Shown here one piece after another: positions 1-64,000 of a DNA stretch of 64,000 nt. The notes under the pieces were generated by a model that was not told the origin of the DNA, ran no database searches, and saw nothing but the letters and a program-made list of their open reading frames with translations. Each line of letters opens with the position of its first letter. The stretch's first letter is position 1. A program made the translations under genes and the position numbers. Origin of the DNA: an uncultured Candidatus Micrarchaeota archaeon (lineage in GTDB: Archaea > Micrarchaeota > Micrarchaeia > Micrarchaeales > Micrarchaeaceae); the NCBI GenBank assembly GCA_963741095.1, contig CAVUGN010000005.1, positions 96,001-160,000 of the forward strand, read 5' to 3'.

Positions 1-490
1 TCAGCGCCGTCAACCCCTGACCGTTCTGAATGTCCGGATTGGCGCCCATGTCCAACAGCGTCCAGACAACTGCCCTTTCGTCATTGCGCAAAGCCATCAT
101 CAGCGCGGTGTCGCCGTCAACGTCCTTCAGATCCACCCCTGCGCCGTTCTTTATCAATAGCCCTACAACTTCATCATTGCCAGTGACCGAAGCACGCATC
201 AGAGGAGTCAAGCAATCCTTGACGTGCGCATTGACGTCTGCGCCCTTGGCTATCAGCTCCTTGATCTTATTGGTCGAGGCTGATCCGCCCTTTTCTGTTT
301 CTTCGAGGATCTTCATCCCGAGCTCCCAGGCCTTCCTTTTACTCACAATGGCTTTGCCCGGATCGCCCAGTTCTGCGACCTGCTTGCGGATAGCACTGCC
401 CGTTGGTCCGTCGGCCTGCCTGACGAAATTGCTGAGCGCTGCCACTCTGTCGATTGTCATCTTCCCATTATTGTCTGCACTGTGCTCCAT
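1..490 (-). CDS. Ankyrin-repeat protein (runs off the window start)
   Basis: Manual translation from ATG at 490: ...IKELIAKGADVNAHVKDCLTPLMRASVTGNDEVVGLLIKNGAGVDLKDVDGDTALMMALRN...LLDMGANPDIQNGQGLTAL, which are canonical ankyrin repeats. Not in the ORF track. Confidence 0.9.
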   Translation of the reverse strand, partial: MEHSADNNGKMTIDRVAALSNFVRQADGPTGSAIRKQVAELGDPGKAIVSKRKAWELGMKILEETEKGGSASTNKIKELIAKGADVNAHVKDCLTPLMRASVTGNDEVVGLLIKNGAGVDLKDVDGDTALMMALRNDERAVVWTLLDMGANPDIQNGQGLTAL

Positions 491-622
491 TTTGTCGTCA
501 CTTTTCAGCGTCTTACGTAGACGATGCCGTACATAGGAATTGGGTCGCAGGAGATATTTATAGACGAAGTTAGCCTTCGTCTATTGACGATTCGAGTTCA
601 TTTCTAAGAAAGTGTTGGAGGA

Positions 623-1165
623 TTAATTTGTTTGCTGCTTTGGAAGAATCTGGCTTTTTGCCAGCTTCTCCATCGTGTCTTGTGTGGCCGTGGAATTGCG
701 CGCCACATGCATCTTAATCTTCTTTCCCTTGTCGTTTGCCAGCTTCTCCAATGTTGCTATTGACGTAGGCGTGCTCGGTATGGACCGCGGCATCGGTGGG
801 ATGGATAGGGATCTGAAAATGACGTCACTCTCGTACGCGAGGTCGTAGACATTGTACACCTGCGTGTTGCTGATGAAGTACTTCGTCGGGCCAAGCGGTT
901 CTGGCATATCGTAGAGCGCCTTATGGCCGTTTTCATAGCGGTTTATCTTGCTTATGCGATCCGCATCCGCTTCCGATATCTCATGGGCCGAATAGACGGT
1001 TCCTTCGTCCGAGAATCTGGATATTGCAGTAACGAGGTACACGGATCTCTCGTTCGTGCCGCGCTTCATGCCCATGACCTCCTTGTCTGCGGCCCCGCCG
1101 GACTGCTGGACGAACGCCTTTATCGCTTCGGCTCGCTCCGGAGTCATCCTTCCGTCCTTGAGCAT
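623..1165 (-). CDS. Hypothetical protein with a short C-terminal helical repeat (LRV-like)
   Basis: 180-aa ORF; C-terminal TLEKLAND...VARN...TMEKLAK resembles LRV repeats; N-terminus resembles that of the downstream ankyrin protein. Confidence 0.65.
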   Translation of the reverse strand: MLKDGRMTPERAEAIKAFVQQSGGAADKEVMGMKRGTNERSVYLVTAISRFSDEGTVYSAHEISEADADRISKINRYENGHKALYDMPEPLGPTKYFISNTQVYNVYDLAYESDVIFRSLSIPPMPRSIPSTPTSIATLEKLANDKGKKIKMHVARNSTATQDTMEKLAKSQILPKQQTN

Positions 1166-1176
1166 TGGCTTCCATT

Positions 1177-1449
1177 TTACCTTGCCTTCCTGTACTCGTA
1201 ATGGCTTACGACCCTGCCGTATTTGTTGCTTATGTTCCTTGAGATGTAATTTGTCACATTGACAGGCTCCTTCCCGTTCATGAACCTGGCCTTGACTATG
1301 AAGCCGCAGTCGCCCTCCGTCAGGTAAACGGATTCTACAGGCTCGAGCGCTATGAGCTTCTCCGCAAGCTCTCCAGCGTTGACACTGGGCCTTGGTTTTA
1401 TGAAGTAGAACTTGCTCATCAGGCCGCGCTTCGTGCTGCCGTTCCTCAT
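1177..1449 (-). CDS. Stand-alone Lrp/AsnC ligand-binding (RAM)-like domain protein
   Basis: KFYFIKPRP...ELAEKLIALEPVESVYLTEGDCGFIVKARF matches the RAM pattern (V-E-x-V-Y-x-x-x-G-D). Start placed at ATG 1449, which overlaps the upstream stop as ATGA. Confidence 0.7.
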   Translation of the reverse strand: MRNGSTKRGLMSKFYFIKPRPSVNAGELAEKLIALEPVESVYLTEGDCGFIVKARFMNGKEPVNVTNYISRNISNKYGRVVSHYEYRKAR

Positions 1450-1538
1450 ATCAGCACGTGGGCAGCGATTATAGCAACAGAGGCTATTATCCCAACAACA
1501 GACGCCACCAATCCAACAAAATACATTTCGGTTATCAT
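1446..1538 (-). CDS. Small single-TM membrane peptide (30 aa)
   Basis: MITEMYFVGLVASVVGIIASVAIIAAHVLI*; preceded by GGTGGA; stop overlaps the next ATG (translational coupling). Confidence 0.55.
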   Translation of the reverse strand: MITEMYFVGLVASVVGIIASVAIIAAHVLI

Positions 1539-1901
1539 TCATCCACCAATCAAGCATAAGTCGGGTAGAACGATGGAGTAAGGAAGAAGATGAAATAGGC
1601 TATCAACCTAGTCCCTATTCTGCTTTCCAGTGTGTGGTAGGAATGGTAGAGAACAGTCTTCCAAGAGGTAGTATTGCAACCCCTTACAATGGTCTTCCTT
1701 CGAAGATCAACGTTACCCATTTGGTTCCACCCATAGATATTATGAAGTTTGTTGTATTTAGGGGTGCCACACAATTTGTAGGCGAAAAGCGTACACAAAA
1801 ACAAATTTTACATTACTAAGGTCGTTTATTATCTAAATCTTGTAGTATTGCAATTCAAAAATGCCACAAGACTTAAATATTTATTGTAGTATCATATTAC
1901 T

Positions 1902-3290
1902 ATGAAAGACGTTCCAAAGGCGATTAGCGAGGAATTTGGAAGATTGAAGAGGAAATATCCCTTTTATATAGTCCTTACGAGCAAGAACGGTCACTATTAT
2001 GTTTACAGGCACCAAGGGCAGTATGTAAAAAGAACAGGAAAGATCAGATCGATAAGGACGTACTTAGGTAGGATAACTCCATCTGGAGAATTCCTGAAGC
2101 GGGCAGTATTGACGGACAATGACGTAGAAAAAGCAAAAGCTATTATTCTAGCCCATGGAGGCAAGGTGGTACTACCTGAGGAGAGTTTGGTAATCAAACC
2201 CGAAGGTGCAAATGAAGAACCATATGAAAGGCGGATATTGACTTTGTTGAGCACTGATGCGCGCATGGGTGTTTTAGAGATAAGCAAGCAGATTGGATTG
2301 TCTTACGCTGCAACGTTAAACAGGATAAAAAAGATAGAAGAGAAATATGGGATAAAATACACAATCGAATATGGATTTCTTGATAGATTTAATATTCATA
2401 GATTTCTTGCGATAGCAAAGTTTACGGACAAAATACCCGATACACTAGAAGTCAAAAAATTGATAGAGTCAGAGCCCAGAGTCCAACTTGCATTGTGGGC
2501 AGTAGGTGGGTATAATTTGATACTTTTTATGCTCGCATCCACTCCAGCAGAAGCCGAAGACTTAGTTTACAAACTGCGATCAGATCCAGTATTGAGTGAT
2601 TACTCGGCAGATTGGTATTCGAGCTATTTTACTCACGGGTATGGGTATGTTCCTTTGAGGGATAAATTTTTTGAGTTGATCAAAGAGAGAGTTTGGCGAA
2701 GGACGAAGGAATCGCCTAGAAAGTTACCGGGGCAGATTTTCTACAGAGAGTACGCTACAATGAGAGAGTTAAATGTAAATGGATTGGCGGACTTCTCTTT
2801 TATAGATAAAAAGTATAAGTTGAATAAGGGTTCCGCACAGTACACTTATCATGAATTGATAAAAAATGAGAATGTTTGGAGAGTAACCGTAACAATGGAA
2901 AACCCCCCGATAAAGGATGTTGTAATAATAAATTTAGAGCAGGAAGATATCGGAAAATTTAACCGGAATAGGAGAGAGTATTTGTTACATCAGTTAGATG
3001 AAAGTGATGCTCCGCTTAATAAGTATCTTTACACGGGTGATGTTGGTTCTCCTTACGGCATTATGCTTGTAGCTCCGTTGTATAAGGAGGGGGATTTGGA
3101 TGCATTATTATCTACCTTAAACAAAGTTGCAAAAGGTGTACGGATAAGAACTTCGATTGTAAGTAGCATATTGGTAGGCAATCTTGGATTCCGAAAGATA
3201 GATTCAACTAAAACGTTATGGTATAAACTTATGAAAAATCGGATTGAAGAACAGATAGTAAGTGCTAAAACTGATGATGAGAACGATTAG
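1902..3290 (+). CDS. Large Lrp/AsnC-family transcriptional regulator (extra N-terminal domain plus two HTH-RAM-like modules)
   Basis: AsnC HTH ERRILTLLSTDARMGVLEISKQIGLSYAATLNRIKKIEEK; RAM-like VQLALWAVGGYNLILF; second HTH-like FSFIDKKYKLNKGSAQYTYHEL; TATA-like TTAAATA upstream; AT-rich. Confidence 0.8.
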   Translation: MKDVPKAISEEFGRLKRKYPFYIVLTSKNGHYYVYRHQGQYVKRTGKIRSIRTYLGRITPSGEFLKRAVLTDNDVEKAKAIILAHGGKVVLPEESLVIKPEGANEEPYERRILTLLSTDARMGVLEISKQIGLSYAATLNRIKKIEEKYGIKYTIEYGFLDRFNIHRFLAIAKFTDKIPDTLEVKKLIESEPRVQLALWAVGGYNLILFMLASTPAEAEDLVYKLRSDPVLSDYSADWYSSYFTHGYGYVPLRDKFFELIKERVWRRTKESPRKLPGQIFYREYATMRELNVNGLADFSFIDKKYKLNKGSAQYTYHELIKNENVWRVTVTMENPPIKDVVIINLEQEDIGKFNRNRREYLLHQLDESDAPLNKYLYTGDVGSPYGIMLVAPLYKEGDLDALLSTLNKVAKGVRIRTSIVSSILVGNLGFRKIDSTKTLWYKLMKNRIEEQIVSAKTDDEND

Positions 3291-3299
3291 ATGATATGT

Positions 3300-3323
3300 T
3301 TATGCGCCGTTTCCTCCCAACAT
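3300..3323 (-). CDS. Micropeptide MLGGNGA (MxGG array copy 5)
   Basis: ATG TTG GGA GGA AAC GGC GCA TAA; AGGTGA immediately upstream; ATTTAAAG box 30 nt upstream. Confidence 0.6.
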   Translation of the reverse strand: MLGGNGA

Positions 3324-3370
3324 GATTTCACCTGTTATAGCATCTCGGATAAGCTTTAAATGGCTTGCGT
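3324..3370 (-). promoter_or_regulatory. Repeated promoter/leader unit C (TATA ATTTAAAG, GAGATGCT, AGGTGA)
   Basis: Minus strand CCATTTAAAGCTTATCCGAGATGCTATAACAGGTGAAATC-ATG; paralogous to units A and B. Confidence 0.6.
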
Positions 3371-3519
3371 TTTGCATGATTTAGCGCATTCTATGCGTTG
3401 CTCGAATTGCCTCTTTACGCTCTTTTAGATTACAATATAACGGGTATAAACCAGTAAAGAATCGGTTAAACGAGGATTAAATAGTACAGCTACTAGCTAA
3501 GAATAGTTTAATTACCTGT

Positions 3520-3546
3520 TTATGTTGCTCCGTCTCCGCCTGTCAT
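3520..3546 (-). CDS. Micropeptide MTGGDGAT (MxGG array copy 4)
   Basis: ATG ACA GGC GGA GAC GGA GCA ACA TAA; AGTGAG upstream; ATTTAAGG box 29 nt upstream. Confidence 0.6.
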   Translation of the reverse strand: MTGGDGAT

Positions 3547-3592
3547 AATCTCACTGTTTAAGCATCTCTGAGAAGCCTTAAATATTTTGCGC
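3547..3592 (-). promoter_or_regulatory. Repeated promoter/leader unit B (BRE-like CAAAAT, TATA ATTTAAGG)
   Basis: Minus strand GCAAAATATTTAAGGCTTCTCAGAGATGCTTAAACAGTGAGATT-ATG. Confidence 0.6.
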
Positions 3593-3619
3593 CAAGCAAA
3601 ATTTTCTTCTAAAAGGGCC

Positions 3620-3643
3620 TTATGGTCCATCGCCACCGTTCAT
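3620..3643 (-). CDS. Micropeptide MNGGDGP (MxGG array copy 3)
   Basis: ATG AAC GGT GGC GAT GGA CCA TAA; third ORF downstream of promoter A; weak SD. Confidence 0.5.
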   Translation of the reverse strand: MNGGDGP

Positions 3644-3662
3644 CTTTTAGTCATTTCCGATA

Positions 3663-3686
3663 TTACCCCGTTTCGCCTCCTTCCAT
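3663..3686 (-). CDS. Micropeptide MEGGETG (MxGG array copy 2)
   Basis: ATG GAA GGA GGC GAA ACG GGG TAA; AAGTGAAATC upstream. Confidence 0.55.
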   Translation of the reverse strand: MEGGETG

Positions 3687-3705
3687 GATTTCACTTATCT
3701 GGATA

Positions 3706-3732
3706 TTAACCTCCAGATCCGCCTCCTTCCAT
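3706..3732 (-). CDS. Micropeptide MEGGGSGG (MxGG array copy 1)
   Basis: ATG GAA GGA GGC GGA TCT GGA GGT TAA; AGTGAG upstream; ATTTAAGG box 28 nt upstream. Confidence 0.6.
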   Translation of the reverse strand: MEGGGSGG

Positions 3733-3778
3733 GATCTCACTGACAGCTATCTCTGGAAAGCCTTAAATGGTTTTTGTC
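3733..3778 (-). promoter_or_regulatory. Repeated promoter/leader unit A (BRE-like AAAAACC, TATA ATTTAAGG)
   Basis: Minus strand CAAAAACCATTTAAGGCTTTCCAGAGATAGCTGTCAGTGAGATC-ATG. Confidence 0.6.
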
Positions 3779-3857
3779 TTTTATGGCCAAGGGATATGAG
3801 CACACTTTCATGCGCTCCTTGAGTTGATAATATAAATCTTAAGGTAGAATCGTTACC

Positions 3858-4055
3858 ATGGGAATTTTGGACCATCTAAAGAAGTTCATCGACGACTGCA
3901 AGCACGTGCTGAGCGTAAGCTACAAGCCGAGCCCGGAGGAGTTCAGCAAGAGCGCGAAGCTGATAATAATAGGCATACTGCTCATGGGCCTCCTGGGCTT
4001 CCTGATAGCGGTCGTAATCTCTTACATCATAACGGGCTCGCTCACGCTCATATGA
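3858..4055 (+). CDS. secE: Protein translocase subunit SecE / Sec61-gamma
   Basis: FIDDCKHVLSVSYKPSPEEFSKSAK followed by one TM helix, matching the archaeal SecE KP-x-x-EEF motif. Confidence 0.92.
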   Translation: MGILDHLKKFIDDCKHVLSVSYKPSPEEFSKSAKLIIIGILLMGLLGFLIAVVISYIITGSLTLI

Positions 4056-4059
4056 TTGG

Positions 4060-4845
4060 ATGAAGGCAAAGATAGACTTCACGAGATCCGCGCAGCAGAA
4101 CGCCAACGAGTACTACAAGGCATCGAAGAAGCTCGCCTCGAAGAAGGAGGGCGCCGAGAGGACCGTGAAGGAACTGGAGAAGAAGCTCGCAGATGCGGAG
4201 AGGAGGCAGCAGAAGCGGGAGTTGAAGGAGAAGCAGAAGTTCATGATCAAGAAGGAGAAGCAGTGGTACGAGAAGTTCCACTGGTTCTTCACCAGCACAG
4301 GCATGCTCGCCGTGGGGGGCAGGGACGCACAGCAGAACGACATGATAAACTCGAGGTACTTCTCTGAAAATGACTTATTCTTCCATGCGGAGATATTCGG
4401 CGCTTCTGTTGTAGTGCTAAAGGATGGGCTGAACGCGAACAAGGAGACAAAGGAAGAGGTGGCCCAGTTCGCCGCGTGCTATTCCAGCGCCTGGGAGTCC
4501 GGGATGAAGGTCGTTGACGTCTACGCGATGAGGCGCGAGCAGATAAGCAAGCTTACCGGCAAGGCTGGCAGTTTTCTACTTAGTGGCGAGCGCGAATGGC
4601 ACAGGAACACGCAGCTGTCGCTCGTGATGTTCATGAAGGAGGGAAGGCTCAATGCAGTTCCTGCGGTTGCCTTCGAGAGGATGGACAAGACCCAGAAGCA
4701 CGTCTTCATCAACCAGGGCAACAGGAAGAAGTCCGACGCGGCGAAGAGGATATCGGAATTGTTGGAGTACAACGACCTCGACGAGATAATAAGGCAGTTG
4801 CCCACGGGCAGCTTCAGCGTCACCACAGGCACGCAGAAGCAGTGA
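4060..4845 (+). CDS. NFACT-R (DUF814) RNA-binding domain protein, Rqc2/NEMF-like but short
   Basis: NANEYYKASKK coiled coil, WYEKFHWF, GGRDAQQND, FFHAEIFGAS motifs. Confidence 0.88.
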   Translation: MKAKIDFTRSAQQNANEYYKASKKLASKKEGAERTVKELEKKLADAERRQQKRELKEKQKFMIKKEKQWYEKFHWFFTSTGMLAVGGRDAQQNDMINSRYFSENDLFFHAEIFGASVVVLKDGLNANKETKEEVAQFAACYSSAWESGMKVVDVYAMRREQISKLTGKAGSFLLSGEREWHRNTQLSLVMFMKEGRLNAVPAVAFERMDKTQKHVFINQGNRKKSDAAKRISELLEYNDLDEIIRQLPTGSFSVTTGTQKQ

Positions 4846-5610
4846 TCATTGCGGCAGGTGCCTGAGCAGACCGCTTATGTCCTTGTCCTCGATTATGAAG
4901 CTCGCCGCCGCTCTTACGTCAGCGCTCTTCGTGTTTATGACGACGGGCAATCCGACTCTCCCTAGTATGGGTATGTCGTTTCTTGCATCGCCGACGTAGG
5001 AGCACTGCTGCATGCCGATGTTCATCTCGCGGCATATGCTGCGCAGCGCCGTGACCTTGCCCTCGTCGTCCAGGCCGGTTATTATGCCGCCCTTCAGCCT
5101 GCCGCTCTTGCTGAAGATCAGCTCGTTCGCCAGGTAGAGATAATCGACCTTTATATCGTACTTCTTGGCGAAGAGGTCGTAGACGTTCCTTATGCCGCCG
5201 GATATGATGGCCGTCTTTATGCCCCGCTTTTCCAGCTCGCTGAACAGCTCCTTGGTTCCGGGCATGATCTCGGTCTGGTTCATTATTATGTCCTCGAGCA
5301 TCTGCCTCGTCAGTCCGTGCTTTTTGAAGTTGTCGATGGACTTCGACACCCAGGTCACGTAGTCGAACTCCCCGCGGTAATAGGCGTCGCGCATCTCCCT
5401 GCGCTCGGCTTCCGCGCCCAGCGCGTCGCCGATTAGCTCCCATGTTGATTTCTTGACGAACTCCCAGGTGCTCTTCGAACCGGGACTGTGGATCAGAGTG
5501 CCCTCGAAATCGAAGACCGCGAGTTTTATGCTGTGGACCCTGTGGCTGCTGCCGCTCGCTGAGGCATTTTGCACCGCTGCGGCGTTGGCATTCGCCTGTT
5601 TTTCAGCCAT
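4846..5610 (-). CDS. HAD-superfamily phosphatase (SerB-like, HAD-IB)
   Basis: AVFDFEGTL, ISGG, K and VGDARND motifs. Confidence 0.85.
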   Translation of the reverse strand: MAEKQANANAAAVQNASASGSSHRVHSIKLAVFDFEGTLIHSPGSKSTWEFVKKSTWELIGDALGAEAERREMRDAYYRGEFDYVTWVSKSIDNFKKHGLTRQMLEDIIMNQTEIMPGTKELFSELEKRGIKTAIISGGIRNVYDLFAKKYDIKVDYLYLANELIFSKSGRLKGGIITGLDDEGKVTALRSICREMNIGMQQCSYVGDARNDIPILGRVGLPVVINTKSADVRAAASFIIEDKDISGLLRHLPQ

Positions 5611-5778
5611 GGAATTCACGTTATGGCTGTTCTGTTCTGTCAGATATTTATGACTTTTTATTAAAAATGTGAAAATTTAGGAGCGATAGTTCGTAATTGG
5701 ACTACGCAGGATAAATTGCATATATAAGTTTAAAAGATACATTTATATATCTAATTGATATATAGATAATTGATAAAC

Positions 5779-6057
5779 ATGGCTTCGGAAAAACAGGTCC
5801 AGATGCAGATTCAGCATTCACCTACATTGAACACTGTGCTCATGGTTGAAAAAGTCCTTAGGGATAGTAAGGAAGTTATCAAGATATCGGAGCTGAAACG
5901 AAGATTGCCTAGAAAGGTGATGCATTCGACTCTTCTTGAGATTTTGGATTATCTTCAAGTTAGTGGCAAGATACTGATAACTACGAAGGGGGTGGTGTGG
6001 ACTTACACCCCCAAAGACGCGATGGATAAACTGATAAAAGGAGGGTTGGAACTGTGA
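5779..6057 (+). CDS. Small winged-helix protein, probable antitoxin
   Basis: HSPTLNTVLMVEKVL...ISELKRRLPRKVMHSTLLEILDYL; stop overlaps the downstream GTG (GTGA). Confidence 0.7.
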   Translation: MASEKQVQMQIQHSPTLNTVLMVEKVLRDSKEVIKISELKRRLPRKVMHSTLLEILDYLQVSGKILITTKGVVWTYTPKDAMDKLIKGGLEL

Positions 6058-6419
6058 AGACACCGAAAATCATAAGACTGATTCTCAAAAACCAGGCTAA
6101 AGAGGCATACGAAATGCTTTGTAAGGTTGTAGAAGAGTAGAGAGATAAGGGAAGGACGAACTCGGAGGAGATGCAATTGCTGAAATCGATAAACAATAAG
6201 ATAGAGATTCTCAAGTACAATCCGACGTACGGGCAGGGCATGGCAAAAGAGCAGATACCAAAGACCCTTGATGTCGATAATTTATTCAGAGTGGAACTTA
6301 CCCATTATTGGAGGATGCTGTACACAATCAGGACCAATGAGGTGGAGATAGTGAATTTTGTCTTGTACATAATAGATCACAAAGAGTACGACAGGATGTT
6401 GGGCTACAGAAAAAGATGA
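6054..6419 (+). pseudogene. RelE/ParE-like toxin gene interrupted by an in-frame TAG at 6138-6140
   Basis: GTG 6054 reads MKTPKIIRLILKNQAKEAYEMLCKVVEE*RDKGRTNSEEMQLLKSI... in one frame; C-terminal LKYNPTYG, LFRVELTHYWRMLYTI and IIDHKEYDRMLGY are RelE-like. Confidence 0.7.
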
Positions 6420-6478
6420 TTGTTGGAAGGTTCCCGGCAATCTGGATTTCGATGCCTGTTTTTATTTTAAAGATAAGA

Positions 6479-6564
6479 TGCAAGGAGAGAGATTTGAACT
6501 CTCGAACCCGCTAGGGGATCAGGCCCTGAACCTGACGCATTTGACCAAGCTTTGCTATCCTTGC
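6479..6564 (-). tRNA. tRNA-Leu(CAG)
   Basis: GCAAGGA/TCCTTGC-A acceptor stem, anticodon arm TCAGG-TTCAGGG-CCTGA, long variable arm, GTTCAAATC T-loop. Confidence 0.95.
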
Positions 6565-6631
6565 ATGATTCTGTTTGGCAACTTCAGGATTTATATCTTA
6601 TTATCTAAGTGATATTGCTTTATTGGTTTCT

Positions 6632-7954
6632 ATGGCGCAGAAGAATGAGATAAGCGTGTGGCTCGCGACGGCCGTGGGGCTCGGCGCGATAATCGGCGCG
6701 GGCATATTCGTGCTCAGCGGCACCGCCATAGCGCTGGCGGGCGCAGACGCGCTGATAGCCTTTCTGTTGGTCGGCATCGTCGCGCTCATAATCGCGCTGG
6801 AGCTGGGAGAGCTGGGGTCGCTGATGCCGCATGAGAAGGGCGCATCGTACTCGTACACGTACAAGGCCTTCGGCAGCGAGCTTGGATTCATAACCGGCAT
6901 ACTGCGGTACGTGGCGCTTGCCACTTCGATATCAGCCATAGCACTCGGGTTCGGCTCCTACCTGTCCAGCGTTTTGGGAATCTCGATCAGCGCCTACGCG
7001 ATACCGTTCGCGATAGCCCTGATAGCCGTGCTCGCCGTAGTGAACATGTTTGGAGTCAAGAAGGCTGCGCAGATGGACTTCGGTCTGGTCAGCCTTAAGC
7101 TGATAATACTCGTGGTGTTCGTGGCCTTTGCGATCTACGCCGCGTTCACCAACCCGCACCTGGGCCTGGCCAACGTCTCCTTCAACCTATCAGAGGGCGC
7201 GCTGGGCGGCATATTCGCAGCCAGCGTTGTCGTTTTCTTTGCGTACTCCGGCTTCCAGTCCATATCGTCCATCACCGACAGGATAGAAGGAGGCTCTTCC
7301 GGCTATGTCAAGTCGATACTCGGCGCAGTGACGATAAGCATGATCGCGTACGTGCTCGTAGTGTTCGCGCTGCTGCTTCTTCTCCCTCCTTCGGCGTACG
7401 TGGTCTCCGCCGACCCGCTCTCGTACGCGCTCAAGAGCGTCGGCGCGCCGTCGTGGCTGGTCGTCGTTGTGGACATCGGCGCGCTCTTGGCAACGGCCTC
7501 GGCCACTCTCGCGATGATACTCACCTCGTCAAGGTCACTCTATCAGATGAGCTCCGACAGACTGCTGCCCAAGTTCCTCAGGAGGTACAACAAGAGCAAC
7601 GACACGGCGGTGAACGGCATAATAGTCTCGGCTATGATAGGGGTGGCGATGCTGTTCGCGGGCAACATCTACATCATCGCCTCGATCGCGAACTTCGGCC
7701 TGATGTTCGATTACATTGTCGTAGGCTTTGACGTCATGCATTTCAGGAGGATCGGCAGCAAATCCAAGTTCAGGATGCCCCTGTATCCCTACCTTCCGAT
7801 CATAGGCATAGGGATGCTGCTGGTGTTCTTCACGGGCATGCCCACGGAGGTGCTGGCCGCCGGCGTGGTGCTGGTTCTGCTGCTGATAATCGTGTACTAC
7901 GCGCTCAGGGAGGTCAGGCATAAGAAGGTGATAAGGGTAAAGCTGTTTGATTAG
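6632..7954 (+). CDS. APC-family amino acid permease
   Basis: GAIIGAGIF TM1 motif, FFAYSGFQ, about 12 TM segments. Confidence 0.92.
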   Translation: MAQKNEISVWLATAVGLGAIIGAGIFVLSGTAIALAGADALIAFLLVGIVALIIALELGELGSLMPHEKGASYSYTYKAFGSELGFITGILRYVALATSISAIALGFGSYLSSVLGISISAYAIPFAIALIAVLAVVNMFGVKKAAQMDFGLVSLKLIILVVFVAFAIYAAFTNPHLGLANVSFNLSEGALGGIFAASVVVFFAYSGFQSISSITDRIEGGSSGYVKSILGAVTISMIAYVLVVFALLLLLPPSAYVVSADPLSYALKSVGAPSWLVVVVDIGALLATASATLAMILTSSRSLYQMSSDRLLPKFLRRYNKSNDTAVNGIIVSAMIGVAMLFAGNIYIIASIANFGLMFDYIVVGFDVMHFRRIGSKSKFRMPLYPYLPIIGIGMLLVFFTGMPTEVLAAGVVLVLLLIIVYYALREVRHKKVIRVKLFD

Positions 7955-7958
7955 TGGT

Positions 7959-9131
7959 ATGATGCTGGTTGGGATAGTGGGGGCGCCGAACAAGGGCAAG
8001 AGCACTCTCTTCTCGGCAATGACCATGAGCGACGTCGCCATAGCCGATTATCCGTTCACAACCATAGACCCTAATCTGGGGGTCTCTTACGCCACGAAGG
8101 AGTGCGTCGAAAAGGAGCTGGGGGTGAAGTGTAAGCCCAGGAATTCGCTCTGCGTCGACGGGATAAGGAAACTGCCGGTCAATCTCGTCGACGTCGCCGG
8201 CCTTGTCGAAGGCGCACACGAAGGGAAGGGCATGGGGAACCAGTTCCTCAACGACCTCGCCGCCTCTGACGCATTGCTCCTTGTCGTCGACGCGAGCGGG
8301 AGGACGGATCCGACGGGCAACAGGAGCGAGGATTCGAACCCCTCGGACGACATGAGGATGGTCATGAAGGAGCTCACGGAATGGCTGGCCTCGATAATAA
8401 AGAGGCACATGAACGTCATATCCAGGGCGGACGACGGCGTCGAGGCGCTCACCCAGGTCCTGACAGGGCTCAAGGCCACCAGGGAAGGCATAGAGAAGGC
8501 CGCAGGGCAGGCCTACCTGACGACCTCGAAGATAAACTGGAAGGACAAGGACATTCTCGCTTTCTCCGAGGCGCTCATCGGGAACACGAAGCCTATCTTG
8601 GTGATCGCCAACAAGGCGGACATGAAGGGAGCGGAAAAGAACATAGAGGCGCTGAAGAAGGAGTTCGGGGCCGACAATGTGATAGCCTGCTCCGCAGCGA
8701 TAGAGCTTGCGCTGAAGAAGGCCGAATCGAAGGGCATCATAAGCTACGCGCCAGGAGCCAGGGATTTCAAGATACTGAAGGAGATAAGCAAGGAGCAGTC
8801 CGATGCTCTCGCCTACATGCTCGGGTTCGTCAAGGCGAACGGCACCGGAGTCCAGGAGGTGCTCAACAGGGTGGTCTTCACGCTTCTCGGCAACATCGTG
8901 GTCTACCCGGTCGAGGACGAGAGCAAGTACACCGACCATTTCGGCAACACTCTCCCCGATGCTATACTGATAAGGAGGGGATCGAAGGCGGTGGACCTCG
9001 CGGCGAAGATACACACGGACCTCGCAAAAGGGATGCTCTACGCGATCGACGCGAGGAGCAAGATGAGGCTCGGCAAGGACTACGTGCTGAAGGACAACGA
9101 CGTGATAAAGATAGTCAGCGCCGCGAAGTGA
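7959..9131 (+). CDS. ychF: Obg-family redox-regulated ATPase/GTPase YchF (archaeal)
   Basis: GAPNKGKST, YPFTTIDPN, DVAGLVEGAHEGKGMGNQFL, ANKAD and C-terminal TGS (IHTDL...LKDNDVIKIV). Confidence 0.93.
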   Translation: MMLVGIVGAPNKGKSTLFSAMTMSDVAIADYPFTTIDPNLGVSYATKECVEKELGVKCKPRNSLCVDGIRKLPVNLVDVAGLVEGAHEGKGMGNQFLNDLAASDALLLVVDASGRTDPTGNRSEDSNPSDDMRMVMKELTEWLASIIKRHMNVISRADDGVEALTQVLTGLKATREGIEKAAGQAYLTTSKINWKDKDILAFSEALIGNTKPILVIANKADMKGAEKNIEALKKEFGADNVIACSAAIELALKKAESKGIISYAPGARDFKILKEISKEQSDALAYMLGFVKANGTGVQEVLNRVVFTLLGNIVVYPVEDESKYTDHFGNTLPDAILIRRGSKAVDLAAKIHTDLAKGMLYAIDARSKMRLGKDYVLKDNDVIKIVSAAK

Positions 9132-9193
9132 CGTACCGCGGCCCATAGAACAGTTTATATAAGTTTTATCCCATTATCATTTGACTGATGAGC

Positions 9194-9352
9194 ATGGCAG
9201 ACGTATTTGCACCGCAATCCGGAGCAGGAGTGATGAGTTTCTACGATGCGAAGACGAACGGGCCCAGGATAAACCCGAAGCTGATGCTCGCGATAGTCAT
9301 CCTTTTCACGGTAATAGTGCTGGTGCTCGACCACATCGCATTCTCCGCTTGA
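9194..9352 (+). CDS. secG: Preprotein translocase subunit Sec61-beta
   Basis: MADVFAPQSGAGVMSFYDAKTNGPRINPK plus a C-terminal TM helix; the SGAG-x-x-x-F-Y motif is typical of archaeal Sec61-beta. Not in the ORF track. Confidence 0.88.
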   Translation: MADVFAPQSGAGVMSFYDAKTNGPRINPKLMLAIVILFTVIVLVLDHIAFSA

Positions 9353-9355
9353 GGA

Positions 9356-10254
9356 TCAGGCTATCTTGAAGATGTCCTTCCTAAGCTCCGTGACGTCGCC
9401 GCTCTCGGACATTATGTAGAGTATCGCCCTTATCCCGTCCTCTTCTATGCCGGTGTCCTTTGAAATGTCCTCGACGTTCTTGCTCTTGTCGCCGAGCGAC
9501 CCCATGATCTTCGGCGCGTTCTGGTTTATGAACATCCTTGTCGCGACGTAGAACTTCTTGTTGAACGCCCTCGTGCCCAGCACCAGGCCGTGCCGTATGC
9601 TGTCCTCTATCGCTGCCGAAAGGCTCGATGCGTCGGCCTCGTTCTGGAGGACGACGAATCCCTTCGTTTCGAGCAGGGTAGTGTTGGCGCTGCTCCCGCC
9701 CAGTTTCTGCTCCCACTGCTTCTGCCTCGGGGAGGGTTCGGCCGGCTTCGTGCTTGATGCGGGGATCACGATGGACGGCGCTGCACCGCCCGCCTTCTGC
9801 CTCTTCCCGTACAGGAACATGTCGTAGATGTTCTTCGCTATCCCGTACTTGAATTCCTGCTCGTTGGCCTTCTTGAACAGGCTGACGAACTTCTTCTTGA
9901 TTAGCAACTGGAGCGTCTGCCTCTCGTCGGGAGAGAGCATCGCGTTGACCTTGTCCTTGGTTCTGTCGTTGTACCTTAGCGTATCGAGTTTCTGCAGTAT
10001 CGCAAGCTCCTTGGCGTCGACCGCTACGCTCGCGCTCGGCTGCTGCACCGGAACGGAGGGCCCGGTCGTCTGGAGCTTAGTGAGAAGGTCGACTATGTCG
10101 TTCTTCTTCGCGAACAGGAAGCTCTTGCCGGAGAACTTGAAGAAATCGACATCGTCGCCGTCCTTTATCCCGAGTTCGGTTATCACGTCGGTCGGTATGT
10201 AGACGACAAGCCTGCTGCTTTCCTTTGATTTGTAGACCTTTGAGATTTACCCAC
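9356..10254 (-). CDS. Hypothetical protein with N-terminal AbrB-like and C-terminal wHTH-like regions (probable 1-nt frameshift near 10247)
   Basis: SRLVVYIPTDVITELGIKDGDDVDF is AbrB-like; the open frame extends to a TAA just after GTG GGT, and one extra A in the AAA run restores MGKISKVYK. Confidence 0.7.
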
Positions 10255-10344
10255 CGCAGTGTTCTGACTTTACGGTATATTGTGGTATGCAAAGCTTAAA
10301 AGGTTTAAGTCCGTAGTAGAAACGGATGTGTTTGGGATGATTTT

Positions 10345-10812
10345 ATGGATGATGAAATAGTGCCGATGGAGGAGCTCAAAAGGCTGATCAAGTCGATACT
10401 CGATAACGGTTTCACCATGAGCCTGGCGACTCTCGACGAGATGGGCGTCTGGGCCGCTACCGTCACCTACATCCATGACGAGAATTATAACCTCTACTGG
10501 CTGTCCCGCACCGATACCCGGCATTCCGAAGCGGTATTGAAGAACGCCAATGTGGCCGCAACCATCACGCTGAGCGACAACCCCAGCAGGGAGGTGATCG
10601 GCCTGCAGATCAGCGGCATCGCCGAAAAGCTGAAGGGCGAACCGGGCAGCGAGATCGTGGAGGAGAGGGTGATAAAGTCGCACAACGGGCCGCCGGCGCA
10701 TGAGGACGGTTCGCTCTATCCCATCACCGCGTGGTACAAGCTGACCCCGAAGAAGATAGAGCTGATGCACGTGCCGCTCTACGGCTTCAACAAGAAGGTC
10801 TTGGAGCTATAG
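10345..10812 (+). CDS. Pyridoxamine 5'-phosphate oxidase-like (FMN-binding split barrel) protein
   Basis: TMSLATLDEMGVWAATVTY...LYWLSRTDTRHS...GLQISG. Confidence 0.85.
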   Translation: MDDEIVPMEELKRLIKSILDNGFTMSLATLDEMGVWAATVTYIHDENYNLYWLSRTDTRHSEAVLKNANVAATITLSDNPSREVIGLQISGIAEKLKGEPGSEIVEERVIKSHNGPPAHEDGSLYPITAWYKLTPKKIELMHVPLYGFNKKVLEL

Positions 10813-10822
10813 GCGCCTGGCT

Positions 10823-11719
10823 ATGCGAATGGAAAAGCTCTTCGGGCATAACGCCAACAGAAGGGACCTGATTCTTGCATCAAAGAAGAGGAGCGCTTAT
10901 TCTGACAAGTATTCCAACGGCAAAGTCGTTGTCATAGGCGGCAGCGAATCCTTCCACGGAGCGCCAGTGCTGGCTTCAAGGGCCGCGGACAACACGCTTG
11001 CGGCGTTGAGGGTCGGAGCGGGCTATGCGATAACCTGCGTGCCGAAGGGCATCGAAACTGCCGTGAGGAAGGTCTCGCCGGAACTGGTTGTAAGGACGCT
11101 AAGCGGGAAGAATCTCAATCCGAAGGACTTGAAAAGTTTGGAAAAGATTTCGGAGAGGGCTGGCGCAATAGTCATTGGCCCTGGACTGGGCAGGAGCAGG
11201 GGAACGCTGAGCACCATAGCAAAACTCGTCGACAGCTCATGCAAGAAGGGCAAGAGGATCGTTGTCGATGCTGATGCGCTCTACGCGGTCCGATGCATGA
11301 AAAAGCTCGGCAGGAATGTTCTGATAACGCCCAATGCTTTTGAATTCCAGCTTTTCTACAAGCGCAAACTGGACCAGAAGGATCTGGCATCGCGCATCGG
11401 TGCGGCAATCGATGTCGCAAACAGGCTCGGCGTGAATGTACTTCTTAAGGGGCACGAGACCGTTGTCACTGACGGAAAAAGGTACAAGATTATCTCATCC
11501 CACTCGTCGGCGCTGGCCACCATGGGCACAGGAGACGTGCTTTCGGGGATGATAGGCGGATTCGCAGTAGGGAACAGCGACATGTTCGTTGCGGCAGTGG
11601 CTGGAGCCTACCTTCAGGCACAGGTGGGCGATAGTTTATATAAAAAGAAGGGTAACCATATAATTGCGACTGACGTGATAGACGCGATACCAGGCGTCTT
11701 CCGGTCTAATCGCGCATAG
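10823..11719 (+). CDS. nnrD: ADP-dependent NAD(P)H-hydrate dehydratase (YjeF C-terminal domain)
   Basis: GKVVVIGGS, IGPGLG, VDADAL, ITPN, LKG and ATMGTGDVLSG motifs. Confidence 0.92.
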   Translation: MRMEKLFGHNANRRDLILASKKRSAYSDKYSNGKVVVIGGSESFHGAPVLASRAADNTLAALRVGAGYAITCVPKGIETAVRKVSPELVVRTLSGKNLNPKDLKSLEKISERAGAIVIGPGLGRSRGTLSTIAKLVDSSCKKGKRIVVDADALYAVRCMKKLGRNVLITPNAFEFQLFYKRKLDQKDLASRIGAAIDVANRLGVNVLLKGHETVVTDGKRYKIISSHSSALATMGTGDVLSGMIGGFAVGNSDMFVAAVAGAYLQAQVGDSLYKKKGNHIIATDVIDAIPGVFRSNRA

Positions 11720-11727
11720 TGTGTCAT

Positions 11728-13611
11728 ATGGCAGTGCCGTACGCAGCGTTAAGGGCAGAGATTGCAAAGCTTGTTGACGATGCAGCGGTCGCGCTGGGTT
11801 ACGGCGAGACCAATTCGTTGGAGAGCATAGGATTCTCGGAACAGTTCGGGGATTTCTCCTGCTCCATCGCATTCAGGCTCGCAAAGGAGAAGAAAAAGAG
11901 CGCCGACGAGATAGCGACTGCGCTCGTCTCGAAGCTCGGCAAGTCGGCGTACGTGAAAAGCACTGAGGTGAAGAACGGATTCATCAATTTCACCGTGGAC
12001 AGGGGCAAATTCACAAAGGCGGTCATAGAGCATGTGCTTGAGAAGAAGGAACTTGTTGTGAGATCCGATGTAGGCAACGGGAAAAAGGTCATCATCGAGT
12101 ACCCGAGCGTCAATCCGGCGCATCCCTGGCACATCGGCCACCTCAGAAGCGCCTTCCTCGGAGACGTCATATCGAACGCCTACGAAGCGTGCGGCTACGT
12201 GGTTGAGCGCGAGGATTACATAGACGACATGGGCCTGCAGGTCGGCCAGGCGGTCTGGGGCCAGATGCACGACGAGCTGATAAAGGTCGGCAACAAGGAT
12301 GAGAAGAAATTTGATCATTGGCTTGGGGAGTTGTACGTTGCGGTGAGCGCTTATGCGCAATCCCACGACATCACAGAGCAGGTCAATGAGACTCTTGAAC
12401 ACATGGAGCAGGATGGCACCTACGAGCACGAGATCGCGAAGAAACTGACTGAGGAATGCGTAAGATCGTACTATCAGACCGCTTTCGATTACAACATTTA
12501 TCATGACATACTCGTTTGGGAGAGCAGCATACTTCGGGAAAAGCTGTTCGAGAAAGCCTTGGAGATGCTCAAGGCAAAGAAGGTTGTGACGTTCATGGAG
12601 AATGGCGACTATGAGCACTGCACAGTCATAAATTTCGAGAACATCGAGAACCTTCCGAAGGAGTTCAGGGGCATGAAGGAGAAAGTCAAGGTGCTCGTCA
12701 GGAGCAATGGCGTGCCCACCTATGTGGCAAAGGACATAGCCTTCCACATGTGGAAGTTGGGACTGCTGCCGAACACGTTCAAGTACAGCAAGTTCATCGA
12801 GAAGCAGCCGAACGGAAAGGTGCTGTACACGACCTCCGATGAGGGGGCTAACGTCAGCTTCGGCAACGTCGACAGGGCGATAAACTTCATAGACGCAAGG
12901 CAGAGCAGCGAACAAGAAACGGTGAGGCTTGCGCTCAATTCTCTGGGAGAGACCAAGGCGGCAAACGGGCTTATGCATGTGGCCTACGGGTTGGTTGCTC
13001 TGGAAGAGGGGACCGTTTCGGCAAGGAAAGGAACAGGCACAGGGTACAGCGCCGACGAACTTTTGAAGGAGACGAAGGACAAGGCGCTGTCGTTGATAAA
13101 GACACGGTTCGATTTCGGCACTGACGAGCAGGAAATGATCGCGAAGAATGTCGCTCTCTCTGCAATAAGGTTCGAATACCTTAGGATAAGTCCAGAAAGG
13201 AAGGTCATATTCTCATGGGAGAAGGCCCTGGACTTCGAAGGCAATTCGGGACCTTACGCGCAGTACAGCTACGCAAGGGCTACAAGGATACTCGAAGGCG
13301 CGCCCAGATCAGGCGGCAAGAGCGTGGATTTCACTAAGATAACCACGGATGCCGAATTCGATGTTGTGAAACTGATCTCCAAGGCAAGCGCGATACTGGA
13401 GAAGACATGCAACGAGTACAGGCCGAATGTGATAACTGAGTACATAAACGAACTTGCACACGCATTCGCGAAGTTCTACGAGCTGGCGCCGGTCCTGAAG
13501 GCCGAATCGGAAGAGACAAAAACAGCGAGGCTCGCGCTCGTGTCCACGTTCAGGTATGTCGTCAAGGGCATGCTCAACGTGCTCGGGATAGAGCCCTTGG
13601 AGAGGATGTAG
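11728..13611 (+). CDS. argS: Arginine--tRNA ligase
   Basis: IEYPSVNPAHPWHIGHLRSA HIGH motif; FEGNSGPYAQYSYARA; DALR-type C-terminus. Confidence 0.97.
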   Translation: MAVPYAALRAEIAKLVDDAAVALGYGETNSLESIGFSEQFGDFSCSIAFRLAKEKKKSADEIATALVSKLGKSAYVKSTEVKNGFINFTVDRGKFTKAVIEHVLEKKELVVRSDVGNGKKVIIEYPSVNPAHPWHIGHLRSAFLGDVISNAYEACGYVVEREDYIDDMGLQVGQAVWGQMHDELIKVGNKDEKKFDHWLGELYVAVSAYAQSHDITEQVNETLEHMEQDGTYEHEIAKKLTEECVRSYYQTAFDYNIYHDILVWESSILREKLFEKALEMLKAKKVVTFMENGDYEHCTVINFENIENLPKEFRGMKEKVKVLVRSNGVPTYVAKDIAFHMWKLGLLPNTFKYSKFIEKQPNGKVLYTTSDEGANVSFGNVDRAINFIDARQSSEQETVRLALNSLGETKAANGLMHVAYGLVALEEGTVSARKGTGTGYSADELLKETKDKALSLIKTRFDFGTDEQEMIAKNVALSAIRFEYLRISPERKVIFSWEKALDFEGNSGPYAQYSYARATRILEGAPRSGGKSVDFTKITTDAEFDVVKLISKASAILEKTCNEYRPNVITEYINELAHAFAKFYELAPVLKAESEETKTARLALVSTFRYVVKGMLNVLGIEPLERM

Positions 13612-14428
13612 ACTTGTAGGAATCTCTTAGAAATTCGACGCCGTAGGCTTCCACCGATTTTGAGGCGACCTCCACCGCTTTTTTTAGTGAATTGGGAACA
13701 CTCTCGCCCTTTGCCCTGAGGACAAGAAAGACAGCTGCCAGGACGTCCCCGGCGCCAGTCTTGTCGACAACTTTTCTTGGCGTGGCAGGAACGTCGTAGG
13801 ATTCATCGCCTTCGACGAAGGTAGCGCCGTATTTCCCTTTCTTGATTATCCTTGTCTTGGATGTGCATCCCGCAATCAATTCCTTCTCCTTCTGGTCAAT
13901 GAAGGTGATATCGGCCATGTTGAACGCCTTCAGCACGCCACCGAAATCGCTTGAAAGGAATGCCTCGTGCGTGTCTATGCTTATTGCCGCCTTGCTCTTG
14001 CCCCTGAGATATTTTATCAATTGCATCTGGACGTCTGGTGGGCTTGTCGCGATGTGGATGTACCTCGAATCGAGATATCGCTCGGGTATGTCGCTAGGCT
14101 GGATGGTGCATTCTTTGCCCCGCTCCGCGCGGAAGGTTCTGTCTTGTCCGTCCTCCGAGAGGTATGTGTGGATGAATTTGGTTGTTTTGGCGCTGCCGAT
14201 CACCTTTAGGCCTGTCAAATCTATTCCAAGTCCATCCAGTTTTTCGATCGGGAAGTCGTGCCCGACACGGGAAACAATTCCGATGTTCTTTGAGAACAAA
14301 GACGCTGGAAGTATTGAGTAGTAAGCAGCGCCGCCTATGTTTGTTACCACGCGATCCTTGCCGCTGTCTCTTCCAGGAAAGGTGTTGACATCGAAAGCGG
14401 TATCGCCCATGACGATTAGGTCAAACAT
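13574..14428 (-). CDS. PfkB-family carbohydrate kinase
   Basis: IGGAAYY N-terminal motif and VVDKTGAGDV anion-hole motif. Confidence 0.9.
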   Translation of the reverse strand: MFDLIVMGDTAFDVNTFPGRDSGKDRVVTNIGGAAYYSILPASLFSKNIGIVSRVGHDFPIEKLDGLGIDLTGLKVIGSAKTTKFIHTYLSEDGQDRTFRAERGKECTIQPSDIPERYLDSRYIHIATSPPDVQMQLIKYLRGKSKAAISIDTHEAFLSSDFGGVLKAFNMADITFIDQKEKELIAGCTSKTRIIKKGKYGATFVEGDESYDVPATPRKVVDKTGAGDVLAAVFLVLRAKGESVPNSLKKAVEVASKSVEAYGVEFLRDSYKSTSSPRALSRAR

Positions 14429-14520
14429 GTGATTCTATATCCGTTAGAATCCGATAATATTTATTGTGTTTGGCTGCCTTAGATATGATTTAATAAGGTT
14501 TTATCCACTATCTATTGTGA

Positions 14521-14595
14521 GGGCCCGTAGCTCAGCTTGGATAGAGCGACATCCTCCTAAGGTGAAGGTCGTGGGTTCAAATCCCACTGGGCCCG
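14521..14595 (+). tRNA. tRNA-Arg(CCT)
   Basis: GGGCCCG acceptor, TAGCTCAG D-arm, CTCCTAA anticodon loop, GGTTCAAATCC T-arm. Confidence 0.93.
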
Positions 14596-14618
14596 TATGA
14601 TTATTGTTTGGGGATAAG

Positions 14619-15662
14619 ATGGCGAAAAATGTAAAGAAAACGGAAAAGGAGCCGGTTTTCATCATAAGGCCGGCGATGAAGAACTACGGGCTCGACTACC
14701 TGCACATATCGCTCATAGTCCTTGTCATCATACTCGTGGGGCTTGCGCTTGCGCTCTCGTTCTTCAAGCAGGGCACGGTGCTGCAGAACTGCAGCTACGG
14801 CATCGTCAACGGGACGTGCGTTGCCCTGAAGTACAACAGCACGCAGGCGTTGGCGTCCGCGGAGCGCATACTCGCCTCTTACTCGCAGATAAACACGACC
14901 TTGGCGCTCCTGCCCTACTACTCGCTTGTCAACCGGTCAAGCGTCTCCTACCTTCAAAACCAGAGCGAGTGGCTTGTCGTGATACCTTACATCGACCCAT
15001 TGGCCGGCAACGAGGTCTCGAACATGACCATGATTCTCAACGGCAACGACCTCTCGCTTGCAAGCGCATCCTTGGAGACGATAAAGCCCGTGTACTACAC
15101 TAACGACAGCGTCTCGGGCCTGGGCGCGGTGGACCTCTACGGAAAGGCGCTCTGCTCTTCGACGAAGCCCGTGCCGGTCTACCTGATAACCGATCCCTAC
15201 GCCCCCGGGGCGATAGCGAGCATGTACGATGCGATCAGCACGAGCAGCGAGTTCGCGGGCTCGGTGAACATGAGCTACGACTTCGTATTCACCAACTACG
15301 CCATCAAGTTCTACAACAGCTCCAGTGTCGGCAAGACCCAGGCGCTTGGCGAGTATCTGATGTGCGCCTCGAGGCAGCCCAGCCGCCTTGCGGCATTCCT
15401 GGCGAACCTCAGCATAATCTACCTTGGCACTCCAATCGACAGCAGCGTCCTTGGTGAGGTGGAAGCCGGTGCAAAGATGAACGAGAGCAGCTTCAACGCA
15501 TGCCTGAGCAACGCGACTTCGACGCTTAACAGCCAGGCGGCTCTGGCGCATCTTTACGGGATTACGTCCACACCGGAGTTCGTGGTCGATTGCAAGTACG
15601 CCGCGATACCGCAGACCGTAGGGTACGCGATAAACTACACGCTGAAATCTCTGAAGAGCTGA
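14619..15662 (+). CDS. Membrane-anchored glycoprotein with a C-terminal thioredoxin/DsbA-like fold (no CxxC)
   Basis: N-terminal TM; YLITDPYAP where CxxC would lie; FNACL...YGITSTPEFVVDCKY cis-Pro region; many NxS/T sequons. Confidence 0.6.
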   Translation: MAKNVKKTEKEPVFIIRPAMKNYGLDYLHISLIVLVIILVGLALALSFFKQGTVLQNCSYGIVNGTCVALKYNSTQALASAERILASYSQINTTLALLPYYSLVNRSSVSYLQNQSEWLVVIPYIDPLAGNEVSNMTMILNGNDLSLASASLETIKPVYYTNDSVSGLGAVDLYGKALCSSTKPVPVYLITDPYAPGAIASMYDAISTSSEFAGSVNMSYDFVFTNYAIKFYNSSSVGKTQALGEYLMCASRQPSRLAAFLANLSIIYLGTPIDSSVLGEVEAGAKMNESSFNACLSNATSTLNSQAALAHLYGITSTPEFVVDCKYAAIPQTVGYAINYTLKSLKS

Positions 15663-15675
15663 TCGAAAAGATTTG

Positions 15676-16149
15676 ATGTACATAATAGTGGGAGTTGATC
15701 CGGGCAAGACCTCCGCGATAGCAGCAATAGACCTCAACGGAAAGCTCATCCACAGCGCGCACAAGACCTTTGCGGGTGCAGACTGGCTGACCAAGGAGAT
15801 AAGGTCCGTTGGCATTCCCGTGATAATCGCCGGGGACAATCCCGAAGCCAGTCCTATGGTAAGGCGGATAAACGCTTCCTTCAGTGCAAGGCTGTTCACC
15901 CCGAATCGGGAGCTGCCGGTAGAAGAGAAGAGGTTGATAGCGAAGAATTCGGACATAAGGGATCCTCACGAAAGGGACGCCTATGCTGCGGCGGTGAAGG
16001 CCTATCGCAACTACACGAACAAGTTCAAGCAGGCGGAGCACATTGCCAGCGAGATCAGCTTCAAGGACGTGGACCTGATAAAGGCGAAGGTCGTCGGCAG
16101 GTACTCGATAAGCGAGGCCATCGAGAACAGGAAGGCCAACAGAAGGTAA
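15676..16149 (+). CDS. DUF460-like RNase H-fold protein
   Basis: IIVGVDPGKTSAIAAIDLNG and HERDAYAAA motifs. Confidence 0.8.
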   Translation: MYIIVGVDPGKTSAIAAIDLNGKLIHSAHKTFAGADWLTKEIRSVGIPVIIAGDNPEASPMVRRINASFSARLFTPNRELPVEEKRLIAKNSDIRDPHERDAYAAAVKAYRNYTNKFKQAEHIASEISFKDVDLIKAKVVGRYSISEAIENRKANRR

Positions 16150-16203
16150 CCCACGCAACAATGGCTATAAATCTTCCCAGCGAGTATTTTGTCAGGTGGA
16201 AGT

Positions 16204-16386
16204 ATGGCAAGAGGCAAAATGGATGTGGAGGATTGGAATAGACGCAGGGGCAAAGGAGCGATTTTTATTGGGCTTCTTATCATCATCATTGGAGTGATGG
16301 AGTATTACCAGTTCAGCTGGCCTTTGATGCTGATTATCATAGGTGTGCTGCTGGTTATCTTTGGAATTTCCAGGATGGCAAAGTAA
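16204..16386 (+). CDS. Small two-TM membrane protein
   Basis: Basic N-terminus followed by two hydrophobic helices. Confidence 0.7.
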   Translation: MARGKMDVEDWNRRRGKGAIFIGLLIIIIGVMEYYQFSWPLMLIIIGVLLVIFGISRMAK

Positions 16387-16396
16387 TGGTGTCCGT

Positions 16397-16900
16397 ATGG
16401 GGTTGTTTGGAATCGGGGACGGGAAAATGGAGCTGCAGCTCAATAGCGAGGATGTCGCTTCCGGGGATTCGCTGGACGGAACTGCGACGCTGACGCTGAA
16501 CAAGGACGTGAAGGGAAAGGAGGTCGTCGCGATCCTGTACGCCGAGAGAACTGAAACGCACCTCAACGCAAAGGGAGGAGTGACGAAGAGCAACTTCAAG
16601 ATCTACGACAGGTCCATCACTCTTGACACCGAGAAGCTGTACACGAAGCAGGGCAGCCCTTACACGTACAAGGTACACTTTGTCATTCCGCAGACCGGCG
16701 CGTCGACCCCGAGTTCCGCAGGTTCCGGCATAGGAGCAGTTGAGAGGCTGGCCGCAGGAGCGATTGGAGTCGGCACGAACCTGGTGAGATGGTACATCAA
16801 GGTCGAACTGAAACACGAGGCGATGCTGACCTTCCCCATAGCCAAGACGCAGGAGATAAACATAATCTCGCGCGCGCCGCAGCCGGCAGCAGGGCTGTGA
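16397..16900 (+). CDS. Arrestin/Spo0M-like Ig-fold protein
   Basis: MGLFGIG...GDSLDGTATLTL...YTYKVHFVIP...VRWYIKVEL pattern. Confidence 0.65.
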   Translation: MGLFGIGDGKMELQLNSEDVASGDSLDGTATLTLNKDVKGKEVVAILYAERTETHLNAKGGVTKSNFKIYDRSITLDTEKLYTKQGSPYTYKVHFVIPQTGASTPSSAGSGIGAVERLAAGAIGVGTNLVRWYIKVELKHEAMLTFPIAKTQEINIISRAPQPAAGL

Positions 16901-16971
16901 CGCACATTCTGGCATCGAGCTCGCCGCTCAGAAAGTGATATATTCTTTTCTTTGGATACGAAATCGATAGA

Positions 16972-18156
16972 ATGAATACTGGGGATGGTGCGTGCAGCAG
17001 ATCAACTACACTTAGGTCTCAATCCGCAATGGAATACCTAATGACTTATGGTTGGGCTATTCTGATAATCTCGGTGGTCGTGGGCGCGCTGTTCTCTCTT
17101 GGCGTGTTTGCAGCAGGTCCAAAAGGCGGCAGCGGTTCATGCGGCAGTATGGTCGGCTTCTTCTGCAGCGGACCGCAGTTGGCGAGCAACGGCCTTCTGA
17201 CAGCCACGATAGGGCAAATAGGCAAGGGAAGCGTGACGGTCACCGGTTTGGGCTGCTCCAACAGCAGTGCGATGCCCTCCTCATTCACGCCTACGAGTTT
17301 ACCCCTTCAGCCTTCTCAGACGATGAGCGTCTCGTTCACCTGCAACCTTCCCGTAAAGACAATGGGTTCCACTTTCTCAGGCACGTTGTGGATGCAGTAC
17401 AGCCAGAACGGGCAGAGTGGCTTGACCTCGCAGATAGGCACGATAAACGCGCAGGTGACCCAGACGGCAGCTTCGGGCAGTCTAGTGGTTTATACCATAA
17501 CAGTCGACTACGCCACAAACGACAATGTTTGGATTAATGGAGTTGCGATAGTCCCTAGTGGAACCACTGAATTGTATCAATCGGGTAATGTGCTTACAAT
17601 CGATGGCGCCGATTGCAGTGGACCTGTCGGCGGCTGGACCGTGGACAATCCTGCAAATCTTATATTAGCAAGCAACACTGCCAATCCGACAACGCTGACG
17701 GTTGCCGGTTCTGGAACGCTGACTTTGATACCGCATTCTTGTTTTGCCTGGGGAACGCCAGTCATGACGCCGGCCGGCGATGAACAGATACAGAACATAA
17801 CGAACGGCACTATTGTTGATAGTTTCGATCCGACTTTGGGTACGATGGTTACATCGAATGTCGTACGCACGTTCGTGGAGCCGACTCTTTACACTTACAA
17901 CATCACCACGGCTTTCGGGAAGGTGACGACCACCGCGGACCACCCATTCTACGTGGGCAACAACACGTTTGTAGATGCAGGTTATCTTAGCGTGGGTAAC
18001 AGCATAGGCGTTTACCAGAATGGCACCATCACGCTCACCAGAATCCTTTCGGTTAATGTCTCTTATGCTCCGCAATTGATGTACAATCTTGAGGTGAACA
18101 ACACGCACACTTATTTTGCGGACGGCTTTGCAGTCCATAACAAGGTATGTCCCTGA
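16972..18156 (+). CDS. Class III signal peptide (archaeal pilin-like) protein with C-terminal Hint domain, copy 1
   Basis: RS/QSAMEYLMTYGWAILII; Hint at 17740-18141 with C1 CFAWGTPV, block B TTADHPF and YNLEVNNTHTYFADGFAVHN, followed only by KVCP. Confidence 0.9.
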   Translation: MNTGDGACSRSTTLRSQSAMEYLMTYGWAILIISVVVGALFSLGVFAAGPKGGSGSCGSMVGFFCSGPQLASNGLLTATIGQIGKGSVTVTGLGCSNSSAMPSSFTPTSLPLQPSQTMSVSFTCNLPVKTMGSTFSGTLWMQYSQNGQSGLTSQIGTINAQVTQTAASGSLVVYTITVDYATNDNVWINGVAIVPSGTTELYQSGNVLTIDGADCSGPVGGWTVDNPANLILASNTANPTTLTVAGSGTLTLIPHSCFAWGTPVMTPAGDEQIQNITNGTIVDSFDPTLGTMVTSNVVRTFVEPTLYTYNITTAFGKVTTTADHPFYVGNNTFVDAGYLSVGNSIGVYQNGTITLTRILSVNVSYAPQLMYNLEVNNTHTYFADGFAVHNKVCP

Positions 18157-18165
18157 AGAGATGGA

Positions 18166-18255
18166 AAGCATGAGGCGATGCTCTCTTTCCCCATAGCCAA
18201 GACGCAGGAGATAAACATAATCTCGCGAGCGCCGCAGCCAGCAGCAGGGTTATGA
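18166..18255 (+). pseudogene. Duplicated 3' fragment of the arrestin-like gene
   Basis: KHEAMLSFPIAKTQEINIISRAPQPAAGL* nearly identical to 16811-16900; marks the start of the second repeat unit. Confidence 0.85.
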
Positions 18256-18323
18256 GACGCACTCCGCATCGAACCGTCTTCAGGAAGTGATATATTCTTT
18301 TCTTTGGATACGAAATCGATAGA

Positions 18324-19508
18324 ATGAATACTGGGGATGGTGCGTGCAGCAGATCAACTACATTTAGGTCTCAATCCGCGATGGAATATTTGATGACCTA
18401 TGGGTGGGCCATTCTTATCATCTCGGTGGTCGTGGGCGCGCTGTTCTCTCTTGGTGTGTTCACAAGTCCCAGAGGCGGCAGCAGTTCATGCGGCAGCATG
18501 GTCGGCTTCTTCTGTAGCGGACCGCAACTGGCGAGCAACGGCCTTCTGATCGCCACGATAGGACAGATAGGCAAGGGAAGTGTGACCGTCACCGGTTTGG
18601 GCTGCTCCAACAGCAGTGCGATGCCCTCTTCGTTCACGCCGGCGAGTCTGTCCCCCCAGTCTTCCCAGGCGATGAGCGTCTCGTTCACCTGCAACCTTCC
18701 GGTGAAGACCATGGGCTCCGCCTTCTCTGGTACGCTGTGGATGCAGTACAGCCAGAACGGACAAAGTGGTTTGACTTCGCAGATAGGCACGATAAATGCA
18801 CAGATAACTCAGATGAGTGGGGCTTCTGGTGGTCCAGTAGTTTATACTGTAACGTTCAATGACGGTTCGTTCGTGACAAGCATCGTTGCCAATGGGGTAA
18901 CCATGAACAATGGCGCTACGGGCTCTTACCAGTCGGGGAACACGATATCGATTGATGCCATCGTAAGCGGAGGCACATTTTCCACCTGGCTGGTGAGCAG
19001 TAGCGCTAATCTTATAGTGACTAGCAACACCGCTAACCCCACCACACTCACGGTCAATGGCTTAGGAACTTTGACTGCAACAGCAACTATTTCCTGTTTT
19101 GCCTGGGGGACCCCAGTTATGACGCTGACTGGGAACGAGCCAATACAGGATGTGACGAACGGCACCATCGTATACAGCTTTGATCCCGTCTCGGATGCGG
19201 TAGTGCCATCGAAGGTTACAAATACTTTTATTGAATTCGATAATTACATCTATAATATCACCACGGCTTTCGGGGAGGTGAGAACACCTGCAGATCAAAC
19301 TCTCTATGTTGGAAACGACACTTTCGTCAGAGCCGGAAACCTCAGCGTGGGTGATGAGGTAGGCGTTTACCAGAATGGCACCATCGCGTACACCAAAATA
19401 CTTTCGATCGTTGTTCCTTACGACCCACAATTAACGTACAATCTAGAGGTGGAGAACACGCATACGTTCTTCGCCAATGGCTTTGCAGTGCACAATGTAT
19501 GCCCCTGA
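18324..19508 (+). CDS. Class III signal peptide protein with C-terminal Hint domain, copy 2
   Basis: Same architecture; Hint at 19095-19496 (CFAWGTPV...AVHN, then VCP); block B reads TPADQTL, lacking the His. Confidence 0.9.
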   Translation: MNTGDGACSRSTTFRSQSAMEYLMTYGWAILIISVVVGALFSLGVFTSPRGGSSSCGSMVGFFCSGPQLASNGLLIATIGQIGKGSVTVTGLGCSNSSAMPSSFTPASLSPQSSQAMSVSFTCNLPVKTMGSAFSGTLWMQYSQNGQSGLTSQIGTINAQITQMSGASGGPVVYTVTFNDGSFVTSIVANGVTMNNGATGSYQSGNTISIDAIVSGGTFSTWLVSSSANLIVTSNTANPTTLTVNGLGTLTATATISCFAWGTPVMTLTGNEPIQDVTNGTIVYSFDPVSDAVVPSKVTNTFIEFDNYIYNITTAFGEVRTPADQTLYVGNDTFVRAGNLSVGDEVGVYQNGTIAYTKILSIVVPYDPQLTYNLEVENTHTFFANGFAVHNVCP

Positions 19509-19581
19509 GTGATGATAAAAAGTACGGGCCCGGGGGCTAATCCTCAGTTATATAAACATTTACGGGATATACTTATCCGTG

Positions 19582-19656
19582 GCTCCTACCGTCTAGCCTG
19601 GTCAAGGACACGGCCCTCTCAAGGCCGAAACTCGGGTTCAAATCCCGATGGGAGCA
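19582..19656 (+). tRNA. tRNA-Glu(CTC)
   Basis: GCTCC...GGGAGC-A acceptor, anticodon arm CGGCC-CTCTCAA-GGCCG, GGTTCAAATCC. Confidence 0.95.
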
Positions 19657-19675
19657 AAAATTAGATGATAACGGA

Positions 19676-20443
19676 ATGGACAAAAAGAGATCCAAAAGCG
19701 TGAGATACGGCGACATAAGCGTCTACTACGTGCCGCACCTTGACGGCGGCGGCACAAGCTACGGGCAGGATTTCGTGCCCATAGTCAAGAAGAACTTCAA
19801 GAAGCTCGATAGGGTGTGCGAGTTCGGCTCCGGCCCCGGCTTCATAGGCTTCTCGCTTTTGGGCAACGGTCTCTGCAAGTCACTATGCCTGATAGACATA
19901 AATCCCGAAGCGGTCGAGGCGTGCAAGTACACGATAAGGGCGAACGGCCTCCAGGACAAGGTGAAGGTGTACCTTTCCGACGGGCTGAGCAAGGTTCCGG
20001 GATCCGAGAGGTGGGACCTCGTGGTGAGCAATCCCCCGCACCTTGACGGCACCAACAACGAATACGGGATGGACCTGATTGCCATAGACCCGAAATGGCA
20101 GATACATAAAGCGTTCTACAGGAACGTCTCAAAATTCCTCAAGCCCGGCGGCTCGATAATATTCGTTGAGAACAGCGCGGGAAGCAATCCTGAGCAATGG
20201 TTCAAGTTGATAAGGGAGAACGGCCTGAAGCCGGTCAAGAGCTTCACCCACGAAGGGGTTAAAAGAAGCGACAACCAGATATTGGTGCTGTTCATGGAAA
20301 GGTTCGTGGAGAGCATAAGGGACGGGACCGCACTTTCAAAGGGCTTCCGGTTCTACACCCACAACCTCAAGAAGTTCGTGAGCGGCGCGTACAAGCAGAA
20401 CAAGTTTTATTTCGTTTGGAGCAAAAAGAGCAAAAGGTCCTGA
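19676..20443 (+). CDS. Class I SAM-dependent methyltransferase (HemK/MTS-like)
   Basis: EFGSGPG motif I, IDIN, DLVVSNPPH motif IV, FLKPGG. Confidence 0.88.
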   Translation: MDKKRSKSVRYGDISVYYVPHLDGGGTSYGQDFVPIVKKNFKKLDRVCEFGSGPGFIGFSLLGNGLCKSLCLIDINPEAVEACKYTIRANGLQDKVKVYLSDGLSKVPGSERWDLVVSNPPHLDGTNNEYGMDLIAIDPKWQIHKAFYRNVSKFLKPGGSIIFVENSAGSNPEQWFKLIRENGLKPVKSFTHEGVKRSDNQILVLFMERFVESIRDGTALSKGFRFYTHNLKKFVSGAYKQNKFYFVWSKKSKRS

Positions 20444-20444
20444 C

Positions 20445-22196
20445 ATGATTAGCGACGGAGTGATGGAGTACGCCTTTACACTAGGCGTTCTCATATCCTT
20501 TTTCGGCCTGATAGCCGGCATGGTGCTGAACAGGAAGGCAATAGCCGAGACCCTCAGGGCGTCTGGCTTCGGAAGGAAGGAGCTCCTGCTCGCGATCGTG
20601 GTCGTCATCGTCTTCATCGCCGTCGATGTCTATCTCGTGAAACCGACGCAGCTGCTCTTCTTCGACGATGCCATATACCAGGGAATGGCGCAGGATCTGC
20701 TGCACACCGGACAGGCATGGATGTGCAACTACGGAACAACGGCGCAATGCTTCTCCGGGCAGATCTTCCATGAACCCATAGGGCTTTCCTTCAACTTTGC
20801 AATCGCTTTCATGATACTCGGAATCACACGCAGCGCCGCTTACGCCGCGGAGCTCGCGCTTGCCGCAATGGCCGTGTTCATGACCTTCCTGGTGTCGATG
20901 ATTTTGCTGAAAGACGGCAAATCCGCATTCTTCTCAGCGCTCATACTGGGATTGACCCCGCTGATAATGGCCTGGGCCATGCCCACCAACTCGGACATAG
21001 CGACCCTCGCGTATTCGCTGCTCTCCATCTTTCTGCTGTTCGTGTTCATCAAGGAAAGGAGCAAGCTCGGGCTTCTGAACCTGCTGCTGTCCATCAGCCT
21101 GCTGATGTACATGAAGGTTGACGCGGTCATATACCTGCCCATACTGGCGTTCATGTTCCTCATGTTTGCGGAAAGCAGCGTGAGGAAGTCCTTGAACAGC
21201 GCGTACGCGCTCATCATGAAAAACGTTTTCGAAACAAAGTTTCTCCTCATCCTGCTGGTCTTTGTCATTCTACTCTACCCTTCGATAAACTTCGCGCTGA
21301 GCAACTATTCGAGCGACGGCTACGGCTATCAGGGGACGAACGTGCCGCTGACCTGCGCCTCTCAGGGCAAATTCATAGTTGCCACCGGGGCGATCGACCT
21401 CGCCAATTTCAAAGCGAACATCTGCGCCAACCTCAATTTCTGGTTCGATGCTTTCAAGGGCCAGGATGTGATCCAGCCCGTCTATCTTACCGCGCTTGCG
21501 CTTCTGGGGGTGCTGGCGATGGTTGCGGCAAACAAGGAGAAAGTGCTTGCCTCGGTGCTGGTGTGGTTCGCGCTCATCTTCCTGCTCTACACCTCTTTCT
21601 ATGCCGGTGCGGTGACTTTCGGCGTGGATTGGCGGTTCTTCATCGGGCTCATGGCCGAGACCGCCATACTCGGCGGTTTTGCATTGGGCTTCCTGACCGA
21701 CACCATCAGCAGACTGGCATCGAAGCTCGGGAAAAAGAGGTCGTCTACATTGAGGATACGCTCCCTGGCAACCTACGCGCTGATTCTCGTCTTCATCGCA
21801 TCGCTGTTCTACACCGTGTACGCAGAGGCGCCCACGCTTTCCATAAACCCCTCGCAGATAATGCAGGCGTCGCAGGCGAGGTTCTACGAGAACTTCGTCT
21901 ACAACCAGAGCTACAAGATACCCGTGAATTGCCTGGTCTACACCTATGATCCGGGCCTGTTCAACATAAACAACCGGTCAGCGGCGCAACTCTCCAACAT
22001 CTACGACACCAGCTTCTACAGCAACGCAAGCTCCAAGTACTCCTGCGCCGTTGTCGATTACGGGTTCTGGTGCTACACCCCCAACAATCTGTGCGCAAAC
22101 CTGAACAACACCTTCGTGCTGAAGCCCATAGCCAATAACACCTACTCCGAATTCCACCTAAAGTATTCGTTCTATCTTGTGGAAGGCAAGAAGTAG
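20445..22196 (+). CDS. GT-C membrane glycosyltransferase (PMT/ArnT-like)
   Basis: FFDDAIY acidic first loop, HEPIG, many TM helices, DWRF motif, extracellular C-terminal domain. Confidence 0.8.
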   Translation: MISDGVMEYAFTLGVLISFFGLIAGMVLNRKAIAETLRASGFGRKELLLAIVVVIVFIAVDVYLVKPTQLLFFDDAIYQGMAQDLLHTGQAWMCNYGTTAQCFSGQIFHEPIGLSFNFAIAFMILGITRSAAYAAELALAAMAVFMTFLVSMILLKDGKSAFFSALILGLTPLIMAWAMPTNSDIATLAYSLLSIFLLFVFIKERSKLGLLNLLLSISLLMYMKVDAVIYLPILAFMFLMFAESSVRKSLNSAYALIMKNVFETKFLLILLVFVILLYPSINFALSNYSSDGYGYQGTNVPLTCASQGKFIVATGAIDLANFKANICANLNFWFDAFKGQDVIQPVYLTALALLGVLAMVAANKEKVLASVLVWFALIFLLYTSFYAGAVTFGVDWRFFIGLMAETAILGGFALGFLTDTISRLASKLGKKRSSTLRIRSLATYALILVFIASLFYTVYAEAPTLSINPSQIMQASQARFYENFVYNQSYKIPVNCLVYTYDPGLFNINNRSAAQLSNIYDTSFYSNASSKYSCAVVDYGFWCYTPNNLCANLNNTFVLKPIANNTYSEFHLKYSFYLVEGKK

Positions 22197-22389
22197 CCGC
22201 AAAGCACGGCGTGCTGCTGTTCCTTGCCATACCCGTTACCTAACCCAAGCCTTAAAGCTTTTATCGAAGTTAATATTCTCTGCATTTAACAATACGTTCG
22301 AGCATTCGTAAATTTTCCTGCATGGACAACTAAGGCAACTTCTGAAAACAAACCCACGACAATAGAGCATCGCCAAACCTTCTACAGGG

Positions 22390-23706
22390 ATGTACATCGC
22401 GACCAAAAACCTACAAAAAGGCACGACGGCCAAAACCAGCGCGCACAGGCATTCGATAGTAAGGAAAAAAATAATCAAATTCATAAAGAACTTGGGCCCG
22501 GGACTCATAACCGGCGCAAGCGATGACGATCCATCAGGAATCGCAACCTACTCCCAGGCGGGCGCCCAATTCGGGCTTGCCACGCTCTGGACTGCGCTCA
22601 TATCCACCCCGTTGATGATAGCCATCCAGGAGATGTGCGCAAGGATAGGCCTGGTGACAAATCAGGGGCTCGCGGGAGTCATAAAGAGGGACTACCCGAA
22701 GCCGGTCCTGTACCTCATAATTCTTGTGACCTTCCCGGCAGTGATACTCAACATAGGGGCGGACATCTCCGCGATCGGTGCGGTGTCCAACCTGCTGCTG
22801 CCACAGATACCAACCACATTGTTCAGCGTGATCTTCACAGTTCTGCTAACGGTCGCCCTGATAAAATTTCCGTACAAGAGAATAGCAAAAATCCTCAAAT
22901 GGCTGTGCATTTTCATGCTTTCCTATTTCATTGTGCCTTTCCTTGTGAACCCAAACTGGCAAAAAATCATCATCAATACCCTGATACCCTCAATACATCT
23001 CAATACAAATTTCATACTCATCATTGTCGCGCTCTTCGGAACGACGATATCGCCGTACCTGTTCTTCTGGCAGGCATCAACGGAAGCCGAGGAAAGGCGC
23101 CATAGCAGCAAACAATTGATTGTCAACAAGAAGGTTATTCGGAATATGGGTATCGACACTGATGTGGGCATGATATTCTCAAACCTGATAATGTTTTTCA
23201 TCATCCTGACCGCGGGGACGGTCCTATTCACGGCCAACATAACGCAGATCGATACTGTCCAGCAAGCGGCGAGCGCGCTGGAGCCGCTAGCCGGGAACGC
23301 ATCCTACCTGCTGTTCGCTCTGGGCATAATCGGTTCAGGACTGATCGCGATTCCGGTGCTGGCAGGTTCCCTCTCATACATCTATGCGGAAATCAGGGAA
23401 TCTGATGATGGCCTGGATAAAAAGTTCCACGAAGCGAAGGGTTTCTACATGGTCCTCATCATAGCGCTGTTTGTGGGACTGGTCATCAATTTTGTGGGGA
23501 TAAGCCCCATCAAGATGCTGATCTATTCCGCAGTCCTGTACGGCCTTACGGCCCCGGTGCTGATACTGCTGATCCTGCACATATCCAACAACAAGTCCAT
23601 TCTGGGAAAGTACGTGAACGGAAAACTGTCCAACATCTTAGGGATCCTGGTCTTCATAATCATGGCGGCCGTGGCGATAGCGTACCTGTACCTGCAATTC
23701 CTCTAA
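22390..23706 (+). CDS. NRAMP-like divalent metal cation transporter
   Basis: LGPGLITGASDDDPSGIATYSQAGA and GTTISPYLFFWQ signatures; true start may lie downstream. Confidence 0.92.
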   Translation: MYIATKNLQKGTTAKTSAHRHSIVRKKIIKFIKNLGPGLITGASDDDPSGIATYSQAGAQFGLATLWTALISTPLMIAIQEMCARIGLVTNQGLAGVIKRDYPKPVLYLIILVTFPAVILNIGADISAIGAVSNLLLPQIPTTLFSVIFTVLLTVALIKFPYKRIAKILKWLCIFMLSYFIVPFLVNPNWQKIIINTLIPSIHLNTNFILIIVALFGTTISPYLFFWQASTEAEERRHSSKQLIVNKKVIRNMGIDTDVGMIFSNLIMFFIILTAGTVLFTANITQIDTVQQAASALEPLAGNASYLLFALGIIGSGLIAIPVLAGSLSYIYAEIRESDDGLDKKFHEAKGFYMVLIIALFVGLVINFVGISPIKMLIYSAVLYGLTAPVLILLILHISNNKSILGKYVNGKLSNILGILVFIIMAAVAIAYLYLQFL

Positions 23707-23787
23707 ACGATCCTTGGCTTATTTTCGGAAGAATTACCAAAGAAACTTTAAACCTGACTCTCATAAGATAGAACAGCCTGCGATTGA

Positions 23788-25083
23788 ATGAGAAGAGTCC
23801 GAGTGGTCAGCAGCCTGAGCTTCTTCGATTCCGTAATGCTGGGCATAGGCTTCATAGTCGGCTCCGGAATCTTCATAATGCCCCTGATCGCTGCAGAGAC
23901 GTCTGGAACATATTCCATAGTCGCATGGGTCGTCGGCGGAATCTATCAGATCCTCACGGGGCTCTGTTTTGCGGAATGCGCGATGAAGATTCCGAAGGTC
24001 GGAGGGCTCTACAGCTATGCGCACAAGGCTTACGGCGACTTCACCGGGTTTTTCGCCGGCTGGACCTTCTGGATCGGATACCTGGTGACGATCGCAGCGG
24101 AGCAATGGGCATTGGGGTGGTACCTGCAATTTTTCCTGCCGCAATACTCCCTTCTGATAAGGGTCACGATCGGCGTGCTGACCGGCCTTGTCCTCACATA
24201 CCTGAATTTCAGGGGCGTCAAGCTCGGCGGAAGGATAGAGGATTACTTCACGGTCGGAAAGCTGTTAATAATCGCCCTTTTCATCATAGGCGCGCTCATC
24301 TTCTTCAAGCTGGCGAATTTCTATCCGTTGATACCTCCGGGCACCAACCTGTTTCCTGCGATCGGCTCGACTTCCATCATAGTTCTGTACGCCTATCTGG
24401 GCGAGGAGATCATAACCGTGCCCGAAGGCGAAAGCGAAAAAGCCAAGAAACTGATCCCGAAGGCGATAATGATCGCTTCGGTATCCACCATGATCATCTA
24501 CCTCCTCGTCGTTGTAGCTTTTCTCGGAGCTGCAAGATGGACCAGCTTCACGGCCTCACAGTCTCCGTTGGCTGCGGTTTTCAGCAGCATAACCCACTCG
24601 GAGATAGGTGGGATAATAATCACGGTCGGGGGCGTTCTCGCCATAATAGGCTCACTGAACGCAGTGATCCTCGGAACTGCAAGAATAGCGACCGCCATGT
24701 CAAACGATGGATTGTTCCCAAAAATATTCGGAAGGATAAGCGTGAAACGCCAGACACCTTACATGTCCTTGCTGATCCAAACGGTCATTGCGGTGATCCT
24801 GACCTACACGGTCAAGGATTTTGTCACGCTGGCTTCGATCGCGGTCTTCTTCACGATATTCCCATACGCGATCACCGCTTTTGCGACCCTGGGGCTAATC
24901 AAGAAGGCGGGAGGAAGACTGGACATCCTGCATTCGAAGGCGATTCCGTTGATAACGGGACTGGTCTCGATAATACTGCTTGGCACCTATCTGGCCCAGC
25001 CGTTAGTCCTAGAAGTGATAGTGGTCCTGTTCTTTGTCGGGCTGCTGATCTTCATAGAGCGAAAGAAGATCCACAAGCTGTAA
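23788..25083 (+). CDS. APC-family amino acid permease
   Basis: GFIVGSGIF, GGLYSY, YAYLGEE; about 12 TM segments. Confidence 0.92.
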   Translation: MRRVRVVSSLSFFDSVMLGIGFIVGSGIFIMPLIAAETSGTYSIVAWVVGGIYQILTGLCFAECAMKIPKVGGLYSYAHKAYGDFTGFFAGWTFWIGYLVTIAAEQWALGWYLQFFLPQYSLLIRVTIGVLTGLVLTYLNFRGVKLGGRIEDYFTVGKLLIIALFIIGALIFFKLANFYPLIPPGTNLFPAIGSTSIIVLYAYLGEEIITVPEGESEKAKKLIPKAIMIASVSTMIIYLLVVVAFLGAARWTSFTASQSPLAAVFSSITHSEIGGIIITVGGVLAIIGSLNAVILGTARIATAMSNDGLFPKIFGRISVKRQTPYMSLLIQTVIAVILTYTVKDFVTLASIAVFFTIFPYAITAFATLGLIKKAGGRLDILHSKAIPLITGLVSIILLGTYLAQPLVLEVIVVLFFVGLLIFIERKKIHKL

Positions 25084-25113
25084 AGACGTGGGAAATGCAA
25101 CCATGCGGGCAAG

Positions 25114-25689
25114 TCAGTTTACCCGCGTGTAGTTCAGTTTTCCCGTGAGGTAGTACTCCGAATAATAAGCAAGTGCGGCCGCAATGTTCTTGTTGATGGC
25201 TGCCTGCGAGAATTTAAAGAACTCTGAAGGCGTCAGCGTCACCGCGTAGGTCGGGGATATCCCGGTGTTCACTATGCCCTGCTGCACTGAGAGGCTCTTG
25301 CTCTGCCCGTTCCAGCTCACGGTCAGTTGCCCTATCGGGGTGCTGTTGCCGGGGATCTCGTCCGTGACCTGCACCGACCAGCTCTGGTTCACCGGAAAGT
25401 GGTAGTTCGGGGCGTTATCCAGGTAGAAAAGCCCGAGGTTCTGGTTGCTGTTCTGCATCGTTGCAAGCTGGTTAGTGAACTGGCTGTGCTCCTGTGCCGG
25501 AGTTGCCGAATAGTACATCGAAAAGAAGAACACCGCGACAAGCAGCAACAGGATGATGATTATCCCGGCAATTAGCGCCCCATGGCCCTTCTTCTTGGCT
25601 GCAGGCGCCTTCGCGTTGTTTGTGGTTTTTGTGCGGGTCGTGTATGTCGTAGTCTTGGTAGTTCCATCCGTGTCCGTCTGCTTTGCCAT
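25114..25689 (-). CDS. Membrane-anchored hypothetical protein
   Basis: Thr/Lys-rich N-terminus, one TM helix, extracellular domain; TATA-like ATATTT upstream. Confidence 0.75.
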   Translation of the reverse strand: MAKQTDTDGTTKTTTYTTRTKTTNNAKAPAAKKKGHGALIAGIIIILLLLVAVFFFSMYYSATPAQEHSQFTNQLATMQNSNQNLGLFYLDNAPNYHFPVNQSWSVQVTDEIPGNSTPIGQLTVSWNGQSKSLSVQQGIVNTGISPTYAVTLTPSEFFKFSQAAINKNIAAALAYYSEYYLTGKLNYTRVN

Positions 25690-25755
25690 GTTAATCCCAT
25701 CAAAAGTAAAATATTTAAGCGTTCTGGGCGATCAAACCGTAAAGCCGGCCGGTCC

Positions 25756-26028
25756 TCACTTAGCCACCCCGTCCTTAACCTCAAGCCTCGAGATGTAAGT
25801 GATGGCTACCACGGCTATAACCGTTATTATGATCGCATAGCCGAGCAGGGCCAGCAGTGTCGATTGCGGGCCCAGAAACTTCGTGAACGCGGCCTGTATC
25901 AGTGTGTTCCACGCAAGGGCCGCAACGAAACCGAAGGCCGCGGTCATCAAGGTAACTACATTATGTATCGTCTCCTTCTTCAGCCTCGCTCCTCTCGAAA
26001 GGGGTGTCTTTATCGTTTTTTTCGGCAT
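25756..26028 (-). CDS. DUF5654-like membrane protein
   Basis: TLMTAAFGFVAALAWNTLIQ...YAIIITVIAV motif. Confidence 0.8.
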   Translation of the reverse strand: MPKKTIKTPLSRGARLKKETIHNVVTLMTAAFGFVAALAWNTLIQAAFTKFLGPQSTLLALLGYAIIITVIAVVAITYISRLEVKDGVAK

Positions 26029-26038
26029 GCTATCCCAG

Positions 26039-26296
26039 TCAGCTCCTGCTCCTGTCAAACAAGGCAAAAAGGGCGACCACCAGCCCGATTATCGCAGCGA
26101 CGATGCCACCTATTTCTAGCAGCTGCGCGTTGGAGCAGGTCTGCGCCCTCTGGCCCCCGAAGAACGTGCTTATGGCCGTGGCAATGGTGCCCCCGGCCGA
26201 ATTGCACTGGGTCACAGTCAGATAGCTCTGCCAGGCCAGCACGGCCCCGACAACCAGCAATATAACTCCAATGATCACTGCACTCTCTTTGCTCAT
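26039..26296 (-). CDS. Small two-TM protein with a Cys-pair loop
   Basis: TM-QCNS...QTCS-TM. Confidence 0.7.
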   Translation of the reverse strand: MSKESAVIIGVILLVVGAVLAWQSYLTVTQCNSAGGTIATAISTFFGGQRAQTCSNAQLLEIGGIVAAIIGLVVALFALFDRSRS

Positions 26297-26532
26297 CCAA
26301 TTACCCTAAGACAATGCTCAGCAGGCAAATATTAACCTATCTGTTAGGCCCGCTACTGCCATTCACCCACCATACCCCGTTATAACGTCGATAAACGGCT
26401 GTGGCTGCGAACTTGTAACTTTCATCTTCTTGGATAAACTTTTCTATTATCATATTATTATAAAAGTAAAGTAACATTTAAAAAGCAAAGACTTATAAGC
26501 TTAATTAAAGTATACTAATCCGGGGTGATGAA

Positions 26533-27681
26533 ATGTTATACAAAAGCCTATTTGGACTGATAATATCCGTTCTTCTTCTGTCGCAAGCAGTTTATGCTGC
26601 AGGCCCTGCAGCTGTGAATCTTGGGTCTGCGGGGAGTTTTGCCATCCTGTCAAAGTCAGGCATCTCAACCACCGGAACCACCTCGATAATTGGCGATATC
26701 GGAGTGAGCCCAATCGACAGCACAGCCATCACCGGGTTTGGATTAACACTAGATTCATCAACTCAATTTGCAACGTCCCCCATAGTGACTGGAAAAATTT
26801 ATGCGGCTGACTATAGCGTTCCGACCCCGGCCAAAATGACTACTGCCATCGGTGACATGCAAACTGCGTACACCGACGCAGCAGGGAGGACAGACCCCAC
26901 CGCTACTGAATTGGGTGCCGGAAATATCGGCGGAATGACGCTCGCTCCGGGTCTTTATAAATGGTCAACAGGTCTTACAATACCGACAACTGTTACGCTC
27001 TCAGGTGGCCCGAATGATGTCTGGATCTTCCAGGTAGCACAGAATCTCAATGTGGGCAACGGTGTCAGTATCATTCTGAGCGGCGGCGCACAGCCGCAGA
27101 ACGTCTTCTGGGTGGTTGGTGGTCAAGCAACCCTCGGAACAACGTCTAGCTTCGAAGGAATTATACTGTCCCAAACCGCGATTGTGGTAAACACCGGGGC
27201 GCAAGTTAACGGCAGATTGCTCGCGCAGACTGCAGTCACGTTAGACGCTGACGCTGTGACAGCACCGGCAGGTTCAGCATCAACATCAACACCCACGACG
27301 ACAATCAGTGGGCCGTCAACAGCACCAACAACGACAATCAGTAGTGGGCCATCTACTGCACCAACAACTACGATAGCATCGCCTGCATCCACGACAACAA
27401 TTAGCACTACAACAGTTAGCGGAGGCAGCGCATCAACCACTGTCGCAGCGACGACCACGATAACCACCTCTTCAACAACGATTGGGAACGGAGCAACCGC
27501 CACAACAATATTACCCACATCCGGCGCAGGTGGATTGTACTTCACGTGGCAAGGAAGCGGATATTACGAGATAACATCGGGAGGGCCAAGCATATCGGCA
27601 ACCGGCATGAAACCCGGGGTTCAGTATTGGGTCTCGAACAAAGCGTTCATCGACGGAGTCAATTCGTGGATCGGGTCATAG
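26533..27681 (+). CDS. Secreted DUF3494 (ice-binding-like) protein with Thr-rich linker
   Basis: Signal peptide; VNLGSAGSFAILSKSGIS, AYTDAAGR, GGMTLAPGLYKW, WIFQ, NVFWVV and GRLLAQTAVTL motifs. Confidence 0.92.
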   Translation: MLYKSLFGLIISVLLLSQAVYAAGPAAVNLGSAGSFAILSKSGISTTGTTSIIGDIGVSPIDSTAITGFGLTLDSSTQFATSPIVTGKIYAADYSVPTPAKMTTAIGDMQTAYTDAAGRTDPTATELGAGNIGGMTLAPGLYKWSTGLTIPTTVTLSGGPNDVWIFQVAQNLNVGNGVSIILSGGAQPQNVFWVVGGQATLGTTSSFEGIILSQTAIVVNTGAQVNGRLLAQTAVTLDADAVTAPAGSASTSTPTTTISGPSTAPTTTISSGPSTAPTTTIASPASTTTISTTTVSGGSASTTVAATTTITTSSTTIGNGATATTILPTSGAGGLYFTWQGSGYYEITSGGPSISATGMKPGVQYWVSNKAFIDGVNSWIGS

Positions 27682-27733
27682 ATTTTGTAAAGGGGATACC
27701 GACTGACAATGGGATACTATACTAAGTGATAAA

Positions 27734-28117
27734 ATGGCAGAAAAAATCATGAGATTCAGGGGGAAGAAGAAAGATCTTGACAAGCTTTCGCAGGAGATAA
27801 TGGGAAGGCTTGAGTCGGAAGGCTATACGAATCAATCCACCACGGCTCCCGCTGGGATAATAATACAGACGAAGAAGGCAGGGATAATGAGGGACGTGAT
27901 AGATGCCGATAGGGCGTTTACGATACTGATAGCCGGCCAGCCGAACGATTTTGCGGTGCACATAGGGATAGGCAAATTAGTTCAGAACCTTGCGGTGGCT
28001 GCGACAGAGACGCTGCTGTTGTCTAGTCTGTTCCTGACCGTGGACGTTCCAGAGATGCTCTGGACGAAGCACGTCGAGAACGGTTTGGCGCAGGAAATAA
28101 CAGAGATCGTTGGTTGA
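27734..28117 (+). CDS. Conserved archaeal hypothetical protein
   Basis: 127-aa globular ORF with AGTGA upstream. Confidence 0.7.
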   Translation: MAEKIMRFRGKKKDLDKLSQEIMGRLESEGYTNQSTTAPAGIIIQTKKAGIMRDVIDADRAFTILIAGQPNDFAVHIGIGKLVQNLAVAATETLLLSSLFLTVDVPEMLWTKHVENGLAQEITEIVG

Positions 28118-28152
28118 CTCCAACGATCGCATCCTTTTATCGGGTGAAAAAA

Positions 28153-28302
28153 ATGAGAGCAGGTTTGCTTGTTGGAGGGTTAATATTCCTAGTCGTGGGA
28201 CTGGGCTTGGATGCGTCGTTGTTGGGCCTGATCGTGGGAATACCCGTAGGAATCATCGGAGTCATAATGATCATAGTGGGTTTTTTCAGTAGGGGCAAAT
28301 AA
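28153..28302 (+). CDS. Small hairpin membrane protein (paralog 1)
   Basis: MRAGLLVGGLIFLVVGLGLD...GFF; GGGTGA SD upstream. Confidence 0.7.
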   Translation: MRAGLLVGGLIFLVVGLGLDASLLGLIVGIPVGIIGVIMIIVGFFSRGK

Positions 28303-28334
28303 AGTGATCTGATAATCAAACTTGGGCGAAAAAA

Positions 28335-28616
28335 ATGAGAGCTGATCTGCTTGTTGGGGGCCTGTTCCTACTGGTCGTAGGCATAGTCCTTGATGTAACG
28401 CTGATAGGGGCAATCCTGGGGTTGCCGATAGGCGCCATTGGCGTTGTAATGATGATTGCAGGGTTTTTCATGGGCGGGGGCGGCGGCAAAGGCCAAACGA
28501 AAGGGCAGCAGAGCTCCGATGAAAAGCAGAGGCGCTACCAGCGCTATCAGGCAGAACAGTACAACAGGCATAGGCGGCAGATAGAATCGCAGGAGAGATC
28601 AAAGAAAAAACAGTAG
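28335..28616 (+). CDS. Small hairpin membrane protein (paralog 2) with charged tail
   Basis: MRADLLVGGLFLLVVGIVLD...GFF, paralogous to the previous ORF. Confidence 0.7.
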   Translation: MRADLLVGGLFLLVVGIVLDVTLIGAILGLPIGAIGVVMMIAGFFMGGGGGKGQTKGQQSSDEKQRRYQRYQAEQYNRHRRQIESQERSKKKQ

Positions 28617-28652
28617 AACTCCTTGGCGCGATCGCGCTTTACGAGTGATTGG

Positions 28653-28880
28653 ATGGAACAAACAAAAAATGAGAAGATGGAAGGCAAGATGAAGATGTGG
28701 AAGATGCAGAAGGAGATGCTCAACTCCATGGGCGACAAGGAACTCCGTGCGTTCATCACGGGCTACATGATGGCCGAATCGAAGATACTGAAGGCGATGA
28801 ACTCAGAGTGCGGCTGCGGCTGTGGTTGCGGACAGGAGTGCAATTGCGAGGACGGTTCTTGCAAGTGCGATGAGAAATGA
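28653..28880 (+). CDS. Small protein with a metallothionein-like Cys-rich C-terminus
   Basis: ECGCGCGCGQECNCEDGSCKCDEK; Met-rich N-terminus. Confidence 0.6.
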   Translation: MEQTKNEKMEGKMKMWKMQKEMLNSMGDKELRAFITGYMMAESKILKAMNSECGCGCGCGQECNCEDGSCKCDEK

Positions 28881-29008
28881 GCAACATGCTCGTTTCCATA
28901 TCCTAGATCCTTACTGAGCGATCCTTTTTCGACAGTTTCCTACATCTTTTTAACTCTGTTTATTACCCGCACCGATACCCTTAATAAATTTGGTTATTAG
29001 GTATTACC

Positions 29009-29410
29009 ATGTCACTGGTGCAAGAGTTCAAGGACTTCATAATGAAGGGAGACGTCATAGACCTTGCGGTTGCAGTGGTGGTGGGGCTCGCCTTCAACAC
29101 CGTCGTGACTGCATTCGTAACCGACATAGTAACTCCATTGATAGGAATTCCCGGTCATGTGAATTTCGCGACATTGACCTACACGATCAACGGCAGTACA
29201 ATCCTGTTTGGCACGTTCGTCAATGCGGTGATAAACTTCATCACGATAGCGCTTGTTGTCTTCTTCTTCATAATAAAGCCGATGTCGAAGATAAAAGAGA
29301 AGACTACGAAGAAGGTAACTCTATCTCCAACAACGAAGCAGTGCCCCGAATGCCTGTCCGTCATACCGATAGGGGCGAAACGCTGCGCCTTCTGCACCTC
29401 CAAATTATGA
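29009..29410 (+). CDS. mscL: Large-conductance mechanosensitive channel with C-terminal zinc ribbon
   Basis: EFKDFIMKGDVIDLAVAVVVG...FVNAVINFITIA; CPEC...CAFC tail. Confidence 0.93.
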   Translation: MSLVQEFKDFIMKGDVIDLAVAVVVGLAFNTVVTAFVTDIVTPLIGIPGHVNFATLTYTINGSTILFGTFVNAVINFITIALVVFFFIIKPMSKIKEKTTKKVTLSPTTKQCPECLSVIPIGAKRCAFCTSKL

Positions 29411-29445
29411 TCCGACAATATCCGTATGGCATCCTTTCAGAGGTA

Positions 29446-29733
29446 TCATTTCGCCTTAGGAACAGCAAATTCTACTTCGAGCTCCGTTGCCAGCTCTATC
29501 GCCCGTTTGCCTTTTTCCGTTGTCCTGTAAGCTATCGTCCGTCTTCCCGTCTTCGATCTGCTCACCACCTCCTCTATGACCTTTACCTCGATGAGCCCGT
29601 CAAGCCTCTTGGAGACCGTCGCCGAACTCAGTCTGCCCTTTCCGACCTGTATCTTTGTAAAATCATTGAAAGATTTGGGTTCGTTGCCATCGGCCATTAG
29701 CAACATCTCCAAAACTCCCCTTACCATTAGCAT
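29446..29733 (-). CDS. Winged-helix (HxlR-like) regulator, paralog 1
   Basis: PKSFNDF...LSSATVSKRLDGLIEVKVIE...AYRTTEKG. Confidence 0.85.
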   Translation of the reverse strand: MLMVRGVLEMLLMADGNEPKSFNDFTKIQVGKGRLSSATVSKRLDGLIEVKVIEEVVSRSKTGRRTIAYRTTEKGKRAIELATELEVEFAVPKAK

Positions 29734-29771
29734 TCGATTACCTCATAATACATTGAACAAGCAGATATATA

Positions 29772-29792
29772 ATACTTTAGTTTGTAAAGTAT
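29772..29792. promoter_or_regulatory. Palindromic operator candidate ATACTTTA-N5-TAAAGTAT
   Basis: Perfect 8-bp inverted repeat next to a TATA-like box; degenerate copy at 30282-30302. Confidence 0.55.
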
Positions 29793-29929
29793 ATTCTAAT
29801 ATACTAAATAATACATCATTTACTCAAAGAAATCGCCCGTGGACATAAAATAAAAAAGCAGAACAAATGTTAAAAAGACGCACACCCTCTAATCGCAGCA
29901 GGCATTCCTCATGCCTCATACTCTGGATA

Positions 29930-30229
29930 TTATTTCGCCTTCGATATAACGAACAGCTCATGGAGTTCTGCCGCCAGCTTCACGGCCTTTCTGCCTTTTT
30001 CTGTTGCCCTGTACGCTATTATCCTCCTTCCTACCTTCGACCTGGTTATCACCTCCTCTATGACCTTAGCCGCGATAAGCCTGTCAAGCCTCTTTGCAAC
30101 CGTCGCCGAACTCAGTCTGCTCTTCTCGACCTGGATGCCCGTAAAATCATTGAAAGATCTTGGCTCGCCGCCGCTAGCCATCTGCAGAATCTCAATGAAC
30201 CCTCTCTTTATTACCATGTGATCATTCAA
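29930..30229 (-). CDS. Winged-helix (HxlR-like) regulator, paralog 2
   Basis: PRSFNDF...LSSATVAKRLDRLIAAKVIE...AYRATEKG. Confidence 0.85.
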   Translation of the reverse strand: MNDHMVIKRGFIEILQMASGGEPRSFNDFTGIQVEKSRLSSATVAKRLDRLIAAKVIEEVITRSKVGRRIIAYRATEKGRKAVKLAAELHELFVISKAK

Positions 30230-30402
30230 ACTTATTGAAGTAATACTATAAATATCTTAACATTGGAGGGCTTTTTATATAATACTTTAGTTTCTAAATT
30301 ATACTCTCTAATGAGTAACTTTCAACAGAAATGAAGTATCATGCAAAATAGCAAAGTTATATATACCCTAATAAACTATAATTTAGTACAAGGGGTGTGA
30401 AC

Positions 30403-30873
30403 ATGGCAAAGAACGAAATATACGAGATATCTCATTTCGAGATCCCTGCACGGGATCCGGACAGGTTAAGGAAATTCTACGCCGATGTGTTCGGCTGGAA
30501 GTTCAAGAATTCCGCGGCGCAGAATATGCAGTACTGGAACATAAGCACCGGGACAAAGCATATCCCTGGAGTGAACGGCGGGTTGTACAAGAAGGGAAGT
30601 GAAAACGAGACTCCCGTGAACTACATCAGCACGCCAGACATATACCAGACCATACGGGAGATCAAGAAAGCGGGAGGCAAGATAACCGTGGACGTCAGAA
30701 AAACATTGAAGCACGGCTATACCACAGTGGGCACGGATCCGGAAGGCAATCCGATAGGTCTGTTCGAATCCATGAACAGGGGCTTCCTCAGGGAGAGGGG
30801 CAAGCAGAGCCAGAGCGGAGCGAACAGGGTAAAGTCCAGCCACAGGCACAACATGATGGCGGACAGCAAATAA
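30403..30873 (+). CDS. VOC/glyoxalase family protein
   Basis: ISHFEIPARDPDRLRKFYADVFGWKF...NGGL...DPEGNPIGL. Confidence 0.9.
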   Translation: MAKNEIYEISHFEIPARDPDRLRKFYADVFGWKFKNSAAQNMQYWNISTGTKHIPGVNGGLYKKGSENETPVNYISTPDIYQTIREIKKAGGKITVDVRKTLKHGYTTVGTDPEGNPIGLFESMNRGFLRERGKQSQSGANRVKSSHRHNMMADSK

Positions 30874-30888
30874 TATTGATGGGATAAC

Positions 30889-31161
30889 ATGGCTAACCAA
30901 ATAAAGGCAGGGCATGGAATAGGGCTATTGGCAACTATCGTTTTGATTGCGCTGATAGTGCTCTTCGTGTTACCGCTCAGCGGTGGCATACTGTACGCGC
31001 TGTTGGTCAACACCGTGGTCGGATTGATAGTAATCTTCCTGGTGAACGCGGTCTTCGGATTGGGCATAAAGTACGATCTGCTCGTGCTTATCTTTGTTGC
31101 CGTGTTCGGGCTGCTTGCAGTGGCAATATTGATAATATTGAACCTGCTGGGCGTGGTGTGA
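30889..31161 (+). CDS. BofA-like membrane protein, paralog 1
   Basis: LLVNTVVGLIVIFLVN...AVFGLLAV pattern. Confidence 0.65.
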   Translation: MANQIKAGHGIGLLATIVLIALIVLFVLPLSGGILYALLVNTVVGLIVIFLVNAVFGLGIKYDLLVLIFVAVFGLLAVAILIILNLLGVV

Positions 31162-31165
31162 TACT

Positions 31166-31441
31166 ATGTTGCTGGCTATAACTTTAGGAGCTATCGAATC
31201 GGAAGTAGTGGTTATAGCCGCAATCTTAGTCGTGCTGTACATAATACTGAAATTCGGCGGAATATTGATCGGCCTCGTACTGAACAGCGTACTGGGCCTG
31301 ATCGCCATATACCTGGTCAACGTCATCTTCAACCTGGGCATAATCTTCAACCTGCTCACGCTGATCGTTGTCGCGATATTCGGCTTGCCGGCAGTTGGCG
31401 TCATAATAATCCTGAAATTGATCGGGATAACGGTACCATGA
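31166..31441 (+). CDS. BofA-like membrane protein, paralog 2
   Basis: LVLNSVLGLIAIYLVN...AIFGLPAV pattern. Confidence 0.7.
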   Translation: MLLAITLGAIESEVVVIAAILVVLYIILKFGGILIGLVLNSVLGLIAIYLVNVIFNLGIIFNLLTLIVVAIFGLPAVGVIIILKLIGITVP

Positions 31442-31463
31442 TTCATGTTTAATCGGTGAAACA

Positions 31464-32084
31464 ATGAGCGAACAAGGAAACAGGGAAAAAGTGTACACCG
31501 TTTCGGCAAGACTGGTGTTCTCCACCATAATAGTGTTGTTGGTAGTGGCGCTGGTGCTGGGCGCATCGATTGTGATCAACAAAGGGCCGATAATCCCATT
31601 GCTGGGCATAATACCGATGGGCAACGCAGGCACTGCAACCACGACCATCCCTAACTCGGGCACTAACCCGAACGGGTCACCCATAGTCGTAGAGGCCACA
31701 TGCTCGGCAACCTCTACCTCTTATCTGTGCCAATACCCGTACTTCAATTACACCACTGGCGTATACACGGTCGCGCTAAGCCAAAAATCCGGATTCAACT
31801 GGACTCTGGTTAGCGTGGACTTCGTTCCGTCGAATGCAGTCTACTCGCACGGCGTGCCGGAGCTTTCGTGGTTCGCGTCTAGGAACACGGTCAACGTAAC
31901 GGGCGGATTGCCGTCGAACGTCACCAAGTACGTCAACATACCGATAACCTCTGGGCCGGTGGCCGTAGGCACAAATATAACGGGATCGATCTGGGCCAAG
32001 TACCAGCTGCAGTTAGGTGGTGACCAAGAGCCTGTCTTTGCGAACATATCCACGGCATCCATTGTCGTAAAGCGGGGTGGATAA
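31464..32084 (+). CDS. Membrane-anchored surface protein with a pilin-like globular domain
   Basis: TM anchor; C-x6-YLC and GSIWAKY resemble C-x6-FFC and GTLWMQY of the pilin-Hint proteins. Confidence 0.6.
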   Translation: MSEQGNREKVYTVSARLVFSTIIVLLVVALVLGASIVINKGPIIPLLGIIPMGNAGTATTTIPNSGTNPNGSPIVVEATCSATSTSYLCQYPYFNYTTGVYTVALSQKSGFNWTLVSVDFVPSNAVYSHGVPELSWFASRNTVNVTGGLPSNVTKYVNIPITSGPVAVGTNITGSIWAKYQLQLGGDQEPVFANISTASIVVKRGG

Positions 32085-32116
32085 AGCCCTCGGTCTTTAA
32101 TGGTTAAGTGATAAAA

Positions 32117-32251
32117 ATGGCAAAAAAAAGCAGAGGAGGCAGAATGGAAGCAGCCAAGAAGCGCGCTGCAAAATACGGGAAGGGCTCGAAGAAGTTGCAT
32201 CCCCGCATGGTCAAGAACCGACCCGAGGGAAAACACATAATGAAGACTTAG
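32117..32251 (+). CDS. Small highly basic protein (44 aa)
   Basis: MAKKSRGGRMEAAKKRAAKYGKGSKKLHPRMVKNRPEGKHIMKT*; AAGTGA upstream. Not in the ORF track. Confidence 0.55.
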   Translation: MAKKSRGGRMEAAKKRAAKYGKGSKKLHPRMVKNRPEGKHIMKT

Positions 32252-32438
32252 TACGTATGGAATCCGGGCTGCGGTAATCCACCATCGCCGCAGCACAGGT
32301 TCAATATTCCGTGCAGCCGTATTTATAAACAAATCAGATCAGGTGGCACTCTGAAAAATAAGCGACGCTTTCCAATTTATGGGGGTGCGATGCCTACGAA
32401 TTTAAATATCCGGCATCAAAAGTAAAATAAGCGATAAA

Positions 32439-33185
32439 ATGGAAGCCGCAGTAAACAAAAGTCAAGATCCCGCGGTGGCAAATGCGGCACCACTGCAAAA
32501 ACTGCCGTTCCAGCTGCAGGACGGGGAAAAAATCATCAGGGAGCTCAAACCCCAATTCCTTGGCTTCATGATATCAAGGGAATTTGGTGGTTATATGGCC
32601 CTGCTGGCGCTTGTCATCCTTGCAATCGCCGTTGGCATCATACTGCTGAGCGGCGTGCTCATGGGCTTCCTGAGCTCCGTATTGCTGATCGAGATAAACG
32701 AGAGCTTTGTGATCGGGCTGGCCATCATACCAATCACACTGTTCGTGATAATCTCAATAAAACCATTCATTTCATACGGCAAATCATGGTACTGGATCAC
32801 AAACAACAGGGTTATAGGAAAGAGGGGGTTCTTGGGTTACAGCATAGACTCAATACCCCTAGAGAATGTGAGCGACGTGGTGCTGTCAAGGACGGTACTG
32901 GACAGGCTGCTCGGCCTATCCTCTTTGATAATCGTCCCTATGGCTACTAGTTCAAGAGTGAATGGTGGCCCAGATGAAAGCGCCGAAAACCCCAACTTCT
33001 TCCCGGCATTGCCGCAGAAAATGGCCATGGAGCTGCAGAGAGTGCTATTCAACCTGAGAGACGAGCTAAGAAAGTCCCATGATAGCGCATCCGCCAGCAG
33101 CGGATCTACCCGCACTTCGATGCCCAAGCCCACGAGTTCAGAGCCCGCCCAACCCAAGAGCAATTCCCCAAGGGGGGTGCAATAA
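32439..33185 (+). CDS. Membrane-flanked bacterial-type PH domain protein
   Basis: Two TMs then YWITNNRVIGKRGFLG...IPLENVSDV...LDRLLG. Confidence 0.85.
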   Translation: MEAAVNKSQDPAVANAAPLQKLPFQLQDGEKIIRELKPQFLGFMISREFGGYMALLALVILAIAVGIILLSGVLMGFLSSVLLIEINESFVIGLAIIPITLFVIISIKPFISYGKSWYWITNNRVIGKRGFLGYSIDSIPLENVSDVVLSRTVLDRLLGLSSLIIVPMATSSRVNGGPDESAENPNFFPALPQKMAMELQRVLFNLRDELRKSHDSASASSGSTRTSMPKPTSSEPAQPKSNSPRGVQ

Positions 33186-33258
33186 CCGAAATGAAGACGT
33201 CAAAACGACCGCATGATAGCATTTATATGCATTTGTTGTCCAATTCTATTGTGATACC

Positions 33259-33588
33259 ATGGAAAACAATCAGAATCAGCTCAACATCAACCTTTCACAA
33301 TCCAAGATAAAGCCGATATTTGCAGACGAGGTGGCGATAGCGCTCAGGATAAAGGCCTACAAGAACGAGAAGGGCAAGGTGGAGAAGGAGGCGCACTTCA
33401 GCCTGATATTCATAGACATGATGAAGCAGCAGCCCATCGGCGAGTTCGTGATAAACAGGACCACGGCCAAGGCCTTCGCCCAGATCCTGGCGCAGAACAT
33501 AGCTGAACTGGACAAGCAGCTGGCGAACAAGGACATGCCCAAGCCGCCGGAAGTGAAGACGACCGGGGACCAGACCTCGTACAGGTAA
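33259..33588 (+). CDS. DUF3467-like small protein
   Basis: PIFADEV...FSLIFID...TAKAFAQILAQNI; TATA 30 nt upstream with GTGA before ATG. Confidence 0.65.
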   Translation: MENNQNQLNINLSQSKIKPIFADEVAIALRIKAYKNEKGKVEKEAHFSLIFIDMMKQQPIGEFVINRTTAKAFAQILAQNIAELDKQLANKDMPKPPEVKTTGDQTSYR

Positions 33589-33819
33589 AAGGACTTAGAC
33601 AAGTGTCAAACCCCGCAAAAATGCGTATATATCTTCCATTCGTTATAGTATTGAAGGACAAGTAAGTTGGCTGAAAAACAGGAGGTTAAGTTTGCTTGCC
33701 TTCCCTGGTGCGTGCTTTCATGCACCCTTCCGTTCCGGCCCGAAATGTTCTACTTCTTCAACATCGAACGGCAACACAGCCTTTAATATACCCTGCAAAT
33801 AATCCTAAGCGTGCATCCA

Positions 33820-34605
33820 ATGATGAAGTTCGACAGGACAACGAGGCTGAACATAAAGAGCCGGAGCACGCTGTCCGCCGGCTACCTGAACGGCAGGAAG
33901 TTCTTCATCAAAGAATACTCGATAAGGAAGGGCAAGGAAAAAGGCGACCTGCTGAAAGTGAGGTGCGAACAGTTGTGCTACCGCAATCTTGGCACCTCCC
34001 TGAACCTTCCAAGGCTGGCCGAAGCGGATTACAAGAACCGACGCCTCATCCTTGATTTCGTGAAGTTCAGGAACGCGGACGTGTCAAAGAAGACGATAGA
34101 CGACATCATCGGCTTCCAATCCAGGGTCATGAAGCACGTCGACGCATCATTCCTTCCGACTGTCACCTACGCCTATTACGAGACAACGCTCCGCCAGCTT
34201 GCCGCAGAACTGGGGGACAAGGAAATAACAAAACTATCGAAGAACATGTTCAGGCAATTCGAGAAAAACAGGCAGACCATCTCGGAGGCGGAAAAACACT
34301 TCTCGCACGGGGACATGCGCCTCGAAAACGTGAAATACCTGGGCAAAAAGCTGACCGTGATAGACCTGGAGCATTCGCGAAAGGACAACATGATGACTGA
34401 CTTGGCATGCCTGTACGTGGATCTCTACGGGAACAAAAAACTGTCCGATTACCTGATGGGCAGGATCACAGCGATAAAGGAGTTCGACAGGAACCTCTTC
34501 GAGCTCATGCTGCTCAGGAGGTGCATCGAAGTGCTCCACGCCCTGAAGGACAACAAGGATTCCCGCGCCTACAGAATGGCAAAAAGATTGATGATCATCA
34601 TTTAG
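33820..34605 (+). CDS. Aminoglycoside-phosphotransferase-like (APH/choline kinase fold) kinase
   Basis: FFIKEY, FSHGDMRLEN, VIDLE and DLA motifs. Confidence 0.85.
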   Translation: MMKFDRTTRLNIKSRSTLSAGYLNGRKFFIKEYSIRKGKEKGDLLKVRCEQLCYRNLGTSLNLPRLAEADYKNRRLILDFVKFRNADVSKKTIDDIIGFQSRVMKHVDASFLPTVTYAYYETTLRQLAAELGDKEITKLSKNMFRQFEKNRQTISEAEKHFSHGDMRLENVKYLGKKLTVIDLEHSRKDNMMTDLACLYVDLYGNKKLSDYLMGRITAIKEFDRNLFELMLLRRCIEVLHALKDNKDSRAYRMAKRLMIII

Positions 34606-34712
34606 TGCAAGAGAACGAGAAAAAGTTCGCGTCAAATAAGGTGCTCCTATCGTTCTAGCGTGAAGATTTACCTGTGCCTGAAGAATATTATTTAATACCA
34701 AATAATAAGTAT

Positions 34713-35123
34713 TCAGTTGAACTTATTTCTTTGCGACCATGCGTATATTGCGAAAATAATGACGATTGCTGTCCCTAGGATTATGGCAAAGACCTGCTTG
34801 AAAGAGTTGGTCGGATAAAAACCCGTTAGGATAAGAAGAATTCGCCCGAGAACATCGATGCCAAGAAGTATCATGGCAAGCACTAATTCTCGCTTCTTCA
34901 TTGTCAGAATGAGCAATCCACTGACCACGTAAGAAACGCCGATTGTGACAGATGCATAAGTGGCCACCGCCGTGGTGCTGGTAGAAACTACACTCAAAAA
35001 GTTTCCTGTGAATCCCGTTGTGATCTCAGCAAGACCAAAGAGGATCATAAGCACTGCGACTATTGTAATTCCCTTATGGCGTATCCTATTTTTCGCGTTC
35101 TCACTTGAGATACTCGTAAACAT
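34713..35123 (-). CDS. Four-TM membrane protein
   Basis: Four hydrophobic segments; start uncertain and overlaps the toxin gene end. Confidence 0.6.
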   Translation of the reverse strand: MFTSISSENAKNRIRHKGITIVAVLMILFGLAEITTGFTGNFLSVVSTSTTAVATYASVTIGVSYVVSGLLILTMKKRELVLAMILLGIDVLGRILLILTGFYPTNSFKQVFAIILGTAIVIIFAIYAWSQRNKFN

Positions 35124-35355
35124 CTTCACGACTTTTAAACATGAGTAATAGAAGTTTGTCTTCTTTTTCCATAATCTGGTAAACAAGACGTTTGTTTTCG
35201 ATACGGATAGAGAACACCTCTTTTAGATGGTGCAGTTGTTTCCCTTTTTTGCCAGAATGCGCAATCTCCGATATTATTTCACCAAGTCTCTGTTTTTCCT
35301 TAGCGGTGAGCTTTTTTATATCCTTGTCAAATTCGCCGGTCTTTTCTACGTCCAT
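35101..35355 (-). CDS. RelE/ParE-family toxin
   Basis: EFDKDIKKL...GKQLHHLKEVFSIRIENKRLVYQI...SREDVY. Confidence 0.88.
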   Translation of the reverse strand: MDVEKTGEFDKDIKKLTAKEKQRLGEIISEIAHSGKKGKQLHHLKEVFSIRIENKRLVYQIMEKEDKLLLLMFKSREDVYEYLK

Positions 35356-35359
35356 GCAC

Positions 35360-35596
35360 TCAGGCGTATTGTTTTAGGATGTATTTGCTAGTCTTTTCCC
35401 TTCCAGAACGAATTTCACTTAACATTTTCTGTGTCGCCTTCTCGTAAAGTTCATCTTCGGTGAGTTTGTGAATTTGGTCGAACTCGAAAAGGGCAAGCCG
35501 TATCGCCTCTGTCTTGGTTTTGGCATAGCCATCCGCAAGCATTTTTTCTATCACTTCTGAAACGTAACCGCTCAGTTCTATGTTTATGTTACTCAC
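35360..35596 (-). CDS. Ribbon-helix-helix antitoxin
   Basis: INIELSGYVSEVIEKMLADGYAKTKTEAIRLAL; directly upstream of the toxin. Confidence 0.85.
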   Translation of the reverse strand: MSNINIELSGYVSEVIEKMLADGYAKTKTEAIRLALFEFDQIHKLTEDELYEKATQKMLSEIRSGREKTSKYILKQYA

Positions 35597-35643
35597 GATA
35601 TCACTTATAAGAATATTATAATGAAATATTATAAATATCTTTC

Positions 35644-35718
35644 TGCTCCCATCGGGATTTGAACCCGAGTTTTAAGGTTGAAAGCCTCATATCCTTGGCC
35701 AGGCTAGATGATGGGAGC
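35644..35718 (-). tRNA. tRNA-Glu(TTC)
   Basis: GCTCCCA/TGGGAGC-A acceptor, TGAGG-CTTTCAA-CCTTA anticodon arm, GGTTCAAATCC. Confidence 0.95.
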
Positions 35719-35725
35719 CATTTGT

Positions 35726-36181
35726 TCAGAGCCATACGTTGTTGCAAAGCATTATTCCGTAGGTCGCGTAATTCACCATGTCCATTATGGTGTCTTCGAC
35801 CTTCTCATCCAAGACCAGCGCGGTGTTGCCCTCCTTGAGCAGGTTGACCGCCCTTGAGATCTTGTCGTTCAGCCGCACTATCAGGCCGACGACGCCGTAC
35901 TTGAGTATGTTGACCGAGCCGTAGTCCCTGTTCTTGGCTATGCCTATCTTGTATGAGGCGTCCAGCACGTCCTTGACCTCGTGCTTGTACCTGGTGCTCA
36001 GCAGCGAGAGGGCGCCGTTCCTGACACCGTAGAAGACCGCCGCGTTGTCCTTCGCGGGCTTGGTCCCGGCCATTATCTCCTTGAAGTACTTCTGCAGTGC
36101 GGCCTCTGCCTCCGCCAGCGTGTAGCCGTCCTTCGCGTCGACGCCGTCGTACAGAAACCTCTTGAAATTCTCGTCCCACAT
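35726..36181 (-). CDS. DUF1599-like nucleotide-modification-associated domain protein
   Basis: AKNRDYG...VRLNDKISR...DEKVEDTIMDMVNYA motif. Confidence 0.8.
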   Translation of the reverse strand: MWDENFKRFLYDGVDAKDGYTLAEAEAALQKYFKEIMAGTKPAKDNAAVFYGVRNGALSLLSTRYKHEVKDVLDASYKIGIAKNRDYGSVNILKYGVVGLIVRLNDKISRAVNLLKEGNTALVLDEKVEDTIMDMVNYATYGIMLCNNVWL

Positions 36182-36244
36182 GCTACCGATTATCTCTTAG
36201 GCAGAAAGGTATAAAGTGCTTGTTGTAAAAGTTTCTGTGATAAC

Positions 36245-36784
36245 ATGATACTATCTGACGTCGACCTGATGGATGCGATCAAGAACAAGCGATTGGTGCT
36301 CACGCCCTTCTCCGCTGACACGGTACGGGAGAACGGGATAGACCTCAGGCTGGCCGATGAGATAGCCAGGCACGACGGGACAGGCAAGGATTTCGTGATG
36401 GACCCGACCGACGACAGCAGCATAACAAAGTGCTACAGGATAGAGAAGAATCTTGGCACGATGGTGCTGAAGCCCGGGGAGCACGTCCTGCTTTCGACGC
36501 ACGAGTACATGGAGATGCCTGACGATCTTGTTGGATTCATAGAATTGAGGAGCACTTGGGCGAGGCACGGGCTGTCACTGCCGCCCACGATCATAGACGC
36601 CGGCTTCAAGGGCACGGTCACGCTTGCAGTCTCCAACAACGCCTCTTACAGCATTGCGCTGAAGCCGCAGCAGAGGTTCGCCCACATTGTCTTCGTGAAG
36701 ACGAGCAGCAAGGTCAAGAAGCCTTATGCCGGAGGGTACTTCGAACAGAGAGGGATCAAGATACCGAAGGCAGTGAAGGGCTGA
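36245..36784 (+). CDS. dcd: dCTP deaminase
   Basis: MILSD, GIDLRL, LRSTWARHGL, IDAGFKGTVTL, Y-x-G-x-Y-x-x-Q-x-G motifs. Confidence 0.92.
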   Translation: MILSDVDLMDAIKNKRLVLTPFSADTVRENGIDLRLADEIARHDGTGKDFVMDPTDDSSITKCYRIEKNLGTMVLKPGEHVLLSTHEYMEMPDDLVGFIELRSTWARHGLSLPPTIIDAGFKGTVTLAVSNNASYSIALKPQQRFAHIVFVKTSSKVKKPYAGGYFEQRGIKIPKAVKG

Positions 36785-36786
36785 TC

Positions 36787-37233
36787 TTACAAGAGAGAAG
36801 CCTCTTTTGCCTCCTTTTCCGCCATTCCCAGGACCTTTGCGCCCTCATCAAGCTGGTTGTTGTTGAGGAGATCGACAGCCGCAGCCGCGAACTCCTTGGC
36901 CGCGCTGGAACCGAGCGCTTTCACCTCCTTATTGGCGTGTCCCAGCTCCTTGGCGATTCTGGCGGCGCGCATGAAGGCGAGCGCGGCCTGATGATCAAGA
37001 CCTTTTGCCATCCTGTCAGCAGCGTATTCTGTATCATGAGTTAGTATCTTTTCGGCGATTTGCCTGGCCAGCTCGCCGTCCTTTGGGCTCAGCTTGGGGT
37101 CTTTTGAGGTACCGGAGGTCTCCGTGAGCCTCACAGTCTCCCTTATGACGTCAAGGGGCACGCCGCGAAGCATCTCGTTGAGGAAGGACATGTCTCCCCT
37201 GCTCCCGGTCACGATTGATTTCTCATTGAGCAT
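36787..37233 (-). CDS. Hypothetical alpha-helical protein
   Basis: 148-aa ORF with genome-typical codon usage; TATA-like AAATAT upstream. Confidence 0.65.
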   Translation of the reverse strand: MLNEKSIVTGSRGDMSFLNEMLRGVPLDVIRETVRLTETSGTSKDPKLSPKDGELARQIAEKILTHDTEYAADRMAKGLDHQAALAFMRAARIAKELGHANKEVKALGSSAAKEFAAAAVDLLNNNQLDEGAKVLGMAEKEAKEASLL

Positions 37234-37267
37234 GATCTCATCAGATTACGCTCAGATTAAGAGATAT

Positions 37268-38344
37268 TTATTGATTCTGTACAGCCTTTCCGTCTATAAA
37301 GCGGTCCAGTTCGGCCCTTGACCGCAGGCAGGCGTATGATGCCTTCGTTATCCTGTTCATGATTGCAAGGCCTATGCCGCGCTCGGGGAAGGTCTGTATC
37401 AGGCCCATTCGCGCACCCGTCCGGTCGAGCAGCCGGAATGAGTCGAAGAGGTTTTTGGCAATCTCGTAGGGGCTTTTCTCGCTACCCAGCCTTATCGCCT
37501 TCACGTTCCTGAGTTTAAGGCTCTTTGCCATCTCGTCGCTGCACAGGACCGCTATCTTCCAGTCTTTTGAGAGCCTTTTTGCGCCCTCCAGGAGCAGTTG
37601 CCTGCCGTCTATCGCCACGAGCCTTGTTCTGGGCGCATAGTGCCTGTACTTCATCCCTGGTGCTATTACCGCGCCCTTATGCTGCCTGTTGATACCCTTC
37701 GGCACCCTTATCTTTCCCAGATGCCTCTCAAGCTCCTCTACGGTGAAGGCACCGGGCCTAAGAAGCACGAACGGCCTCCTTGTCATGTCTATTATAGTGG
37801 ATTCCACGCCGAATTCGGTGTCTCCCCCGTCTATTATCAGGTCAGCCTTCCCGTCGAGGTCCTGTACGACATGCTCGGCCCTCGTGGGGCTCGGTCTGGT
37901 CGAAAGATTGGCGCTTGGAGCGGCTATGGGCACCCCGCTTGCCTCTATTAGACGTAGCGCGATGGGGTGGGCTGGCATCCTCACTGCCACGGTCTTCAAT
38001 CCCGCTGTTGCTGCTTTAGATATCCTGGCGTTCTTCTTCAGTATCAGCGTCACCGGCCCTGGCCAGACTATCCTGGCGGACTTCAGCACGGACCCGCTTA
38101 TGCCCTCGGCAACATCGTGCAGCTGCCTGATGCTGCAGATGTGCACTATCAGCGGGTTGTCGGCGGGCCTGCCCTTTATCCTGAATATCGACATGCATGC
38201 TTTTTGATCGAAGGCGTTCGCTCCGATGCCGTAGACAGTCTCGGTAGGAAAGGCCACGGTCCCCCCTGCCTTTATGACCTTCGCTGCCTTTTTTATCCTC
38301 TCGGCCTGCGGATTGATTGGATTTATCCTTATTACCTCCGTCAT
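37268..38344 (-). CDS. sua5: Threonylcarbamoyl-AMP synthase Sua5
   Basis: AFPTETVYGIGA, KGRPADNPLIVH, APSANLS, APGMKYRHYAP and GLAIMNRI motifs. Confidence 0.96.
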   Translation of the reverse strand: MTEVIRINPINPQAERIKKAAKVIKAGGTVAFPTETVYGIGANAFDQKACMSIFRIKGRPADNPLIVHICSIRQLHDVAEGISGSVLKSARIVWPGPVTLILKKNARISKAATAGLKTVAVRMPAHPIALRLIEASGVPIAAPSANLSTRPSPTRAEHVVQDLDGKADLIIDGGDTEFGVESTIIDMTRRPFVLLRPGAFTVEELERHLGKIRVPKGINRQHKGAVIAPGMKYRHYAPRTRLVAIDGRQLLLEGAKRLSKDWKIAVLCSDEMAKSLKLRNVKAIRLGSEKSPYEIAKNLFDSFRLLDRTGARMGLIQTFPERGIGLAIMNRITKASYACLRSRAELDRFIDGKAVQNQ

Positions 38345-38406
38345 CAGTAACACTTGCCGCAGCAAAGTAATTTTATTGTTTCTGTGGCTATAATAATGAT
38401 GGTTTA

Positions 38407-38934
38407 ATGGGAGTGGATCAAGGAGAGATTAATGCCGCAAGGAGCGTGCTCTGGCCGGACGAGAAGGTCGAGCTGACAGTCACCCAGAGAAGGATCGGGC
38501 CCGGCGGCTCGGTGACAACGCCGACGACAGTGCTCACGACGGACAAAAGGCTGATAATACTCAACCGGGCTTCGATGGGCATGAGGAAGGACTACGAGGT
38601 GATACCGTACAGGCAGATAACCAGCGTGAGGCTGGAGCACGGCATCATATCCTCTTCCGTTTTCATACGAGTCCAGGGCTACGACAGGGACCAAGGACTA
38701 CTGAAGAACGGCAAGGAGGAGGGGGAGATAGACGGCCTGAGGAACAGCGACGCGAAGGCGCTTGCCGATTATCTCAGCAAGAGGCAGGAGCAGATCGAGC
38801 AGGTGGCGGAAGGGGACGAGCCGCAGGGCCAGCCGGACAACGGCATGGGCGCCTACGTCTATTGCAGCAAGTGCGGCACGAAGGACAACGCCGGAGCCAA
38901 GTTCTGCAGCAAGTGCGGCGCCAAGCTCGAATGA
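38407..38934 (+). CDS. PH-domain protein with C-terminal zinc ribbon
   Basis: LTTDKRLII...IPYRQITSV; CSKC...CSKC tail. Confidence 0.85.
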   Translation: MGVDQGEINAARSVLWPDEKVELTVTQRRIGPGGSVTTPTTVLTTDKRLIILNRASMGMRKDYEVIPYRQITSVRLEHGIISSSVFIRVQGYDRDQGLLKNGKEEGEIDGLRNSDAKALADYLSKRQEQIEQVAEGDEPQGQPDNGMGAYVYCSKCGTKDNAGAKFCSKCGAKLE

Positions 38935-38974
38935 CGCCTTTTTATTCTTTTTTACCGTTTCTTGATATGGTTCA

Positions 38975-39520
38975 ATGAAAAAGCAGTTCCTGGTCTTTGC
39001 AGGACTCGTCCTGTTTGCGGCGGCGCTGTTTGTCCTGGAGTCCCATCTGTGCATAGCCAACAAGGATTGCAGCCTTAACTTCGCCCCCGCGCATCCCCAC
39101 TACGGGCCATCGATAGTGCTTTACGTATGGAGTCTGGCTCGCGGGACTCAGACGACCTACGACGTCTACACCGCCCAGACCCCCGGAGAGCTGCTGGACG
39201 GGCTGATGAATTATAAGTTCAACTGCACCCTGCCGAGCGCGTGCATAAACGGCATGATGTTCTTTTTCCCGAACGAATCGCAGCAGTGCTTCTGGATGAA
39301 GGACACCCCGGAGCCGCTGGAGCAGGCATGGTTCAACGCGAATGGGGTGGTGACCGCGGTGTACAACGCCACCCCCAATGACACAACAACGGTCTGCCAC
39401 GAGGGCAATGCGGTGCTCGAATTGTACCACAACATATCCGAACAAGTGCAGGTGGGCGATTACCTGCCGCCCGGAGGGATTTCTGCCATAAGGGACCAGC
39501 TCGTGGGCAAGATCCCGTGA
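38975..39520 (+). CDS. DUF192-like exported protein
   Basis: A-x-T-x-x-E-x-x-x-GLM, GMMFFF, FWMKDTPEPL and AVLEL motifs. Confidence 0.82.
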   Translation: MKKQFLVFAGLVLFAAALFVLESHLCIANKDCSLNFAPAHPHYGPSIVLYVWSLARGTQTTYDVYTAQTPGELLDGLMNYKFNCTLPSACINGMMFFFPNESQQCFWMKDTPEPLEQAWFNANGVVTAVYNATPNDTTTVCHEGNAVLELYHNISEQVQVGDYLPPGGISAIRDQLVGKIP

Positions 39521-39599
39521 TCGGGGCAATGCCGTTGGTACAAACGGCGTATAAAGAATCCGGTGAATGAGAGATTGCATTGATCAAAAGGTGCTAGCG

Positions 39600-40529
39600 A
39601 TGGACTTTCTAGAAGAACTGAGATTTCTGAAGGAGCAGCTGAGCTTCCGCGAGACGATAAAAAACATCAATTACGAAAAGGTTGTCTTGGCGGGGATGGG
39701 GAGTTCGGGCATAGCGGGCAGGATATTCCAAGAGCTGTACACGGAGAAGCCCACCTTCCTTGTCGATGATTACCGTGTACCGGGATTCGTTGACTCGAAG
39801 ACTCTTTTCATAGCGATAAGCTATTCCGGAAACACAGAGGAGACGCTGACCGCGACCGCAGCTGCGAGGGAGCGCGGAGCCAGGATAGCTGTGATAAGCT
39901 CTGGAGGAAAGCTGCAGGGAAGGGGCGACGAGAACATACTGATACCAAGGTCTGATTTCCAGCCGAGGGCCGCGATGGGCTGGCTGCTCATGCCGCTCCT
40001 GACGAGTTTCAAGGTCTGCACGGAGAGCGACCTCAAGCGCACGTATGAGCTGCTCTCGGAACTTGACAAGAACAACGAGGAATGCAGAAAACATGCAGAA
40101 GCCATATGGAAAGACAAGAGCCTGCCCTTGATCTACGCCTCGTCGCCTTTCAGGGGCGTTGCCTACAGGTGGAAGGCGCAGTTCAACGAGAACGCTAAGG
40201 TCCTCTCGTACGCGAACTACTTCCCGGAGCTGAGCCACAACGAGACCATGGCGCTGTCGAAGACTTATAGGAAGGAGCTCTTCTACTTCTTCGTCCTTGG
40301 CTCGGAGTATCCGGAGATAGGAAGGAGGGTGGATCTTACAAGCAGCATGACTAACACGGATTTCCACACGGTTGAGCCGAAGGGAAAGAGCATGACTGAG
40401 AAGACCTTCTACTTGATCCATTACGGCGACTATGTCACCTACCACCTGGGTAAATTGAAGAATGAGGATCCGGCAGACTGGAGCCTGGTGGAAGACCTGA
40501 AAAAGAAGCTTGCAGAAAAGGCCCCATGA
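39600..40529 (+). CDS. Bifunctional phosphoglucose/phosphomannose isomerase
   Basis: GMGSSG, SYSGNTEETL, QPR, RWKAQFNENAK and PELSHNE motifs. Confidence 0.93.
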   Translation: MDFLEELRFLKEQLSFRETIKNINYEKVVLAGMGSSGIAGRIFQELYTEKPTFLVDDYRVPGFVDSKTLFIAISYSGNTEETLTATAAARERGARIAVISSGGKLQGRGDENILIPRSDFQPRAAMGWLLMPLLTSFKVCTESDLKRTYELLSELDKNNEECRKHAEAIWKDKSLPLIYASSPFRGVAYRWKAQFNENAKVLSYANYFPELSHNETMALSKTYRKELFYFFVLGSEYPEIGRRVDLTSSMTNTDFHTVEPKGKSMTEKTFYLIHYGDYVTYHLGKLKNEDPADWSLVEDLKKKLAEKAP

Positions 40530-40547
40530 AGTCCATGGGGTGCAGGA

Positions 40548-41483
40548 TCATTTCTTGCTGTTGTAGTGCTCGAGCAGCTTCGCTATCCCCTGGTCCAGGG
40601 AGTATTGCGCCGTGAAGCCCAGCTTCTCCCTGGCCTTCGTCGTGTCCGCCTGGGTGTGCTCGACGTAGTTCTTCAGCGGGTTGATTACGTACTTGGGCTT
40701 TATCTCCTTGCCCATCTGCTTGCCGAGTATCATTATCATCTCGTTTATCGTGTAGGCCCTTCCCCTGCCGGCGTTGAAGATCTCGAACTTGTCGAAGTCC
40801 TTCATCGCCGCGAGCTCAAGAGCATGGACGGTATCGTCGACATAGGTGAAGTCCCTTGTCTGGCTCCCGTCGCCGTAGATGACCGGGTCCTCGCCCTTCT
40901 GCGCGGCCCACATGAACTGGGTGACGAGGTTGGCATACTTGCCCTTGTACTCCTCGTTCTTTCCGTAGACCGAGAAAAATCTAACCGCCACGGCGTTGAG
41001 CTTGTCGAGCTTTCCGTACAGCTCCGCCAGCCTTTCGACGTTCAGTCGCGCCTCGGTGTAGAAATCTGTAACTAGCGGGACCATGTCCTCCCTGTGCGGA
41101 GGCAGCTGCCCGTTGTATATGGATGAGGACGAAGCTATGACCACCTTCGCGCCCTTCTTGACGCAGAACTCGTACATGCTGACCGCCCCGTCGACAACCT
41201 CGCCCACGAAGTGCCTGTTCGCGCCGTACATCGGAGTCGAAGAGTACATTCCAAGATGGAAGACCACGTCCGGGTTGAGGTCGTAGTTTCCTATGTTGCG
41301 CGCATCGTCCTTTATCAGGGTTGCGCCTTCCTTGAGTATGCCCTTTATGTTATTCTCGTTTCCGGTGTGTATCTTGTCTATGATCGTTATCTCGTTCTCC
41401 TTCGCCAGATGCTCGGCCAGGTTGCTCCCTATGAAGCCGGCACCGCCGGTTACGATGATTTTTAGTCCCTTCAATTCTCTCAA
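40548..41483 (-). CDS. NAD-dependent nucleotide-sugar epimerase/dehydratase
   Basis: VTGGAGFIGS, SSSSIY, YTEAR (YxxxK-like), GDGSQTRDFTYVDD. Confidence 0.93.
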   Translation of the reverse strand: MRELKGLKIIVTGGAGFIGSNLAEHLAKENEITIIDKIHTGNENNIKGILKEGATLIKDDARNIGNYDLNPDVVFHLGMYSSTPMYGANRHFVGEVVDGAVSMYEFCVKKGAKVVIASSSSIYNGQLPPHREDMVPLVTDFYTEARLNVERLAELYGKLDKLNAVAVRFFSVYGKNEEYKGKYANLVTQFMWAAQKGEDPVIYGDGSQTRDFTYVDDTVHALELAAMKDFDKFEIFNAGRGRAYTINEMIMILGKQMGKEIKPKYVINPLKNYVEHTQADTTKAREKLGFTAQYSLDQGIAKLLEHYNSKK

Positions 41484-41738
41484 TCAAACACCGTTGTCGC
41501 CAGCCAGCCCCGTCGGATGACCAGACACTGTATGTATGGTTTTCTATGTTTAAAATTGTTTCTTTTCGCTTCTTTGACCGTCATGATCGCCCTTTCCGTA
41601 CCGCATTTTACTATCTTCATCCGAGATATTTATGCATTTCGTCTCGAAATCGCCGCCGAAATGGGGTATTAAAAGCCTTGTCTGGTCAGGTTCTGGTAAA
41701 TCTTAGGGTGGTAATTGACGGCTGGTAAGCATCGGCTA

Positions 41739-44308
41739 TTACCAACTGTTCTCTTCGACGAGTTTTATCTGGTCTCGGTCTAACCCATAGAGCTTGTATA
41801 TCAGCTTATTTACCTCGTCTTTCATAGTCTCGCCATGATGAGAACTGCCCTTTGTTTCGATAATCTCTTTTACAAGCCTTACAACCTTGTCGTATTCTGG
41901 CTTGCCCTGATACTCGCATAGTGGTATCTTTGCCATATGGTATTTGTCGAACCGCATGGTTCTAATTGCTTTGGCATAAATGAATCTATACGCATACCAG
42001 TTAATCAGCTTTGAGTTGAGCAGGGCTACAACAAATTCGGGAGCTATCCCATCAAGGAATATGTTGCCTACGTTGTCTAAAGTTATCAGCCCCTTATCAT
42101 CTATCGTAGCCATCAGGATAATATGGTCTTTCGGATTCAATACATGGGCTACGATATTCTGAACAACCACCTTGGGCTTTTCTGTATATTGAACGGCCTT
42201 CTTTATCTCGTTGTAGTCAGATTTCGTTATGAAGTCCGTAACTTCCTTAATCTCGTATCTGCCTATGGATTTACCCCTCAGTATCGGTATTTCACCCGTT
42301 TCTTTTAGGTAGCTCTGTATAATCGCTCCCCTCTCTATGTTGGCGACTTTGGATAAGAACTCTCCCGTATTCAGAAGTTTTAGCCCTAATTTCAGTTCGT
42401 CCTCTGTAACGTCGTTTATGAAGTTCCCGAAAACGTCCACGAGCTTCTTGTCCACCGCTATCGGCTTTCTCTTTTCATCCAAGAACTCAATATGATACTG
42501 CTTGGCATTAGACCCTTTTTTCAAGATGATGATTACCTGTTCCAATAGAACGTCCTTGAAGGCTTTGCTTACGTCAACCAGCTTAATCAGGTCGTTCTTG
42601 ATTAGAAGCCTTGCACTAATCCATTTCTGGCTGTATATCAGGGGCTTAGGCACTATGAAACCCAAATATCCGTCCTTGTCCAACAGCAGATACGCCCTGT
42701 TAATGAACGCTATCGCAGTATCGGTATTGTTCTTGGTGGCTGGATAGTTCTTTAGCATATATTCTCTTTCGCTTGTATTAAGTTCAGCACCATACGGCGG
42801 ATTCCCTATTACTATGTTGAAGGACTTGACGTTTAATTCTTCGAGCCAATTATCCCAGTCAAAAGATTCTTTCGAGAGTTCCCTATCGTTTATTAGGCTG
42901 TTCCCAACCCTTACGTTATTTTTTAGTTCTGGCAATAGCGTAGTGTGGTCTGTTATCGTCTTTTGTTTCGTAGAGCCGAGTATCTTAAGGTAGATATTGA
43001 GTTTTGCTATTGATACTGCCCGTTCGTCTAAGTCCACGCCATAGATATTGTTCTTGATAAGTTCAAGTCTCTTAGAAGGCGAGAGCTGGCTGTAATTCTT
43101 AACCCTGTCATAATAGAACTTGTCGAACTCGGAGACTACTTTTATCAGGAAAGAACCCGAACCGCAAGCAGGGTCTAATACTTTGATTTTAGGTATGAAA
43201 TTATTTCGCCCCCCCTTTATACCATGTAATTCTTTTGCTATTGTATTCTCAACGATATAATCCACTATCGGCTTGGGTGTGTAGTATATCCCTTGCTCTT
43301 TTCGTGTTGACTTTCCGCCTATGAGTTTTCTGCCCTTTTGAATGTAGGCGAGATAGTTTTCGTAGATATTTCCCAGCACATCCACGTCTATCGCCGCAAA
43401 GTTGTATTCTATGTGCTCGCTCGGTTTCGATATACTGTCCAAAAGTTCTCGTATGACCTTATCAGGTATATCTATCGTCTCAAGTTCGGGTCTGCTGTCG
43501 GAAGCCCAAATATGTCAGTATCGTATTTCTGTCTGTATTTGGCAAAGACCACCTTACTGTTGTGTATATTTCCTTGTCGTCGTTTCGGTATATCTGCTCT
43601 AAAATTCTCTTTTCTCACTCTTCGGCCTCGACCTTTTTTATGAAGATTATCCTGTTTATTAACCCCTGTGTTAGCTCCTCTATTTGCTCTGGCGTTTTGT
43701 CTTTGGCTTCTGCTTGGAGAGACTGCTTATCTTTTCCCTGAATTTGTTTATGCTGTTAGCCAAGTCTGTGGTTATGTCTATTTGTTGAATCTTGTAATTG
43801 CTGACTTTCGCATATTTGTCCAAAGAGCCATCGAGTATGTTCTGGGCGTTGAGCAGTTGTAGCTTGTCCACCGAATAGGACAGATTCCCCGAAAGAAGGT
43901 CTATATTGCAGAACGGGTATATGCTATCCCTTGTTACATACCATCCTCGTATCCTTTTAAAGTCTGTTAGAATCGCCCAATTAACCGCCTTGCTGTAAGC
44001 ATAATCTTGAACCTGCTTATCGTATTTTCCGTTAGCAAGGTTCGCATCGCTCTTAAGTTTCTTTGCCTCAACTATCACTTTCGGGACGGGTTTAGGATAG
44101 CTGTAATCGGCACGTTTTATACTGCCTCTGTGTCTATTGGATTCTGTCTGTCTATCATGGGTTCCTCCCATTCCAAAACCTCTTTGAGTATCCTGTCAAC
44201 TAATTTAGAACGAGTATCGTCTTCGGATAGCGTATCATCCGAGTAGTCCTTCTTGTATGCGTCTATTATTTTGTTGAGCCTTAAGATAATTTCGTCCTTG
44301 TCTATCAT
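41739..44308 (-). CDS. Fused restriction endonuclease / N6-adenine methyltransferase (type IIG-like), frameshifted in its 5' part
   Basis: SEDDTRSKLVDRIL...RADY...IVEAK...Q-x-x-x-Y...ILTDF nuclease; GIYYTP, LDPACGSGSFL, IGNPPY and a TaqI_C-like TRD; split across ORFs 44117-44308, 43680-44171 and 41739-43442. Confidence 0.85.
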
Positions 44309-44333
44309 AATTACAGTAGGAACTGATACTCTT

Positions 44334-45464
44334 TTAAGAGTTTATCTCAGGCTGTTCTGAAAGGGACTTTACAAGCAAGTCCCTCCAGTTCCCGCTCTCG
44401 TGTATCCCCGAAGCCTTAGCTGGCGTAGTTCCTAATGCCCCGTGAGGCTTGACAAAGTTGTAGTAGGTTTTGAAGTTCTTTGTAAAGTTCTCTGTTCCAG
44501 TATCCGTCTTAAAGCTCTTCATTACCTTGTCCCTCTGTCTGAACGTCCCGTGATACCTTTCCAGCTTGTTATTATTGCTCATTCCTTGCTTTAGGCTAAC
44601 GTAACGCTGGTGAGGATGCCTATTTGTGTAAGTCCAAAACTCATGCGTTATCGCCTTATTGTATGCGAAAGCCCCATCAGTAATTACAGTCTTGGCTTTG
44701 CTGTTAGCCGTCCGCTTTGCATCCTTGAATAGAGTCTGTGCGTCCTCTGTCGTCCTTGTCGGGCTGACATGGTTAGCGAGCAGAAAACGGGTATCGCTAT
44801 CGAGGCAGTTCCATACCCACTTATGCGAACCTTTTGTGATACATCTGCTCGTCAGCGTGCCATGTATCGCTAACGGCTGGGTGGTATTGCTTGACATACT
44901 GGTTTATTTTGTAAATGTATGCGGCCGCCGATTTCATTACTGAAACATGGGTTACCTTCAAGCTCATGAATTGCTTTAGGCTGTCCGCTATCGAGCGGTA
45001 GCTTACCCCCTTCATATATAAGTCCATAGCCATAACAACAGCGTCCAAGTCGCTCTTGATTTTCTGCAGAGGCTCTAATACGAACCTTGTTGCAGTTTAG
45101 GCATAGCCACCTCTGTTTCTTGCCCATAGTGGTCTTTCTTGTTCCGTCCTTTTGCAGTTTTGTAGAATTACAGTGAGGGCATGGCTGGTTTATGCTCGCT
45201 ATCTGATGTATCTCTGACGCCTTGACTTTGGCAGTAAGGTAGAACTTCAAGAGTATGATATGCTTGCAGAGATTACCTCTATGTTGTCCTCACAGTCGCA
45301 TACGCAAAAGCCGTTAGATTCTGTTCTACTTTGTGTTTTAACCCCTTAACGTTCTGTGATGGTATCCAATAAATCCCCTGTCCGTCCGATGCAGGCTTGA
45401 TACCTTCTTGTGCCATCTTTAGGCTTCTTTCCTTCCTCAATTCGTATGGTGTTTTATTCGTCAT
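44334..45464 (-). pseudogene. IS6/IS1-like DDE transposase with N-terminal SWIM and zinc-ribbon motifs, multiply frameshifted as assembled
   Basis: Fragments: CDC...CKHI (SWIM), CPHC...WLCLNC, DLYMKGVSYRSIA (HTH), WHADE, WVWNCLDSDTRFLLA, ITDG, NNKLERYHGTFRQR, YYNFVKPH. Confidence 0.85.
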
Positions 45465-45575
45465 ATAACCATCTTACTTGTATAGTATATTATTGTATGA
45501 GTATATATAAATACCTTTCGGGTAAGATACGATACCTTTATATACCTTAACCTAATATATTATAATGGTAATATT

Positions 45576-45716
45576 ATGGGTCTCGTAGAACTAAAAGTAA
45601 AGGGATATAGATGCGAGCGGTGCGGGCATGAGTGGGTTCCTAAAGGTTCAGAAGAACGACGAGTTTGCCCTAAGTGCAAAAGCCCTTACTGGAACAAACC
45701 AAGAAAGAAAAAGTAG
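45576..45716 (+). CDS. Zinc-ribbon microprotein (46 aa)
   Basis: MGLVELKVKGYRCERCGHEWVPKGSEERRVCPKCKSPYWNKPRKKK*; TTTATATA upstream; divergent from the transposase. Not in the ORF track. Confidence 0.8.
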   Translation: MGLVELKVKGYRCERCGHEWVPKGSEERRVCPKCKSPYWNKPRKKK

Positions 45717-45797
45717 GAATTATTACTTTATTACACACATAATTACAAAAAGCTATATAGATTTGTAATAATTTTATAATCAAGAAAGGTAATAATT

Positions 45798-45944
45798 ATG
45801 ACAAAAAAAGAGACTGTGAGTATCAGGATGGACGCAGGAGTATGGAAAGAGGTAAAGATGCTTGCCGTTGAAAAAGATATGAAAATAAGCGACCTCGTAG
45901 AGACCTTACTTCTTAACTCTATTAAGCAGTTGAAAGGGAGGTAG
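45798..45944 (+). CDS. Ribbon-helix-helix microprotein (48 aa)
   Basis: MTKKETVSIRMDAGVWKEVKMLAVEKDMKISDLVETLL; AGGTAA SD-like upstream. Not in the ORF track. Confidence 0.8.
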   Translation: MTKKETVSIRMDAGVWKEVKMLAVEKDMKISDLVETLLLNSIKQLKGR

Positions 45945-45986
45945 CCTTTTATACTTTGCTAACCATAACCTCAGCGGTAGGTCTCT

Positions 45987-47166
45987 ATGGAAAATGTAGA
46001 ATGGAAGTATCAGGATGGTGAGTCGCTGGCTCACATAAGTGAATTAACAGTAAATTCTAAGACAGTCTTATCGCCATTCCACTCAACAACGACAAGAGAG
46101 GATGCAACATACCTATCTGTTGTGGGGTCAAATAGGAGGGAACCTTCGATAAACATATCGGCAGAGTCCCTTAGTAAGACCACATTGGACCAAATAGGTC
46201 AGAGCATAGAATCTGCAAACGCTCTAATGGGTAGGTTGAACGAAAGGAAATCGCAATCGCACAAGGACATAAACCTGATTTATCCACGCATACCAAAGAA
46301 GTATGAGATAAAGAACGGACAGAAAAAGCAGTATAACTTTATCCCAAGAATAGACAACCTTCAGATTACTACGCTGGTAGATGTAGAACTTCAGTGTAAT
46401 GCTGATGCAATAATACCCGATACCGAGTTCCATAACGGAATTCGATCACTTCAAAGAGATATTGAGCAGAACCAACAGCCAAATTCAAACATTTAGCAAA
46501 AACAAGCCGATGATGGGATACATACCCAATATTGACGACAGGGCATTAGTAATAAAGATGATACAGGAATATCTGAAAAAGGATTATGATTGTAGGATAT
46601 TTGGCGTGGACTTTAGCGGTGCTTCTAACGCCCCGCTCCTTATTTCGACTGTCGTTGGAACAATTAGGGACGAATTGAAGATAAAAAAGAACAAAGAGAA
46701 CAACGAGAATTATTACCTTCATGTCTTTAACGCCTCAACAGCCAAAAAGTCAGAAAAGGATATATCCCCGATAAGCAACTTGCTTACCCAGCTCTACGGC
46801 GTGGACTCGGCGAGCGGGACTATCTGGGGCGGAGCGGGCGATAACCCACAGCCAGAGAATTCAAGATACATAGTTACTGAGGACTATGGTGCTTACAAGA
46901 AAAAGGCCATACACAAGATAACCTGCAAGTGCTATGTATGCTCTCACTATTCCCTTGACGAGATATATGACTCAGCCAACTACTTACAAAGGCTAAAGGT
47001 GCATACAGTATCAAAATATAGGACAGAATACACAGAGATAGGAGAGAAGATAAAGAACGACAAAGACCCGCTTGTGCCTTATGTCAATACCAAAGCCCAA
47101 ACCAAAACCGATGTTAGAAAGATAATGAACGACGTAAATGAGATTAAGGCGAGGACATCGGGGTAA
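45987..47166 (+). CDS. Divergent tRNA-guanine transglycosylase (TGT)-fold protein, one frameshift near 46415
   Basis: N-terminal AHISELTVNSKTVLSP resembles the TGT start; YGVDS; zinc site CKCYVC...LKVH; two ORFs joined by one missing base in ATACCCGATA. Confidence 0.65.
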
Positions 47167-47229
47167 AATAAGACCGCCCCGATTTACCAGCCGTCAATTA
47201 CCACCCTAAGATTTACCAGAACCGTCTGG

Positions 47230-47745
47230 TCACTTCCGGATCACGCCCAGATTGCCCTCTTTTTCGACGTCAATCTTGGACCCTATTCCCCACGCGAATC
47301 CGATGAACATGGCGTTCTCCTTGTTCTGTATCCTGTGGCCGTTGTTTGCCGTTTCCTTTATCTCTTCGAGCTTGTTGACCAGGAGATCGACCGTGGCCTT
47401 GCTCGTCATTAACTCGATGGATTCCTGCGTTCCTGCCGTTTTTATGGCATAGAGGAAATCTGCGATATTGAAGGGCGTGCGCAACATCAGCGGATACAGG
47501 ACATGCGCGGCCTTTATCACATCGGGATTGCATGCCGTGTTTTGCATGTCCAGCACCTTTGCGGCCTGTATGTAGTCCAGGTTGAACCCCGTCGCCTGTT
47601 TCGGAACCACCTCTTTTATGCAGGAAAGGATATCCTTGCCGTTTGTCGCCTCCACCAGATCACCGTGCCACCCTCTATTTTTCGAGATATTTATGCCTAT
47701 GGTTGGATGACACTTGACGTACCCATGTTCGTCAAACGTTGCCAC
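47230..47745 (-). CDS. Hypothetical protein
   Basis: 171-aa ORF overlapping the end of thrC; its stop codon lies inside the transposon TSD. Confidence 0.6.
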   Translation of the reverse strand: MATFDEHGYVKCHPTIGINISKNRGWHGDLVEATNGKDILSCIKEVVPKQATGFNLDYIQAAKVLDMQNTACNPDVIKAAHVLYPLMLRTPFNIADFLYAIKTAGTQESIELMTSKATVDLLVNKLEEIKETANNGHRIQNKENAMFIGFAWGIGSKIDVEKEGNLGVIRK

Positions 47746-48790
47746 CGCTGACCACGGAGACGATCAGCTCGCTCTTGCCGTACCTTGAGCTCCTTATCGC
47801 GGCGATGCCGGCGACGCCCGCGAGCTCTGCGACAAGCCCGTACTCTTCGTGGAATCTCTTCTGTTCGTTTTTCAGGTCCGCATCGCTCACGGCAACCGCA
47901 TCTCCCTTGCTCGCCTTTATGTCCTCGACGGCCTGGTTGCCGAAGGTCGGATAGCCCACCGCGATGGCATCGGCGGCGGTCTTAGGAACGACATACTTTA
48001 TCCATCGGTCATTTTTGTACGCGGTGACCAAGGGTGCGCATGATTTTGACTGGACGCCGACAAGCATCGGCATCCTGCTTATCCTGCCCGCGACCTTCAT
48101 CTCAGTCAATCCCTTGGCTATGCCGCTTATGAGCGTCGCATTGCCCACCGGTACCATTATGCGGTCCACATCGGGAAGCTGGTCCATTATCTCATAGGCC
48201 ATCGTCTTCTGGCCCTCCTTCCTGTAGCAGTAGTCGCCGACAAGGAAGGCCTTTGCCTTCTCCGAATACGCGAGGGCGAGCTTCTGCGCCTTTGTGAAGT
48301 CTCCCTTGACGTGCACAACGGTAGCGTCATGCTCCGCCATTATGAAGTTGATCTTGTCCTTGTTAGCGGCGTTGCTTATGAACGCCCTCACGCGCAGGCC
48401 CGCGAGCTTCGCGTAGTGCGCTATCGAATAGGCCATGTTGCCCGTCGATGCCACGGAAACTTCATTGTAGCCGTACTCCACCGCCTTGCAGATCTCTATG
48501 ATTGATCCGCGGTCCTTGAAGGACCTTGTCGGATTGTCGGTCTCCATCTTCAGGCACACGTTCTTCATGTCGTGGCTCCCCATCAGCCTTGTCGAGCCGA
48601 TCTCGTAATTCGGATAATCGCAGTCGGGAAGGGCTTGCCTGTAGTCCCAGAACCTGCCTGTGCCGCTTATCTTGGGCATTCTGCCGTCGTAAACCACCTC
48701 CAGCGAGCAGCCGCACCTCTTGCAGAACTGGCCGTCGTAGTCGCTGTCGTACTCCTCTCCGTGGTGATGGCATTTCAGGTGGTATCTCAT
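47732..48790 (-). CDS. thrC: Threonine synthase-like PLP enzyme
   Basis: N-terminal zinc ribbon, NPTRSFKDRG PLP lysine, ASTGN, EGQKT, VPVGNA and SGGN motifs. Confidence 0.88.
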   Translation of the reverse strand: MRYHLKCHHHGEEYDSDYDGQFCKRCGCSLEVVYDGRMPKISGTGRFWDYRQALPDCDYPNYEIGSTRLMGSHDMKNVCLKMETDNPTRSFKDRGSIIEICKAVEYGYNEVSVASTGNMAYSIAHYAKLAGLRVRAFISNAANKDKINFIMAEHDATVVHVKGDFTKAQKLALAYSEKAKAFLVGDYCYRKEGQKTMAYEIMDQLPDVDRIMVPVGNATLISGIAKGLTEMKVAGRISRMPMLVGVQSKSCAPLVTAYKNDRWIKYVVPKTAADAIAVGYPTFGNQAVEDIKASKGDAVAVSDADLKNEQKRFHEEYGLVAELAGVAGIAAIRSSRYGKSELIVSVVSGGNV

Positions 48791-48908
48791 GCAATGACCG
48801 CTATGATCGTCAAATCTGGGCTTCAGTGCGTGTAATTGATAAGAGTAGTGAAATCGCAAAGTTAATATATCATATCTGCCACAGAAATAGTTAGGGTAGG
48901 TGGTAGGA

Positions 48909-50051
48909 ATGATAAAGGTAGTGGGTAACAGGGAGATACTCGAAATAATAGCCATCTTCGTCATCGTCATGACGGTCGGCATACTGATAGCGATTGCCGC
49001 TGTCAGGACCCAGAGCGTCTCGATACTGTCCAACACCCTTCAGGATCCGAGGTTCGCGGATCTCTCCTACGCATTGGATGCCACGCTCGTTTTCATAATA
49101 GCGCTCCTGGTGCTGAGGAGGCACAGCCACCACAGCAACACCATACTGTTCGAGGCTTTGGAGGGCATAGTTATCTCGTTCACGTCGTTCTTCATGTTCC
49201 TGCTCCTGTTCGCCATACTGCTACCGCAGACCGTGACCACCGGTTACATCTACGTGTACGCTGCCGTTATGGCTATAATGCTCGTCATATTCAAGGACAG
49301 GTTCCACAAGCTGAGCGATCTCGCAACGGTGCTGTCGGCCGTCGGGGTCGGGTTGATACTCGGCTTCAACTTCGCCTTCAACTACGCGATACTTATATTC
49401 GCCGCGGTGGCAGTCTACGATTACATAGGAGTGTTCAAGAGCAACGAGATGATTAATCTGGCGAAGGCCTTCTCCTCCAGCAACGTCTCCTTTCTGATAA
49501 GCGTTTCTGATTTGGAGGCGGTGCCCGAATGGGGCCTGAGCCACAAGGAGATCGAGGACTACATGAATTACCTTTCAAGCATTCACGAGCTCAACGACCC
49601 GAAGTTCAAGAAGATACTGCAGAGCGGCAAGCTTCCGGTCATATGCCAGCTCGCGCTTGGCGAGGGGGACCTCAGCCTGCCACTCATGGTGGCGGTCAGC
49701 GCCTGCGTCTCCATCAGCCATGCATTTGCCGGGGTTGTTGTCATAGGCGCGGTTGCAGGCATCTTCCTCACGATGCTGCTGCTCAAGGAGTACAAGCATC
49801 CGATACCCGCAATACCGCCGCTGTTCTCTACGGTCGGCATCGTCTCAGGCATAGCCTTCCTTGTCATACACGCCACTGGCACGTCCCATCTGGGCAACGT
49901 CTCGGGCACCTATCAATTAGGCATATTGATGATTGCGGTGAGCTCGCTGATGATGCTCACAGACATAGTCACCATTGCAAGGAGGATGCACAGGAACAGG
50001 CTGCAGAAAGAGGCTAACATCAGGAGGGACATCAAGAGCGCAGCCATCTGA
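48909..50051 (+). CDS. Presenilin / signal peptide peptidase-like GxGD intramembrane aspartyl protease
   Basis: AVYDYIGV (YD), LGEGD and PAIP (PAL-like) motifs; about nine TMs. Confidence 0.88.
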   Translation: MIKVVGNREILEIIAIFVIVMTVGILIAIAAVRTQSVSILSNTLQDPRFADLSYALDATLVFIIALLVLRRHSHHSNTILFEALEGIVISFTSFFMFLLLFAILLPQTVTTGYIYVYAAVMAIMLVIFKDRFHKLSDLATVLSAVGVGLILGFNFAFNYAILIFAAVAVYDYIGVFKSNEMINLAKAFSSSNVSFLISVSDLEAVPEWGLSHKEIEDYMNYLSSIHELNDPKFKKILQSGKLPVICQLALGEGDLSLPLMVAVSACVSISHAFAGVVVIGAVAGIFLTMLLLKEYKHPIPAIPPLFSTVGIVSGIAFLVIHATGTSHLGNVSGTYQLGILMIAVSSLMMLTDIVTIARRMHRNRLQKEANIRRDIKSAAI

Positions 50052-50054
50052 TCT

Positions 50055-52828
50055 TTATCTCTCTACTGCATCATCGTCGCTTCTCCTTCTCCTGCTGTAG
50101 GCCAAGCCTAGGGCTATTGCAACCGCTATGGCTATCCCGGAGCCCAGAAGCGGGATCAGGGCGTTTGAGCTGGAACCGCTCGTAGAAGTGGTCGAGCTGA
50201 TGGTTGTAGTTGTAGTGGATACCGTTGACGTTGAGGTCGAAGTGGCCTGCGTGGGCTGCTGTGCCGTGGTGGAGCCGGTCGTGCCCGTAGGGATGACGGC
50301 CTGCAGAACCACCGGCTGGCCGTTGATGCGCAGGGTTATCACGTCCTCGTGCATTATCGCCAGGTAGGATATGTTGAGCAGTTCGACATAATATCCGAAT
50401 CCGGTGTTGTTGTAGATCTCCACTGTTGCGTTCGGCGTCAGCACCAACGATTGTCCGTTTATCGTCAGGCCTGCCGAGGTTGGCGTTATGTAGTTGACCT
50501 GTATGTCGAAGATCACGTTCTCCACGTTCAGGCTCTCGGTGTTGTAGTCCGAGAAGTTCAGTATGGTGAAGCCCGTCTGGTTGCCGTTGGTGTAAGGTAC
50601 AACCGTCGGTTTGAATGCTCCGCCGCCTCCGCCCCCACCGCCGCCGCCAACGCCCGTTGGCACTATGGTGGTCGTCGTTGCAGGTGGATTGACCGTCACC
50701 TCTGTCGATGCACCGGTGTTGAGCATGTAGTTTGGCGAGGTGCCCGTGTCCGTCGCCTGTATTTCATAATAGACGCTTGTTGATGGTGTGTCAGTGCAGG
50801 TCACTATCCCGCTGCTGACCACGCAGTTCTGCGTAGATGCAGGGGCAAAGGTTGTGCCATCAGTTGATACCAATAATTGGTACGTTATCGTTCCGGTGCC
50901 GCCTGAAGCGGCGTTGGCCGTCACGGTCTCCGTCTGGCCGTCGGTTATCGGCGATGTTATCTGTATGCCTGAAGGCGCAATGAGCGCGTTGTTGACCGTG
51001 ACCTTTGTCGACGGGCCGGTGTTGAGCATGTAGTTGGGCGATGTTCCCGTGTCCGTGGCCTGTATTTCATAATATGTTCCAGTTGAGGGTGCATTTGTGC
51101 ATGTCACGGTCGCGCCGCTGACAACGCAGTTCTGCGTTGATGCAGGAGCGAAAGTGATGCCGTTGCTGGACACGAGTAATTGGTATGTTATGGGACCAGT
51201 GCCACCAGAGGCAGCGTTGGCAGTCACGGTTTCAGTCTGGCCCGAATCTATTGGCGAGGTTATCGTTATGCCAGAAGGCGCTATGAACGCACCGCTGACC
51301 GTTACGACGCCCGTGTTCGATTGCGCGTTTCCGACCGAATCTGTGACCGTGAGGGTCACAGTGCACATGACGGCCGAAGTGGGCGTGAACATGACTGAGT
51401 TGGTGGTGCTTGACAGTGACGAGCATGCAGGGTCTGAACCGCTGCCGCTCCAGGCGTACTTGACGTATGAAGATGAACCGCCGCTGACACCAGCGTGAAG
51501 CGTGATCGTCTGGCCCAGATCTATTGTAGGGTCCAGTATCACGACAACGAGCGGAGGATAAACGGTCACTTGTGACGAAGGTGCACTGGTTGTCGTTACC
51601 GCGTTGGATGCTGAATCTGTTGCGGTTATCTCGTAGATGTAGTTGCCCGCCGTAGTCGGCGAGTATGTGCATTTTACGGATGATCCTGAGAGCGCGCACG
51701 CCGCGCCGGTTGAGGCGTAGCCGCTGCCGGAATTTGCCAGCAGGCTGTACGTTACCGGTGCGCTTCCGCCCGTCGCAGCATTCGCGACGACGTTCTCGAT
51801 CTGGTTAGCATCTATCGGCGTGTTTGCCGAGGTTATAGAAGGTGTGCCTAGTGCAGGATTTGCGGTGACAGAAGCTGTTCTCTGCGTTGAAGTCGCGCCC
51901 AGCGAGTCCTTCACGATGATCCCGTAGGTCTCGGTGGTTGTCGACGCAACAGTAGGCACGGTTATAGTGCATGTCGGAGAAGTTGTAGAACATGAGCCAG
52001 TGCCTAGACCAGACCATGTGTAAGTGTAAGGCGATGTCCCGCCAGTCGGAGACGCAGTCAGTGTCAGTGCCTGCCCGCTGTCGGATGTCGAAGCGGATGC
52101 GGACAGCGTGACCGTCGGAGACGGTGCGATTGTAGTTGTCGTAGGAACGGTTGTTGTTGGTACTGTTGTTGAGACCGTTGAAGTTGTCGTGGTTGGAATC
52201 GTTGTGGTTGTCGATACAGTCGTGGGTATTGTAGTTGTCGGCACGGTCGTTGTCGGTACGGTTGTTGTCGATACAGTTGTCGAGACCGTTGAAGTTGTCG
52301 TGGTTGGAATCGTTGTGGTTGTCGATACAGTCGTGGGTATTGTAGTTGTCGGCACGGTCGTTGTCGGTACGGTCGTTGTAGGTACCGTTGTCGATGCGGT
52401 GGTTGTCGAAACCGTCGAGGTTGTCGTGGTTGACACGGTGGTGGTTATCCCGCAGTGAGTGGGCATTGGATCCTGTGTGCAGCTTGATTCAGTGCCGCCC
52501 GCACAGGTGCAGTGGTGGGATCCGCATTGCGGGCTTGTGCCGCTGCAGAACCAGTTCCAGCAATTCTCGTAGCTGTCGGCACCGTAGCAAACGACTATGG
52601 TTGTCGTGGGAGCCGTGGTTGTTGACGCCGTAGATGTTGTGGTTGAAGTCGTTGTGGTCGGATACCGTAGTGGAGATTGTCGTCGGCCACCGTGGTGGTC
52701 GTGGTTGAGCCTCTGCAGGCGTACGCTGCCCCCATGAACAGCGAGATGAAAACCAGGACAGACAGTACAAGCCTTAAGGGCCCTGCCGAGTGTGCATGCT
52801 CATCGAAGTTTCGCTTTGAGAAATTCAT
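50055..52828 (-). CDS. Cell-surface glycoprotein (signal peptide, Thr-rich stalk, Ig/PKD-like repeats, C-terminal TM); frameshifted at about 52470-52700
   Basis: Signal LRLVLSVLVFISLFMGAAYA after ATG 52828; 803-aa intact 3' ORF with GGT-x-PY-x-Y repeats, Gly linker, TM and RRRR tail. Confidence 0.8.
52171..52372. repeat. 111-bp-period direct repeat within the Thr-rich stalk
   Basis: GAGACCGTTGAAGTTGTCGTGGTTGGAATC... at 52171 and 52282. Confidence 0.85.
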
Positions 52829-53030
52829 CAAAATCCCGGAATATTTAGGACAGCCATGATGGCTGCATTTTCTTGCACTACGACTCTCATTCAGGAGATA
52901 CTTATGCGTTTGCACCACGTTCGCGGATCGCCGAACATCGAGTAGTGCCTGGCGGCATGCCGGGACTTGACTCCCTACAGCAGCCTAGGGGAGGTTGGGA
53001 TCGGATAACCGCGATGTTGTGGTGGAGCGG

Positions 53031-56000
53031 TTACCTTCTTCTCCTCCTGTTGCCCCTGGAATAGGCTAGGCCTATCGCTATTGCGATCGCAATCGCAACT
53101 CCGCTTCCTACCAGCGGTATGAGGGAATTGCTTGGCGTAGTGCTGCTCTGCTGCACCGTTGTGGTGGACAGCACCGTTGTGGGCAGCGTCGTCGTTGCAG
53201 TTGTAGTTGCCGTGGTCTGCACGGTCGTTGCGGGAACCTGCGTGGTTATGAACGGCCCGTTGGGCTGCCCCCATATCACCAGCGTCATCACGTCCTCGTA
53301 CGCTATCGGCAGGTACGCTATGCTCGTTATGTTCGCATAGTAGGTGTATCCCGCAGGGTCGTCAAGCTTGGTGACGTTGCCGAGCTGCAGCGTGTAGTTG
53401 TGTCCGTTTATCGTAACTCCCGCGCTCGTAGGCGTCAGGAAGTGCACGACAATGGTGAACGTCTTGTTGTTTATGACGACCTGCTGCGTCTCGTAGTCCG
53501 TCAGGTTGATTATCGACCAGCCGGTCTCGTTGTTGTTCGAGTACGACAGCACGGTCGGCTTGAACGTTCCGCCGCCCGCTCCGCCTTCCGCGCCTCGCCG
53601 GTCGAGCCGCTGTTGCTTCCTCCGCCTCCGCCGCCACCGTTGCCGCCACCGTTGCCGCCTGAGCCGCCACCCCCGCTGCCAGATGGTACGCTTGTTACGG
53701 TTATTGACGCGATTGCACTGTTAGCAGTTTCAGGTGATGCTGCCGAGTTGTCTGTGACTCCGACATCGTAGCTGAATGATCCGAGAGCGTTTGTCGTGAA
53801 CGTGCATGTGTTGCCCGTGCACCCCGTCATCACCAGCGCGTTGCCAGAAGTTGTGTTGAAGAAGGTATACGTGAATGGCGCTGTGCCTCTGCTGACGCTT
53901 GCGGTCAGCGTCTCGCTATCTCCAGTCACCGGGCTGGCTGCGCTAGGCGCTATTGATACACCAAGTGTGTCGCTAACAATCACTGTTGCTATGTTTGACA
54001 CCGACATGCCGTTGTTCGAGTCGGTGATCATGACGTTGTAGGTGAATGTTCCAAGCGAGTTGGCAGGCGCAGAGTATGTCGATGCTGTTGCTCCGGTTAT
54101 CGCATTTCCAGAGGTCATGTTGTACCACTGGAAGGCGTAGGTGCCAGAGCCTGGGTTGACAACCACAGTGCTAAGGGTGAATGTCTGACCCAAGTCAACA
54201 TCCACATTTGTAGGTATTGTCACCGCAGGCAGTGCATATACAATCATGGTGTTGCTTAGCGTCTCGCACCCATTCGCTCCGGTGCACGCTCCGCCTGGGT
54301 TGCTTGTGCTGTCCCTGACTTCCACATAAACGTTGTCAGGCCCAACGCCGCTTGACGTAGCAGTGAACACAGCATTACTCGATTGCGAGCTTGTTGGTCC
54401 GTTGAACTGCTGGAACGCAGTCACGCTGTTGCTGTTGACAACGATGAAGTTGTACGTGTACGGTGGAGTTCCGCCATGTATGCTTGCGGTCAGCGTCGAT
54501 AGCTGGCCCACATCGATGGAGTTAGGTATTGCCGCGAACAACGATCCAAGAGCTTCATTTACCTTTATCGTGCTCTGGCTCGTGATGAAAGCGTAGTTGG
54601 GTGTCGTGCCCTCATCTATTATCGCAGCATTGTAGGTGAATGAGCCAATAGCTCCAGTCAGGAAGGATAACCCTCCGCTGCCGCCTGGGCTCAATATGAC
54701 TGTGCTGATGCCCGTTGGAACAGGTGTTATGCCAGACATATTGATTAGCTGGACATTGAAGGGCCCAGTGCCCCCATTTACGGTCAGCTGGTACGTTTCT
54801 ATCTCGCCGGAGTCAAGCACTGACAGAATCGGCGTGAATGTTGCAGTCGGAGCCGGGTTGACCTGAACGTTTAACGAAGCTGCTTGAGTATGCGAAGCAG
54901 AGTCCGTAACGCTTACCGAATACGGTTCGGTAGTAGGTACACTCGTCGTAGGCGATACTGGGCACACGTCTGTCGTGCTTGCAGTAGTTGTATCGCACAC
55001 TGATGCACCAGCACCAGTCCAGGTGTAGGTGTAGCTAGGCGAGCCGCTAATCGCAGTGGCCGTCAGCGTCTCGGTCTGGCCAGAATCTATCGCAGGCGAT
55101 GAGCCCATAAGCGTGACTCCGAACCCTCCAACAGTCACCGTAGAGATTGTAGAGTTTACTATGTAAGGTACCGTTGTGCCCGTATCGGTCACCCGCATCT
55201 TAAAGGACCATGTTCCTTTGCTGTGCTCGGGGTGGTCACGAATGTGTAGAGGTTGCAGCTTGTAGCTCCGGCTATTGACAAGAATGTCGGGCTGCCTGGC
55301 TGCTCGGAGAACCACTGGCACGCAAAGTTGGCAGGGTTACTGCCTCCGGTCGTCGAGCCCGTTAGGATAGAGGAGTTGCCTCCGATGAGCTGTATTGGGC
55401 TGGCGCTCGAGAATGCCAACAGCTGTTGGTAGACAGTCACTCCCTCTTGGTTGATTGCGCTAGCCATCTCTGGCAGGGCGTTGGAACTGTCTGTTACGAA
55501 TACCTGGAACTCCCAGTCTCCTATGGCAGTTGAGGTGTCTGTCTGGAACAGCGTCTGGGTTATGACTGAGCTTGATGTTTGCAGGCTACCTGGGATCGTT
55601 GTGTATGTTAGGTTTGCCGGATCTTCATTTGCCCAGTAAGTGACATATGGCGCCGTGCCCCCCACCACTGAAGATGATTCGACCGAAAGCTGTCCCTGGT
55701 CGACCAGCGAGTGGCTTGATGTCGGCGGTTTGACTGCAAGCGGTTTGTTGACGTTCAGCGTTGAAGAGCTCGACGCAGTTTCAGCTGGAGTTCCAGCAGA
55801 GGCATCGGTCACTGTGACCGAGACAGAGTACCCACTATGCACAGTGGTTGACGTTACTTTGCACGTAGTATCGGATGTACCGCAGCCTGCTGTCTTGGTA
55901 AGGCCCGCTGGTACAGCCCAAGCGTAGGTGTACGGCATTGTGCCTTCAGTCGCTACTGCGGTGTAGGTGTATGACTGACCATTGTCAATGTTTATCGGGG

Positions 56001-59000
56001 TCGGAAGCGGAGCCAGAGCCAGTTCTGGGTTGACCACGATGGTGGTTATAAGAACTGTTCACCTCGCCAGACTTGTCAGTCACTGTAATAAGCACATTGT
56101 ACACTCCAGCCTCAGAGAACATTAGGTGGTTGTTGCCTTGATCGAGTATCTTTCCGCCTTCCGGTTCAGGGCCGCTGGCTAGCGAGTAAGAGGAGAAGAT
56201 GTTGCTGCCAGTGCCTCCGCTTGTATGGTTTGTGAACACTGAGGCCTGATCGATGCTTATCGGTGTATTTACGATGAATGATGTGAATTCGAGTACAGGG
56301 GTCACTGTTATTTTAGTTGATGTAGAGTTGGTCTCTCCAGATGCGTCAGAAACGTCCAGCGTCACCGTGCATGTGCCCTCGCCCGTCTGATGGTTGAACT
56401 GGTATGTGTTGGCGATGGATTCATTCAGGACCGGTGTTCCGCACGACTCTGAGAATTCGTATCCGAATTCATTGCTGCCCGTACCTCCCGATGTGTTGTT
56501 CGTAAAGGTTATCCACTGTCCGCTGCTGATCAGGTTCTGACTTGGGGTCAGTGTTGATAGGTCAAGTGGAGGAGTGACTGCGAGTTGTTCACATGAGCTC
56601 GTGTAGTTGTTGTTGTTCGCATCGCCCGAGAACTTCGCGTCCCAGTAGTATGTTCCAGCTGTTGAGTAAGGAACCGAGCTTGATGGACCGTAGGTTCCAT
56701 CGCTGGATATGGATGGAACAGAGCTCACTGTGGCTTGGCCATCGGTGCAGGCAGAATCGGTGTACGTGTAGAACGTTATTGTGCCTTCGCCTGTTGGATC
56801 AGCCGTGCCCGAAAGCGTCGCGGAATCCGTCTCTGTTTGGTCCGCGCTGATCGTGCCGCTGAGCGTTGTGGAAAGTGTTGGAGATGCCTTGTTGACTGTT
56901 AGAGGCTCGCATGAGCTGGTTGCGGCGTTGTTGTTCGCATCGCCGTTGTACACCGCGGTCCAGGAGTATGGCCCTGCGCTGAATGCCACCTCGGATGAAG
57001 TGGCTGATCCGCTTACCAGAGTCACAGGATCTCCAGCCTGACCAGTTCCGCTGCAGTCAGGGGTTGTGTATGTGTAGAATGTCACTGTGCCCGTTGGGGA
57101 GGCTCCGCCGGTGACTGACGCCATGTCCGTATCGGTCTGACCTGCGGTTATCGGGTTAGTCGTGAGTGTGGTCCCTACAGTTGGTGTTGCTGGGTTGACT
57201 ACCAGCACCTCTGTGTTGCTGTTGGAGCCCAACATTGCAGGTTCGAACGCCGTAGTTGGGATTATGTTAAAGTCGCTCGGTGAGCCGGTTGCCCATGACA
57301 GGTCTATTCCAGACTGCGAGTCGCACGTCTGGTAGTAGTCGATTTCGATCGGGTACCAGCCCGATTCGGCGACTGTGACTGCGCCGGAATGAGTTGGGCT
57401 GTGCCCCTGAATTCCTATACCAAGCCCAGTTGGGTTGGTGTTGGCATCGTTCAGCACCAGGTCCGAAGCGGAGATGGTTGAGCTACCCGGATTGGTGTTT
57501 ATGAAGAGCTGGGACCCGTCGTCACTGTCAAGTTGGAAGTAGTAGGTGGTATCGCCATTAAGATGGATGTACCCAGTCCATTCGGTGCTGAATTCTACAT
57601 TATAGAAGTTAGTATCGCCAACATTGAATCCTGGAGAGGTTTCAACCCAGTAGAAGTCAGAGGCTGAAGCCCCGTGGGCAATGTTTGGATCTATTTCAGT
57701 TGCAGTAGGCGCAGTGCTAGCAAAGCTGGAGCTGCCCTCTGGCCAAGACGCTTCCGATTTGCAGCCTGATGTCCACCCTGGGGCGGGTAGCGGGCTACCA
57801 TAAAAGGATCCTTCCCAGAACGCAGCGTAGAGTCCGGAGCCCGTAAGCGGTGCCGAACTACACGCAGTCGTGTACCCGTTGTTGTTAGTGTTACCATCGT
57901 ATGATGCTTCCCAATAGTATGTTCCCGTAGTTGCCGGAGTGAAAGTATCAGATGTGGCTTGACCTAAACTTACAGACACCGAATCAGGACCAAAAGCAGG
58001 AGTCGTGCAGGAAGAATCTGAGTATGCAGTAAACGTTACGCTGCCTGTTGGATTATCGCCCCCTGACAGGGTGGCCGTGTCTGTTGCGGAGCTGCCGATT
58101 ATAATCGACCCATCTGATGAAACCTGCGTTGAGACAGTTGGTGATGCTTTGTTGACTGTTAGTATCTCACCTTCAACGCCACATGAAGTGGTGGAGCCAG
58201 CGTTGTTGATGTCACCAGTGTAGGATGCCTTCCAGTAGTATGCGCCTGCAGTTGCAGGAGTGAATGAATCAGAGGTGGCAGAGCCGCCGCTAACCGAAAC
58301 TGGTCCGCTGGTGAAGGCGCTGTCAGTACAGGCTTCGTCCGAATACGCAGTGAAGGTCACAGTTCCGCCCACGGTACCGTAACCGCCGGATATAGTTGCA
58401 GTATCAGTTGTAGAACCGCCTATTGTGAACGATGGTGACGCAAGTGACGTACCAACCGATGGTGTTGCCTGCGCGATTGTGAATGGTTCACATGAATAAC
58501 CGGATCCCGCGTAGTTTGAATCACCAGTGTAGGCGCTGGCCTCGTATGAGTATGGTCCTGCATTGAGGTCTGTCATTGAGGTGGACTGAGCGCCGAGTGA
58601 AACGCCCGTCTGTGTGCTGACTGGGGTGCCTTCACATGAGGCACCGTTGTACAGTGTGACTGTCAATGTTCCCGTCGGGGTGAAGCCTCCCACCTGTCCA
58701 GTTGCAGTAGCGGTGTCGTATACTGAGGCGCCAAGTGCCGGAGTGGTCGATGGACTGACTTCAGTACCAATGGTAAGAGTGCCCTGTTGTACCGTGAATG
58801 GTTCACATGAATAACCGGATCCCGCGTAGTTTGAATCACCAGTGTAGGCGCTGGCCTCGTATGAGTATGGTCCTGCATTGAGGTCTGTCATTGAGGTGGA
58901 CTGAGCGCCGAGTGAAACGCCCGTCTGTGTGCTGACTGGGGTGCCTTCACATGAGGCACCGTTGTACAGTGTGACTGTCAATGTTCCCGTCGGGGTGAAG

Positions 59001-62000
59001 CCTCCCACCTGTCCAGTTGCAGTAGCGGTGTCGTATACTGAGGCGCCAAGTGCCGGAGTGGTCGATGGACTGACTTCAGTACCAATGGTAAGAGTGCCCT
59101 GTTGTACCGTGAATGGTTCACATGAATAACCGGATCCCGCGTAGTTTGAATCACCAGTGTAGGCGCTGGCCTCGTATGAGTATGGTCCTGCATTGAGGTC
59201 TGTCATTGAGGTGGACTGAGCGCCGAGTGAAACGCCCGTCTGTGTGCTGACTGGGGTGCCTTCACATGAGGCACCGTTGTACAGTGTGACTGTCAATGTT
59301 CCCGTCGGGGTGAAGCCTCCCACCTGTCCAGTTGCAGTAGCGGTGTCGTATACTGAGGCGCCAAGTGCCGGAGTGGTCGATGGACTGACTTCAGTACCAA
59401 TGGTAAGAGTGCCCTGTTGTACCGTGAATGGTTCACATGAATAACCGGATCCCGCGTAGTTTGAATCACCAGTGTAGGCGCTGGCCTCGTATGAGTATGG
59501 TCCTGCATTGAGGTCTGTCATTGAGGTGGACTGAGCGCCGAGTGAAACGCCCGTCTGTGTGCTGACTGGGGTGCCTTCACATGAGGCACCGTTGTACAGT
59601 GTGACTGTCAATGTTCCCGTCGGGGTGAAGCCTCCCACCTGTCCAGTTGCAGTAGCGGTGTCGTATACTGAGGCGCCAAGTGCCGGAGTGGTCGATGGAC
59701 TGACTTCAGTACCAATGGTAAGAGTGCCCTGTTGTACCGTGAATGGTTCACATGAATAACCGGATCCCGCGTAGTTTGAATCACCAGTGTAGGCGCTGGC
59801 CTCGTATGAGTATGGTCCTGCATTGAGGTCTGTCATTGAGGTGGACTGAGCGCCGAGTGAAACGCCCGTCTGTGTGCTGACTGGGGTGCCTTCACATGAG
59901 GCACCGTTGTACAGTGTGACTGTCAATGTTCCCGTCGGGGTGAAGCCTCCCACCTGTCCAGTTGCAGTAGCGGTGTCGTATACTGAGGCGCCAAGTGCCG
60001 GAGTGGTCGATGGACTGACTTCAGTACCAATGGTAAGAGTGCCCTGTTGTACCGTGAATGGTTCACATGAATAACCGGATCCCGCGTAGTTTGAATCACC
60101 AGTGTAGGCGCTGGCCTCGTATGAGTATGGTCCTGCATTGAGGTCTGTCATTGAGGTGGACTGAGCGCCGAGTGAAACGCCCGTCTGTGTGCTGACTGGG
60201 GTGCCTTCACATGAGGCACCGTTGTACAGTGTGACTGTCAATGTTCCCGTCGGGGTGAAGCCTCCCACCTGTCCAGTTGCAGTAGCGGTGTCGTATACTG
60301 AGGCGCCAAGTGCCGGAGTGGTCGATGGACTGACTTCAGTACCAATGGTAAGAGTGCCCTGTTGTACCGTGAATGGTTCACATGAATAACCGGATCCCGC
60401 GTAGTTTGAATCACCAGTGTAGGCGCTGGCCTCGTATGAGTATGGTCCTGCATTGAGGTCTGTCATTGAGGTGGACTGAGCGCCGAGTGAAACGCCCGTC
60501 TGTGTGCTGACTGGGGTGCCTTCACATGAGGCACCGTTGTACAGTGTGACTGTCAATGTTCCCGTCGGGGTGAAGCCTCCCACCTGTCCAGTTGCAGTAG
60601 CGGTGTCGTATACTGAGGCGCCAAGTGCCGGAGTGGTCGATGGACTGACTTCAGTACCAATGGTAAGAGTGCCCTGTTGTACCGTGAATGGTTCACATGA
60701 ATAACCGGATCCCGCGTAGTTTGAATCACCAGTGTAGGCGCTGGCCTCGTATGAGTATGGTCCTGCATTGAGGTCTGTCATTGAGGTGGACTGAGCGCCG
60801 AGTGAAACGCCCGTCTGTGTGCTGACTGGGGTGCCTTCACATGAGGCACCGTTGTACAGTGTGACTGTCAATGTTCCCGTCGGGGTGAAGTCTCCCACCT
60901 GTCCAGTTGCAGTAGCGGTGTCGTATACTGAGGCGCCAAGTGCCGGAGTGGTCGATGGACTGACTTCAGTACCAATGGTAAGAGTGCCCTGTTGTACCGT
61001 GAATGGTTCACATGAACTTGGACCACTTGCAGCGTAGTTTGAATCGCCGCTGTATGATGCATAATAACTGTACGATCCTGCCGCGAGTGCCGCAGTGGTG
61101 GACGAAGCAGGAGCAGTGCCTCCAGACAGTTCAACGGACTGAGTCGTACCAGTATCACTGCATGCGCCGTTAGTGAAGTATGTGTATGTTACTATTCCAG
61201 TCGGTGTAACGCCTGCGACCGTTCCGCCAATGGTGGCCGTGTCGTACTCGGTTGAACCGAGTGTGAGAGACGATGAAGTACCGAGTGTCGTTGAGATTGA
61301 TGAAGATGTCTTGCCGACTACCAGTGTTTCGCATGAACTCGTTGCAGGGTTGTTGTTTGCGTCTCCGGCGAACTTTGCATTCCAGTAGTATGTGGTTGCG
61401 CTCAATGTGCCTGAGCTGGCTGATGTGTACGGGCCGCTTCCCGATCCGGTTGAAGAGATAGCCGCTGATTGGCCTTCTGTGCATTGAGAGTCAGTGTATG
61501 TGTAGAAAGTAACTGCGCCTGTCGGGCTAGTTGCGCCTGAAAGCGTTGCGGTGTCGGTGTCCGACATTCCGGCAGTTGGAGCCGTGTTAGTGAATGCTGT
61601 TGAGATTGTGGGCGATGCCATGCTCGGGGTGACTACCAGCGATTCGCATGCGCTCGTTACAGTTTTGCTGCCCCCGCCGCAATCGCCTCCTTCGCCGCTT
61701 GGGGTATATACCGCATCCCAATAGTATGTTCCTGGTGTCGAGTAGGTGACCGAAGTTGATGGACCGTAGGTCCCATCTCCAGATACGGACTTGGAGCCTT
61801 CTTTGGTTCCCGTTCCTTTGCAGGCAGAGGTGCCGAAATAATAGAATGCAACTGTGCCCTTCGGAGTTAATTGGCCAGAGATGATTGCCTGGTCGCTATC
61901 GCTGGTTCCCGTGGTTATCGGACTTGGGGTTGTGAATGAGGTTGTAAGCGTTGGTGATGTGGGTGCAGCGTTGGAGCCAATCTGCGCAGGGACGAAGACG

Positions 62001-63757
62001 TATGTTGGGATTATGGTGAATCCGCTGGTCGCTGAGGTCGTCGACCAGAGCAGGTCTATTCCAGATTGTGAGTCGCATGTCTGGTAGTAGTCGACCTCTA
62101 TTGGGTACCAGCCCGTAGATCCAACAGTGACAGCAGTTGAAGTGCCATAGGTAGCTGGCTGTATTCCTATCCCGTAACCGGTCGGATTGGTGTTGGCATC
62201 GTTTATCCTAAGGTCTGAGGCAGAGATGGTTGAGCTACCTGAGGCAGTGTTGATGTAAAGCAGAGATCCGTCGTCACTGTATAACTGGAAGTAGTATGTA
62301 GTGCCCTTAGTAAGATAGATGTACCCCGTCCACTCGGTGCTGAACTCTGTGTTATAGAATTGAGTACTGCCAACAGTGAATCCAGGAGAATTCTCCATCC
62401 AGTAGAAGCCGGTTGAAGCCCCATGAGCTATGTTTGGATCGATCTCGGTTGCAGTTGGCAAGGTGCTGGCGAAGCTAGCACTGCCCTCAGGCCAATTCGA
62501 CTCTGATACACAACCTGCTGGATATGATGGAGCAGGAAGCGGGCTTCCGTAAAATGATGCTTTCCAGAACGCAGCATATAGTCCAGAGGGATTCACTTTT
62601 AACGTAGCCGTGTCTGAACCCGTTCCATAGTTGCAGTTATACTTTTTGTTGGAGCCGGATCCGCCGATTAAAGTGCAAACATCGCTGTTTGGATTCTTGC
62701 TCTGGCCAGTTATTATTGCATTTGCCGATGTTACGGCTGCAGTTATAGTATAAGTTTGTGAAGAGCCTACTTCGGGTGGAGAGAAGGTGCATGTAAAAGT
62801 GTAAGCTGATGTGCTAGAAGGAGAACAGGTTACAGGTACCGACAACGATGGTGAACCTCCTGATGTGGACCACTTGTACTTTATTGTCGGAGGTTGTATG
62901 TCCGCTGAAGGGATAGAATCCGAATTTAACTTCACTGTTGCAGTGTATATTGGGGTATTGCCCGGATAAATTATTAATGACGGTTCAAGGTCTACGCTCA
63001 GATGCCAAGGATTGGTCACAACTATTGTGAATCCACAGTCGACTACTGTGTTTCCCGTAGCGTCGGTAACAGTAAGATTGAAGTTATATTCTCCTGTTGA
63101 TAGTTTTGCCGCTGCTGCTGCATCTAGTACACACGGGGCCACCACGTTTGATGATACACCATTTCCAGAGCCGCAGTCCCAGGCAGGCGCAGGTGTGCTT
63201 CCATTATGGCTTTCCAGCCATTGATAGGTATATGGTTGAGTTCCGCCGCTTGCACCGTTGTCTAGTATTATAATGGTGTAATTTATTGTCTGGTTTTGCG
63301 TGATTGTAACGTTTGTTACAGTTGAATCGTTTATTACTGCGTATGGATCTTGTATTGTCAATGCAGGGCTGGTTATTACCGAAGTGTTTGCAGGTGCAAT
63401 CGTTGTTGCATTCGATTCTGGTGTAGAATTTGTTATGGGTGTGGAATTAGTTATGGTGGAACTTGTTGCGTTAGTATTATTATCAGCCGTCGAATTCGTA
63501 ATAGTGTCATTCGATAAGACCGTTGTTGATATTGTGATGTTCGACATCGCTGTGGCATTTATAGTGGTGGTTGCATTTATGATTGCAGTCGCATTGATTG
63601 TCGTGGTGAAATTCGACGGATTCGAAGCGGGACCAAACGTGGGATTTGGAAGCAGGAACAAGGAATGGAATAGCACCATTATCAGCGGAAGCGAAATAAC
63701 CAATGGCACGGCCATCAGCAGACTGCCTTTTAGATTCATTCCCATTTGTTTCACCAC
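53031..63757 (-). CDS. Giant cell-surface adhesin-like protein (about 3,570 codons) split by frameshifts near 56050, 55218 and 53595
   Basis: N-terminal hydrophobic signal; two PA14-like domains (FSTEWTGYI...F-x-L-x-SDDGS-x-L); many Big_3-like repeats (Y-x-GD-x-N); PKD-like repeats; C-terminal TM plus RRRR. ORFs 55985-63757, 55189-56037, 53510-55321 and 53031-53552 overlap in register. Confidence 0.85.
58479..61016. repeat. Eight tandem 315-bp repeats encoding 105-aa Ig-like domains
   Basis: GAATGGTTCACATGAA recurs at 58481 + 315n up to 61001; only one substitution spotted (60891, GGF to GDF). Confidence 0.97.
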
Positions 63758-64000
63758 GTTTAAAGCATCAATGAGGCTGGGTAATTCTGAGATAGCACAG
63801 CCTCAAGACAATTGTTGACAGACATTCCTTGTTTCCCCTTCACAGTGAGTTCACTTGAAGCAAACCCCATTTCAACTCAATATCCTACGACCCCCGCCGC
63901 GGAATATTTCGTATGCCGTATTGTTTAGGGCTTTGCAAACATAATATTTATACGTTCCGATTCGATAATATTTAGATGTTTCTCCGGCTTGTCGAGAGGA

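What the first reader, a model, noticed from the sequence alone, without database searches (positions are those of the whole stretch)
3300..3778. Hidden array of five 7-8-residue M-x-G-G micropeptide genes with their own repeated promoters
Seen in sequence: the apparently empty gap between the Lrp-like gene and secE holds five minus-strand ORFs, MEGGGSGG (3706-3732), MEGGETG (3663-3686), MNGGDGP (3620-3643), MTGGDGAT (3520-3546) and MLGGNGA (3300-3323). All begin with ATG, end with TAA and share M-x-G-G-x-[G/S/T]. The Gly-Gly codons vary synonymously (GGA GGC, GGA GGC, GGT GGC, GGC GGA, GGA GGA), which points to selection on the peptide. Three ORFs are preceded by the same unit, ATTTAARG-CTT...GAGAT...CAG(G)TGA-R-AT-Y-ATG, with the TATA box 28, 29 and 30 nt before ATG. 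The same spacing and GTGA are seen at an ordinary gene in this window (33259). Unit A appears to drive three peptides. Inference: this is a diversified family of ultrashort peptides, possibly signals or ligands, minimal precursors for a modifying enzyme encoded elsewhere, or ribosome/translocon modulators. I do not recognise it as a described system.
Basis: partly seen in the sequence, partly recalled or inferred. Interest (0 to 1): 0.92.

Follow-up and report, generated by a model that had tools for sequence, protein, structure and literature searches.

The report
Glycine-rich micro-genes beside Lrp-like regulators
Tiny genes of five to thirteen codons, each with gene-start signals of its own and spelling glycine-rich peptides, lie tail-to-tail with a lineage-specific family of double Lrp-type regulator genes in one order of the small symbiotic archaea Micrarchaeota; I found no description of this pairing, and its function is unknown.

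Summary
The five minus-strand ORFs are at the stated coordinates and far exceed chance: 5 observed against a mean of 0.0048 in 5000 shuffles.

They belong to a genome-wide family. The genome has 16 copies of a conserved ~50-nt promoter unit, all lying downstream of, and convergent with, the 12 paralogs of the 462-aa gene.

The pairing holds across one order of Micrarchaeota. A TATA + Shine-Dalgarno-like + ATG micro-ORF lies on the convergent strand in 80 of 98 loci, against 6 of 98 on the control strand.

Signs of translation:
- strong codon periodicity
- ORF lengths peaking at 5-10 aa
- all three stop codons in use

GGA makes up 67% of the Gly codons, against 21-28% in ordinary genes, so RNA-level constraints act too.

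The partner protein is a tandem (HTH+RAM)x2 Lrp-like protein, often accompanied by an 80-aa RAM-like gene. secE is an incidental neighbour.

No transcript, peptide or binding data could be obtained. My best reading is real micropeptide genes that act on the adjacent regulator through convergent, overlapping transcription. None of the five literature searches aimed at it found a description.

The parts
1177..1419 (-). 80-aa stand-alone RAM-like protein gene, divergent from the Lrp-like gene; a frequent third member of the cassette
   Evidence: Translation. Weak Pfam AsnC_trans_reg match, E 0.026, below the cut-off. Homologs lie divergent upstream of the Lrp-like gene in 23 of 36 sources examined.
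1902..3290 (+). 462-aa double Lrp/AsnC-like protein: N-terminal domain, then wHTH+RAM, wHTH+RAM and a C-terminal helix. It is one of 12 paralogs in the genome.
   Evidence: Pfam HTH_AsnC-type at aa 110-144, E 6.9e-8. AF2 model pLDDT 91.3. Best PDB fold match is NirDL 4ch7 at E 2e-11, followed by single Lrp/FFRP chains. 12 tblastn hits at 31.5-37.3% identity.
3733..3779 (-). Promoter unit 1: conserved upstream stretch, TATA box TTTAAGG starting at 3767, a CCAGAGAT box, and GTGAGATC just before the ATG
   Evidence: nhmmer E 3.2e-12.
3706..3732 (-). Micro-ORF 1, MEGGGSGG, stop TAA
3663..3686 (-). Micro-ORF 2, MEGGETG. It has no promoter of its own; GTGAAATC precedes the ATG. It is probably the second cistron of the unit-1 transcript.
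3620..3643 (-). Micro-ORF 3, MNGGDGP, probably the third cistron of the unit-1 transcript
3598..3614 (-). Two T4 runs on the minus strand just after micro-ORF 3. This is a candidate archaeal oligo-T terminator for the unit-1 transcript (inference).
   Evidence: Sequence read. Across loci the first run of at least four T ends a median of 40 nt after the micro-ORF stop.
3547..3594 (-). Promoter unit 2, TATA start at 3582
   Evidence: nhmmer E 3.1e-14.
3520..3546 (-). Micro-ORF 4, MTGGDGAT
3324..3372 (-). Promoter unit 3, TATA start at 3360, with GGTGAAATC before the ATG
   Evidence: nhmmer E 2.7e-12.
3300..3323 (-). Micro-ORF 5, MLGGNGA. Its stop codon lies 9 nt from the stop of the convergent Lrp-like gene, so the two transcripts must overlap (inference).

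Best explanation
These are genuine, independently transcribed micro-genes of a Candidatus Micrarchaeota (DPANN) archaeon. Each unit has four parts: a conserved archaeal promoter (TATA box plus a conserved box between the TATA and the start), a very short leader carrying a GGTGA/GTGA Shine-Dalgarno-like motif, an ATG, and 5-13 codons that spell M-x-G-G-type, glycine-rich, non-hydrophobic peptides. One to three such ORFs share a transcript, which appears to end at oligo-T runs.

The units form a conserved cassette. They always lie tail-to-tail, a few tens of nucleotides from a lineage-specific ~450-aa protein built from two Lrp/AsnC (HTH+RAM) modules. An 80-aa RAM-like gene often sits on the other side.

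Proposed mechanism (inferred, not shown): the micropeptides are translated and act on the adjacent RAM-domain protein as cognate small effectors. RAM domains are known to bind free amino acids. The convergent, overlapping transcription of regulator and peptide gene couples their expression through antisense pairing or transcriptional interference, and the conserved box downstream of the TATA serves as a shared operator.

My odds for each layer:
- the cassette is real and under selection: about 0.95
- the ORFs are translated: about 0.7
- the peptide acts on the neighbouring protein: about 0.35
For: Shown:
- All 16 strong promoter units in the genome (E <= 5e-11; the next hit has E 0.0024) lie convergent downstream of the 12 paralogs, and each of the 12 has at least one.
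- 16 of the 24 strict genome-wide hits fall in the 0.39% of strand-specific sequence downstream of the paralogs.
- Across relatives, 52 of 98 loci pass the strict test (TATA + ATG + Gly-rich ORF), against 0 of 98 on the other strand.
- 80 of 98 loci, against 6 of 98, pass the TATA + SD + ATG test with 3-22 codons.
- In 29 foreign loci with both flanks, strict hits were 18 downstream/opposite, 3 upstream/same strand and 0 elsewhere.

Coding signs:
- G frequency is 0.60, 0.47 and 0.14 at codon positions 1, 2 and 3.
- 73 of 94 ORFs are 5-10 aa long.
- The in-frame stop comes first in 48 of 94 sites, against 1/3 expected (p 3e-4).
- Stop codons are TAA 59, TAG 17, TGA 13.
- An SD-like motif is present at 52 of 68 strict micro-ORFs, against 7% of all ATGs and 21% of the first ATGs of long ORFs.
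- Position 3 is Gly in 58 of 89 peptides.

Other support:
- The promoter is more conserved than the paralogous coding sequences: 72% against 49% mean pairwise identity.
- The partner protein is (wHTH+RAM)x2.
- The Lrp review states that, as of 2010, all small molecules known to bind Lrp-like regulators were amino acids, that they bind in the RAM domain, and that a stand-alone RAM protein forms a hetero-octamer with a full-length one in vitro (passages of PMC2995911).
- In 3 loci the same slot holds a clearly coding 56-61-aa gene family, in tandem copies in one locus. The slot can therefore encode polypeptides.
- Median stop-to-stop gap is 35 nt (minimum 4). The first run of at least four T on the Lrp strand comes before the micro-ORF in only 22 of 69 loci.
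Against: - No RNA, ribosome or peptide evidence exists. No RNA run holding the stretch was listed, and that blank counts neither way.
- GGA is 67% of Gly codons in the micro-ORFs (46 of 69 in this genome, 131 of 195 elsewhere). The figures for comparison are 22% in the paralogs, 21% genome-wide and 28% in codons 2-11 of long ORFs. Part of the constraint is therefore on the RNA or on tRNA choice, not on the peptide.
- Peptides of close orthologs can be very different. Proteins 74.5% identical carry MSEGGWS and MAANWGG. Proteins 82% identical carry MGGCGDE and MVGNGGE. This fits 'any short Gly-rich ORF will do' as well as it fits rapid co-evolution.
- 18 of 98 loci show no unit under the looser test.
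- Peptides of 5-13 aa with no export signal would be short-lived in a cell.
- The binding of peptide to protein could not be tested with the tools. All counts come from related genomes, which are not independent.
Confidence: 0.45

Rival explanations
1. Cis-acting translated micro-mRNA. What matters is the act of convergent transcription and translation, not the peptide. The short, highly expressed antisense transcript overlaps the 3' end of the Lrp-like mRNA and tunes it through transcriptional interference or an RNA duplex. The tiny ORF only loads ribosomes, which stabilises the RNA or sets where it terminates.
For: - The convergent orientation is fixed and the stop-to-stop gap is tiny: median 35 nt, quartiles 22-61.5, minimum 4.
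- The first T-run on the micro-ORF strand lies inside the Lrp coding sequence in 32 of 69 loci.
- The first T-run on the Lrp strand lies within or beyond the micro-ORF, or is absent, in 47 of 69 loci.
- The promoter is better conserved than the ORF tail.
- Orthologs keep ORF length and composition but not sequence.
- GGA/purine bias.
- The abstract of PMC4231749, seen in the search listing, reports that transcription from the promoter upstream of the 7-codon mccA gene yields two transcripts; its title calls the termination ribosome-controlled.
Against: - Pure antisense action needs no ATG, SD, frame or stop, yet these are kept.
- Position 3 is Gly in 58 of 89 peptides.
- Several cistrons with separate SD-like motifs share one transcript.
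- A 56-61-aa coding family occupies the same slot in 3 loci.
Confidence: 0.3
2. Non-coding purine-rich small RNA. The GGA/GGAGG-rich 5' part is the functional element, for instance pairing with pyrimidine-rich targets or with the anti-Shine-Dalgarno end of 16S rRNA. The ATG and stop codons are incidental.
For: - GGA makes up 67% of GGN triplets, and the sequence is rich in purines.
- The unit-1 transcript shows no significant RNA structure (z -1.14), as expected for an RNA that pairs as a single strand.
Against: - The GGA share is the same whether or not the next codon starts with GG: 77 of 111 against 100 of 153. GGAGG itself is therefore not what is selected.
- The phase of GGN relative to the ATG is kept even though the second codon varies.
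- The in-frame stop comes first in 48 of 94 sites.
- A third of Gly codons are not GGA.
- SD-like motifs lie upstream of the ATG.
- No Rfam family matches.
Confidence: 0.1
3. Minimal precursors or substrates. The peptides are modified, in the manner of microcin C, or are otherwise consumed by an enzyme. That enzyme could be the double-Lrp protein itself, because its nearest solved fold, NirDL, is an enzyme.
For: - The ORF size matches the 7-aa MccA precursors (abstracts of PMC6495379 and PMC4010828, seen in the listing).
- The best fold match is siroheme decarboxylase NirDL.
- Several different peptides can be encoded on one transcript.
Against: - The C-terminal residue is not conserved: G 25, T 8, Q 8, D 7 and N only 3 of 89.
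- No modifying-enzyme gene is conserved in the cassette. The only conserved flank clusters are the Lrp-like and the RAM-like genes.
- The NirDL match is explained by the shared tandem Lrp architecture.
Confidence: 0.08
4. No function: decaying repeats or remnants of gene starts that only look like genes.
For: Very short ORFs are easy to find by chance. The cassettes are AT-rich islands (36-42% GC against 52% for the genome), which favours TATA-like words.
Against: - Strand and position specificity: 52 of 98 against 0 of 98, and 80 of 98 against 6 of 98.
- The feature is kept across two taxonomic families whose proteins are only about 30-50% identical.
- Shuffle test: 0 of 5000 shuffles reach the observed count.
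Confidence: 0.03

Closest known systems
mccA, the 7-codon precursor gene of microcin C (E. coli and relatives)
   Same: It is a ribosomally translated ORF of about 7 codons. According to abstracts seen in the search listing (PMC4231749, PMC6495379), its promoter gives two transcripts and termination there is ribosome-controlled. ORF length is conserved, while peptide sequences were said to vary (the abstract was cut off at that point).
   Different: MccA is co-directional with its modifying enzyme gene mccB in one operon, and it ends in Asn (that detail is recalled, not from a call). Here the ORFs are convergent to a regulator-like gene, Asn is the last residue in only 3 of 89 peptides, no enzyme gene is conserved nearby, and the organism is an archaeon.
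Peptide-sensing regulators with linked peptide genes: PrgX/prgQ of pCF10, and the RNPP family in general
   Same: A transcription regulator gene is linked to a gene for a short peptide that binds it (abstract of PMC5552905, listing). The two operons regulate each other through RNA (title and abstract of PMC3181467, same listing); the overlapping-transcript detail is recalled. That is the logic I propose here.
   Different: Recalled, not from a call: RNPP receptors are TPR proteins, and their peptides are cut from secreted pro-peptides of about 20-40 aa and re-imported. Here the receptor candidate has a double Lrp (HTH+RAM) fold and the ORFs are only 5-13 codons with no signal sequence (hydrophobic fraction 12%). 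Binding is untested.
Lrp/AsnC (feast/famine) regulators with amino-acid effectors and stand-alone RAM partners (FL11/DM1 of Pyrococcus)
   Same: The HTH+RAM fold is shared, and a small RAM-only gene lies in the cassette. The review states that the effector pocket lies in the RAM domain and that a full-length protein and a RAM-only protein form hetero-oligomers (passages of PMC2995911).
   Different: According to that 2010 review, all small molecules then known to bind Lrp-like regulators were amino acids. Here two modules are fused in one chain with an extra N-terminal domain, the family is confined to one order, and each gene carries its own micro-ORF partner.
Bacterial leader peptides of attenuators (trpL, hisL and similar)
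   Same: A very short translated ORF enriched in one amino acid, followed closely by a terminator.
   Different: Leader peptides lie upstream of, and co-directional with, the regulated operon (recalled). Here nothing lies downstream except the 3' end of a convergent gene.
Type I toxin-antitoxin and other cis-antisense pairs
   Same: Convergent, overlapping small and large transcripts at 3' ends (inferred here).
   Different: Type I toxins are hydrophobic peptides of about 20-60 aa (recalled). These peptides are 5-13 aa, 39.5% Gly and 12% hydrophobic.

Membership tests
Lrp/AsnC family (for the 462-aa partner protein) | AsnC-type winged helix-turn-helix | tested here: met
   Pfam HTH_AsnC-type E 6.9e-8, 32.6 bits against a cut-off of 27; HTH_24 at 25.8 bits against 21.9. 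A second wHTH at aa 281-321 is seen only in the AF2 model.
Lrp/AsnC family (for the 462-aa partner protein) | RAM (beta-alpha-beta-beta-alpha-beta) effector domain following the HTH | tested here: met
   By fold only. The AF2 model gives HTH+RAM twice. Foldseek matches many Lrp/FFRP chains over about 135 columns at E 3e-6 to 4e-4, and NirDL over 358 columns at E 2e-11. Pfam AsnC_trans_reg did not match by sequence.
Lrp/AsnC family (for the 462-aa partner protein) | Binds DNA and responds to an amino-acid effector | not testable with these tools
All NCBIfam equivalog scores are far below their cut-offs, for example LysM 35.9 bits against 180.
Siroheme decarboxylase NirDL/AhbAB | Sequence membership and a haem-pathway gene context | tested here: not met
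   Only 11% identity in the fold match. No Pfam or NCBIfam hit to these enzymes. The conserved neighbours are the micro-ORFs and a RAM-like gene.
Microcin C-type precursor (MccA-like) | C-terminal Asn and an adjacent co-directional adenylating enzyme gene (features recalled, not taken from a call) | tested here: not met
   The C-terminal residue is Asn in 3 of 89 peptides. No enzyme family is conserved in the flanks. Orientation is convergent to a regulator-like gene.
RNPP-type peptide signalling pair | TPR-domain receptor and a secreted, processed pro-peptide (features recalled) | tested here: not met
   The receptor candidate has an Lrp fold, not TPR. The ORFs are 5-13 codons and 12% hydrophobic, which leaves no room for a signal peptide.
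Leader-peptide transcription attenuator | Short ORF upstream of, and co-directional with, the regulated genes | tested here: not met
   On the micro-ORF strand only the antisense of the Lrp-like coding sequence follows. The median stop-to-stop gap is 35 nt.
Type I toxin-antitoxin | Small hydrophobic toxin peptide with an overlapping antisense RNA (features recalled) | tested here: not met
   The peptides are 39.5% Gly and 12% hydrophobic, mostly 5-10 aa. PADLOC gave no hit other than a weak HTH match, E 0.0075.
Known RNA families (Rfam 15) | Covariance-model match | tested here: not met
   No match at gathering thresholds in the window other than tRNAs. At E <= 1, region 3200-3900 gave only a chance-level SNORD49 row at E 0.99.

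The most novel reading that the evidence does not exclude
Micrarchaeales carry up to a dozen insulated receptor-peptide pairs per genome. Each pair joins a double Lrp/RAM-domain regulator with its own directly translated, unprocessed 5-13-residue glycine-rich peptide effector, encoded by some of the smallest stand-alone genes known in any organism. If so, gene-encoded peptide ligands would join free amino acids as effectors of the RAM domain. Such a diversifying, lineage-specific signalling repertoire could serve in symbiont-host or self/non-self interactions of DPANN archaea.
Probability: 0.25. Interest if true: 0.92.

Novelty: categorically new. Interest (0 to 1): 0.82.

Why it matters
Standard gene callers cannot see genes of 5-13 codons, so a whole class of gene products may be missing from archaeal annotations. 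In this case comparative genomics alone gives unusually strong support, through strand-, position- and frame-specific conservation across an order.

The cassette takes up about 2% of a ~1-Mb reduced genome (12 paralogs of ~1.4 kb plus their units). For an organism that has shed most of its metabolism, that implies an important function.

If the peptides are effectors of the adjacent proteins, this would be the first peptide-liganded member of the Lrp/RAM world and a new regulatory principle in Archaea. If they act in cis, it would be a new type of translated antisense switch.

Either way the question can be tested directly, because cultured Micrarchaeota co-cultures exist (abstract of PMC8975820, listing).

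Tried and rejected
Expression and strain variation
- The look-up of sequencing runs listed no RNA holder. It gave five DNA runs from two studies.
- Read laying on four of them gave contigs of the same strain. The only difference listed was one G>A at 2606, so it offered no strain-level test of ORF retention.

Searches of public collections
- With the single protein, genome contigs gave two MAG loci (L037, L038), used only for the organism names in their record titles.
- Metagenome contigs gave none.
- The promoter pattern in metagenome contigs also gave none.

Binding
- Complex prediction on the L031 Lrp-like protein with its 59-aa convergent partner returned 'no answer' (score 0.00, controls not run). 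This is not evidence either way.
- The micropeptides are shorter than the 30 residues the tool asks for, so they were not sent.

Folds and families
- N-terminal domain (aa 1-90, AF2 pLDDT 84.6, alpha-beta-beta-beta-alpha): no PDB match at E <= 0.001. The best was E 0.2, and several weak rows were dsRNA-binding domains.
- The VIA-align libraries were not available.
- PADLOC and PHROGs gave nothing useful.
- The 56-61-aa family has no Pfam family.
- Rfam gave nothing. The unit-1 RNA is not significantly structured.

Ideas considered and dropped
- C/D-box sRNA, CRISPR leader and MITE ends: by eye the boxes and repeats do not fit, and conservation starts only about 10 nt before the TATA box.
- Synteny with secE: it occurs only at this one of the 12 paralogs.

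Literature
- Five searches and a term search inside PMC8975820 (0 occurrences of Lrp, AsnC, peptide, intergenic or small RNA) found no description of these ORFs.
Transcriptome or proteome tables of the Micrarchaeota co-culture papers might bear on expression, and I could not see them.

Selection of loci
- The loci examined were the 12 of this genome plus 89 foreign ones: the 29 given and 60 that I picked down its list by E-value, skipping matches too close to a contig end.
- The foreign loci are only part of the matches one search reports (its table lists the best rows and leaves 77 more unlisted).
- Three foreign loci (L032, L075, L076) had under 100 nt of downstream sequence and were dropped from the counts, leaving 98.
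Full report
1. The observation

All start with ATG and end with TAA.

Three of them (ATG at 3732, 3546 and 3323) are preceded by the same unit. In order it has a TATA box TTTAAGG/TTTAAAG, a C(C/T)(A/C)GAGAT box, then (G)GTGA(G/A)AT(C/T) and the ATG. The TATA start lies 35-37 nt before the ATG. The other two ORFs follow ORF 1 at short distance, each behind a weaker GTGA/purine motif. Two T4 runs follow them.

Chance does not explain this. The unit matches 3 times against 0.04 expected. There are five M-x-G-G ORFs, against a mean of 0.0048 in 5000 dinucleotide shuffles, with none on the other strand. No Rfam family matches.

2. The finding is one locus of a genome-wide family

The window lies in a 1.08-Mb, 11-contig, 52% GC genome. 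Homologs of its proteins are labelled Candidatus Micrarchaeota, or in some records Marsarchaeota.

A profile of the promoter unit finds 16 copies at E <= 5e-11; the next hit has E 0.0024. Every copy is followed, 35-37 nt after the TATA start, by ATG and a glycine-rich ORF of 5-13 codons. Counting the second and third cistrons, the genome has 21 such ORFs, for example MDGGGSGGGGGGG, MGDGGGA and MSEGGWS.

The 462-aa protein has 12 paralogs at 31.5-37.3% identity. All 16 units lie just downstream of, and convergent with, these 12 genes, and each gene has at least one unit. Under a strict definition (TATA 28-48 nt upstream, ATG, 4-20 codons, at least 30% Gly), 16 of 24 genome-wide hits fall in the 0.39% of strand-specific sequence that lies convergent-downstream of the paralogs.

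Among the paralogous cassettes the 50 nt before the ATG are on average 72% identical, whereas the coding sequences are 49% identical. Conservation starts only about 10 nt upstream of the TATA box. The cassettes are AT-rich islands, 36-42% GC.

3. Conservation in other genomes

The protein family was found in 55 of 61 relatives. In a phylum-wide sample it was found in 52 of 64 and 37 of 47 genomes of two families of one order, but in only 1 of 139 genomes of 26 other families at E <= 1e-40. Those tallies include the unpublished genomes G074 and G206.

I examined the region downstream of the gene in 98 loci: 12 from this genome and 86 foreign ones. Tried and rejected explains how they were chosen and which were dropped.

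- Strict test: 52 of 98 loci on the convergent strand, 0 of 98 on the co-directional strand.
- TATA + SD-like motif + ATG + 3-22 codons: 80 of 98 against 6 of 98. Gly content is 33% against 6%.
- In 29 foreign loci with 1.5-kb flanks on both sides, strict hits were 18 downstream/opposite, 3 upstream/same strand and 0 elsewhere.

By eye, many loci that fail the Gly filter still show the same architecture with peptides such as MDGTR, MNGSY, MDSHRAAP and MTGPDWTN.

Three loci instead carry a conserved 56-61-aa ORF in the same convergent slot. One locus has three tandem copies. In another the ORF abuts the Lrp-like stop codon with no gap.

4. Are the ORFs translated?

Evidence for translation:
- Without any condition on ORF length, 94 ATG sites with TATA and SD-like motifs occur in 72 of 98 loci. 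The control strand has 14.
- From these ATGs, G occupies codon positions 1, 2 and 3 at 0.60, 0.47 and 0.14.
- 73 of 94 ORFs are 5-10 aa long.
- The in-frame stop is the earliest of the three frames in 48 of 94 sites, against 1/3 expected (p 3e-4). Related loci are not independent, so this p-value overstates the case.
- All three stop codons are used: TAA 59, TAG 17, TGA 13.
- An SD-like motif lies at -13 to -4 in 52 of 68 strict micro-ORFs. The figure is 7% for all ATGs and 21% for the first ATGs of long ORFs in this genome.
- In lineages where the TATA box lies 49-56 nt from the ATG, the SD-like motif is well inside the predicted leader.
- Position 3 is Gly in 58 of 89 peptides and position 4 in 37 of 89. 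Overall the peptides are 39.5% Gly and 12% hydrophobic.

Evidence against a purely peptide-level constraint:
- GGA is 67% of Gly codons, both here (46 of 69) and elsewhere (131 of 195). It is 22% in the paralogs, 21% genome-wide and 28% in codons 2-11 of long ORFs.
- This bias does not depend on whether the next codon starts with GG (77 of 111 against 100 of 153), so GGAGG itself is not the target.
- The genome shows tRNA-Gly genes with anticodons UCC and GCC only, at 94% completeness.
The frame evidence is the stronger argument.

5. The partner proteins

The AF2 model of the 462-aa protein has pLDDT 91.3. It shows an N-terminal alpha-beta-beta-beta-alpha domain, then wHTH+RAM, a second wHTH+RAM and a C-terminal helix.

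The best solved match is NirDL, itself a fusion of two Lrp-like units (E 2e-11). Many single Lrp/FFRP chains follow. By sequence only the first HTH is recognised. The N-terminal domain alone has no significant fold match; a few weak rows are dsRNA-binding domains.

An ~80-aa protein with a RAM-like motif is encoded divergently upstream of the Lrp-like gene in 23 of 36 sources. In the window it lies at 1177-1419.

6. Geometry

In 69 loci the gap from micro-ORF stop to Lrp-like stop has a median of 35 nt (quartiles 22-61.5, minimum 4). For micro-ORF 5 in the window it is 9 nt.

The first run of at least four T after the micro-ORF ends a median of 40 nt downstream, and in 32 of 69 loci it lies inside the Lrp-like coding sequence. 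On the Lrp strand the first such run precedes the micro-ORF in only 22 of 69 loci. Overlapping convergent transcripts are therefore likely. This is an inference, since no RNA data exist.

7. Interpretation

Shown: a conserved, strand- and position-specific cassette of micro-ORF units with gene-start signals and a coding-like frame, tied to a lineage-specific double Lrp-like gene.

Inferred: the units are transcribed and translated.

Proposed: the peptides act on the adjacent RAM-domain protein, and the convergent overlap couples the two genes. The basis is that, as of the 2010 review, all small molecules known to bind Lrp-like regulators were amino acids, bound in a pocket of the RAM domain (passages of PMC2995911).

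The main rival is a cis-acting translated antisense micro-mRNA in which the peptide sequence is irrelevant. Two points favour it: orthologs 74.5% and 82% identical in protein carry very different peptides of the same length, and the GGA bias. In one subfamily the peptide type is kept (MGDGGGA, MNGDGGGA and MGGTGGGA at 51-56% protein identity).

Functional analogies are mccA and the PrgX/prgQ pair (abstracts in the listings). Every membership test for a known system that I could run failed.

8. Novelty

None of the five literature searches, nor a term search inside the main Micrarchaeota co-culture paper, found these ORFs or this cassette. Within those limits I rate it as not described and as unlike any known kind in its combination of features.

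Noticed in passing
L031:578-1451 (+), L034:1291-1485 (+), L060:568-750 (+): In three foreign cassettes the convergent slot holds a conserved 56-61-aa ORF family (invariant C-P and D-D residues) with no Pfam family, instead of micro-ORFs. L031 has three tandem copies. In L034 the ORF abuts the Lrp-like stop codon with no gap.
   Followed up: partly
window 1902-2171 (aa 1-90 of the 462-aa protein): The N-terminal domain is predicted as alpha-beta-beta-beta-alpha (pLDDT 84.6). It has no significant PDB match, but several weak rows (E 0.26-0.9) are dsRNA-binding domains. This is intriguing given the likely sense/antisense RNA overlap at the 3' end of the gene, but it is not significant.
   Followed up: partly
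window 5550-6450: A second AT-rich island (37-42% GC) next to tRNA-Leu (6477-6565, -) carries two small ORFs (5770-6057, 95 aa; 6171-6419, 82 aa) with no Pfam match. It may be an integrated remnant or a small two-gene module.
   Followed up: partly
window 6477-6565 (-): ARAGORN calls an 89-nt tRNA-Leu(CAG) that the Rfam tRNA model did not report at its gathering threshold. The other three tRNAs were found by both tools.
   Followed up: no
window 2-490 (-), 623-1165 (-) and the 3 kb upstream of the window (G000:C5:93001-96000): A local cluster of paralogous ORFs shares an N-terminal 'MTPERAEA(I/L)K.FV(Q/R)Q..G' segment. By eye, the one running off the window start looks ankyrin-repeat-like. Four members clustered.
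   Followed up: no
G000:C11:33001-60000 (L001, L002): Six of the twelve cassettes lie within 25 kb on one contig, all in the same orientation. Two of them are preceded by a pair of RAM-like small genes.
   Followed up: partly
window 4060-4845 (+): The gene after secE is a 261-aa protein with an NFACT-R_1 RNA-binding domain (E 5e-31). It is ordinary and is noted only as context.
   Followed up: no
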